DNA of 59,714 bases, counting the filler, from Bipalium vagum (lineage: Eukaryota), in NCBI GenBank assembly GCA_037834085.1. It is 3 parts of 3 records of this genome, joined end to end, with 100 filler letters (N's around TTAATTAATTAA, not from the genome) between each part and the next. Parts side by side here need not be neighbours in the genome. Positions count along the whole stretch, not along the records: positions 41,497 to 59,714 come from JBBMKC010035903.1; 2 more parts are not named here. One strand, given 5' to 3'. Shown piece after piece: positions 1 to 59,714 of the stretch; position 1 is the first letter of the stretch, and every line of letters starts with the position of its first letter. The notes below the pieces were generated by a model that had not been told where the DNA came from, did no database searches, and worked only from the letters and a program-made list of their open reading frames with translations. A program made the position numbers and the translations under genes.

Positions 1-58
<58 letters not shown>

Positions 59-95
59 GTTATTATTATTAATAATATTATTATTATGATTATAA
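1..95. repeat. (TAT)n microsatellite at contig start
   Basis: Near-perfect TAT trinucleotide run from position 1, decaying after about 60. Confidence 0.95.
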
Positions 96-1057
96 TAAAA
101 TAAAAACTTAAAATATCAGTTATTTTCTTGAATTTGAATTACTTTGTGACTTAATTTTTTTTAACTTGTTAAATTTTGATAATATTTATTTTGAAAGAGA
201 ATAATAATAAATACATATGAATTTTTGACTAAGTTCAATGTTTTACTGTTATCCTTATGGGAAATATATAAAATAAATAAAAATATATTGGAGATATAAA
301 ATTGTTTATTTTCTGTTAGAATTTAAAATAAAAAAATAATTTCAATCAATAAAATTTTTTAATAACCAATAGATTTTTATTATACTTTTTTGTCTAGATC
401 TGCACAAGTCCTTAACAAAATTAATTTCGAGCAATAAATATTTGTTTCTAACTCAACAATCACTACGCAGTGAACTCTGTATCTGGATGGATACTATAGA
501 ATTTTATTACATCTCCAGTAAAATATGAGTCCGGTGACATATTTTCGTAGTAACATTTTGTCGGAAATTTATGTTGAAGAGGTTAAAGAGGTTTCTGCTT
601 ATGTGAGCATTCCATTTCTTTTAAGAAATCAGATTTCATCCAATAATGTATTCCACACGAAATTATTGTCATTTGTTACGATGTTTGGTATTATTAATGT
701 GAATTTCTGATAATTTAAAGCTGGAAGACATTATTTAGGTCATCTTTTATAATAAGGCTTCGAAGTATATGTAACCGTTGTACTGATATCTGTGGGATGA
801 TAGTGGCAACTAAACAAATCATATATTACAGATATTGGCAAAATTATCGAAATTATAACATTCAGATTGGAATCTCATCAGTTATGGAATCTACATGTTT
901 TCTTATATAAATTTCAAACGTATTTCAAATATCAGAATTAAAAATTAATAATAAAATAACTCTGAAAAATATGAAAAATAATAATTAATAAGTACATAAC
1001 ATTAAATAATAATACTACACAAATAATAAAAAATGATAAATAAAAAATTATTAAATA

Positions 1058-1919
1058 TCAGGTGGGCCAGAAGGTAATCAATTATATATTCATTATTGTT
1101 ATCAATTATCGATTTCCAGTCTTCTAATTTGTCGATTCCATTTTTAAAAAATTTACTATCTTTAGATTCGAAGAAAGCCGTTAATCCATAATATTTTTTA
1201 GTGATCTGTTCCTCAAATCATGTTTCAGGGAGCGGAATAGATAATAATGTGACGGAGTGATGTCAGGTGAATGTGGAAGATAAGATAGAACCTCACATCT
1301 CAGCTGTCTAATCTTCTCTTTGGTCATTCTTGTGGAATGAAGTCAGCGCATTATCCTGCTGTAAAATTACCACTTCCAGGTTTACCAATCCTAGTCGTTT
1401 GAACATCAATTTTTTTGTAACCGGTTCAATTGATCACCAAACACACAGAAGAACATTCTTTTGATGTAATCCATCTCTTGCTGTTGACATCAGGGTTTCA
1501 CCTGGAGAGAGCAACTGTTTTTTCCTTTTATTTGTCTTGTACAGCATCCATTTTTCATCACCAGTGATAATTCTATGTAGAAATTGGTCATTTTTCAGCC
1601 TAATCAACTGTGGAGACTCCTACCATCAATTCAATCAAATCAAACAGGTGCATCAAATCCTTCAAAATAACATTGATTTTAAAAACACTGTAAATTGATT
1701 CTTCGTTGATTTTTGATGTATGAAAAATATAATTTTGTGTAGTTTTATTTATTTTGTGTAAAATTTAGAACCTGTTATATGCTTCTTTCTTATCTTAAAA
1801 TAAGTATCAAATAAAATATGAAATATAAAAGCATATAACCTTGAAAAGCATAAAATTTTTAGGTAATTATATTTAAATATGCATATATTACATAATTGAT
1901 TACTTTCCGGTTCATCTGA
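1058..1919 (-). mobile_element. Internally deleted, non-autonomous mariner element
   Basis: Imperfect TIRs (TCAGGTGGGCCAGAAGGTAATCAATTA vs revcomp TCAGATGAACCGGAAAGTAATCAATTA) with TA on each side. Minus strand gives decayed transposase motifs (RIITGDEK, QQDNA). 862 bp, shorter than a full mariner. Confidence 0.8.
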
Positions 1920-2099
1920 TAGCATTAATAAAAAAAATAGTTAACAATAATTTGAAAGATCATTGAGTTTATATTACTATTTATATTAATTTAATATATA
2001 TTAATAATAATATAATAATTTATTATCTATTAACTATTCATTATAACTATATTATTATTATTATTATTATTAGTTTTATTATTATAACCCAACAATACT

Positions 2100-2540
2100 G
2101 GTCAGCCAGCCCACAAGTCATGGAACGAAAGAGGTGTTAATCTGTATAGCCAATATCGGGCGATTGCTACGGGTGTTGTAGAACTTCCCATTTGATTGTT
2201 TCCAAGAATATTTTAACCGTTTTCAAAACATGTGGACAAGCATTGTCATGTTGCAAAATGACTGTTTTTATAATATGATCATTTGTCCCTTACTTTTTGG
2301 CTTAAACGCGTCAATTGATCTCGCTACCGATCTCCTTCGTTCAGTTGCAATAGAATTTTCTTTGGATAATTATGCTATACGGAAAATGGTTAAAGAAGAT
2401 TCGAAGTTGACAGACAGAGAGCTGGTAAGCATTCTTCGAGTTATTTGGTCAGCTGTTAAAGCATATCTTTATTTGATTTTCAAAGACTGAAGAACTGGTG
2501 CTTAGCTGCCAAGTGAGTTGACATTGAGTCAGTAAAAATA
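2100..2540. mobile_element. Two mariner transposase fragments in opposite orientation
   Basis: Minus strand ~2110-2330 reads ILQHDN...WEVLQHP*QSPDIGYTD*HLFRSM. Plus strand ~2350-2530 reads the HTH/linker region (IRKMVKEDSKLTDRELV...LPSELT). Confidence 0.65.
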
Positions 2541-2684
2541 CGTTTGATGATCTTCAATATTTGAAAAAATGTTAGTATAAAATTTTATTTAATAATTGAA
2601 TGGTAGAAAATTAAAATAATTTTGACAAATCTTCCTTTAAAAATTAAAAAAGTCTTTTATTATGAGTATGTATTTTCTTATATA

Positions 2685-3959
2685 TTAGGTTGGTGCAAAA
2701 ATAATGTCATTTTTAAAGCTCTAAAAGTAAAAACGTCACAACTCAATGGAAAATAAACTTTATTAATCAAGATAATTTCCATGCGAGTCAATACATTTCT
2801 GCCAATGAGTGATGAGTTTATTTATGCATGTGGTATAAAAGTCTTTGTTCCTGGAGGCAACAAACTCATTAAAAGCCATTTCAGCATCGGCTCGGGTTTC
2901 GAAGCACTTATTGACCAAGAAATTATCCAGAGTCTTAAAGAAATGGAAATCTGTTAACGAGAGGTCTGAAGAATATGGGGGTTGAGTCAAAATCTCGTAA
3001 CCCAAATTGTTTATTTTCTGCAATGCTTTTTGTGCGACGTGTGGGCGTGCAACAGAATTGGACCTTTTCTATTGACTAGTTTTGGACAGATGACTTGAAG
3101 TTTCCTATGCATTTCGTCTATTTGCTGGCAGTATGTTTCTACTGTAATAGTTTAGCCCGGATTTAAGAAGCTGTGATGAATCAGACCAGACATGGACCAC
3201 CAAATTTTTTACCATAATTTTTTTAGGGTGCAAATTTGGCTTTGGTAAATGTTTCGGAGCTTCATTTCTATCCAACCATTGTGCCGAACGTCGCCTATTG
3301 TCCCAGAGAATCCATTTCTTATCACACGTTACGATTCGATTGAGAAATGAGTCGCGGTTGTTGAGCAAAAGCAGAGAAGATGCTACTTCGAAACGACGAT
3401 TTTTTTGTTTTTCGCTCATGTCATATGGCAACTACTTATCCATCTTTTCACCTTTCCAATCTCGTTTAAGTGACGAAGTACTGTTGCATAATCAACCGCA
3501 AGTTCCGCTCCAACTTCCAATGTGGATTTTGATGCATCAGCTTCGATTATCTTTTTTAATTTATCAATGTCAACTTTACGTGAACCACTGCGACCATCCT
3601 CATCTTCAAGGTTATCATCTCCCTGACGAAATCTTTTAAACCAAAGTTTTAAACCTACGATGATTGACAGTTGCAGAATAAAATTCGTTATTTATTTTGC
3701 GAGCCGTTTCTGTAGCATTTGTGCCTAATTTGTATTCATACAAAAAATGGTTCGATATTGATATTTTTCCATATTCGGTTAAATCGCCTAAAAAGGATTG
3801 TTAAGAAATATTTTAAGTAATTTATAATAAAATTTACTTTGTAAAAATTTTACTTTAAAAAAATTATCAAAATATATTGAATATTTAAACAAACCATTTA
3901 TTAGAATGAATAAAATTAATGACTTGCCAAAAAACGACATTATTTTTGCACCAACCTAA
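2685..3959 (-). mobile_element. Full-length cecropia-subfamily (Hsmar1-like) mariner with pseudogenised transposase
   Basis: TIRs TTAGGTTGGTGCAAAAATAATGTC... / ...GACATTATTTTTGCACCAACCTAA, TA duplications, 1275 bp. ORFs 3105-3431 and 2763-3023 give QKNRRFEVASSL, RIVTCDKKWILWDNRRRSAQWLD, PPYSSDLSLTDFHFF, with frameshifts and stops. Confidence 0.92.
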
Positions 3960-4137
3960 TATTTTTTGTTTAAAATAAGATCTGAAAATCTTTAGATTTA
4001 TAATTTTTTTAAAGTTATTATACGCGAACCTGCTTTTAATTAAATTGATTGATCTACATGTATTAAAATTAAGAACTTAGACCGTTTTATAACAACCTAT
4101 GGATATATGTTTTACAACAAGAATATATTTAACTAAC

Positions 4138-7100
4138 TGATGACAAGCATGCCATTCCCAAGTTTCTCGATCCTTATAAGGTCGGAAATCTGCAGTTCCA
4201 AGATTTGAAATTATGGAAGAAAATTTTAACAAGCGTCTTTGAACAAGATGGTAAGTATATGGATCTCTCTGTTTCATTCTGTAAACTGCAGGAGGGAAGC
4301 ATCCTTCTTCAACCGCGCAAGCGACCTGTCTAATGGTAACTATATCCATATATAATGAATTCTGAATTTCAGGAACATCTGGAGCTAAATCTGGAAGAGC
4401 TAAGAAAAGAAAGACAAATAAGTAAGTCAGATAAAAAGAAATTCAGAAATATTTTCTTTTATATAAATTAAATGTAAATCTCCTTATAAACACCATATTG
4501 ATAAAATAATGGAAAGACTTAATAATAATGAAAATCTTAAGTCTTATTTTACAACCTAAAATTAAGTACAATATAATTAGATAACAATAAAATTGAATCT
4601 ACTTTATCAGTGTACATCATATATATAGTATACTCTTCCACAAAAAGTACTACATTTTAAAAAAATGAAAAACAAAAAATTACTAATAAGTAAATATTTT
4701 AATTGTTTTGTTATAAAATATCTGTTATTTAATATTCACTTGTTTTAATAATATAAATTTAATCGCGCATATCAACAGTAACCAATTTTCCAAAATTATT
4801 TTATCAGCCTTCACATGTCTTTTCACAACAACTATCGATGTTTGATAAAGGTCGATTAAGAAGCTAGGTCGAAGCCGGACTGACAGTCCTTGATGCTTCA
4901 AAAAAATAAAATTATCAACTATAAGAATTTAAAAATGGTGGTCACAATTAAAAGAAGCATATTTTGATCGAAAAAGTGAATCTGGCAGACCAAGAAAAGT
5001 AAGAGCTCAGGATGCTCATTTAGTACTAAAATGAAAAGAAAAGATCCATCTTTTATTGGCAGAGAATGGATCACAGATAATAATTTGGAATGTTCTATAG
5101 AGACAGCTAGACACAGGGCTGTAAGTGCAAGATATGAATCACATCCTGCAAGTGTGAGAATACCAATGAATTATATACACAGAAATAGACATCTGAACTG
5201 GACAAGAAAACATCTAAATTGGGATAGCAATAAATGGAAGTCTTTATTATGGACAGATGAATCCCGATTCTCACTGGTCTTCAATGATGGTCGAATAAGA
5301 GTCAGACGCCAGAAAGTCGAGAGATATGGTGTGGCACATGGTAGAATGACAGAACAGCTGCAGTTATCATTGATGGCACATAGAGTGCTGTACGTTATTT
5401 GAAAGAAATTATCAACCAGAAAATGCCTCAAAATACTGAACAGCATCATCTTATGCTGCAACATGATTATGCAAAGCCAAGCACTGCCAGAATAGTGGAT
5501 GATGCTTTGAGTGCTCGAAATGTATCAGTTCTTCCATGGCCTACACGTTCACTTGATGTCTTCCATCGAACATGCTTTGGACCAATTCGGTCGACGTATA
5601 ACAACAATATATGAGCAACCAGAAACTACAACTGAAGAGCTCGTCATAAGACTTTTAGAGCAATGGGAATTCATACCACAAGAAGATTTTCAAATTTAAT
5701 TTTAAGCATGGAAAAAAAGAATCAGAAAATATATTGAGAACATATGAGGACACGCTACGTTAATTAACAGTTCCAGGGCCAAATGCATTATTTATTTTCC
5801 GAACAGTTTCGATGGATTTTTTCCTGCCTAATTTGTATTCATTCAAAATAATTTTTCTCATTTGATATTTTTCCATTTCTAGAATAAAAATTTATGTTAA
5901 TTTATGACAAGAAATACATCATGAAATATTAGCTTTCTAATAGTATTAATATATGTGAAATATTAAAACAGGTTATGCATTAAAATCAATTAATTAATCG
6001 AATTACTAAAAAAGAATATTTTTGCAACACTCTAATAGTTGTTAACCCTATCATTAAATTTGTTTGTATGGTATAATTTTAGAAGAAATTAGTTTTTTTA
6101 ATTTGTAGTACTTTTTTGTGGAAGAGTATATATGAATGCAAGTAGTTAAAATGCCATTCATAATATTGTGAGATAAATTTAAAATTAGTCGGGAATGTCA
6201 GAGCAGTCCATGTGCATGTGAAAGGTCCTGGGTTCGAATTATTATTATCCAGTGTTTCCATTATTTTGTTCACGGCGTGTATATAATTAATATTTCTGAA
6301 TTCTACTTTTCTCTAATATTACACTGGAAAACCGTGATCCGAGTATGAAAATCGACTTAATTTAATAGTTACAATTATTTACTGAAGCGTTCATTTTTGA
6401 AAAATATCTTATGAAAACTTAATGAAACCATCATCAAGGCTGCAATTGTTAATCATTTTTTATGAATTGCTTGTCATATTAATTGTGTTTATGATTGTTT
6501 TGAACTAGGACTTGCGCTTTACCAGACAAGAGTGCTGAGCTCACCTTATACTTATTAATGTATCATTTGTAGAATAATTCATTGTCAATGAGTCAAGGAT
6601 TAAAATTTAATAATAGAATAATTGCAGAATGTCACAATTGTGAGTATGGACCAACTGTTAAAGTGACAGTTTGGATAGAAGATTCAGCGAAACCAGAGTT
6701 ATTATGGTGGTGACTGTTTATTGAAGTATTCTTTGTTTTGGAAATTAATATATTTCTGTTACCTTTGGTTAGTTGTAAGTAATAATCAAAAATGGAAAAC
6801 CTATTGTGATAGGTGATTTGTTGATTATGGCTAAATCATCACGAGTGGGGTTTGTCGGAATTTCTCTCAACATCTTTTACAATATAAAGATTATAATGGC
6901 TTCAGGAAATCTAAAATCACTATTTCCTTTCTGTAAAATAATATTATACCGAAAGTCTTCTTAATGTACTTTTTGGATTTTGAAATTAAAACAATAATTA
7001 AAATTTATTAGAATTAATATTCTGGAAAAATTTTGAAATCTTAGATGTACTGAAATTATTTGGTTTGGATAAAAAGTCCTTAGACTCGTGCAGAAATAGA

Positions 7101-10100
7101 ATTAAGCAGTCCAAGAAATTTTCTACATTAGACAAATAATATATATAAAAAAATATTATTGAAACTGTTTTAAATAATACACGTTAAAGGATATTGTTTA
7201 CGAGGCTTTATTTAAAGATGTGCCAACAAATTCAATTTCGCAGTGTTATTCGTCTTAGGCTTTTGAAAAGGACAGAAAAGACATTATTTGACAGCTATGT
7301 AAATCATATGGAAATAAAGGCAGGAACAATGTGAATTTTGAAAAAAAAAGTGGACGACCATGAGAAATTGGTAAGGAGAAATTAAAAAAAAATTATTGTG
7401 TAAGAATAGAGGAGAATTATCCACAGAGAGTTGTCTGCTAGAGTTAATTTAATAGAGGAGACTGAACGGAACATACTGGAGAGCATTACAATAATAAAAA
7501 TATGTAGTTGAGCCGACAGATATTTTGTGAGAGCAGATATACGGAAAAGCGTCTCAGAAAAATCTAACCCCTTTTTTATGTTTTTGGAAAGATTATTTGA
7601 AGAGTATTATAATTATGTTCCACACAACAAGCCTGACTCTTGTAGATGGGTTTTCCAGAAGAAAGTCATAAAACCTCTCTGGTGCCTTTGAAATTCAGTT
7701 CGTTTAACTAGTCTGAAATTCTATCTGATATGATTATTTTTTTGTACCATTTTGACTCAAATTTTTAAAAAAATTATCGCATTAATTTTCCCGCATTTTT
7801 TAATCATATTTTTCCTTAAATTCGTTTCCAGACTTTTTTTTCAATTTAGCAATTTCCGTTTTCAATTTTTAAAATTTATTTATGATAAATATTTATATAA
7901 ATACATCTAACATTTTATTAAATATTTTTTACAAATAAGAATCTGTATTATAAATATTAATATTATAATGTTTGTATTATTGATCATCCTCCTTATTGTC
8001 CAGACCTTGCACGTAACGACTTTTATTTTTCCAGGAATTCGTATAACTTTTTACAAGGAAAAAATTCCAATCCCCGAAGCTTTCCAATGTGTCTTTATGC
8101 ATTCGTCGAATCTCTGGAAAATTAGTTTTTGATAAAGGCATCTCCGAGCTGCCAACAAGTTGGTAGAGATATATACTTGCCGAAGATGCTTACTTTGATT
8201 AAATAAATTTTTAATGAAATAAATAAATTTCATTCTTTATGACTTAATATAATTATTTGAAATAATACTCCGACAAATGTATGCATTTAATTTTTGTATC
8301 ACTATTCTCTCAGGGTTCCTCTTATATTTTGTAAAAAGAAAATAATTTCTTTAATACGTCTTCAGATTTTCCGTATTTAATTAATTAATTTCCTGATGAT
8401 ACACAAGCTCTATAGCAATGATATTTAAAATAACGCTTATTTTAATTGTGAAAAATGTAAAATGAAGAAAGAAAACATCAACTGCTCAGTGGCCAAATAA
8501 ATGAATTTATTTTTCGTGCAGTCTTGAGGAATATTGTTATATAATCACGCGAGCTGACCATAAGTAAAGGTTATTTGATAATTTGATAATTTCCCCTAAC
8601 ATTGAAAAGTATTATTTGAATATTATTTTAAAAAAAGGTATTCTACCATAAATATATCAAAGCTATTTTTTAGAACCCCCTAACAATAAATTCGATCAAT
8701 ATTACGAGTGTCATAACCTAATTATAATTATTCCAATTACAGTATTTATTTAATGATTTAATATTCATGTAATGCACCAATTAAAGATTTAATCTCCATT
8801 TATATTTTATCTTCAGATGATGCAATCATTCATCAGGCCCCACAGTACTGAAACTCGATTTTAATATCAACTTTTATAAATATTTATCGAATTTTTACCG
8901 AAAATAATTTTATTTCAATAAATGATGATTTAAACAAATAAATTAATTCAGATTTTGTTCAAAAACTTTTTCATTCAGTCATTATTTTTCTCTGTCACTG
9001 AAAATTGACAGTAACGATAAATTAATAAAAATAATAAAACTTGTTGAAAAATCGTAATTCTGATCTTCTTTACATCGAGAGATTTTCTCAATAATCTCCC
9101 CAGATTCGAGATCAACATTTTACAAATCTGAATGTATCAGTCCTTAGTCCATTGATTTAATCCGATCATATTTTGTAATTGTAAAAATCAGTTTAAATGT
9201 TAATTTTGGATTCATAAATAGATTTAAAGTCAATGACACGAGATATGTCGTCACACAAGAGCCGAATTTTTAACATAATTTATTAACAATGATGTCTTGC
9301 CTTAGCAAAGGGTATCACTGTTGACCTAGAAACGAGTTCATGACTTATCTTTCACAGGTCATGATTAGCCGTTAGTCGTTGGGTGTTTTGTGTACATTAA
9401 TTATCGTACTCGGAACTAAACCAATATCTCAATGATTGGTTTTAACATTTTCTGATAGTGATCATTATTCCATATTCGGTGAGTGATAAAAATGGTTTTT
9501 GCTCATAAAAACTCAAAAAAATAAAATCTATATAAAATGAAGTATAAAACAAACTATTTTTTTTATTCACGAATTATCGCGTAATTGTATAAATGGACGA
9601 AATTGAATTATTTGTGAAATTAAATATTTTCCGAGAAAATCTAATTTATCATTTCTCCGATTCTGAATAAAGAAAATTCTTTGGAGTTCACAATTTTTTT
9701 CAGATTTTTTTCTTAATCCTTCCTGCTGCGTTTTTACTGAAATGTCTTTTACATTTAACTGTTACATTTAGATTTTTACACGATTTCAGGTCCATTCTCT
9801 TTTAATGTCAACCCATAGTTATATATAATACATTAATTATTTAAAATATTCTTCTAATATAATATTAATATTCGTTTAATAATAATATTATAATATAAAT
9901 ATTAAATATTTAAAATTATACTGAGAGCTTCAAAAGTCACTAAGACTTCAAAAAATATTTAAAATTTTGAAAAAACAAGTTTTATTTTCAGAAAAGGCTT
10001 TATTCAAAATAAATAATACAAGTACTTAGATCTCTACATGGCGACCACCAGTTTCTCTGCATAACTCAAAACGACATTTGGCTTCATGAAAAACATTTTC

Positions 10101-13100
10101 TATTATTTGTGGTGATATCTGCTAAATTGCATTCGTAATTAGATTTTTAAGAAAAAATCTTTTTAATTCTCCTACCAGTGTACAGTTTTGACTCAGTGAA
10201 TTCCAAAATATAAAAAATCTAAGAGTGTTAAATCTCGAGAGCGTGCCCATAATTGTGGTCCACCACAACCAATCTAGCGATTAAAAATGTTTTGTTTAAG
10301 TTCGATCTCGGACTATCTTTGGATAATGAAAAGGTGCTCCATCCTGCTGAAACACAACGGAGTCAAGAAAGCCAAGTAATAGTGGTTTCACGAAATTTCG
10401 AAGCATCTCCAGATATACAGCTCCTGTAACCGTATCACCTGGAAAGAAATAAGGTCCATACACTTTCCGTTTTGTCATCCTCAGCCAAACATTCAGTTAC
10501 GATAACTCTGATATTCAAAAAATTCAGTTGGCTTTCGATTTTCCAAATGCGAAAATTATGAGGGTAACTTTTCCACAAGTGTGAAAGGTCTCCTCATCAT
10601 TAAAGAGTATGTTGTTCAGGAAATTTGAATATTTAATTTGATCAATCTGCTCTGTTAAAATAATCCTCCTCTTGTAAATGATGAAAAAACTTGAATATCT
10701 TTTCTTTCAAAACTGTTCGCAGGATTCTATAGACTGACACATATGGAATTTATAATAATTTCCTAATCTCTCGAACAGATAATTGAGGTCTTGCTCAATG
10801 GTATCGCTAATCATTTGACATCTTTCCCTGGGCGTTCACCTCTGATATCATCATGAACAGATCCAGTACTCTGAAATCTCATTACCAAGTCTTCCAGCTT
10901 TATGTATCAGCTCTTTTTTACGATTTTTTAAATTCCTTTTCTTATTTTTTGGCATTTTACTCTTTTTTTTCTTAATGTAACTATCAATACTCATTATTCC
11001 GTACTCATTTTCATCATCTATAACTAAAACCATCAATAAAAATATTGAACTTTTTGATTAATTATTTATGGTTTTGAACATTTTTTGCACTAAAGTATAA
11101 ATATTGGGTAGTCTAAAAAGTTTCCGCCGATTTTGGTAAAATGAAAAGTTAGAAAAATAAATTCGAATTGAAAATTTCATTAAATTACATAATTACCATT
11201 TTGATCGACAATGTGTTGCCATTTTTTGGTAAAGCCAAAATTCTGTCAATGTAAAAATTTTTTGATTTATTGGCAAAAAATTGAGATAAGTGTTTTTCGA
11301 AAACCTCTTTTGAATTTAATTTTGCACCATTAAGGGAGTTCTGCAATGAGCGAAAAAGATGATAGTCTGAAGGTACTATATTAGGATTATATGGAGGATG
11401 CAACAAAATTTCCCAATCAAGATCCCTAAATTTTTGCTGCGTCATGAACGAAACATGTGGCCTGGCGTTGTCATGGTGAACACACAACGCCTTTCCTATT
11501 GATTAATTCGGGACGCTTTCTTGCAATTTCCTGATGTACTCTTGTCAACTGTTCACAATAGATAACTGAGTTATTTTGTCCTGATTGGAGTAATTCATAA
11601 TGGACTATTCCCTTGTAATCCCACCAGACACAGAGCATTAACTTCCTTGTAATCATTTTTGGTTTAGCCACAGTTTTTGAGGTCATACCACATTTTGTCC
11701 AAGACAGTTTTCGTATGTTATTATCGTACTTGATCCATTTTTCGCATTGTACAAAGATACATTATCGGGATGCAAAAACCTTAAATTATTTCTCAACAAA
11801 TCACGACGTTTTTGATTAATAGAATCTCGCAAATGTCATTATGTTTAAATAGTATTCTTTGTTCAAAGTTTGGAAGATAAATTTGGAAGAAAACAGTCGA
11901 CATGACCTTAATTATCAATTGACTTTGACGTGGTTTTTTTTGTTTAACTTCACTTTTAAAGCGATGTTAACTTGATTGTTGGGGTCTTTCGACATCGGAT
12001 GTATAAATCCATATCTCATTACACGTCATGACATTTTCCAGAATAAAATCTCTCACTGAAAGCATTTTTTCAGCCACTTCAACATGACATTGTTTTTCAA
12101 GGAAATTCAGTGTTTTTTGAAGACTAGATTGAACACGACTCAAGCTCAAATAGCTTTTTAAAATTAATTGAATTGAACCGAATGATAATCCAATGATGTC
12201 TACAATATAGTTAGGATGAAAGTTCTGTCATACTCACCTGACCTTGGTTTTCAGGTTTTCATTTATTTCTCTCTTCAAAATTCGATGCGCGATAAACTGT
12301 TCAATCCATATAAGTCTTTTAAATTGTGCAATTTCTCAACAATAAAGATGTTGAGGTTCGATCCCTCTACTTTCATTTTTTATACATCTCCTACTCAAGC
12401 CATAGAAAAATAATGAGCTAGCTAGTTTAATATTATTTATTCTAATTATTAAAAATTAATTTTAATTAATTAATTAAATTTTATAAATATCATTTAAACT
12501 TTATAAATAAAATTAAAAATAAGAGTTTATGAACAACTACTGATTTTTAATCAGTAGCATTTTAATTTTAACTAAATTAAAATTTTTTTGAAAAATTTAA
12601 TTTATTTTTAGAAATATTTATATAAAGTAAGTACGCCATGATTGACGACTTAACTGTACAACCAGCACGTTAAATAACAATGAAAATTGATAATTAAACC
12701 ACCATAAAATCATTATTTTTCTCAAAAATTGCCAAGGCAAATGCAAGTATGTTTTTATTTAATAATTCTATTTGGAGTGACCAGGTGTATCCTGGCATAG
12801 AATTTTGAATGTTTAGAGAGTGTTTGGTGAGAGTAGTTGAGTATTGTATTGTTTTGACTCAGCCTATGGCAATCTCAGTTAGGTTAGAGGCACCAAGGGG
12901 TTATGCAAACAGAGATAACTCTTGTTATGAACGAGGAATTTTAAAACTCAGTAAAAGATGGACAAAAGTCATTAAACAAAATGGGATACATATAACTGGC
13001 AGAATTTGTACATATATAGATAAACTTTAAAAAATTAAAGTGTACCACGGTTTTCCAGCAACCTAATAGATATACCAAAATAAAAACTTCAGTGTTATAA

Positions 13101-13873
13101 TATTCATTGTTTATTCTCTTCATACAGCTTGACAGTATTACTTTTTAAATTTTCCATTTTAATTTTTAATAATTATTGTACATAACGTAATTTAAAACAA
13201 ATAATAGTTTTAATTAATACAATTTAAAAATTTTAACTTACATACCATCGATACATTCAATGGAGACCGTTTTGTTATGAGATGAACAAATATTAATGTC
13301 ACTTAAAGCGTAATATTTGCATTGCTGTAAAAGGGTCTCATTTCCATAACATTTATACAATCGAAGAATATTTTTCATTGTTGTAGGAGACTCTATCTAT
13401 GATAATATGATAAACTCAAACTGTAAAACGTTATTCCAGTACAAACCGGAATGACTTTGTTACCGAATCCTAAATTCATTTCTCTACACATTACTGTTGC
13501 TTCTAAAATACCAAAATTATCTAGACAAACTCCACCAGTTATTTGTCCGACAGAAACGGCAGGTATGATTATCTTCGTGCCATTTTCCGTAATGTTGTGT
13601 TTATAGAGAATTCTAAATGAAGTCTAACGAAAATATAAGGAGAAAAAATAATATTATTATTAATCATCACCTTTGATATTTTTGATAATAATTTTTTGTC
13701 ATATTTCAGCTCTAAAGGGTTCCAATCTTCATATCTTCGTTTCATTTCTGGTTCTTTATAACAAATCGCACCGGCAACCTTTCCTTGTGAACAGTCATGG
13801 TCTGACCAATATGTACAATTGAAAATTGATTTTTCCTTGCCGGTACATGACACATCGTCCATGACATAGTCCT
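4138..13873 (-). CDS. LOXL: Lysyl oxidase-like protein (SRCR domains plus start of LOX catalytic domain), partial, spliced
   Basis: Phase-consistent GT-AG exons 13873-13671, 13623-13447, 13396-13246 (SRCR: MDDVSCTGKEKSIFNC..HDC..AGAIC; GGVCLDNFGILEATVMCRE..CYGNETLLQQC..VSIEC) and 4399-4138 (LPDLAPD...CAVEEGC...RRLLKFSS...NLGTADFRP...WEWHACH, the start of the LOX copper-binding motif). 5' exons and the LTQ-forming exons were not found. Confidence 0.88.
4631..6128 (+). mobile_element. Tc1-like element, full length, decayed transposase
   Basis: TIRs TACTCTTCCACAAAAAGTACTAC / GTAGTACTTTTTTGTGGAAGAGTA with TA flanks. ORFs 5031-5402, 5399-5614 and 5511-5699 give W..LLWTDESRF, LQHDYAKP, WPTRSLD, IEHALD. 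Confidence 0.9.
6188..6240 (+). other. tRNA-derived fragment (tRNA-Ala-like), possible SINE head or tRNA pseudogene
   Basis: GTCAGAGC...TGCATGTGAAAGGTCCTGGGTTCGAAT resembles the D-arm end, TGC anticodon arm and B-box of tRNA-Ala. No intact acceptor stem. Confidence 0.3.
7059..8280 (+). mobile_element. Highly decayed mariner remnants
   Basis: TIR-like start TTTGGTTTGGATAAAAAGTCC, N-terminal-like MCQQIQFRSVI and GRP motif, C-terminal HPPYCPDLARNDF at ~7985-8025. Boundaries are approximate. Confidence 0.5.
9918..11098 (-). mobile_element. Decayed Tc1/mariner-superfamily element (non-DD34D type, GPYFF/QQDGA/RSPDLTPLDF class)
   Basis: Minus strand gives FNDEETFH, KVYGPYFF..TVTGAVYLEML..FQQDGAPFH (ORF 10296-10478) and ARSRDLTLLDF. 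Ends are approximate. Confidence 0.75.
11104..11760 (-). mobile_element. 3' half of a mariner element
   Basis: TIR TTGGGTAGTCTAAAAAGTTTCCGCCG. ORFs 11471-11686 and 11185-11487 give [46 protein letters not shown]. Confidence 0.88.
11780..13070. mobile_element. Cluster of short mariner fragments
   Basis: Minus 11967-12149 ENVMTCNEIWIY (first catalytic-D region). Plus ~12215 YSPDL. Plus ~12925-13070 YERGILKLSKRWTKVIKQNG followed by TIR-like TTTTCCAGCAACCTAATA. Confidence 0.6.
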
Positions 13874-16000
13874 CTAAATAAGAAAATACTTTATCATTCT
13901 ATTGAGTTTTTGAAGGGATTTTAAAAATTGAAAGAGTTTTTTGGCAATGATCGAACTTAATAATGATTTTGAAGGTCAGCTTAAATAATTGTGTGTGTAT
14001 ATAGATAGTTCTTATTTCAAAATACTTTTTGTAATTTTATCTTATTTTATACTACCCAACTCATAAATCGAGTTAGGCGAGAGGTTATAATTGTGAGACA
14101 TTGTAATATTTAGTGGAGTGTCTTGAGACATTATTCGAGACTTACATGTTGTTATGTTACTGCATTTTAATTGAATGCAGGATTTAGATTTAAGAATTAT
14201 TTGTTATAAAAAGTTATTAATTAGCGAGCACAACTAAAAGATGTGAAGTATATTATTATTATTATTATATATATAATATTATTATAATATTACTACTCTT
14301 ATTTCCAAAAAATAGTATAAAAGTAACCAAAAATAAATAGTTTAAAATCAGTAATGTCAAATAAATAGATGAGACTCTTTAAAAGTATTTTTGTGCAAAA
14401 GAGATTCTAAATAACGGTCTAAAGCAACAAATGCAAAGGAGCTATGCTGCTCAAAATATGTAAAACGAATATTTATTTGTCATAATGATTTTACCACATA
14501 ATTCTTGGATGAGGGTTACAGTCATAAATTCACATGACTGATGGGAGGATTTTAATTTTGATTATGGGGAAGGAACAAATAACTAGTCGACTCCTTAAAT
14601 ATTTTATTAAAACCTAAAGCAAAACAAGACATTCATTTATACCAGCTTGGGTCAGACCACTTATGTTTATCATTTAATTCATTTTAGTAGTATTAAGACC
14701 TTAATAATACTGATAATCAGGAATAAAAGTAACATTCTAAAGGAGTGTCATAATTTTGAATCTACTTCTTTCTAAAATTTTTGTAGCAGTTAACTGTTGT
14801 ATCACGGTTTACGCTGTTCTTGAATTTATCATATGATTACTCTGGTTTGGCCACGATTAGTTCGTTGAAGTCACGCATTGTTAAAGTAAATGACTTTTAG
14901 TAGATTTGAAACCAGTGGAGATTATAACTTTATGTAATGGTATAACAAGGAAGACAGTGTTTCTCCTAATCTTTAGTTCAAGATTGATTTTACAATAATT
15001 CTTGGATTTCTGTTTTATATCTCGACATCTTGAATTTATTAAGGAGTTTAAAGAAACCCGTTGACTATTATTTTTATATCAATCAAAAAATTTTGATTAA
15101 AATTGGTAATATAAATCAAGCTACACTAATCCAACTGCTTTTTTCTTCTTACATGGTTAGATTCAATAATAACCACATGAATAAATCAAATAATATTCAA
15201 CAATACTAAGGTTTATTATGCTTTAAACAAATATCAGTGACAGTGCACATAAGACCAACAATCAATTATAATAAATAAAGACCTCCCTAAATCACCACTT
15301 CTAGTTCTGCAATTATAATATTTACCGCTCTCCGTTCGCACGTCTTGATCAACTCTTGATAATACGAAGCTGATAAGATATTAATAATGTAACGGTAATG
15401 AAAAATAGCAACGATTTAATCTGGTAAATGACATACCATTTTGATTTAATTCAAATGATTCAGTCATAAATTTTTTAATTGTCCGGTCTTTGAACTCCTT
15501 TTATGTTCGACAGTGATCAATCAGTCTCTCTTTTGAGGTCTTGTTAAGAATATAATAAAAAATTAATTGGTGTAGTAACTGCCCTTCGAAGCATTATTAT
15601 CAAAAGACAATTATTCTATTAGATATTAATAATTAAAAACCAGATAAAGTCCATTCGGGAAAATTTATCAAGGTAAATTAGTTGTCAAGAAAATTCTTCA
15701 TTTGAATTATTTTATTATTATTCTTATTGCAATTATTAACATGTAAAATCCCAACAAAATAATGGATTCACCCTTTTATTAAAAAGAACTATTTCCTGTT
15801 TTATCTTTTACCTGCTTACTTATTTTTTGATAATAATGAAACCAATAATAATATAATTTCTCATTTTTTAATTTTTATAATAATATTATAGGTAATTATT
15901 ATCACATTGCAATTACAGGAAACATAACGGGTGATGCATAAAAAAGTGCACAGAGTTTAAAGTACTTAAAAACATAAAGTTAAAAAGCTTATTCCAAATA

Positions 16001-16100
16001 NNNNNNNNNNNNNNNNNNNNNNNNNNNNNNNNNNNNNNNNNNNNTTAATTAATTAANNNNNNNNNNNNNNNNNNNNNNNNNNNNNNNNNNNNNNNNNNNN
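16001..16100. other. Artificial contig spacer (44N-TTAATTAATTAA-44N)
   Basis: Exactly 100 bp. The central palindrome gives stops in all six frames. An identical spacer lies at 41397-41496. Confidence 0.95.
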
Positions 16101-16234
16101 TTATTTACTTTAATTTTAAAATTTAGTAGAGAAAATATTGTACTCAATTACACTTATATTTTTTTGATTATAAAAAAATTATAATCAATTTTTACATTTA
16201 TTGTATTTTGTAAATTTTGTTATATATACACCTT

Positions 16235-16832
16235 ATCAACTGTGCGGCACCCACTCTCAGTAATGGTCTGGGGATGTTTTTCCGGAAAGGCAACAGGAAA
16301 TTTATACTGCCTACCAAAAAACTTGACAATGAACGCTAACAGTTATCTACAAGTTCTTCGGCAACATCTTCTGCCATCAATGCAACGCCTTGGATGTAGT
16401 CTTTTTCAACACAATGGCGCTCCATGTCATAAACCAAAGGTAGTGTCAAAATGGCTGGCAAGTGAGGATATTGAGGTACTCTCTTGACCATCACAAAGCC
16501 CAGATCTCAATCCAATTGAGAATTTCTGGATGAAAATCAAACGCAAAGGTTCAATCGAAAAGCCATCAACACTAACCTATTTGACGGAGGTTATTCAGCA
16601 AGTCTGGAAAGGCGAAAACTTTCTTGAAAATTGTCGTTCTTTGTCTGATAGCATGCCTAGCAGGATCCAAGAAGTTCTGAAAAATCAGGGACATCATTCA
16701 AAATATTGATCTGTGCTTGTTTTGTACATATCTTTGTTTGTATATATAAAAAATGAAAAAATTGAATAGAAATATATTAATATCTTATTTTTTGCCTTTC
16801 AATAAAATATGCTAAACTTTTGGCGGCAACTG
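16235..16832 (+). mobile_element. 3' half of a Tc1-like element
   Basis: RHPLSVMVWGCFS..FQHNGAPCH..(W>*)PSQSPDLNPIENFW..SMPSRIQEVLKNQGHHSKY*, ending in Tc1-type terminus CTAAACTTTTGGCGGCAACTG+TA. Confidence 0.9.
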
Positions 16833-16835
16833 TAT

Positions 16836-16945
16836 AATCATATATTTATCATATATATTAATCATATATTTTATCATATATTTATCATATATATTAATCA
16901 TATATTTTATCATATATTTATCATATATATTAATCATATATTTTA
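16836..16945. repeat. ~36-bp AT-rich tandem repeat, about 3 copies
   Basis: Unit ATCATATATTTATCATATATATTAATCATATATTTT, read as HIFIIYINHIFY x3 in ORF 16809-16997. Confidence 0.85.
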
Positions 16946-17014
16946 TATTTATTATTTATATAATTATAATCATATAATTATCATGGAAAAAAATTAAAAG
17001 AACTCATTTTGTAG

Positions 17015-20000
17015 ATTGTGAATCTGATGGATATTGATCTGTTGAGACTACAACAAAAATGGAAAGATATATTGAATGAAATTCGACAAATTCTATTTCA
17101 AATAGAAAATCAGGTTCTTTTGAAATGTTTTTCCTAATTATTATTGTTGGAATCAATTTATTAGAAACATTTACCGGAAAACACTCTGCCCTGGAAAAAG
17201 CATCTAGATCATCAATTGTATAAAGCTTTGGAACACCAGTACCATTTTGGCCTGGAGGGGTTGAATGAAAATTTGCCGGAAATTAGGGCGGATCTTGTTT
17301 ACAGACACGGACGATTGCAATTTAATCCGGCTTTTGAAGAAGTACTCAAAATAAATATAAACGACATATGAACAAATTGATTTTTATTTTCCGATTTTCT
17401 CTTTCAGATAAAATCGAAATATTTCAAAGAAATGAAGAAATTTATCAACCTACCCAACCAGTTCAAGGGTCTCACTGACAGTGTGGCAAACCCGTCAAAC
17501 AATCAACTGATTTTTCCTTGTGTCATCGAAAGAAACGTAACGGGATTTGTTGTTTGCTATCAGAAAGCAGAATTTCTGTTTCAAAGATTATCGAATTGCT
17601 TGAACAAATTCCAGGAATGGGTCGTTTTGGGTTCGTTGGATTTGGAAGAGTTCGTTGACCAGCATTGCTTAGAACTCGTGGACTATGAGAAAAATTTCAA
17701 GGTAATATCTATTTCGGATTTGAATTGATTAATTTAATGTTCTATGAAATTATTATTGGTTTATCTTTTTATTTTATGTTTAAATTTTTGGTACTTGATA
17801 AGAATTAAATGCCTATGGTGATTCCTTTGATTATATAGAAAGATCTAAAAATAACTTCAATAACAGAAAAAACAAAGATTTATTAAAAATTTAAAACGAT
17901 AACATCGCAAGTTAATATAAAGTATCATTTCAAATATAATGGATGTAATAGTCTAAACATAGAGGAGTCACAAACTCAACTCAGAAAACATATTAGTGAA
18001 CATTCGGAATTAACCAGAACCATTAGATTTTAGACTATTCAAGGCATCATCATTTTAAAATGTTTTCTTGCTGAAGAACTTGTCAAAATTTTCAAAGAAA
18101 TAATTAGAGGCGAGAGGTATAGTGAGTAGGCTGGGTGAGGCAAAAATTCTATATATCATGCTGGTTTAATTTTTTACGGTAGATTGCGCGACATTATAGC
18201 AAAATACATTACAAAAAATGAGAGAAATAATGTTCTGAAAACCTACTTTGTAGTGAAAGAGAACGATTGAGGACAATGATTTAGACTCCCGGTCTTTATT
18301 GCTTTTAACGTTATTCCTAATTAAAGATTTTATTCAACAATAGTAATTTTTTAAGTGCCAATTAATGAGATCACTTGTTATCATTTTGGAAAATATTATT
18401 TATTTTCATATTCAATTTAAATGTCAAAAATGGAAATAAATGATTTGATTGTTTATAAAACGGATAAATTGTTTCACGTCTAATCAATTTTATCATTTTT
18501 ATAAAAATTGTTTAAATGATCAGTGAGATAAATGTTATGCTGAAAATTAACCTTTAGTGATGACAACAGATTATCATTGCAGAATTTTAAAGAAGGGCAA
18601 AGAAATAATGATTTTTTGAAAAAGAATATCTATATTCCAAGGGATTCAATTAAATGCACTATGGCAATATTATTTTATAATCTGTGTTTGATCACGAACA
18701 ATAAATGTGGGTGATTTATGAGTATCAGTAGGAAAGAAAAAACTGTTCGTTATCTGATTATCGTTCGTTAATGATTATCTCGATGTTTTTCATTGTCGTT
18801 TGAAATCATTGGAAATAAAGACTTGAAAATAAAATTTATTCTTCATTTAAAAATTTTTTTTGACATTACCGTTTTTGTAATATTTAAACAATGTTTGATT
18901 AACTTAGTTATTTTAAACTTTAACTACGAATATTAATACAAATTTTAATATTATATTTAAAATTTTAATAAATTCATTTTAAAAATCTTAGGATAAATTA
19001 TTGTGAATTAGGGATTAATATCTCACCACAACGTAGACTGTATTATTGTAAGTCGCATAGAATCGAAATTGTATTTCACCGTCATTGACAAATTATTTTT
19101 TCGATTTTTCTTCTTTACTATTCTTTTCAATTGAATAAAGATGCTTATTTATAATCATTATTATTTATTGTTTGTTAAATTCTATACCAATAATAAAAAT
19201 GTTTCTAAAAAAATTACCAATTCACATAATTGATCTGAACATCTAGGCGATGAAAACAAAGGGGAAAGAAGCAGAAAAGTTACCAAATGAAATAAAGATT
19301 GATTGCATTAGTATAAATTGTGTCCCGGTTAAAATGACCATTGACACTTTGATACAAAATATTTTTGACGCTCTTCTCAATTCTTTGAGAAAAAATATAA
19401 AAGGAACGTGTGACAGTGTCGATGCCAGCTTATCAAGTGAATATTTTAATTTGTTTCTTGCCAAAACTGATATTCTTATGATAAAAAGATTCCATAAAAT
19501 TACTGGGCAAAAGACCACAGACAATGGAGGAAATAACAGAAGCAACTCAGAACCATGGGGAATTTAATAAAGACAGACCACGCTTGAAAGGTCAGATCAA
19601 TAAAGCAGAAAAAATGAATCAATTACTACGAACTGTGGCTGGTGGAGGAATCGATTCAGTAAATCAATGTCAACAGAAATGGGATAAGTTTGAATTAATG
19701 ATGGAAAGTTTTCAAATGATGATGCAAGAACAAATTCAAGTAAAAAATTAATTCTATAGATTGTTTCATTTTCTACTTTTTTGTTTCAAGGTTATGAAAA
19801 CTAACCTCATAACCAGACAAAAACAATTTCAACAGGAATTGGAAAAGTTTAATGACCGTTGGCAAGGACTGAAACCAGGTCGTGATCTTTTGGATTCTGG
19901 AACTACACAAGCCTGTCTGGAAGCTGTTCAGAGAATCAAAGATAAAAAGCTGGAATTTCAAGAACTGGAAGAAACAAAGTTGAATATCGAGTATTGATTT

Positions 20001-23000
20001 CCTTGTGTTTGCAAATACCTGTAATCAGTTCCGATCTTCAGAACAAATTGTCAACACTTTCAATTAGAGCCGTTAGAGTTTACATTGATTGATATCATCA
20101 AAGCAGACCTGGCCGAAAACGAACTTATGTGGAGTCAGTTTGAACAATACCAAAGTGGTCTGGAGAATTTGGCAAAAGAAGATTGGCTGTCCTTCAGGTG
20201 ATTGTAAATCTAAATATTTATTATTGATTTTATTAATCTTTTTCATTATTTTATTGATTTAGTACCATTTATAATCTTAGTACCTTTTGACTCTATTGTC
20301 CTTTGTGAACGGAATAAATAATCTTTATACATGAAATAAAATGTACAGTATTGATTATATTAATGATAAATTATTTATTTTACACCGCATTAATTTTATT
20401 TTAATTAATACTTATAAGGCTTAAATAAATATATAATATAATAAATAAATATAATAAATAATAAAAATAAATAAATAATAAAAAAAAAAAATAATAATAA
20501 ATATAGTAATATTAGGATAACACCTTTTCGATTGACCATTGCCGGCTCGGTTTTCTGCAACTTAACGTTGACAGTATCAATTACTGCATAGTATGTGTCT
20601 GCTTTAATTGTCTGACAGGGTGGTAAATAATTTACGTGAACAATGCCTTTATAATTCCACCATACCGTAATTAAGATATTAGTGGGATGTAGATCTTTTT
20701 TGGAATATATTCCTGTAGAGCTGCGAAAGTTGTCATGCAAGGCCCATTTCTCATCATAAATAATTATTTGTTTCCAAAAAGGCGCACGTATCTGACGTTG
20801 TAGCAGAATTGAATAGATATTGAATCGTGTTATTTCGTTTGCTGGTTTAAGTTGGTGAGGAACCATTGATCTAGTTTTTTTTAGTAATCAATCTCATGAA
20901 GCCGTTTTCGTACAGTCGACTTACCATACTCTAACTGCTCTGCAATTTCAACACAAGTCTGGTGAGGCCTACTTTCGATTAGTTTAATTAAGTGTGTTTT
21001 CTGGAACAAAATTGTTGGTGCTCTTCTAGGAATGTCTTCGAGGTTCATTGCCCTCACAAAATCATTGAACTATCTTTGAGCGTCTCAAATGTTAATGGTA
21101 CTTTTTCCAAACCCTAAATTAATTCATTTGACGGAATTTGTGACATTCAGACAAACTTTGAAGTCGCAAAGAATGCAGATACGAATTTTAATATTTGACC
21201 TTGGCATAATCTTTGCTAAAAAATTAAAAAATAAATATGATATAATTAACAATTTTGAATGAAATCATTTTAAAACATGCCAATCAATAAACAAAGATTA
21301 TTTAAACGACATTTTATTTATAATAGAAAATAGTCATAATTAAAGTCAATTAAAAAACGACATGAAGTATTCCGGTACCTAATATTTCAGTCAAGTTAAT
21401 GAAGAGTATATCGTATAAAATGACATTAAAACTGGTTTGGAACCTATATGTCACTCACATCCAGGACAATTTGTGTTGATATGGAATATTAATCAAGACA
21501 ACTCTATGAGATTGACGAAAATCATGTCGGTTGCCTGGAGGAAGAATTATGAGACCTAACATAGTTAAGCAATTAAGACATCGTCAAAGTATCAAGCTGA
21601 ACCTCGTCAGAATTTTCTCTTTCACTTCCTTTTTTCTTTGGTAGTTTTCATTGAGCGTAATATTTCAGATCTCGCTATTACATGTTTGAAGAATTCTTGA
21701 AATTGTGGATAGAAAAACTACGTCAAGAGAAAATCACGGGTATGACTGTGAGATTGCAAAAAGAAATCGAACTCTATGAGGTAAGTATATTAACTTGACT
21801 TGATCCCCATTTTTCGTTCACTGGATATTTATTGTAGAATATAATACCTTCATTAAAATGGATTCGAGGTGAAGGATTGTCACAGGATCATTGGTTGGAG
21901 TTATTTCGTTTGGTCAATATGCCTCGTGGATTGACTCTAGAAAAATTGACTTTTCGTCATATTCTCGATGTAGCTCAGGAAATTGTGAGACATGCCGAAG
22001 CTATAAAGGAATTGAATCAAAAGGCCCAAGGAGAAGTGACGATTCGCGAAGCTATTCGAGAACTGGAATTGTGGGGAGCAGGATCTGTGTTTCAGTTGGC
22101 AGAATATACAGACAGTCAGAACAATACTATTAATCTGATTAAGGAATGGAGAGAGGTTATTAGTCAAGTCGGTGACAATCAATGTCTGTTACAATCTCTC
22201 AAAGATTCTCCATATTATCGATTTTTCCAAGACAAAGCGGCAATCTGGGAAACAAAATTGGCTGATTTAGACGAATATCTACAAAATTTGAACCAAATAC
22301 AAAGAAAGTGGGTTTATCTGGAACCAATATTCGGCAGAAATGCCTTACCGAAAGAGAAAGCACGTTTCAAAAGAGTCGATGAAGATTTTCGCTCGATAAT
22401 GGCCGATATCAACAGAAATAATAGAGTTTTATCGCTGTGTTCTATGACCGGGCTGAAAAACCTACTCGTGACTATCATTGATCAATTACAAAGATGTCAA
22501 AAAGCTTTGAATGAATATCTGGAAGAAAAGCGATCTCTGTTTCCCAGGTTTTATTTTATCGGTGATGATGATTTGCTGGAAATATTAGGCCAATCCACCA
22601 ATCCACTCGTTATCAAGTCACATTTGAAAAACCTGTTTCAAGGCATTTACAATGTTGAGTTTAACGGTGATAACCAACACATTACAACCATAAAGTCATT
22701 GGACGGTGAAGCTGTTACGTTGAGAAATCAGGTTCTTATCATCCCAGAAGTGGAGACTTGGCTGGGCAATTTAATCAATGAAATGAGAATAACATTAGCC
22801 GACCAACTCAATTATGCTCTGCAAGACTCAAGAATGTCCTCAAAATCCAATTTCGGAATGAACCCTGACAAATATCCATCTCAAATTCTTTGTCTATGTG
22901 AAATGATTTGCTTTACTTCCCAATGTGAAGAAGCTCTCGGTAACGGAAATCTGAACACTTTGAAAAAGGAATTAGCTATGAAACTTACTTCTTACACTGA

Positions 23001-26000
23001 TACGAAAATGTCACTCAGTGCCGACTCATCTTTGAATGTTCTGGATCTGAAACTGAAAGCCTTAATACTGGATACCGTTTACAATATTGACGTTGTTGAC
23101 CAGTTGATCAGAGACAGCTGCCAAACCGTATCGGAATGGGGATGGCAGAAGCAGTTACGATTTTATCAGAATTCTAAGGACAAGGTCAATTATTAGTTTT
23201 CTTCATGTCAATTTTCATTTGTATTGTCAACGTTCACGAACATGTCCGTAAAGAATTTTACAATGAATTTATATTTTCCTTATCCACCATTATTATTTTA
23301 TAAAATAGGTGGCAATTAGATAACATTTCTAAGATAATCTTTAAAATTTAAAATTAACTACCAAGTGATAATCGACTATTATTATTATAATCCTTATTAT
23401 AGTTATAATCATTATTGATAATATTATCTCCTATAATTATTGCTATTGCATTTTGTTCATTATTTTTGTTATTATGGGTCTTTGAAAGGGATTCTCAGTT
23501 ATTTTTGCAAAATATTTACTAATTATATTTGATGAATCCCATTCAACGTCTCAATCTTTAGTCGTGTTCAAATGATTTAATTTTTTTTTTCTGAGTTCGT
23601 TTTCCTTGAATATTTAATGTAAAATAAATCTTTGATTCTTTCATCATTCTAGTTATCTTCTCCAAATAATTTCTAATCAATATTGCCATATATTTTTTCT
23701 ATTCTTACATTTAATAAAGTCTAAAGTTATCCGTAAATGTTTGATCTGAAGTTAATGTTTGTTCACTCTGCTCATGGCATCTTACATGATACGATGTCCT
23801 ACAATATATTTCTTTTTTTCAGGCATGTGTCATTCGAATGGTGGATGCTCAATTCAACTACACCTATGAATACCAAGGCAATGCCCCAAAGCTTGTCCAC
23901 ACACCATTAACTGATAAATGTTACCTTACATTGACTCAAGGCATGCATATGGGTCTTGGTGGAAATCCTTACGGTCCCGCTGGTACAGGTAAAACGGAAT
24001 CAGTAAAAGCCCTTGGAGCACTGCTTGGACGACAGGTGCTGGTGTTCAATTGTGACGAAGGCATTGATGTCAAATCCATGGGCAGAATTTTCATCGGTCT
24101 CGTCAAATGTGGATCTTGGGGTTGCTTCGACGAGTTTAACAGACTGGAAGAAGCGGTATTGTCGGCAGTTTCCATGCAAATACAGGTTGATAAAATACCT
24201 TTCGTCCCGAATAAAACTTTGTTTCGAAATATGATAGATTATTCAAGATGGAATCAAGAATCGAGCATCGGAAATTGTTCTTCTTGATCGCAAAGTGAAT
24301 GTCGATTGCAACTCTGCTATCTTCATCACATTGAATCCGGCTGGAAAAGGTTATGGAGGTCGTCAAAAATTGCCAGACAATTTAAAACAACTCTTTCGAC
24401 CCGTTGCCATGAGTCGACCGGATAACGATTTGATAGCTGAAGTTATTCTCAGTTCCGATGGCTTCAAGAATGCCAAGGAATTGGGGCGGAAATTAGTCGC
24501 GGTGTTCAATCTATCGAAGTAAAGTTAATCAATGATTGTCAAAGAAAATTTTGTTATATTTTTCTTAACTTATCGACCTTCTACTTTCGCACTAAAAATA
24601 CGCTTTTATCAAACGGTTGTTGTTATTCTAGATTTATCATTTTTGGATTATGGTTGGGAATATTTTTATTATTGTGTCTGAGATTTCGGATTTTTAAGCC
24701 TTTATTGATGTTTTCATTAATTTTGGAGTGACAATTAAGTTTAAAAGTTGTTCTCCTTTCACCTCAAATGGTTCTTAGTTGACCATTGTGGTTTTCATTC
24801 ATAAAAACTGTGTTTTTGTTATCTTCTAGTAGAACCATAACTCCTGGCCATCATATTGGAATGATTCAAATACATAAGAGGTTTTTGAGTACAATAATTT
24901 TGAATCTGCCTTATACAAATTTGTTTATGGAAAATATTTTGATCCATTTTCACGGCCTTTATGTTTTAGCTTTAAGTTTTTAACAATTTTCTATACTTTG
25001 ATGTACAATTTTCTATTTTTTAATATTAGAAATTAATTTTATAATTATTACTAATATTTCTATATATTTTTATTATTACTTTTATTTTAATTTCTTTTAT
25101 TAATATTTCATTATTATTATATTAAAGGTTATAATTATTTATTATGATTATATATTATTTTTATTATGTGATTATAACTAAATCATTTTTTTAATTATTA
25201 TTTTAAATTATTACTTTTAAATATTTTTTATTGTTTTCTATTTGAATATCGACCAATACTATGTTTATAAATAAGTAATAAAATATTATATTATATATAA
25301 TATTATAACATAAAATTGACAAGATACACAATATAATAATTAATTTTTATCATCAAATGATTAAATACTTTAAAAGATATTATTATTGTTGATAAATTAG
25401 GGAACTGTTAACTCCACAACAACATTATGATTGGGGCCTACGAGCACTGAAAACTGTATTGAAGGGTTCAGCAAATTTGTTGGAGATGCACAAATTGAAA
25501 AAGAAAAATATTGAAAACAATGGTGATGAACCAACAATGAATGATAAGTCAGATCTGGAAACAAAACTTGTTGTCCAGGCCCTTCGCGTAAACACTTTGT
25601 CAAAATTAACTTTTGAAGACAGCATATGTTTCGAGGGACTGGTCAAAGATGTTTTTCCAAATATCGAAATCCGAGAAATTGAATACGATCAATTAATTTT
25701 GGCCTTGGAAGAAGTTATCAAGGAACAAAACCTGGTTTCTTTGAAACACCAAAGGAAGAAAATTTTAGAAGTTTATGAGCAATTACGACAGCGAATGGGA
25801 GTGGTGATTGTCGGACCATCAGGAAGTGGAAAATCGACAATTTGGAAATTATTGCGATTAACGTTGAACAAAATCGGTCAAATTGTCAAGTTCTATGTCA
25901 TGAATCCTAAAGCTATGCCGCGTAATCAATTGCTGGGTCACATTGATATTGACACCAGAGAATGGTCTGATGGTGTTCTGACGTACAGCGCTCGACAAGT

Positions 26001-26934
26001 AGTAAAAGAGCCACAGGGTAAACTTCTCCCTTTTGATTTCATATTGACTGATGATATATCCTCTCGTTATCAACAACAGATGTGCAATCTTGGATTATTT
26101 GTGATGGAGATATCGATCCAGAATGGATTGAATCGTTGAACTCGGTCCTCGATGACAATCGATTATTGACAATGCCCAGTGGAGAAAGAATCCAGTTTGG
26201 ACCCAATGTTAACTTTATTTTTGAAACTCACGATCTGAGTTGTGCCAGTCCAGCGACAATTTCCCGTATGGGCATGATATTTCTAAGTTCTGAAACAACA
26301 GACGTTCAATCTCTCGTTTCGTCATGGTTACAGAAGCAAGAGGAACATGATCAAAACATTTTATCGATTTATCTTAATGATTACTTCTATAAGGCTCTGG
26401 AATGGGTTTTCAAAAGAGTTAGAATTTTCTTTTCTCTTTTCCTCTTCATCTCCCATAAAATATTGATTTTGATTTTCAGAACGATTTCATTGTGGCCACG
26501 AGCTTGATTGGTACGGTGTTCAATGGATTGTCCAATTTTAAAAATGTGAAAAACAAATCCCAATTCACAGTTTGTCTGTTAAAAGGACTAGGCGGAAATC
26601 TCAATGAAGGCAGTAGAGAATCATTTGGATTGTGGTTGTACGACCTGACAGAAGAGAAACCGTCTGACATGAATAAACAAAACGTGCTCAATTATTATTT
26701 CAATGAACAGCAAAATCGTCTGGTGCAATACTCATATGAATTGGATCACGAATTGACTATAGATCAATTAATGAATGATAAGAAAATAATGCAACCATTG
26801 ATTTTATCTGCTGATGTCCAAAGAAATCTCGATTATTTTAAAATCTGGCTCAATTCTGACACTCAACAGCCTTTCATTTTGTCTGGGCCAGAAGGTTGTG
26901 GCAAAAGGTTTGTGCTATTATTATTAATTAATTA

Positions 26935-26975
<41 letters not shown>

Positions 26976-29900
26976 GTTTTAGCTCTTATTTTTGTTTTTC
27001 TTCATCCAAAAAATCAGTTTTTTACAATTTTATATATATTGATTATTATTAAATTGGTGATATTGTCAATTTTATTTGTAGTTTACTCCTCAACCATTGC
27101 TTTCAAAAACTAAGATCTGTCCAAGTCACCACTCTTTATTGCTCGGCACAAACCACTCCTGTACATGTTCTTCAAAAGCTAAATCAATCGTGCATGATAA
27201 TCAATTCAAACACTGGAAGAGTTTATCGCCCAAAGGAATCTGAACGATTGATTCTGTACTTGAAAGATATCAACTTATCGAAGTTAGATAAATGGGGCAG
27301 CAGTCAAATCATTTCATTCTTACAACAAGTGATAACGTACAAAGGATTTTACGACTCGAATCTGGAGTTCGTAGGCTTGGAAGGCGTACAGATTGTGTGC
27401 AGTATGAACTCATCGTCCAGCATGGGTCGAAGTCCTCTTTCTACTAGATTCACTTCGATTGTTCGTTTGTGTTCCATCAGTTATTCGTCTAAGGATCAGC
27501 TTGCTGACATATATACTGCCTATTTGAAACCAGTGCTCCGTAAAATGATGCCCAAACATCCTGTCTGGTCCCAGAACTCAAAAATCAAATTATTGGCCAG
27601 TACCATGGTCGAAATTTATTGTCAAATCAAATCAAAATTCACCGTTGATGATCACAGCCACTACTTGTTTACGCCAAGTGATTTGACTCAATGGATTCTA
27701 TCTTTACTCCGCTATGACATTCAAGCAAGCACAGATAATTCTCCAATTTCCCTATTGGAAATCGTTGCTTATGAATCCATGAGGATATTTCACGACAGAC
27801 TGGTCAATATCGATTCGATAAAAAGAGCCAATAGTATATTATTCAATACCATCCACAGTGAGTGGTCTGTGGAAATTGAGGATTCATTGAACAACGTTTG
27901 GTTCGTCACTTGGGGTGCTAGAGAACCCCAGGCGGCTGGTGCACCTCTTCCTGTACAAGGAAAGACGCTCGGTAAATTGACTGGTGATTATCTGAAAGAG
28001 ACTATCGAGAAAGGACTCCTGCAATATTCTCGTGAATGTCGAGATTTGGATATTTTATTGTTCAAAGAAGTACTGGATAACGTTTCGAAAATCGACCGTG
28101 TTTTAACGAGACCAGGTGGGTCAGTTTTATTGGCCGGCAGATCAGGTGTAGGACGAAGAACATCCTCGCTGTTGATGTCTCATATGCACAATATTAAGTT
28201 GATGTCACCGAAAATGTTTCGAGGTTACGGAGTTAAGCAGTTTAAAACTGACTTGAAGGCTGTCTTGCAATCTACCGGTCTGGAAGGGGAGCATGTTGTG
28301 CTGATGATGGAGGATCATCAGTTCCTGGAGCCCCAATTTCTGGAATTCATAAATAGTCTTTTAGCATCTGGAGAAGTTCCGGGTTTATATACTTCTGAAG
28401 AGTTGGATTCTTTGTTAATGCCTTTAAAAGATTTGGCAAACGAATCGGGACATCGAGGCTCACTAGCAAATTTTTTTGCTGACAGAATTAAACATTATCT
28501 TCACATCGTCTTAATAATGGACTGCACAGATCCCAATTTCGTTATCAATTGCCAGAGTAATCCGGCTTTTTTCAAATATTGTTCCGTACAGTGGCTGGAA
28601 CACTGGTCCAAAGAATCGATGTTAAAAATTCCTGATTTACTAGTAACGAAAACACCCAGAGAAGATGGAAGTCAGTTGAGACAAAACGACTCCAAGGTTG
28701 CTCAATCTCAGAAGATGATGACCGGTAATAATAGCAGCACCAACAGCTTGCTGGTATCGATTCATGAAACGTGCCCCAAAGAGAGCTCTACGCCGAGGCA
28801 GTACATGAACTTTGTGAAGATGTATATTGAGATATATTTGAAGAAGAAGAACGAAATCGAAACTCGGCAAAATCACTTGCAAGTAGGCATAAAGAAAATA
28901 AATGAGGCCAAAGAAATGGTTGCTGAGCTTAAATCAAAAGCTGCAGAGCAAAGTAAACTTTTGACCGAGAAACAATTCGAAGCCGATGAATCTTTAAAAA
29001 AAATAACTTCCGTTATGCAAGGAGCAACAGATAGGAAAAGTGAAATGGAAAAGTTAACGGTAAAAACTGCAGAAGAGAATCGCATTTTGGCCCAACGCAA
29101 AGCTGCAATTGATTCAGAACTAGCACTTATCGAACCACAGGTACGAGAAGCTCGATCGGCAGTGGGAGATATTAAATCGAGTGATTTGTCCGAAATCAGA
29201 GCGCTCAGGGCACCGCCGGATGTTATTCGCGATATTCTTGAAGGAGTATTGTTAATGATGGGGACTCTAGACACGTCGTGGGTTAGCATGAGGAACTTTC
29301 TTGGCAAAAGAGGAATACAAGAAGACATTCAGACATTTGATGCTCGCCGAATCACCAAAGAGATCCGACACCAAGTAGAAGATCTGCTGACAAGAAGCAA
29401 AGATTCCTTCGAACCCAAGGTGAAAACTAGTTTTCTCATTGATTATCTTCAACCTTAATTTATGTTTTCAATTTGCTGGTTAATGTGCTCTTTTTGAATA
29501 TTTCTTAAAACTATTTCATACAGAATGCCAAAAGAGCTTCTGTAGCAGCAGCTCCGTTGGCTGCTTGGGTGAAGGCCAATGTAAAGTACTCTTATGCACT
29601 GGAGAAAATATCCCCACTGGAAAACGAGCAAAATCAATTGAAAAAAAATCTGGATAATGCAGAAAGAAAAATGAGTGAACTGGAAAAAGGCGTTTCCGAT
29701 GTGGACAAGGCTGTTATGGGGTATCGAAAGGATTTTGAGAAGTTTACTGCCGACGCTGCCAAGTTAGAAGTAAAGATCAATATATGTGATTTATCAGTGG
29801 AGAGTTAATCTGCTAATCTATTCTCTCAATAGTATGAGCTGAAAAATGCCAATGAGACGATCAATGCTGCAGAGGATCTTGTGTCAAAACTGGAAAACGA

Positions 29901-32900
29901 ATACGATCGATGGAATAAGCAAGTGAGAATTACTTTTTATTTTGATTCCTTTTATTTGGTCGAATTTTTATTTTATAATCTTAATACTGACACTGAAGAA
30001 GTTAAAAATGTTTTTTGCAAATTTCTTGTGCCAAAAATGGTGATAGATGTGGATTCAAAGAAATCGAAAAAAAGATATCAAAGCGCTTTTCGAAAACTGT
30101 CAGTGTGGTAAACTCAACAATTTTTACTAATAAAAATTTACATAAGTATTTCTGGGAGCCATTTGTCTCATGACGTTCTAAAACCTTAAAAGGAGATTCC
30201 CACAAAAATCACAAGCCACAATAGTTTTAAATTTCTTGTCTGAAATGATGCTTTTAGATAAATTTGGTCGTTAATATATTGAACAATATTTTTTTAATCT
30301 CTGATTCTGTTGCCTTTGTTCTGCGGTTAATCTATAAGGGGTCAATCTAGCACAGACTTTTTGAAACCTTGTTTTCTAGTCCATACCTTATAATTTGTGG
30401 CCCGAATGATTTTCAATACATTTTGTATTTCTCAGATATCTTATCTTTATTAATATTATTATTAATTATCTTTATTTCTTTATCACTTGCATCATCGTCA
30501 GTGGATTTTGAAGGCATCTGTCTGATTTTTCAATTTTGTCAACGTCATAACAATCATCCATGCTATATTCTTTGGATATTTGTTAAATTTTCGTTTACAG
30601 TTTTCAGTTCACAGTATGTATTTGAGGAAATAATAAATTTCCACCAGTACAATATCATTTTTTGATTAACTAACCAATAAAAAATGTATATTGTCGCTCA
30701 TTTCATACATTGTCATTAATCGATAATTTAATATTTATTTAAATGAAAACTGAAATGATTTTAGAAGTTTGCATTTTATCAATATAAAATATAAACGAAA
30801 TNNNNNNNNNNNNNNNNNNNNNNNNNNNNNNNNNNNNNNNNNNNNNNNNNNNNNNNNNNNNNNNNNNNNNNNNNNNNNNNNNNNNNNNNNNNNNNNNNNN
30901 NNNNNNNNNNNNNNNNNNNNNNNNNNNNNNNNTATGGTGTCTCATAAGTGATTGCGTTTTTTTAGAATAATAAAAATCAAATAACTTTAAAACTGAAAAA
31001 ATTAAAATTCGAAATAAAGATTATTATGCTTTATGGTTTGAATCAATCTTTCAGCTAGTTCTTCAATGATCCCACTTTGATAATATTTTTGTAATGGGAG
31101 TCAAAAAACTGTCGATATGCCATTTCAATCTTATCGATATTAAAAAATCTCTCCTCTCTAATACTCGCTTTCGAATGATCAAAGTAGATTTTTTTTGTAA
31201 GACCTGTAGATATATGAACGAGTTGAGCTGAATAGAAATCAGAGTCGATGGCAAATTTATTTTGAACAACTTTAAAGTGAAAAACCCTTTTCCGTAATTC
31301 CACCATATATACAGTATGAAATTGCGGAGGAATCCTTCGCGTTTTGCAGTAGGTTGAGTCGTGTATCCAGGAACAAACAATTGATTATTTCCTTTATCAG
31401 GATTATCAAAATAAACCCACTATCCAGAGGATTTTGGAGTTCCAAGTTCTGCAGACAATCTGTGAGTTGAGAGATTTGATTCGACTGTTGAGTTTTTTAA
31501 ACAAAATTTTTGCGGTACGTACCGAGGTGGTACCTTCGCTTTCAACATCACCAATTTTCTTAGCCGCTTCATTCATTTTGAAATCATTTTTCCAAGAGTC
31601 TTGTAAAATTGCTCGGACTTCTACTTTTATCTTCATTTTTTAAAGTACATAAAAAAGTTGCATTGTATAAAAAAAATCCTGTGTATATTAACAGATAACT
31701 TGTTGTGCTTTATTATATTAGGTGTACAATTATGACTCCGGCTTTTTTTAATAAGAAAACAAAGACATTTATTACAAATTTTATTTAATGTAATTTATTA
31801 GAATTTGTTTATTGATCAATGTACGTCAATAATTTAGATCTAAAAAAACTACCAAAAACGCAAATACTTGAGACACCAGGGTATTAGTATTTATATCATT
31901 GTTGTTCTCTATTATTGATCCATTTATAAAGTGAGCACGAAAAACCAACCGTGATAATTCTCTGAGACATTCTCTTATAATTCTTTTGTGCTAATACCAC
32001 AAGATTTTTGATTTACAATTTTATGATTTTAATCGATGTTATCAGATTATTTTAAGATCTAATGATCTGTCATTTCACGACATTGATCTCAATTTATTTT
32101 TTCATTGTTCTTTATTAATGTCCTTTTTTCAGATAATAGAATTAAATGCCGACTTAAGTGCATTGACTTTGAAATCAATATTATCTGCTGCCAGTCTCAT
32201 TTACTTGCCCGCTTATCCGGAGGATTTCAGAAGGGAAAACCTTCGAATATGGATGGAGCTGGCAAATGTTGAAAAATTCGACTTAAGAAAATTCTTGACA
32301 ACGGAAAGAGAACAGTTGGAATGGAAGAAAGATGGTCTTTCTTCTGATGAGCTATCAATGGAAAATGCTTTAGTTATCTTAAATGTGAGATAGAATTGTT
32401 TTTCATGCCAAAATTCCCATGAGTTTCAAAATCGATAATGAATTTATTTACCTTTCAGAGTTTTGTCAGACCCTTCATGATTGATCCATCTTCCAATGCG
32501 ACGGAGTGGCTAAAAAAACATTTCAAAGAGCAAAAATTGGAAATCGTTAATCAACAGGTCTTGATGATTTTTTTTATTTTTGAAATAAAAATAATAATAA
32601 TTATTTTGGATTTCAGGATTCAAATTTTAATACAGTTCTGGAACTGTCGGTTCGTTTTGGCAAAACATTAATCATTCAAGAAGTTGATACTGTTGAACCC
32701 GTTTTATATCCCTTATTGAGAGGAGACTTGATATCTCAAGGTTTGAGGGTTTCATTCATTCTGCTATTATTATTATTATCATCTATTTTTTATTATTATT
32801 ATTAGTCCTAGTAGTTTGATGAATATATCAATTGATATTTTACAAAATAATTGATTTTAATCGGAAAATCATGTTTTAGGCCCGCGCCAAGTTGTGCAGC

Positions 32901-34015
32901 TAGGAAACAAATTGATTGATTATAACTCTGAATTCAAGCTGTTCTTGACCACAAGAAATCCTCAACCTCAACTCACACCAGATGCTTTGGCAATAATTTC
33001 CACAGTCAATTTTACTACTACCAAGGCTGGATTGAAGGGTCAGCTGTTGGCATTGACTGTGCAGCATGTGAAACCAAAATTGGAAGAAAGGAAAACTAAG
33101 TTGTTGCAAGAAGAGGAAAAGTTGAAAATAGAGTTGTCCATGATTGAAGAAACCTTGTTGGAGGTGACAGACTATTGGTTTTTCTACATTATTGATTTAT
33201 TTGTAGGAATTGGCCAATGCAACCGGAAATATATTGAATAACAAAGAACTTTTACTTTCACTTAACAAGACCAAAGAGAGCAGTATTACCATAACTCAGT
33301 CTCTGGAAGAGTCTGTTAGATTGCAGTTGTTATTGGATGAGGTATGAATCAAATATGAATTATTAATATAAAAAACTGATTTTTTTATAAAATTTCGATA
33401 AATCATTATTACTGTTCAGGAGAGAGATGCATTCTTACCACTTGCGGAACATGGCAGTTCAATATTTTTCGTCATTTCTGATCTCAGCAAAATCAATAAT
33501 ATGTATCGGTTTTCTTTATTGTCTTTTCTGAGATTGTTTCAGAGAGCCCTAAATTCTTCACAGGTTAATCATTATATTGATTATTCATAAAAATTTTATG
33601 AATGTAAGCAGCTTAACTTGGACCAAGATATTCGCAATGTCTCGCTCATTTCTTCCTTCGAGAAACTTGTTTACAATTACATATGTAGATCAATCTTTAA
33701 AGCTGATCGGTTAATGTTTGCTCTTCATATGGTACATTGTTGTCGACCTGATTTGTTCAAGCCACAAGTAATTTTGGATACATTAATCTCTTTCTCTCTG
33801 TCTTTCTTTCTTTCTTTCTTTCAGTTTCTCCTTTATTTTTCTTTAATTGTTTTGTTTTACTCTTTTTCCTTCTTTTACTTGAGTCTTTTAATTTTCAGGA
33901 ATGGGAATATTTCATTGGAACTATTGTTGGTGACAAAGTTGATAAAGTATCCAGCTTACCTAATTGGATTGATTCAGACCGAAGCACAGCAGTAACAAAC
34001 TTATCGGTATTGTCG

Positions 34016-34081
<66 letters not shown>

Positions 34082-37000
34082 TGATATACTGTAATCATTG
34101 TTATATGATAATCAATAAATTGATCATTTCTAAAAATCCCAGACAACTTTACCAGAATTGTGGTCCACTCTAACTTTGAATGATGAAGCCATGTGGCAGC
34201 AGTTTTCGAGATCCAGCGAATGTGAGCAAAATATTCCTGCAAGTCTGCAAAAGAAATTAAGTCCATTTCAAAAGCTTTTGGTCATACAGGCACTGAGACC
34301 CGACCGGTTGCAGTCGGCACTGTCTGGGTTCTGCACCAATATTTTAGGTAGGCATTTTTTTTATTGATTCAATTAATTTTTTTGAAAGAAAATTGATAAT
34401 CATCTTCTAAAAATTTTATTTACCTGAATTATGCTCAATTTAACTCAGAGGATCAAAATCTTTTTTTTTCATCAGAATTTTTTGCTTCCCCTCTTAGGAT
34501 TCGTAATTACATTTTAGATTCCTCGGGTATTTTGGTCACACTAAGAATTGAAATGAACGTTTTTTCTTAATAATTATGCTTAAATATGGATTGATTCTAT
34601 TTATTCTCGTTTTTTCTAAATGGTAATTGATTATTGATTTAATTAAAAAAATTGAAATAATTTAGAAAAAAAAAATTATTTGATACAGGGATAAATAATC
34701 TTTCTTTCAGATTTGAAGAACTTGAGTCCACCGTCTATGAATCTTCAACAAGTCTACGAATTGGAAACCATTCCCACGGAGCCCATTTTGATAATTATTT
34801 CTCCTGGAGCCGACCCTTCCCAAGATCTTCAGGAATTGGCAACACAAGTCATTGGATCAGAAAGATATAATCAAGTGAATATCTATTTTCTTTAATTTTT
34901 GGTCACATTTTCTCATCACTTTCTCAAAATCATATAATTCTCATTTCAATCCATACATAAATCAAAATTCACTTTAGACTGTTCAATCTCACTTATTAGT
35001 AATTATTATTATTTTTTTATGAAATTCCATCAATTAAAATTATTATGTTGTCCCATAAAAATGTCTTTTTATCTTTTATATATAAAGAGATATGAAATAA
35101 TTAATTACTGTTTAAAATTCAGTGATTAAATGTAATACTGAGCAATTTTTAAATCAATTTGTTTTTATAATTAATTTTAGTGCAAAATATGACCGTAAAA
35201 TATGAGATTTTATTGATTTTACGACATTATCGGTAAAGAATTGTCCGCGTTGGAAGCTGTCTCTTATTTCAGAAGTTGAAGGTCCAGTCGAGGTAAACAA
35301 GAGGACAGATATGTTGTGGTTTTCAAAGTTTACACTAGCATCCTATGTCATACCGATTGCGGAATGGTACTCATGTTTGATGAAAGAATCCTTTGAATCA
35401 AATCTTTCTCAATCAATTCTTCCATTATCCTCTAAAATTGGTTCTTCTAAGTCTACCATTCAACATCTTCATTCTTTTGGGAAAAATATACAGCTTCTTG
35501 AATTGGCCCTTAAAAACTGTCGGAAAATCATGCAATTGAACGACTTGAAATTTTTAAGTCACCTAAAAAACTCATTAGAGGACCGTTTTATCAAAAAAAC
35601 TTTTCTCGTGTAAGAAAAGTGGGTCTTATTTAATAACCTAAACAGAAAATATTAATGATTATTTACAAATGAGCCGACCGTTTCTTGTCCAAAAGTACAG
35701 CAACTTGGAAAAAAATGTCCATTTTCTTTGATAAGTGATAATAGACTAAATCTGTTTATTTATTTAAGACAACTGAAAAGATTGCATGAAGTTATGACTA
35801 CAAAATATCTTTCTTTAATCAATCAGAAGGTTTGTTACAAGTAGATAACGCACAGCCTTTTACTTTACGGAAATCAATGGCAACAATAAAAAATCTATAT
35901 AAAATTGAAATATTTCTACATCTGCCGTACTCGCCAGATGTTGCAGGTTCTGACCTTTCTTTGTTTTGCTCAATTTCGCATTACCTTCAAAGACGATGCT
36001 TTGAAAATGAAGAAGCTCTTCAAGAAGAAATGATGAAAATTTTTTACTCTAGACCTGCAAAATGGTACAAAAAAGTAGAATTCAAAATAGCTCCGTATTG
36101 GGTTCTTGTCTGTCAAAATGATGGATTAAAATTTAAAACACTTATTATAATATCGTTTATCATTTAAGCTGAAATATTTAAAATTCAATATTAAATAATT
36201 ATTATTTTCCTCATTAATTTAACCTATTATTTTGATTATCATTATTATTAATTATATTTTGTTATAATAATTGTTAATATTAAATTTTATTGTTTATTGT
36301 TATTATTTATGTACTTATGTATATTTTTATAAAATTTGTCATTTACTCAAATAATGATTTTAAAATAATGAAACCAATCAAAACAGAAATGAAAATACTT
36401 TATTTAGTGGTTTGGTCGTTAAATGAATTCATTAATGAACTTTTTATGAATACCAAGAATCGTGTGACAAAGGAAAAGTCTACCTTTGTAAATTGTAGAT
36501 TTATTATTTTATTACACGAAAAATGTCAAAATATTTTAAATAACAATAAAAAATTATTCATATTGTTTTTATAAAAAAGAGTTGAGTTATTTTTTAAGTA
36601 GTTTTGAATACCTTCTAAATTCTCTTATTTTATTGAGAATTACTTGCCATAGCTCTATAACCCTATTTTAAATTAGCTTCAGTACTTTCTTTTCATTTTA
36701 AATAAAAACATCAATAAAATAATGATTAATTTATAAAAATAAAAAATTCTCAAGTCTGTTACAAGAACCAATCAAAAAAGCTTTTATTTTCATTATATTA
36801 TTTAAACAAAAATTTTTATTTATTCTAATGGAATAAACATTAAATTATTTTCTAATTCTTTAATATTTGTGTTATCTTGTTATTTGACTGTTGAAATGTA
36901 ATTAGTTAGCAATGGGTCAAGGTCAAGCTGACATCGCTCTGAATTTATTAAGTAAATGTGCCCAAAACGGAGACTGGTTATGTTTGAAAAATCTTCATCT

Positions 37001-37704
37001 GGTCATCAGCTGGTTACCGATTTTAGAGAAAGAAATAAATTCTTTGAAACCCCATAAAGACTTTCGATTATGGTTGACAGCAGAACCTCATGTTGGGTTC
37101 CCACTAATTCTGTTACAATCCAGTTTAAAAATCACCTATGAGGTCAGTTAATAGATTTTTTGGAAAACAGATTTTTATTTGTAATTTTTCACAAGGCTCC
37201 TCCTGGAATCAAGAACAATCTGGCCAGAAATTATGAGAACTGGAACGAAGAATTCATCAATAAGACTGGCTCGGCAACCAGAGCTAATGCTTTGTTTTCA
37301 TTGGCCTGGTTCCATGCTATTATTCAAGAAAGAAGAAACTTTATCCCTCAAGGATGGTCGAAGTTTTATGAATTTTCTATCGCTGATTTGCGAGCAGGAA
37401 CAGATATAATTGACAAAATCTTGAGAGACTCTCACAAAGGTATTCAGTGGAAGTTTATCCATGGACTTTTTGAGCAGGCAATTTTTGGAGGCCGGGTCGA
37501 CAACCCATTTGACACAAGAGTACTTGGCTCATATATCAAACGATATTTCAATGATAACGTCGTAAACGGATCTGCCAACTGTTTCGGTAAACTTCACCTT
37601 CCGTCAACAACATCGAAAAAAGTAAATTCCTTAAACCTCCTTCTGTGATATTTAATAGTGATTGGTTTAAATTTAAATATTATCCATTTTTTAACAAAGA
37701 AGTC

Positions 37705-37783
<79 letters not shown>

Positions 37784-40700
37784 TGTATTAATAGTATTAT
37801 TTTGGTCATTGTTATTGATCACATATTCTATAAATACGCTTGTGAAGGACTTCTTGGGCATCATCAATCAATTACCAGACTACAACAACCCCTCCCTGTT
37901 TGGTTTGCCGGAAAATATCGACCGAAGCTCTCAACGAATAACCAGTTCTCAAGTGATTTCTCAGCTGAGGATTTTGCAAAGAATCGCCGCAACCGGAGTG
38001 ACTTTTGATAAAGATATCTGGAGCAAAGAACTTATTCCGATTTTAAATCGTTGGAAAAATTTGAACAAAGATTCACAATTGATCAAAGTAAAATTTATCG
38101 ATATGAAATTTTTGAGTTAAATTTTGAAAAATCTTTTTTTCAAGGCTCAACTACCAGATTCTTCCAAACGAAGTTCCGCTCAATCGCCTTTAATTGCCTT
38201 CCTGCACTTAGAACGATACAATTCAATAAAACTGGTCCAGTCCATTCACGCTTCTCTCACCAGCGTTTCGAAAGTCCTGAAAGGATCTCAGCTTCTGACC
38301 AAGGACGTTCAGATTCTCAGTGAGTCCCTGTTAGCTGGTCAAACGCCTGTGGTGTGGCTCGATCATTGGGAAGGACCGATAGAACCATTTGAATTTTTGC
38401 GAGTTGTTGTTTACAAGGCCAGGGCAATTGAGGTTTGCAATTTTGTGTATTGATTGAGGTGGTATTCAGATAGATCATCACACTATCCTTTTGTTCTTTA
38501 CCAATAAAAATAACATGTTGTGACCTCAAAACTTAATATTCTCTTTGGTAATAACTTAATCCTTTTTCCTTGAACAAATTACTATTTTTAAATCATATCA
38601 TTACCAAATGAAAATATTTTCATCTCTAATTTCTTTCTTGATTACCCTTGACAAATGAGAATCGATTCATGGCAATGGGTAGGACGGACCAAACGGGTTT
38701 TTTCTCATTTGCTCGTTGTTCTTTGAGACCCTTTTTAAATCTGTCAGTATCACAGTATTTCCCAACGGTACCTGGTCAACCTTTCATTTTTCTTCTTTAG
38801 AAATGGATGAGCAAAGCAGAACAGCAAGATTTATTGTCATCTGTTCTCGATCTCGGTGAATTGTTTCATCCAGATACTTTCTTAAATGCACTCAGACAAT
38901 GGACGGCTAGATCAATACAAATTTCCATGGATGAGCTGAAACTAGTTTGCAGATGGAATGGTGCAGGAACATCGAAACATGTACTGAAAATTGGAAATCT
39001 GCAAATCGAGGGTTGCCTTTTTGACGGATCTAGCTTGTCAGAGTGCGCCAGAGATTCCAGTTCAGTTATGATGCTACCTCCAATGACTGCAGAATGGGTA
39101 CCAAAGGTAATTTTCTTTTTTTTGTATTACTATTATTATTGTATTTTATTATATTTTTTTATTTATTTTATTATATTTTTATTATTAAGTGCAAAACTAT
39201 GACTCCGGCTTTTTTAAAAAATGATAATAAAAATTTTGTTTGCATGTATATCTAAATTATATTTAATTTGATTTATAAACAAAAATATCATGTAATTAAT
39301 TACGAATTTTCTTGTGACCATCAAATTAATTTTTATAACACTTTATTTTTAGTAATAGTTTTTATTATTTATTCTAATTTTAGAATTATGTTTAATTTCT
39401 TCATTATTTTTTATGAACATAATTTATATTTTATTTATTTATTTAATTTTAAATATTTCTCAGGATTTACTAGATGTTACAATATATTTTTTTATACATT
39501 CACTAAAAACTTTCTATTTAATTACATTCACTAAAAATTTTCGATTTAATAATATTAGAATTACAATATCTTCTATCATGCAAAAGATTACACAAAGATT
39601 GAATCAAAAAATAAATTTATCATGCAAAACATTTTACAAAGATTAAATCAGAAGCAGGTTACGTTACCAAAAGATCCCACAAATAAAAAATTGGGTTTGG
39701 GTCATAATCAAGTTATATCACGAAACAGTTGTTTTAATATTCCTTGTTTAAATATAAGAGCGATTCACAGTGTCAATATTCATCCCAAATAAAGCATGCA
39801 TTCCCGAAGCATGCGGGAAGTAATTCTACATTACTTTATTGCCAGGAAAACTGAAGTGGAAACGTACCGCTTGCTTCGAGATACCTATGAAGAACATGCT
39901 CCTTCGATGACTCATGTAAAAATTGGTTTTGCCGTTTTAGAAATGGCCAATATGATACGAACGACAAGGAGCATGGGAAGCCATAAAAACAATGTGAAGA
40001 TAAAGATTTGAGAAGGCTATTGGAAGCCCCATGCCAAACACAATCTGATCTGGCTGTCGCATTAAATTTGACTCAACAATGTATTTTAAAACGTCTGGCA
40101 GCTTTATGAATTATTCGAAAATTAGGAATTTGGATCCCATATGAATTGACAGAAAGATGCATTGAACGGCGAAAAACAATTTGTGATGTTCTTCTTCAGA
40201 GACAAAAAAGGAAAAGTTTTTGTATCGATTTATCACAGCAGACGAAAAATGAATTCGTGATGCCAGGTAAACCCGGTCCATCAACACCAAAACAAGATGT
40301 CCACTGTTTGAAAGTTACGTTTTGTATCTGGTGGGATCAGAAATGAGTGATTTATTATGAATTTTTAAAATCTTCTCAAACACTAACTGGTGAACTTTAT
40401 CGATCACAATTAATTCGTTTGTAGCAAGCTTTGAATGAAAAACGACCGGAATGGGTGACTAGACACGAAAAGATAATTTTACAACATGATAACGCAAGAG
40501 CACACGTTAATTCAGTTGTAAATAATTACTTAGAAGGTACAAAGTGTGAAGTCTTACCTCACCCGCCCTGTTCACCAGGCATCGCTCCTTCGGATTACCA
40601 TTTGTTCCGCTCTTTGCAATCAGTTTTTTACGGAGAGCGGTTCAGTTCCCTTGAAGACCTCCAAAATTGGATTGAAAGCTGGATTTCATCAAAAGACCCA

Positions 40701-41120
40701 GAGTTTTTCTTTCATGGAATTTATTCGTTACCTGAAAGATGGGAAAAGATGGTTGTAGCTTCCAATGGAACATATTTTCAATAAATACTTTTAAATAAAA
40801 TTTGTAATAAATGTCTTTTTTTTCTTTTTAAAAAAAGCCGGAGTCATAGTTGTACACCTAATATCTTTTATTATTAATTTTTATTTTTATTAATATATTA
40901 ACATTACCCTTATATAATTATCATAAATAATATCATTTTAATATTCATTTTGATCATGCAGACTCAACCAGATCTTTACGCAGCCGATCAGATGATAAGC
41001 ATTCCTCTGTATTACGATAACCTCAGAGATAAGATTGTCACTAAAATTGATATGCCTTGTCAAAGGGACCAGCAGGACAAATGGATTCTTTCTGGAGTCG
41101 CTTTATTTTTGAAATCATAA
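17015..41120 (+). CDS. DYNC2H1: Cytoplasmic dynein-2 heavy chain (IFT retrograde motor), 5'-partial, 33 exons
   Basis: Phase-consistent GT-AG exons: 17015-17113, 17165-17341, 17408-17701, 19247-19436, 19489-19739, 19791-19990, 20042-20197, 21669-21780, 21838-23184, 23823-24185, 24238-24518, 25401-26017, 26080-26417, 26480-26907, 27082-29419, 29524-29769, 29833-29922, 32133-32384, 32459-32557, 32617-32740, 32880-33163, 33207-33341, 33420-33563, 33609-33767, 33899-34006, 34143-34347, 34711-34874, 36906-37142, 37196-37621, 37848-38087, 38145-38432, 38801-39106, 40962-41120 (TAA). P-loops [31 protein letters not shown] and the C-terminus GVALFLKS* match dynein-2. The N-terminal tail lies outside the contig. 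Confidence 0.96.
18040..18150 (-). mobile_element. Mariner C-terminal fragment in dynein intron
   Basis: Minus strand [14 protein letters not shown] (HPPYSPDL-like). Confidence 0.5.
20510..21382 (-). mobile_element. 3'-truncated mariner in dynein intron
   Basis: TIR TTAGGTACCGGAATACTTCATGTCG plus TA. ORF 20405-20866 gives [38 protein letters not shown], then runs into low-complexity DNA. Confidence 0.85.
30802..30932. other. Scaffold gap (131 N) inside dynein intron
   Basis: Plain N run. Exon phase of the dynein gene is continuous across it. Confidence 0.95.
30933..31883 (-). mobile_element. Deleted mariner element with a nested solo TIR of another family
   Basis: Imperfect TIRs TGGTGTCTCATAAGTGATTGCGTTTTT / AAAAACGCAAATACTTGAGACACCA. 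ORFs 31406-31636 (HTH) and 31063-31380 (LYIWWN). Internal TTAGGTGTACAATTATGACTCCGGCTTTT at 31718. Confidence 0.75.
34017..34080. repeat. (TTA)n microsatellite in dynein intron
   Basis: Perfect trinucleotide run. Confidence 0.95.
35043..36230 (+). mobile_element. Decayed mariner in dynein intron
   Basis: TIR-like TTATGTTGTCCCATAAAAATGTC. ORF 35832-36167 gives [33 protein letters not shown]. Right end is approximate. Confidence 0.75.
37705..37782. repeat. (AAT)n microsatellite in dynein intron
   Basis: Perfect trinucleotide run, the source of the spurious poly-Ile ORFs. Confidence 0.95.
39185..40861 (+). mobile_element. Full-length mauritiana (Mos1-like) mariner, pseudogenised, in last dynein intron
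   Basis: TIRs TTAAGTGCAAAACTATGACTCCGGCTTTTT / AAAAAGCCGGAGTCATAGTTGTACACCTAA with TA flanks. Mos1-like motifs ([74 protein letters not shown]). Confidence 0.92.
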
Positions 41121-41396
41121 ATATTTTATTGTTTTAAAACGAGATTTTTCACAATATTTTGAAGTATTTCACCATTTCTTTGTTTGATTATAATTATCTT
41201 TGTTATTATTTATTGATTTTGGTCTGAAATGTTAGCGTTACTTCAAAAGTTCTCCAAAAAAAATCGAATAAAACAAACAAAATATATAGTTTTATAATAG
41301 TTTTAATCTTGTGAACATCATAAATTTATTTTTTAAATAGACGCATTTCAATAGTTTTGAACAAAATTTTTCCAAACATTTATTATCAAGAAACAT

Positions 41397-41496
41397 NNNN
41401 NNNNNNNNNNNNNNNNNNNNNNNNNNNNNNNNNNNNNNNNTTAATTAATTAANNNNNNNNNNNNNNNNNNNNNNNNNNNNNNNNNNNNNNNNNNNN
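41397..41496. other. Artificial contig spacer (44N-TTAATTAATTAA-44N)
   Basis: Identical to the spacer at 16001-16100. Confidence 0.95.
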
Positions 41497-41818
41497 TTAA
41501 ACAATGCAGAAAATTACTTTTCTAATTTAAAATGTAAGATTTGTAACAATTATTATCTTCCTGATTTAAGTGGCGCACCCCGTACATTTTGTTTGAAACA
41601 AAAAAAACCTTTTGTTATCATTATTCGCTGACTGCATGCAAGTGTTTGAAAATAAAACATAAACTTTTGAAATCGACAAACCTTCTGATAAGTTTAACTC
41701 ATTTTTAGAAAAAATTAATTTTAAAATATTTATTTGCCTTCAAAAGAAGTAAAAATGAGAGAAGCAAAAGTATTTTTTATTTGACAAGTTGATTTTTTTT
41801 AAACATTAAATAACATAC

Positions 41819-44800
41819 CCAATACAATTAGATCCTTTGGTGCTTTGACTGATTCACAGGCAATTTTATCTATCTGTGTAATCAGCTCACGAATTATTTT
41901 CTGATGAGCTATTATCAAATCATTTTGTCGTGATGAGTCCTGAAAGGCCAGAACAGTTTGTTCTGCAAATGAACTATAAATTGTTACAATCGGTAGAATT
42001 CCGCAGCGTGATCGTCGAGGTATTTTGCAATCTCGGAAGGAAAGAATGAATTTGTCCTAATATTTGAGAATTAAAAATAGGCAGTTATACGTGTTTGAGT
42101 TTAAAAAAGAACCGTCACTTGAACTCACAATGTATGAATTAAAGGACCGTTTGGTTTGAGTGAAGAGTGCAGCCCAGGAGAGTTGCAGAAATTCGCTGGA
42201 CCGAACCAAATCATCGAATTGCCGATTAACAATTACTACCATGAGAAGACTTTGACTAGAATCGTGCTGTTCGAGCACTTGAATTAGGGTTTTCAAGTGA
42301 TTACATAATGTATAAAACACTTGATTGGATACAGTGATGAGATAGACATGAGGTTCCATTGGAGGCACACTATTGCTATCAGTATGCTTTCTCTTAAAAT
42401 TAAACCAATGATGAAAATGGGATTGTTCCATATTTAAGTTGTTACTTCAGAAGATCGTCTGCAGTCTAACCTGAAAAGACGAGTCATAAACTCTTCCTCT
42501 TCCAGCACAAGTAACTTTAATTTCGAAAGGAGATCCTCAAAAATCTGGAAAAGGATTTCTAGTAAATAATGAAAAATAGATTTTTTTATTATCAAGATTT
42601 TCTTTGATTCAGTATAAATTAAGTGTTTTCATTTCTTTCAAAGACTTCCAAACGTTGAGTAAGTGACAAGAATATTTTCTTTTATTTTCATAATTTAAAT
42701 ATACTAAATATTAAAATATTTCAGATATCAGAAATAATATTTTTTATCCTTTCTAAGATATTTATATAAAATTTAATAACATACAAAGAGTATTGTAAAC
42801 CACTAAAAAGAGTTTCAAAAAAACTTAAATTTGTCAATGATAAACAGTGTTTTAAAAAACAGTGAGTGATTTAAAAAAACCAATAAAATCACAAGAAAAT
42901 TTTAAAATCCAACGAAAAAAGTATAATGGTTGATTTTTTTTACTGTTTTTAAAAATTCCCATAAAAATAAAATCAAGAACAATAGAAATACAAAATCCTG
43001 GTGCAAATTTTGACAATCGATTCACAAATTCTTCACATTCGAGGCATGCATCATTAAAACGCGTTTCAGGAATGTGAATCATTCAGCCATAACACATGCA
43101 GAGAATTTTGCATAAAGAATTTTCACTCATCACAATAAAAAAGTAATAATAAAAATATTATTAAAGTCTACTCTCTTTACTTACAATCAACCCTGTTTGG
43201 CCCTGAAATCAAAGAAATCTAATTAAAAACCAATCAAAATTTTCCAGGACGCTATTAGGAAATAATAATAACACATAAAACAACCCTCAACAATACCAAC
43301 TGATAACATAAAAAAGTACTTACAATGTTAAACATCCCAGATTCCGACATCCGACCCGATTCACTGATTGTGCTGGATGTTTCGGAAGCATTTTTCGTGC
43401 GCAACTTGTCCGAAAATTTTAAATTGACCGACGAGCTTGATTTTAATGACATAGACACTGAAAATATCGTAAATCAATAAAAATATATTCAAGAAAATTT
43501 ATCGCACCATTTTTGTCTTTAGACATCAGTTTTGCTCGAATGGAGTCGGTTATGACTGTGACTTCATGATCGTAGACACTCGCCATTTTTTCAATATAGA
43601 GCTGAATATCAATTGGTAAAGATAAAAAAAACATAAATATGAAGATTTGAGGATTGGTTTTCTGCCATAAAAACTCGATACCTTTACAAAATTAGATCTA
43701 ATATGACTACTAATGATTAGAGGGGAAAATCATGGTGATTCACTTTTGTTTAAAGCTTGTGCTGCCTATGAAAAAATTCTCTTAATTATAAATTCAAATA
43801 ATAACTTTTATATCAATATCCATTGTTTGACGAAAGGTATTTTATTGATATTCGAATTCTTTCAACATTTTAGGACTACCAAAATACATGCACGTTGATC
43901 GATAATTGAAGTTACAAAAATATCTTCTTGTCTTTTAAATATGGACACTAAATTTTTTTGAGTAAAGGTTTCTTTTGATAATCAAATGTCACTCTCGATC
44001 ATCAGCTTTATTCAAAAGACATTTCCGAATCTCTAGAGATATATATACAAACCAGGGTTGAAATAAACTGAAGACGAAATACTTAATCGTTATTGTTATT
44101 ACACTTACTTGATGAATAAATGCAAGATTATTTTGACAAAAAGAAATATTAAATATCTTATACACCTTCAGTCATCAGTAGAGATTTATTGACAAGAACG
44201 TTTGTACACGTTTTTTGTGTCGGAATAATGCAGTGTTTGAAAATTATAGAAATATTATACATGAATAATATTAGGAGTACCCATAAGTAATCAATTATTT
44301 AAGTGGCAAAACAAAAAAAAATTTAAATACATTTCTATTTTTAATCGATTATATAATTTCCATCGTTGTCTAGGACCTTTTGCCATCTTGTTGGTAGTTT
44401 CAATTCCCCGGCCATAAAATTTTGTATCCTTTGAAAAGAAATATAACTCTACGTGAGTTCGAACATCAAATGCATTTTTGAAATTTTGATTCTTTAGGGA
44501 AGGTTCCATGGATCGGAATAAATGAAAATCCGATGGCGCTGTCTGGAAAATATGGAGGATGTGGTAAAACTTCCTAATCTAGCTACCTTATTTTTTCCTG
44601 CGTTAATTTTGCTGCATGTCTTCCATTATCATGATGCAATACTACCCCTTTTCTGTTAGCCAAACCTGGTCGCCTTTGACCTTTATTCATCTCCGAAAAT
44701 AGATGTGGTCCCGATATACCCAGCCATTAAACCTTCCATATTTCTTTAATATGTCTTTGAACTGTTGAACAAGTAGCTTGAAGAGTTTTTGCTATTTCCT

Positions 44801-47794
44801 GGATACTCATTTTGGGATTCGTTTCCACCAGTGTTTTTAGAGTGTCTTTATCAAACCCTGTAGGGCGTCCAGTTCGAGCCAAGTCAAAATCACCATTTGA
44901 AAATTTTCGAAACCGATTTTGACAATTATTGACCTTTAATACGCCTCCATACACATCACAAATCTTCTTTGTTTCAATGGTTGCATTAACACCTAATCGA
45001 AAATGAAACAGTATGGTTGATTCTCCACCATTTTATATTAGAATAATAAAAACGTTGAATTTAATTATGATCAATATTCAAGGTCAATGATTGTAATTTA
45101 ACGTAATAAAACACGTGTTTATATATTCAGGGCCTGAGCTAGAAAATAATTGATTACTTATGGGTACTATGAAAAAAAGTGAATTATTGAATATTATATA
45201 TATGTGCAAAAAATCACAGAAAATCGATAAAAACACTTGCAAAATAGAACAAGAATTGGTGAATTTAAAAAAAATCAACCAACTTTCTGAAGTTCACAAA
45301 ATGTTTTAAGTCGATTGATTTTCAACCAGGCCATAAAATCACAAGTTGGAATCAGTTCTTTTCTATTGAATCGATGCGCATCAAGAATCTTGTCCGAATT
45401 GCCTGTGGATAGTCCCATCAATTTTTGCAGTTGTCGGGTTAGAGTATTGTTAAATTGCGTTGCAAATTTTCTTGTAAAGTCATCGGCAGCTCTGTTGAGT
45501 TCCACAGTCTTCTCTTTGACGGCACACAAGTGCTCGAGACCTGTGTGTTTATCAAAACAAATGGAAATGAATACTATCAATCTATACCTTCAATTTTCGG
45601 AGCTTCCAGTACATATTGTAATTTTTCTGTCGCCTCTTTAGCCAGTATAACGGACTCCGTTTTTGATAGATCAAAATTTTGAAGAGCATTGTAATATCTA
45701 TTGTCAAAAGTGATGTGACATAAGAGTTCTTCTAGTGTCTTTTGCATCTCATCACGATTATGAGCGGTTAATCGAATAACTTCGTCCCGATCTCGAAGAC
45801 TTAACATTGACTCTTCAACTTCCTAAAATCAATCACGTTAAAGAAAACAACTAATTTTCCTGTTTCATCAAAGCGCAAATTTTGAAGAGATTTAATTTAT
45901 TCGTACTTTTTTATAAATAAACATAACTTTTAGGAAAAAAGTATACGAAGAACTTAACAGCGAAACCTAAATACTTCTACCGTCAACTAATCAAAACCAT
46001 ATTAAAAAATTGAAGCTATAAAACGATTGATCGGGAATTTTCTTCTGTAATTATTTTTTAAAAATATTAATGGTTTCTTTCATCATATTTTTAATTTTTA
46101 AATCAATTTTTCCTTCATATACAAAAATGTTTTTTTCTACTTCTAAAATACTCTTCGTCTCTAAGACATTTTCTATTTTCATGTAACTCATAAAAAATGG
46201 TTCCTTTTCATCAGATAAAGGCAGTTCTAACTCAAGAACATTTTCATCTCAATTTACTACTAAAATCAATTTTATATTCTATATACAAAAAGTCAATTAT
46301 TTACATAATTTTTAAGGTTTTCAGAGATCGATTTTATTTTGACTGATCAATATTTTCAGTATTTATTCAAAATTAATTGTTTAACATTTAACTTATTAAA
46401 CTAGTCTATTAGGTTAAATCGAAATTCATAATATCGATTATCTCAGACCAAGAACACAACCATCAGAGAAAAAGGAATAATCAATAAGTCTCTTGAAGGT
46501 TAACTGGAAAATATCCAAATTAAAGTATCACAATTACTTGAAATCTTATTTTATTTATTTTCTTGTCTATCCAACCGAATAATATAAATTGATTTCCAAA
46601 GAAATTTACTTTAAATACACTTGACAGTAATCTGAGAAAATGTATCGGTAAATATTACCTGACAAATTAATATAAATATAGAACTAATGAACTACTTGAT
46701 TTTAAATTACAACTATTATTACTATTTTAAATATAAAGTTATAATAATAATAAAATATATTATATCGATTTCCATTTAAATACTCAGAATATTTAAAAAT
46801 ATTACGCTACAATCAATATTCATAGAATAAAATATTTTTGTTATTATTTTTCTTTCACTTAAAATAATTGTTTAAAATCGATTAACCTAATTTTCCTTAC
46901 CGCCAGAAATTTATCTTGAACATCAATTTTACTTTCCAACAATTCTACTTGTTCAATGGCTTGATCTAGACATTCCATCAACTTGAGCATCTGATCCTCT
47001 GATGACATTATCGAATGGACATTTGTACCTTCCATAGCCAGTAAATGCTGCTTTAAGGTTTCTTGAAACTCGATGGCATTAATAACGGCTTCTGAAGACT
47101 CGTTCAGGAATTTTTGCATATTTTCTTCTTCAACAGCGCTAAGATTCTGATATCGCTTATAATCGGTGACATCAATCAACGCGGGATCTTGTTCTGTCTT
47201 TTCAACATCATAATCTATAATTTGTTACAGAGCATTAATGATATATATTAGAAATAATCATCATAGAGAAATTCTTGTTAAGTAGTAAAGATTTTAACCT
47301 GTTATTCCTTCACTTGATATTTTATCGAGATTAATACTGATCGGAAGATTATTAAATTTTATTGTTTTGAACAAATCCATGTCATGAATATACATAACAC
47401 GCATTAATCGCTCTATAAATCTATGCTTATCTTCTATAAGATTAGCAAATATTCGTTTCGCCTTCCCATCTGTACATATCAATTCGATATCATAACAAGG
47501 CTGGTCAGGATGATCATGACAGTCAACAGCACTGATATTTTTAGCATTGGCAACCAATTTTCTTTTAATTTCACTTCTTTCAGATCCTTTAACGATGTAA
47601 ATGTTTATTGAATTAGGTTTATTTAAAGACACTATAATAATATTAAAAATATATTATATAAGTAACATAATACAAGTTAAACACAAAAAAGCTCTTTTCT
47701 TTTTATTTGTTTCCGTGAATACATCTATGTGACATTCTAATTTTTCTGAATTGTTTTCAAAATATTTCTGTAATTCATTAAGAAGAATTTCCAT
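41819..47794 (-). CDS. EXOC1: Exocyst complex component 1 (Sec3), divergent, 3'-partial, 10 exons seen
   Basis: GT-AG exons 47794-47674 (ATG; KKKRAFLCLT), 47631-47299, 47214-46901 (AMEGTNVHSIMSSEDQ..LMECLDQAI), 45822-45588, 45540-45284, 43601-43508, 43457-43324, 42544-42446 (IFEDLLSKL..EEEFMTRLF), 42392-42129 (TKRSFNSYI), 42056-41819 (RCGILP...KIACESVKAPKD). Order and motifs parallel animal EXOC1. The gene runs off the contig. Confidence 0.85.
44271..45172 (-). mobile_element. Internally deleted mariner in EXOC1 intron
   Basis: TIRs TTAGGAGTACCCATAAGTAATCAATTATTT / AAATAATTGATTACTTATGGGTACT. HTH ORF 44727-44954 (FRKFSNGDFDL..RTGRP) joined to C-terminal LHHDN, HPPYFPD..APSDFHLFRSM. Confidence 0.88.
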
Positions 47795-47984
47795 ATAAGA
47801 ATGACTTTATATTAATTAAAAACTAATGGAAGTAATTTTAAAAAATTAACAGTCCAATCTCATTATTAAAACAATTTATATACTAAGGAATAATAAACAT
47901 GTTCTTAATACCTCAATATTTTAGATTTTGTTAATTGATGATAATAAAATGAAATTTAACAAAATGTTAAAGATAAAAATTTGA

Positions 47985-48237
47985 ATAATTTAGAAAGTAT
48001 TATATAAAATGCTTTCGATAAAATATTTGAAGATTCTAATAGGAAACCAGAAAAATTATGAGTTGATAAAAGAACAGAATTTTATAATAAAACATTTGAA
48101 AATTTTTGTGATGATAATGAGATTGAAATTTACTTCACAGAGAATGAAGAAAAGGTAGTTGTCATTGAAAGATTTAAAAGAACTCTAAAAATTTTAATGT
48201 TTAAAAAATTTACAGAACAAGGAAACAAAAATTTGTT
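47985..48237 (+). mobile_element. Maverick/Polinton-type (rve) integrase relic
   Basis: Manual translation NAFDKIFEDSNRKPEKL*VDKRTEFYNKTFENFCDDNEIEIYFTENEEKVVVIERFKRTLKILMFKKFTEQGNK. D-to-E spacing is 33. One TGA sits where Trp is expected. Confidence 0.8.
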
Positions 48238-48660
48238 GGGTTTACCCAAGACACTCCCCGGGGAAAAATAAGCAAGAAAAACCTTAAAAACAGTAAAAAT
48301 ATGGATAATAATATTAATAATTAAAATTAATTAATACTTGAAAAGCAATTTAAAATTCCCAGGAATTTTTATTTTGGAAATACTTAGGAAATAAAAACAA
48401 TCCTCCAAAAATAATTTTTATTTTTAAAGTAGTCTAAAAGAGGTATTTTATAAATAATAATAATCATCATAAAATAATTGTTAGGGAATTGTTAGACAGT
48501 TTTAGAATTTTAATAAAATATTTAGAATTTTAAGTACGATTTCGAGAATATCTTAAGAATATTTCCCTGATGAAGATCAGTCCTAAAAACAGTATATAAG
48601 CAAAGGGATTCCAGTATATTTTCACCTCTCAGAGAACATACAAAATAGTTTAAAGATTCT

Positions 48661-48720
48661 ATTTTACGACAGATATGGAGAAGACAGATTTCATTTTACG
48701 ACAGATACGGAGAAGACAGA
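48661..48720. repeat. Two-copy 32-bp-period direct repeat
   Basis: ATTTTACGACAGATA(T/C)GGAGAAGACAGA twice. Confidence 0.85.
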
Positions 48721-49949
48721 TACTATTAGGAAAGGACAGATACTGAATTTGAAGATTTATATTGAAATTTACGGATACAAGACCCGTGCCCAAATCAAGT
48801 ATTATTATTCTTCATTCCATAATCGGACTATGCTTAAAATTCCCCATCAGCGGGTTATTGGTGAGCAACCGTTCGGGCTCAGACAATAACTCGGACGTTT
48901 TAACCGAAGAAAAACCGTAAAATCTTCCTATTTTACCTTCTTTTGTAAAAGTATTATTTTGTTTTAATCGAATTTTAAAATTTTATTAACCGTTGACTAT
49001 ATTTAATTATTAGTATTTGATTTAACACTACATTTGATTCATTTTGACTATATTTGATTATTATTGATAGTAATGGATTAAATATTTAATTCATTATTTA
49101 TTGTTGTGTGGTGATTAGATAGTTTGAGGTTTTTGTAACATTTCGGACATTAATTGTGATCCCAGACTCTTGCTTATCTTTTTGTATTTCCGTGTATTTT
49201 GTGATTTTGTGGTATAAATACAATTATTGTTTTACTGATTGTTATTTTTTTTGCGCCACCTAAGAGTTGGCGTCACGTCTAAATATGATACCCTAAATAG
49301 TGCACACTTTGCAAAATGAAATTTTTTACTTATCAAACGACCAACAACAAACAACTGATACAAATGGTGACTACTTTAGGGAATAAATGTTTGTTTTTGT
49401 TCAAAATGTAGTTCTACTTTCATATCATATGTTTTTAATTAATTAAATTCGACTATTTAAATATTTTCGTTTACTGATAACAGTAAAATAAAAAAATATC
49501 AATATTCTGTTTTCGCTACAACAAATGCCACTCAGTTTTTAATTTCAGCTGTTTTATACATTATAATAAATGTTAATATAAATGAAACATTTTTATTAAT
49601 AATTACTATTAATAAATATAAATTAAAATAATAATATTACCAGAAATATATTCAATACTTTGGCGAATACAAAATGCAAAGGAATTTGAAGAAGAAACAT
49701 TAGCCATCCAACAAATACTGCGAAACCTATTTCAATATAAATGAATCCCAAACAGAGAATGATTTGAAATAGACTTGAAAGTATACTCCAAATCAAACCT
49801 TAACATAATTTAATAAGTAAATTTAACTGGATTAAAAATATTGATATTAAATTGCAAAAAAATTAAAACTTTGAACTGTTCATAAATAGATACTGGCTAT
49901 TTATTAAAATATTTATTTACTATGTCTGGCTTTAATTTATTCATTTATT

Positions 49950-50200
49950 CAGAACATTGAAGTTACAATGCTTCAAAAGAACTCAACTACTTATCTTCAG
50001 CCTTGGGTGCCGGTATTATAAAAAAACTATAGAATTATTACAGAAAAAGTTGCTAGTTGATTACATAAATTCACTTGATCAAACGAAAGCCTTTGTTGTT
50101 AATATTAAGAAAGCCATTTTGATACCCCATGAAACTTGGGAAGATGTGAAAGAAGAAACCATAAAAAATTATTTCTAAAAGGTTGCGATTGTCATTAGAT
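49950..50200 (+). mobile_element. pogo/Tigger (DDE_1) transposase fragment
   Basis: KNSTTYLQP..AGII followed by ..NIKKAI..WEDVKEETIKNYF, the C-terminal DDE_1 pattern, with frameshifts. Confidence 0.7.
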
Positions 50201-50916
50201 CTCCTTCTTTAGACTCACAAGGATGAGCTTGACCAAATAATGATTGAAGAGGATGTGATTCAAACAAAAGTAGTTTCGCGCAAGAAACATAATATATATT
50301 AATTATCTCTAATTGTTTTAATAGTTGCGTATTGTTAAATATTTTAAAATGTCAAACCAAGGCCTTCATCAACATTCTATTGATCCTTCTGTCAATGACG
50401 AGAGTCTATTCAAAACCCCTGGTGGTCATGGGAATTTGTACAATTTCTACATAGAAGAAAGTGAAGCCAATAGATATTATTTGCAACGATTTCTCTCTTC
50501 AATTCTATTGGTCATCATTTATATAAAATCAAAATATACAAAATTCGATTATTTGCATGTGATCTGTATACAGATCCCTCGTAAAAATCTATCTGATTTG
50601 TATAGATAAATATTTTTAATTCAGTCAGCTTTCTTAGAAAATAGTCAGAACTGTTTCCTGTGAAACGGAAATGAGTGGGGAAAATGCAAAAATAAGAATA
50701 TGATTAGCAAGAAATCTTGAACAAGATTTTAATAAAGAGAGGACACATAACAGCCCGAAATTATCAATTAAACTATAAATAACAAAATAGTGTCATATGA
50801 AATTGATTTAGAAAAATTTTTATAAGTGAACTTTTCAGTGATACTTATTAATTAAACATTTTAAACAAACAATGTTATAAAATTTTATAATTTCTTTTAA
50901 AAAATAAAAAAGTCAC

Positions 50917-53900
50917 TGGTGCACTGAAGAATTTGTTCAACGTCTACACTGCACAGATTGGCAATGTCTCCGCCATCGTTTTCTCTTCTAGCACGAATAC
51001 TTAATTTGAAGACCTAAAATAATAAATATATAAAATATCTATTAAAAAATTAATTAAGTTAGTCATATTAGGTCTAAATATTGCAAAGGTTCCCATTTTT
51101 ATAATCATAGATATCGAAAGATTGATATTTCTACAACATATAATTACAATTTCTTCTGTAAAAAAATCTTTATTGATGTCGATGCATTTCAACCTTTTTC
51201 AGGAAGTTGGCGAATATCTGAACTCCTCTTCTAAAGATGTTACATGGTCAACTGTTGTCTTTGACGTGTGTAGTTGATATTTTTTGCGTTTTGATTTATC
51301 GATGTATTTATAGAATATTAAAACAAGAAATTTTTTACATGATTAAATAATTACTTTTAATTTAATATTTACCTATCCAGCGAAAAACGCGATTAATTAG
51401 TGAGTTTGGAGCCATTTATTAAATGGGCACATTTACTAACTATAGACCTGATAATATTTTTTTATTTAAATAAATATATAAAATTACATATTTGGTCAAT
51501 TTCTTCACTTGTTTTCACAAATAAATGAATGTTTTCAAAATAAATGAAATTTTTATTATTAAATATATGTAATGTTTATCATATTTTCTTCTGTATATAT
51601 CTCTATATCAATGTTGAGACAATGATCTTCACACTGAACAGATTTGATAGTGTATTGCAAAATTAATAAATTTTATTTATATTTTAAATAGGTAAAAAGG
51701 TTTGTTTAAGAACATTTAGAAAATATTTTGAGATTTTATTTTTAATAAATCTTTTACCTTCTTGTATATCATTCCAAACAACGCAGCTCGTACTCTTAAG
51801 GCAATTTTAAGACCAATTATAAAAGAACAGTTTTCAGAAATTGTAGCTGCGATGCATTGAAAGAGAAAAAGAAATCCAAAAAATACTCCTATCCATGTTT
51901 CTTGATTTTCGGATTTCTTAAAAAACTTCAGCAGACCCCTGAAGAAAACAATGAACCAAATTCTCGTGAAACCTATTAGTTGCAATACTTGAGAAAAAGC
52001 GGTAAGGTCAAATAAAGAATATCTCGAAGCAATTTGACCACATTCAACACAATAAATAAATATAGATTATGTTTTGCTAAAGATTTTAACAAAATCAATC
52101 CGGAATTTGTGGAATGATCACCGTTAGACGCTTCATCTGGTGGTTCATGAATTCTACAACCAACCTTAAAATATATTTGATAAATATCAATATTGACTTT
52201 GGTTTAGGGGTTTTGCGTCTTGTTTCAAAAAATATTTTTTCAACTTCTTCAGTGAGTAATTGGCTTTCCTGATCTGGTGAAAGGTCAAAGACTGTCTCAT
52301 TGGTTATTTCTTCCTTAAACCATTGGAAAATATATCTGACATATTATCAATGTTTTCCTAAAAGAAAATTTACTTCTTACCTGTCCATCCACGCAACGGT
52401 AATTTTCGAAAAAATTGAACAATGTTGTTCTGGATTATTATTCTAAAAAAAGATTTATAAATATTTGCAAGACTTGATATGGACAAAGCACTAAAAATCA
52501 GTTAATTTTTATTTATTTAATATATTTAAGGGATTAAAAATCGAACTAACTAACTAACGCGTAAAAATTTGTAACGCGTAACATCCCCTAACCATCAGAA
52601 AATGCAGCAATCAAATCAAAATAGATCCGATTATGGAAAAATTTTAAAAATTGTTTCTATTTCAGTTGAACCTAATTTTAAAGAAGTATTAGAAAATAAA
52701 TATGGAAAGAAGTTATTTTTTAAGGTTATATTTTCATCAGCTTTTATATCTTGAATTTGAATTTCTAAAACTAAAGTTGATTCTAATCTAAAGCATTCAC
52801 CGATTGTAATAAAGAAAAGTTAGAATCCATCAGTATTTAATTTTGTTGCAATTGCTGTATTTAGAGAAATTTCTCGATTGTTACATTTTTTATTTCTTAA
52901 TTCTTGATGATAGTAACTATTATCTAGATTTAGTTTAGACATTTTTAATAGAAAAAATTTGAGGAATAAATTTAAAAACAAATTAAAATGCAGAGTATTT
53001 TAATGAGTATTTTAAAAGGAGACCATTTATGTTTCCTTCCACCATTTATTTAATTTACAAAGGTGAATTTTAGCAGTTTGACCTAGTGTTTAATTTTCTG
53101 ATGATGCAAGTTTCTAAAAACAATTATATAAATAATAAAAAATTCCGGTTGAGCGACAATCACTATTATTAATAAATGTTATAAAACAGAAATGAATATT
53201 TGAAAAATTATTAATCATTCATTACTAAAAGAATCGATTATCATCGATAAATTTAAATTCTTTTTCATAACACGTTGGGATGAGTAGCACTCAGCGTTAT
53301 ATGATTGTGATGAATATCATTCGTCTTTATTTGATTCGGTACCTGAGAAAATTTTTTTTGTTCCCTTATATCTGGGTAATTGTTATGTGTTGTCATCAAG
53401 TTAATGCAATTGTGGTTAGTTTTGACTAAAGATTACACAATCTTTAGACCACACCAATAATTGTTCCGACAGTTAATGTTTAAAATTCTCTACTATCTAT
53501 AATGATTTTTAGATCTTCTTGAATTGATGTAAAAGAAACGAACATGAATTTTGTAAATACGTGCTTAGAAAACTGAAAATTATGAAACGTTTTTCTGGGA
53601 ATCTGATCTTAACTATTAACATCTTCAGTATCAGTCTATAATAAATTAACACATCGTTCCTTTTCTTTAATGTATTGTCAACAATTTTCTCACTACCTGG
53701 ACTGAGATCGGTTTCCAAATTAAATCTCGTGATCACACCGGATATTGACATTAAAATTTTCTGAGATATTTTAGTTTTACCAATAAATCGTTAGTGCTCA
53801 CTTGTTTCAAGTTCTCTATATATTCGGCAAGTAAACGTTTTGAATAACAAACGTGAATAGACTTTTTAAAATCGACTTTAACATCGTCTTCTTCGTTAAA

Positions 53901-56900
53901 CAAAATAAGTTTTCTATTTCCAGTCAAGTGAAACAGTTATGCGATATTTCACCCACTACTTGAGGTTATCGAAAAGTTCTTTGGCAGATTTTAGAATGGC
54001 AGATGTAACATATTTTCTTAGCACTCTTTCCGAATACGCCATATTGCAACAAAATTGTTGTAATCCCACAGCTTTTATTTGTTTTGGTTGAGCGTGTAAC
54101 TTTAGCACTTCCATACTGTTTTTATATTTTCCTGTTTCATTGATACTCTGTATTTTGGATTTAAAACCACTGTCAAAAAATCAATCTCTCAAATTCTCAA
54201 AAACTTCCATTTTCTGCATTGAAAACGAAAATGATTTTGTTCCCATAATTTTGATTTTTAATCGAAGAAATGTTTAAATTGATTGGATTTCCGTATAATA
54301 ACAGTCATAAATTGTTTCCATGAAATTAAATCATTTTTATCGCTCATTTTAAAAAGATTTTTTGAAAGTCGACCTGTTTATCTATAATAAATAAGCAGCC
54401 AGGATTTCCACAATGGTAAATTTTCTTCATTCCTGTCTGAATGATTTATTGAATTCTGAACCATAATATTATTTGGAATATCTAATGAGCATATGACTAA
54501 TGAGCTTCTGCAACCATATTTTCCGTGCAATGCAACATTTTTTGTTCGGAAAAATACGATTTCCATAAAGCTATAAATATAGACATCCAAGACTTCTTCG
54601 ATTCCAAATCACAGGAATTGTATAAAGATGGCCTTATGAAATTAGTTTCTAAATGGAGTGACATCGTAGAAAACAATGGTGCTTATGTATTTAGTTAATA
54701 TATCTGTTCTGCGACGTCTTTCGTTATTTAAAGTTTTCCATAAAAACCTATCATCTCCATTCTCGAAATTCTTCTTAAAAAATTCATTCAACTTTTTCAA
54801 TTCTCTCTTATCCCCTGACACTTTCATTTTCACTATCACTTTTCACATTCTTTATTACATTCCTCTCATTGCGAAACCTTATTCCAACGTCTAGTTCTAG
54901 GCTCCGATCAACTTGACTTTTTATATCAATCTTAGATAAAAAGCATGGAGCCTATTTTAAAAAATTACACCAAAGAAGAACAATGGCCTGTTTTATGCAT
55001 AAAGAAGGTGTTTCTCTAGCTGATATCCACCAAAGTATGCTTGCCCAATATGGAGTACTTTGTTTTAACCGAAAAAACGTAAATAAGTGGATAAAAAAAT
55101 TCATAAATGGATGAATAAGCCTAATGGATGAAGATCTGTCCAGAAGACCTGAAACATCGAAAAAGTTGATAACATTGAACGAGTTGAAGAAATGATCAGA
55201 AAAAACAAGCCACTTACAGTTACTGAAATTAGTTCTGCACTTCATGTCAGTTATATATCAACTTAGTCAATGATTCACAACGAGATGGGATACAGTAAAG
55301 TATGTGTCAGATGGGTACCGAAACAATTGTCTGAAGATCAAAAACTAAATGGAGGCAAATAAAAATTATTTATTTTTGATGATGTAATAAATGAAAAAAA
55401 TCAACACATTATGGAAATGTACTTTATTAGAGGAAGATATAATCAATGTTCGATATTTATTAATCACAACCATTTTTTTGATTTACCTTTAAGAAGTATG
55501 TGAAATAATACAAATGTTTTAATATTTGTTAAAATTTCTAAAACGTATAAATCACAAATTTTTCAAAAATGTTATTTCATTTTATTGAAAAGGAAGAATT
55601 TGATTATTTATTTAATTTTCACATGAATAAAAAATATAATTATTTTTTATAAATTTAGAGAATGAATTTACATTGCATCTGCTTTTAAAATATATTTTAT
55701 TTTTAAAACTCAAAATTTCAATTTTTTCTGACGTTTTGTTAAATAATAATAATATTTAAATAACGTTATTGAAGGCTTTTATTGAATTATTGATATATGT
55801 TCTTACAAATAATATATGAAACCAATTTTATTTATTCATTGAACCTAAAACTATTATCAAAGATTAATTTTTAAAAATGTAAAAAGAATTCCCTTACCAT
55901 TTCATAATCATTGCGAAAACTCTGAAAGGAATTGATGACCAAAGACAAAAGAAGAGTAAGCATCAAAAAAGATGAATTGATCAAAATAAAAATTTCGAAT
56001 ATCTTTGACTCCTAAAATATAAATAATATAAATAATTATGTGAAAATAAATATTTTAATGACGAATTTCGAATAAACGTAAATACCTTGAGTAACTTGCA
56101 CAGGTTACCGTAGAACCTGATCACATATGCCGAATTTGCAGAGCACCAAAACACGAATAAAATATAATCAATTGTCGCAATTTCTTGGGACTTTAATTTA
56201 ATAACAATGGCCGATATTGCCTGAATTATTATTTTAATTATTTAATTATCGTCTTTAATAGTTCTCGTTTTAATTTTCATATTTATATATTTTTTGAGTA
56301 ATACTTTGTTTCATCTTTTGGAAAGCGTAAAAACAAATCAAAAGATTAATGTTAATATTTTAATATCAATACCAGTCTTTTTTAAAATGAGCTTTGTAGA
56401 TTTCATCTTACCATTTATTAAAAATTCCATTGTATTTAAACAATAAATAACTAAATTCCATAAAATTTATTATAATTATAAGTACATCATTATTGATTTA
56501 AGATTCAACGGTGAAAATTTTAACTTTTTAATAATATTATAAATTTATAAAATATTATTATTATTAATGAATATTTTTATTAATATTATTAAAATAATAT
56601 ATAATTTTTCATTTATATTTATACTTTTCCTCATTTTGCCTAGCATTTTTATGAATCGTATAGATCAAGTAAAGAAAAGCAATATTATACATTTTTGAAA
56701 AAATTATAATATATATAATATATAAATATAATAAACAAAAATAATTATTACAAAAAATAATTATTCAGTTTATGTTGTTTGAATTGTTACTTAATAATAA
56801 TGTAATATAATCTTACCAAACTGGTGGAAAAGAATATGAAGGAAAGGAAGAGAAAGGGATCTGTGACCTCCGAGAAGTAAAACTCGTTTATCATATCAAT

Positions 56901-57255
56901 TATGGAAAAGATTGCAGAAAATATCGGAAGAATCTATTGAGAAATTTAATTAATTAATTAATTAATTAAAAATTATTAACTTACAAATTCAAAGTTCCTT
57001 GACCATTTCAAACAATTGACTTTTGCCTTGTGCTCACTTTTGTAAACGTATTTTATTACATATAAAATTATTATCATTGTCAGAAATAATAAAGACACGA
57101 TCAATAATAACGAGAACTGAAAACAATTAGTAAATATTGGATAAGCCTTGTTTAGAAATAAAATTTCATTCTTAAAAATAATATTATTATTTTATAAATA
57201 TAAACCGATGGTATACCCAAAATCCGTCAAAGCAAATAAAACGTGAACTGTTCAT
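50917..57255 (-). CDS. Long-type ABCC/MRP transporter N-terminal part (TMD0 + L0 lasso + start of TMD1), apparently truncated
   Basis: GT-AG exons 57255-57217 (ATG..DGFW), 57170-56985 (PIFTNCFQ), 56933-56817, 56220-56086 (ILFVFW), 56011-55898, 52442-52381 (NPEQHCSIFSKITVAWMD), 52335-52198, 52153-51989 (KLLRDILYLTLPLFLK), 51938-51758 (GLKIALRVRAALFGMIYKK), 51013-50917 (VFKLSIRARRENDGGDIANLCSVD). These are collinear with the MRP1-like N-terminus. No further ABC exons were recognised. Confidence 0.8.
52643..52942 (-). pseudogene. Maverick/adintovirus-like major capsid protein N-terminal relic
   Basis: Single frame from ATG 52942 with one stop: MSKLNLDNSYY...LESTLVLEIQIQDIKADENITLKNNFFPYLFSNTSLKLGSTEIETIF. 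ITL.NN...LF....L...EIE.I resembles the N-terminal jelly-roll motif of Polinton-type MCPs (from recall). Confidence 0.6.
53280..54250 (-). mobile_element. Possible heavily decayed LTR-retrotransposon (Gypsy-like) remnant
   Basis: Weak gag-like (FCCNMAYSE..YV..AKELF) and LVWSKDC connection-like motifs, with many stops. Confidence 0.25.
54500..54700 (+). mobile_element. Mariner C-terminal fragment
   Basis: DIQDFFDSKSQELYKDGLMKLVSKWSDIVENNGAY. Confidence 0.7.
54960..55347 (+). mobile_element. Mariner N-terminal fragment (irritans-like)
   Basis: EGVSLADIHQSMLAQYG..KWIKKF..DEDLSRRP..IERVEEMIR..GYSKVCVRWVPKQLSEDQK. Confidence 0.8.
55362..55660 (+). pseudogene. A32/FtsK-like viral packaging ATPase relic (Maverick/Polinton type)
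   Basis: KLFIFDDVINEKNQHIMEMYFIRGRYNQCSIF / SQ.FFDLPLRSM*NNTNVLIFVK. Contains Walker B (hhhhDD), the RGR arginine motif, SQ and R.N motifs. Frameshifted, Walker A missing. Confidence 0.75.
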
Positions 57256-59714
57256 CGTCAGTAAATAATTTGTAAAGATTAAAATTTGGAATTTATAAAA
57301 TTACTTTATTAAAACAAAACAAAGCATTGAATCATTAATTGAATTTAACAATAATTACTTGATTCATTTAATCATTAATTCTTTTTTCATTTTCTTTTAT
57401 AACTTTTAAAGTATTGCGTTGGTATATAATGTTCAACTGAATTAAAATAATAATTATTCATTCAAAGTCCAACTTTTTGAGATTACTTCACATAAAATAT
57501 AATTTATATTAATTTCATTTAATTAATTAATTCCAATTCCGAAGGATTTTTGGGATTTGGATAATAAATAACGAGAGTCCATTGTTCAAATTATATTGAA
57601 TATTTTCAATATTCTCAATCTGAAAAGATAAGCACTATTAACATAATTATTTAAAAGTAATTTATTTTTAAACTTCGAATATGTAAAAATTAACATAAAA
57701 TTTATTCAGCATCACTAGAGATAATATAGGTTAGAATCCGTGACTCAAACCACGTCTCTGTGGTCAGTTTCGTAGTGCTGCTCTTCAAACGTGATGATCA
57801 ATATGAAATAGTGTGTTCAGTGTAAAGCCCCATTAGCCCACGACTACCTATTGTCAAAATATGACTTGAATTTTCGCACGACTAATCTGTGCAGTTTAGT
57901 TCGTGGTTGGTTTTAGGACGTACTTTTACTTCTAACCCCTCATGTCTTTAACGGTTTCGAAAAATTAAATCTAACACGCCTTACATTACACGCCTTACAT
58001 GACTTTACAAAATTAATTAGTTTTTGTTACCGATTTTAGATATTTCAAATACTCTCAACGCACAAAATTTTATTTATAATACTATCTTTAAACATGCTTC
58101 GATCTCTTTTTTAAAATCTTCTTCAGTCAATTTTAATATTCTTCTCCATTATCCTCAAATGATATCTAATCAGACCTGCGGAATTTTTAAATTATTTATT
58201 GTAATTATTTTAAAATATGTTAAGTTTCAAAGATTATTATTAACGATAGCTGTTATTCAAAATTATAAAACTTAAGGTAGCTCGTAAAATCTTTTGTAAT
58301 CAGAACGATTTAAAGTGTGTTAACGTTCAGATTCAAAACGAACAATAAGTTATGAATATTTTTAATGGACTGGGTAATTAATATTAAATAAATCAATAAA
58401 ATGTGTAGTTTGATTTACTTGTTTTAATTTAATTAAGAGTTAATAAAATATTCTACTGGAATGATTTGTTTTATAACCAAGTACCGATAAAAATCAAAGA
58501 ATCAAATAAAACAAGTTTTTCAATAATAAAATATATTTTGTTGAACAAATAGTTATTAACAATTGTTATTAAAAGTCAAATCCCGGCGAAAATAGTTAGA
58601 AGGGAATTAGACTGCTCTTCGCTATCTTAGCTTCAAGAGCCCTCGATTAAAAAAGTGCCTCTCCGCCCTACTAGACGTAGAGAATACAAAAAAGAAGATA
58701 CCAAAAGAAACAAAAAAAATTAAAGTTGATATTGATAGAATAATTGGGGATCTATCCAATTGTTCGATTGGTTTATTTAAAATTATTATTCCAATTTTTA
58801 ATCAAACTGGTAATTGGAATATGCAACTTGGAATCAAATTGCTATTACAAAAAAAATATATAAGCAAAAACAATTAAAGTATTAACTCAGTTGGATATAA
58901 CTTTTATATATTGACAAGGTTTGAAGTCTTGGAATCGTTCTTGAACAGTAGTCGAATATATTTCCGTTATTATCTTGTATTTTCCTCGTTCCATAGATTG
59001 TCCTTGCATGTGCTTTACTGTTGGTTTCTTTTCTTTTCAAAAATTCTTCTCCTTTTATAAATTTTATTTGTATAAATTCGATCTTGAGCAGCTCCTGTGT
59101 TGTCAATACTGAGAGTCTTCTATGCGGAAATTTAATATCGATCAACTGCTGAATTTTCGTTGAATAAAATTTTGATAGAAATATGATCTTTGTAATTTGA
59201 GCTGCGCAAAAGTTTGATGTTTTTCATTTTCTTAAATATTAAAATCTTTTTTATGTTGTGTATTATATAAAAAAATGAATGAAATTTATTATTTTTATCT
59301 ATTTTTATTTTTTATGATTAATTTTTCTTATTATTTTTATTTTTATAGTAATTAAGTATGTTTTATTAATTATACTAATATTAAAAATTCTTTTATTATT
59401 TATTTTCTTTCCGGAATTTGAAATTTATTTACATAACCTGGATAAAAATAAAATTTAATTTCTACAAAATTAATGTTAGATCACACAAAGAATTCAGATT
59501 ATACAAGGTTATTCAAATCACATTATTATTTGTCTTTTGATTTTTGTGTGTCTAGGAGTCTCCACTAAATTAATTATTACAGATAAGTATTTAAATAATT
59601 GTTACTGTAAAATCCCGAGTATAAGCTGCAGCGCGTTTTAGCTGCACCATTTACGTTGAAAACACATGATTTTAAAATCAGCAACCTATCATTAAAAAAC
59701 AAATTTCACCATGA

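Follow-up and report, generated by a model that had tools for sequence, protein, structure and literature searches.

Three decayed gene pieces in a stretch of the Bipalium vagum genome are almost certainly fossils of Polinton/Maverick elements: the middle of an integrase, the N-terminus of a major capsid protein and the rear part of a packaging ATPase. The stretch (59,714 nt of assembly GCA_037834085.1, filler included; hereafter the window) does not hold an intact Polinton at this locus. The pieces likely go back to two or more old insertions of a single multi-copy family and likely have no function today. Polintons are defined by an integrase, an ATPase and a capsid protein together with a polymerase (pPolB) and a protease, as set out in the available sections of PMC11161782 and of Krupovic et al. 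2014 (PMC4028283), and the first three of these are present here, each as a fragment. The first-pass annotation had reported decayed frames at ~48.0 kb (+), ~52.8 kb (−) and ~55.5 kb (+) and assigned them to Polintons/Mavericks. Both points held: all three frames are truncated and contain stop codons, and profiles built from related loci matched them with E values of 1e-18 to 1e-20.

Three pieces of Polinton genes

The capsid piece (52649..52942, − strand) comprises the first 98 codons of a double-jelly-roll major capsid gene, from the ATG at 52942 to the end of the match at 52649, which is about the first quarter of the gene. It contains one internal stop and has retained its start codon, which faces the ATPase piece. 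Pfam alone matched neither this piece nor the ATPase piece. A phmmer search with the capsid piece found 10 proteins, the best being P0004 (E 6.7e-24, 57% identity); five were capsid-like and five were long repeat proteins, three of the latter named bacterial. The repeat proteins (P0005, P0006, P0009, P0012 and P0013, with 4-13 stretches each) were dropped before alignment as summed-repeat artefacts. The cut-off of PF21738, the double-jelly-roll family, was passed by three of the five capsid-like proteins, including the full-length relatives P0007 and P0011. P0007 reached 91 bits and is identical to the capsid piece at 43 of 97 residues (44%); identity to the metagenomic loci L001, L002, L003, L007 and L008, described below, was 37-41%.

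The first capsid model was poor (pLDDT 57.8), and the model of P0007 (pLDDT 79.5) was used instead. By structure alignment, this model matched the capsids of PBCV-1, faustovirus, Sputnik and mavirus with Z scores from 24.4 to 20.7, the best being PBCV-1 over 344 residues at an rmsd of 3.5. The double-jelly-roll fold was thus predicted on this full-length relative, the window having the fragment only. The nearest clusters in the ESM Atlas were dominated by Preplasmiviricota (score 0.96). Matches in BFVD were of at most 14% identity and included no Polinton capsid of this type, which does not show novelty. In a tree of capsid N-termini (19 rows), the window piece grouped with P0004 and P0007 (support 99/97), with an end branch of 0.77 versus 0.13 for P0004, and the wider grouping with L001, L002, L003, L007 and L008 was weak (81/78).

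The integrase piece (47984..48238, + strand, 255 nt) is intergenic and covers the middle of the catalytic core of a Polinton-type rve integrase. It has two stops in 94 codons and keeps the second Asp and the Glu motifs; the region of the first Asp and the C-terminus are absent. It alone among the three pieces had a Pfam match, to rve at E 8e-4, which is below the cut-off. Forty-two of 85 residues are identical to residues 253-355 of the integrase of L003, itself an rve match at E 6.5e-13, and identity was 49% to L001 and L003 and 42% to L012.

The ATPase piece (55361..55643, + strand) encodes the rear of an A32/FtsK-like packaging ATPase, starting at Walker B, with one stop and one frameshift; the Walker A half is absent. 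It is identical at 32 of 65 residues to the ATPase of L003, which matched Pox_A32 at E 4.5e-10. Identity was 48-49% to L003 and L007 versus 33% to L006 and L009, and the tail, read in a second frame after the frameshift, matched only L003 and L007 and scored above 300 of 300 shuffles.

Metagenomic relatives of the pieces

A metagenome scan with the capsid alignment yielded 14 loci from 296 pattern matches, and the ORFs of these loci match the window at three places only. The capsid piece was matched from all 14 loci, the ATPase piece from all four ATPase ORFs and the integrase piece from three of the four loci with an integrase, the fourth (L002) having only the far C-terminus. The capsid matches are partly circular, since the window piece was part of the query; those of the ATPase and integrase are independent of the capsid search, since neither gene was used to fetch the loci. 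Profiles from the relatives' loci matched the window at E 2.3e-20 (capsid), 1.8e-20 (integrase) and 8.2e-19 (ATPase). These were three of 10 gene profiles; the other seven reached E 0.16 at best, and a reversed-window control gave best E values of 0.4 for the three and 0.11 for the other seven. In local scans the pieces scored 65-70 bits, and none of the 20 shuffles run for each exceeded 7.2 bits. With only 1-12 sequences per profile, very old remnants may have escaped detection.

A single metagenomic contig, L003, combines a Pox_A32 ATPase, a capsid gene and a PLA2-rve integrase with a pX-like gene, and the three pieces are 39-49% identical to it. Capsid and ATPase genes stand head to head in L003 and L007, as in the window, and in tandem in L006 and L009. 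In the nearest relatives the rve integrase adjoins the capsid gene; Polinton-like viruses (PLVs) and virophages are mostly devoid of an rve integrase and form capsid and ATPase clades of their own.

An assignment of the pieces to unrelated families, such as a Ginger/Gypsy integrase or a host ATPase, had been raised with the first-pass annotation. This reading, or an origin from a PLV or virophage, is very improbable. It would fit the sub-threshold rve match as the sole Pfam result, the blank word-indexed protein searches with the pieces and the long repeat proteins that made up half of the phmmer capsid matches. Against it, all three pieces match genes that are co-linked in L003. In addition, four IMG/VR viral contigs retrieved with the ATPase alignment, in which no integrase or capsid of this type was detected, have ATPases identical at no more than 22 of 67 residues, versus 32 of 65 for L003. 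No match was found when viral contigs were scanned with the integrase piece, the capsid piece or alignment A1. Pfam scans in six frames and PDB scans in three frames lacked sensitivity on long stretches.

Other Polinton parts were sought with the same profiles and with local scans. The window gave no match to pPolB (one-sequence profile from L009), an absence expected for fragments, nor to the cysteine protease and the penton, or minor capsid protein (profiles of two and three sequences). Among the relatives, the ORFs called protease-like or penton-like are presumptive assignments from motifs and gene position, Pfam being silent. A stretch at 48587-48886 was considered as a penton fragment and rejected for want of a profile match. 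PLA2 is absent from the window, where the integrase profile that includes the PLA2 part matched the core only. Neither the pX-like gene nor the front half of the ATPase left a trace between the two intron pieces (profiles and local scans), and local scans of 48.2-52.6 kb found no trace of the capsid rear, the integrase rear or the endonuclease-like gene of L003. No TIR-like repeat or TSD was found in 47.8-56.0 kb, where the only inverted pairs were AT-rich and of 70-83%; the AGTAGT count is at chance level, being reached in 11 of 100 shuffles. Comparing the region with the window itself was uninformative.

Host genes and repeats around the pieces

The window DNA is AT-rich (GC 0.29) and contains an EXOC1/Sec3 gene (Sec3 in Pfam at E 0.002-0.004, below the cut-off), a dynein heavy chain gene and many mariner-like frames; the dynein and mariner labels are our assumption from motifs. 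Another host gene, which we take from its motifs to belong to the ABCC subfamily, was modelled at 50899..57191 (− strand) as nine exons with 411 open codons followed by a stop, the 5' third only. All eight introns are GT-AG, and exon 8 matched ABC_membrane at E 0.0011, below the Pfam cut-off. A motif search found no ABC nucleotide-binding motif anywhere in the window, and a PDB search with one ABCC exon was uninformative, the search being insensitive. The gene ends after about a third of its expected length, with the EXOC1 start 3 kb beyond, and this early end may reflect a recent truncation, a partial duplicate or an assembly join. Scans for Rfam families, tRNAs and promoters gave no match.

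Intron 4 of the ABCC-like gene (52443..55897, − strand, GT at 55897 and AG ending at 52443) houses both the capsid and the ATPase piece and measures 3,455 nt, versus 44-744 nt in the other seven introns. Exons 4 and 5 splice in frame across it. The earlier placement of both pieces in one ABCC intron was therefore borne out by the GT-AG bounds and the continuous frame, as was the claim that host exons separate them from the integrase: five exons, 5-9 (52442-50899), lie between the capsid and integrase pieces, spliceable and open, and share orientation and frame with exons 1-4. The integrase piece at 47984 is 190 nt upstream of the EXOC1 start codon (47794), on the opposite strand, and so lies in or beside the likely EXOC1 promoter.

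Two mariner remnants lie between the capsid and ATPase pieces. The 5' part of a decayed mariner transposase (54917..55345, + strand; HTH_48 at E 0.003, below the cut-off) abuts the ATPase piece and, compared with another mariner-like frame of the window, outscored all 200 shuffles; the 3' end of a second one (54504..54698, + strand) outscored all 200 shuffles in the comparison with three mariner-like C-terminal frames from the window. The intron had been said to hold mariner and retroelement debris, of which the mariner part was supported and the retroelement part was not confirmed, no Pfam match below E 0.05 being found at 53.1-54.3 kb.

Related copies were sought in X1, the only public run listed, likely of DNA. 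Of the sampled words, 0.54 occur in X1, and the window may itself derive from this run; no RNA run with window words was listed in the public-run word search. In this AT-rich DNA, 6,882 X1 contigs fall on 47.0-56.3 kb at 80% likeness. The summed depth was 14,534 in the integrase bin, 5,518 in the capsid bin and 16,317 in the ATPase bin, versus 26-590 in 14 comparison bins at 47.0-47.9 and 49.5-52.6 kb. Depth of this kind does not give a copy number, and a high-copy repeat borders on the integrase bin, so we took the depth only as a sign of multiple copies; by this sign the Polinton family looks multi-copy in X1. Fifty-one X1 contigs leave the window sequence left of 55361, indicating that the junction between mariner and ATPase is local.

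The high-copy repeat follows the integrase piece (48244..49487, no strand assigned). It has no Pfam, Rfam or tRNA match and shows the highest pile-up, with a summed contig depth of 21,000-54,000 in X1 versus 26 in unique DNA, and it includes a 32-nt tandem duplication at 48654-48717. A multi-copy decayed repeat at 53100-54450, within intron 4, had a depth of 450-4,800 in X1; its minus strand is what we take, by eye, to be faintly gag-like, with no Pfam support. A decayed frame at 49936-50200 (+), for which Pfam gave only a doubtful Mre11_C match, presumably resembles the end of a pogo/Tigger transposase, judging from its motifs.

We consider it exceedingly unlikely that the neighbourhood is an assembly chimera of repeats. 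Such a chimera could account for the ABCC-like gene stopping at a third of its expected length, and no listed X1 contig spans the stretch; on the other side, one unique X1 contig matches the window without a single difference over 47000-48036, extending into the integrase piece, and the reading frame is kept when exon 4 is joined to exon 5 over the intron.

Number of insertions

Our working history has two events, with the capsid and ATPase pieces left by one insertion into ABCC intron 4 and the integrase by another, and we judge its probability to be evenly balanced. The family would have encoded a capsid, with its capsid and ATPase modules head to head, and would have spread in the germ line by means of its own integrase. 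One copy may have entered intron 4 and lost its two flanks and part of its interior by deletion, mariner and further repeats being inserted between the surviving capsid and ATPase pieces, and another copy would have left the integrase piece upstream of EXOC1.

The separate insertion of the integrase, which the first-pass annotation had also proposed along with a rearranged piece, is supported by the five in-frame host exons that intervene: since these keep frame and orientation, the integrase cannot join the intron pieces without moving five exons. The unity of the two intron pieces is a closer call, and it stands at about even odds that they are one insertion. The head-to-head layout shared with L003 and L007 favours their common origin, and all three pieces appear, by sequence identity, to lean to the same relatives, L003 and its kin. 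The earlier suggestion that the capsid and ATPase pieces are one insertion broken by nested elements accordingly stands in part: the layout fits and mariner lies between the pieces, but the intervening gene and the front of the ATPase are untraced. About 1.2 kb would be expected between the two pieces, and 2.4 kb without a Polinton trace is found instead. Moreover, a multi-copy family can drop unrelated scraps in a repeat-rich intron, head to head is one of four layouts, and under the two-event history the match of the three-piece order to flipped L003 is chance.

The same observations bear on a looser history, in which the pieces are three independent scraps of one multi-copy Polinton family, gathered by chance in a repeat-rich stretch. 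We regard this as possible, though on balance it tends towards the improbable. The family looks multi-copy in X1, no Polinton sequence was found to link one piece with another, each piece is shorter than 0.3 kb, and the intron also holds two separate mariner pieces. However, three random pieces would fall within 7.7 kb of the 59.7-kb window with a probability of 0.046, a weak argument since the cluster was picked after the fact, and the capsid-ATPase layout is the same as in the nearest relatives.

The title of the first-pass annotation had presented all three pieces as a single shattered element, and this is unlikely. One element could have been broken by a rearrangement, perhaps one that also cut the ABCC-like gene near 50.9 kb: the order and orientation in the window (integrase +, capsid −, ATPase +) equal those of L003 when flipped, the integrase of L002 is also tail to tail with the capsid gene, and the end of the ABCC-like gene falls between the integrase and capsid pieces. 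However, exons 5-9 lie there with orientation and frame unchanged relative to exons 1-4, which no single deletion or inversion would produce, and the capsid rear, the integrase rear and the endonuclease-like gene are, as noted above, untraced in 48.2-52.6 kb.

Relation to known elements

The locus is real, dead and ordinary: a fossil of the well-described capsid-encoding Polintons, whose fossils are known, including in planarians. In the sections available, most vertebrate Maverick copies are described as degraded (Barreat and Katzourakis 2021, PMC8097293) and degraded adintovirus sequences as widespread in animals (Starrett et al. 2021, PMC8502044). A survey preprint, as far as its accessible text goes, places the majority of 781,111 viral regions in Orthopolintovirales and PLVs and also records insertions in flatworms (10.1101/2025.04.19.649669). 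For Schmidtea mediterranea, capsid- and ATPase-encoding Polintons are tabulated in Table S1 of PMC4028283, and the portion of PMC8532177 at hand gives its Polintons as piRNA targets; Maverick expansions in Dugesia are likewise reported in the available part of bioRxiv 10.64898/2025.12.11.693146. The planarian families named in Repbase include Polinton-1_SM and Polinton-2_SM.

Compared with Polintons/Mavericks (class Polintoviricetes) as a group, the window has three sub-gene pieces only, and pPolB, protease, penton, TIR and TSD were not found. The pieces are 37-57% identical to L001, L002, L003, L007, L008, P0004 and P0007, and whereas the genes of the metagenomic relatives have open frames and lie side by side, host exons and various repeats are interspersed in the window copy. 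The module layout of the nearest relatives differs from the vertebrate layout given in section 7 of PMC8097293.

The relatives resemble Alpha adintoviruses in one respect, L001 and L003 encoding a parvovirus-like PLA2 domain and L003 also a pX-like gene. In the available text of PMC8502044, PLA2-like genes are characteristic of Alpha adintovirus virion modules, with PLA2 joined to pX, and the Alpha/Beta split is defined on PolB, Alpha being the OTU-pfam03175 class. Unlike this arrangement, PLA2 of L003 is joined to the integrase with pX separate, and the window is without PolB. The portion of the PMC8502044 supplement at hand contained no flatworm or motif match, and no description of a PLA2-integrase fusion was found in the accessible text of the literature searched.

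It is rather doubtful that the parent family is an undescribed Polinton lineage, with an integrase fused to PLA2 and with capsid and pX/ATPase modules arranged head to head, present in aquatic metagenomes and in multiple, maybe complete, copies in this animal. If it were undescribed and had complete copies here, contigs L002, L003, L007, P0004 and P0007 would be linked to an animal host group. At best, the locus contributes one more host record and one more subfamily to the known capsid-encoding Polintons; it bears on no open question, such as Polinton virion formation.

Three arrangements were observed in the relatives themselves. A zinc finger and a parvovirus-like PLA2 domain precede the integrase in one frame at L003:5191-6606 (−), where pX is a separate gene, and the same order occurs at L001:1535-2353 (+) with the frame split by a stop. 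At L014:790-1578, a transposase, which we take from its motifs to be Tc1/mariner-like, interrupts the Polinton capsid gene, paralleling the nesting in the window.
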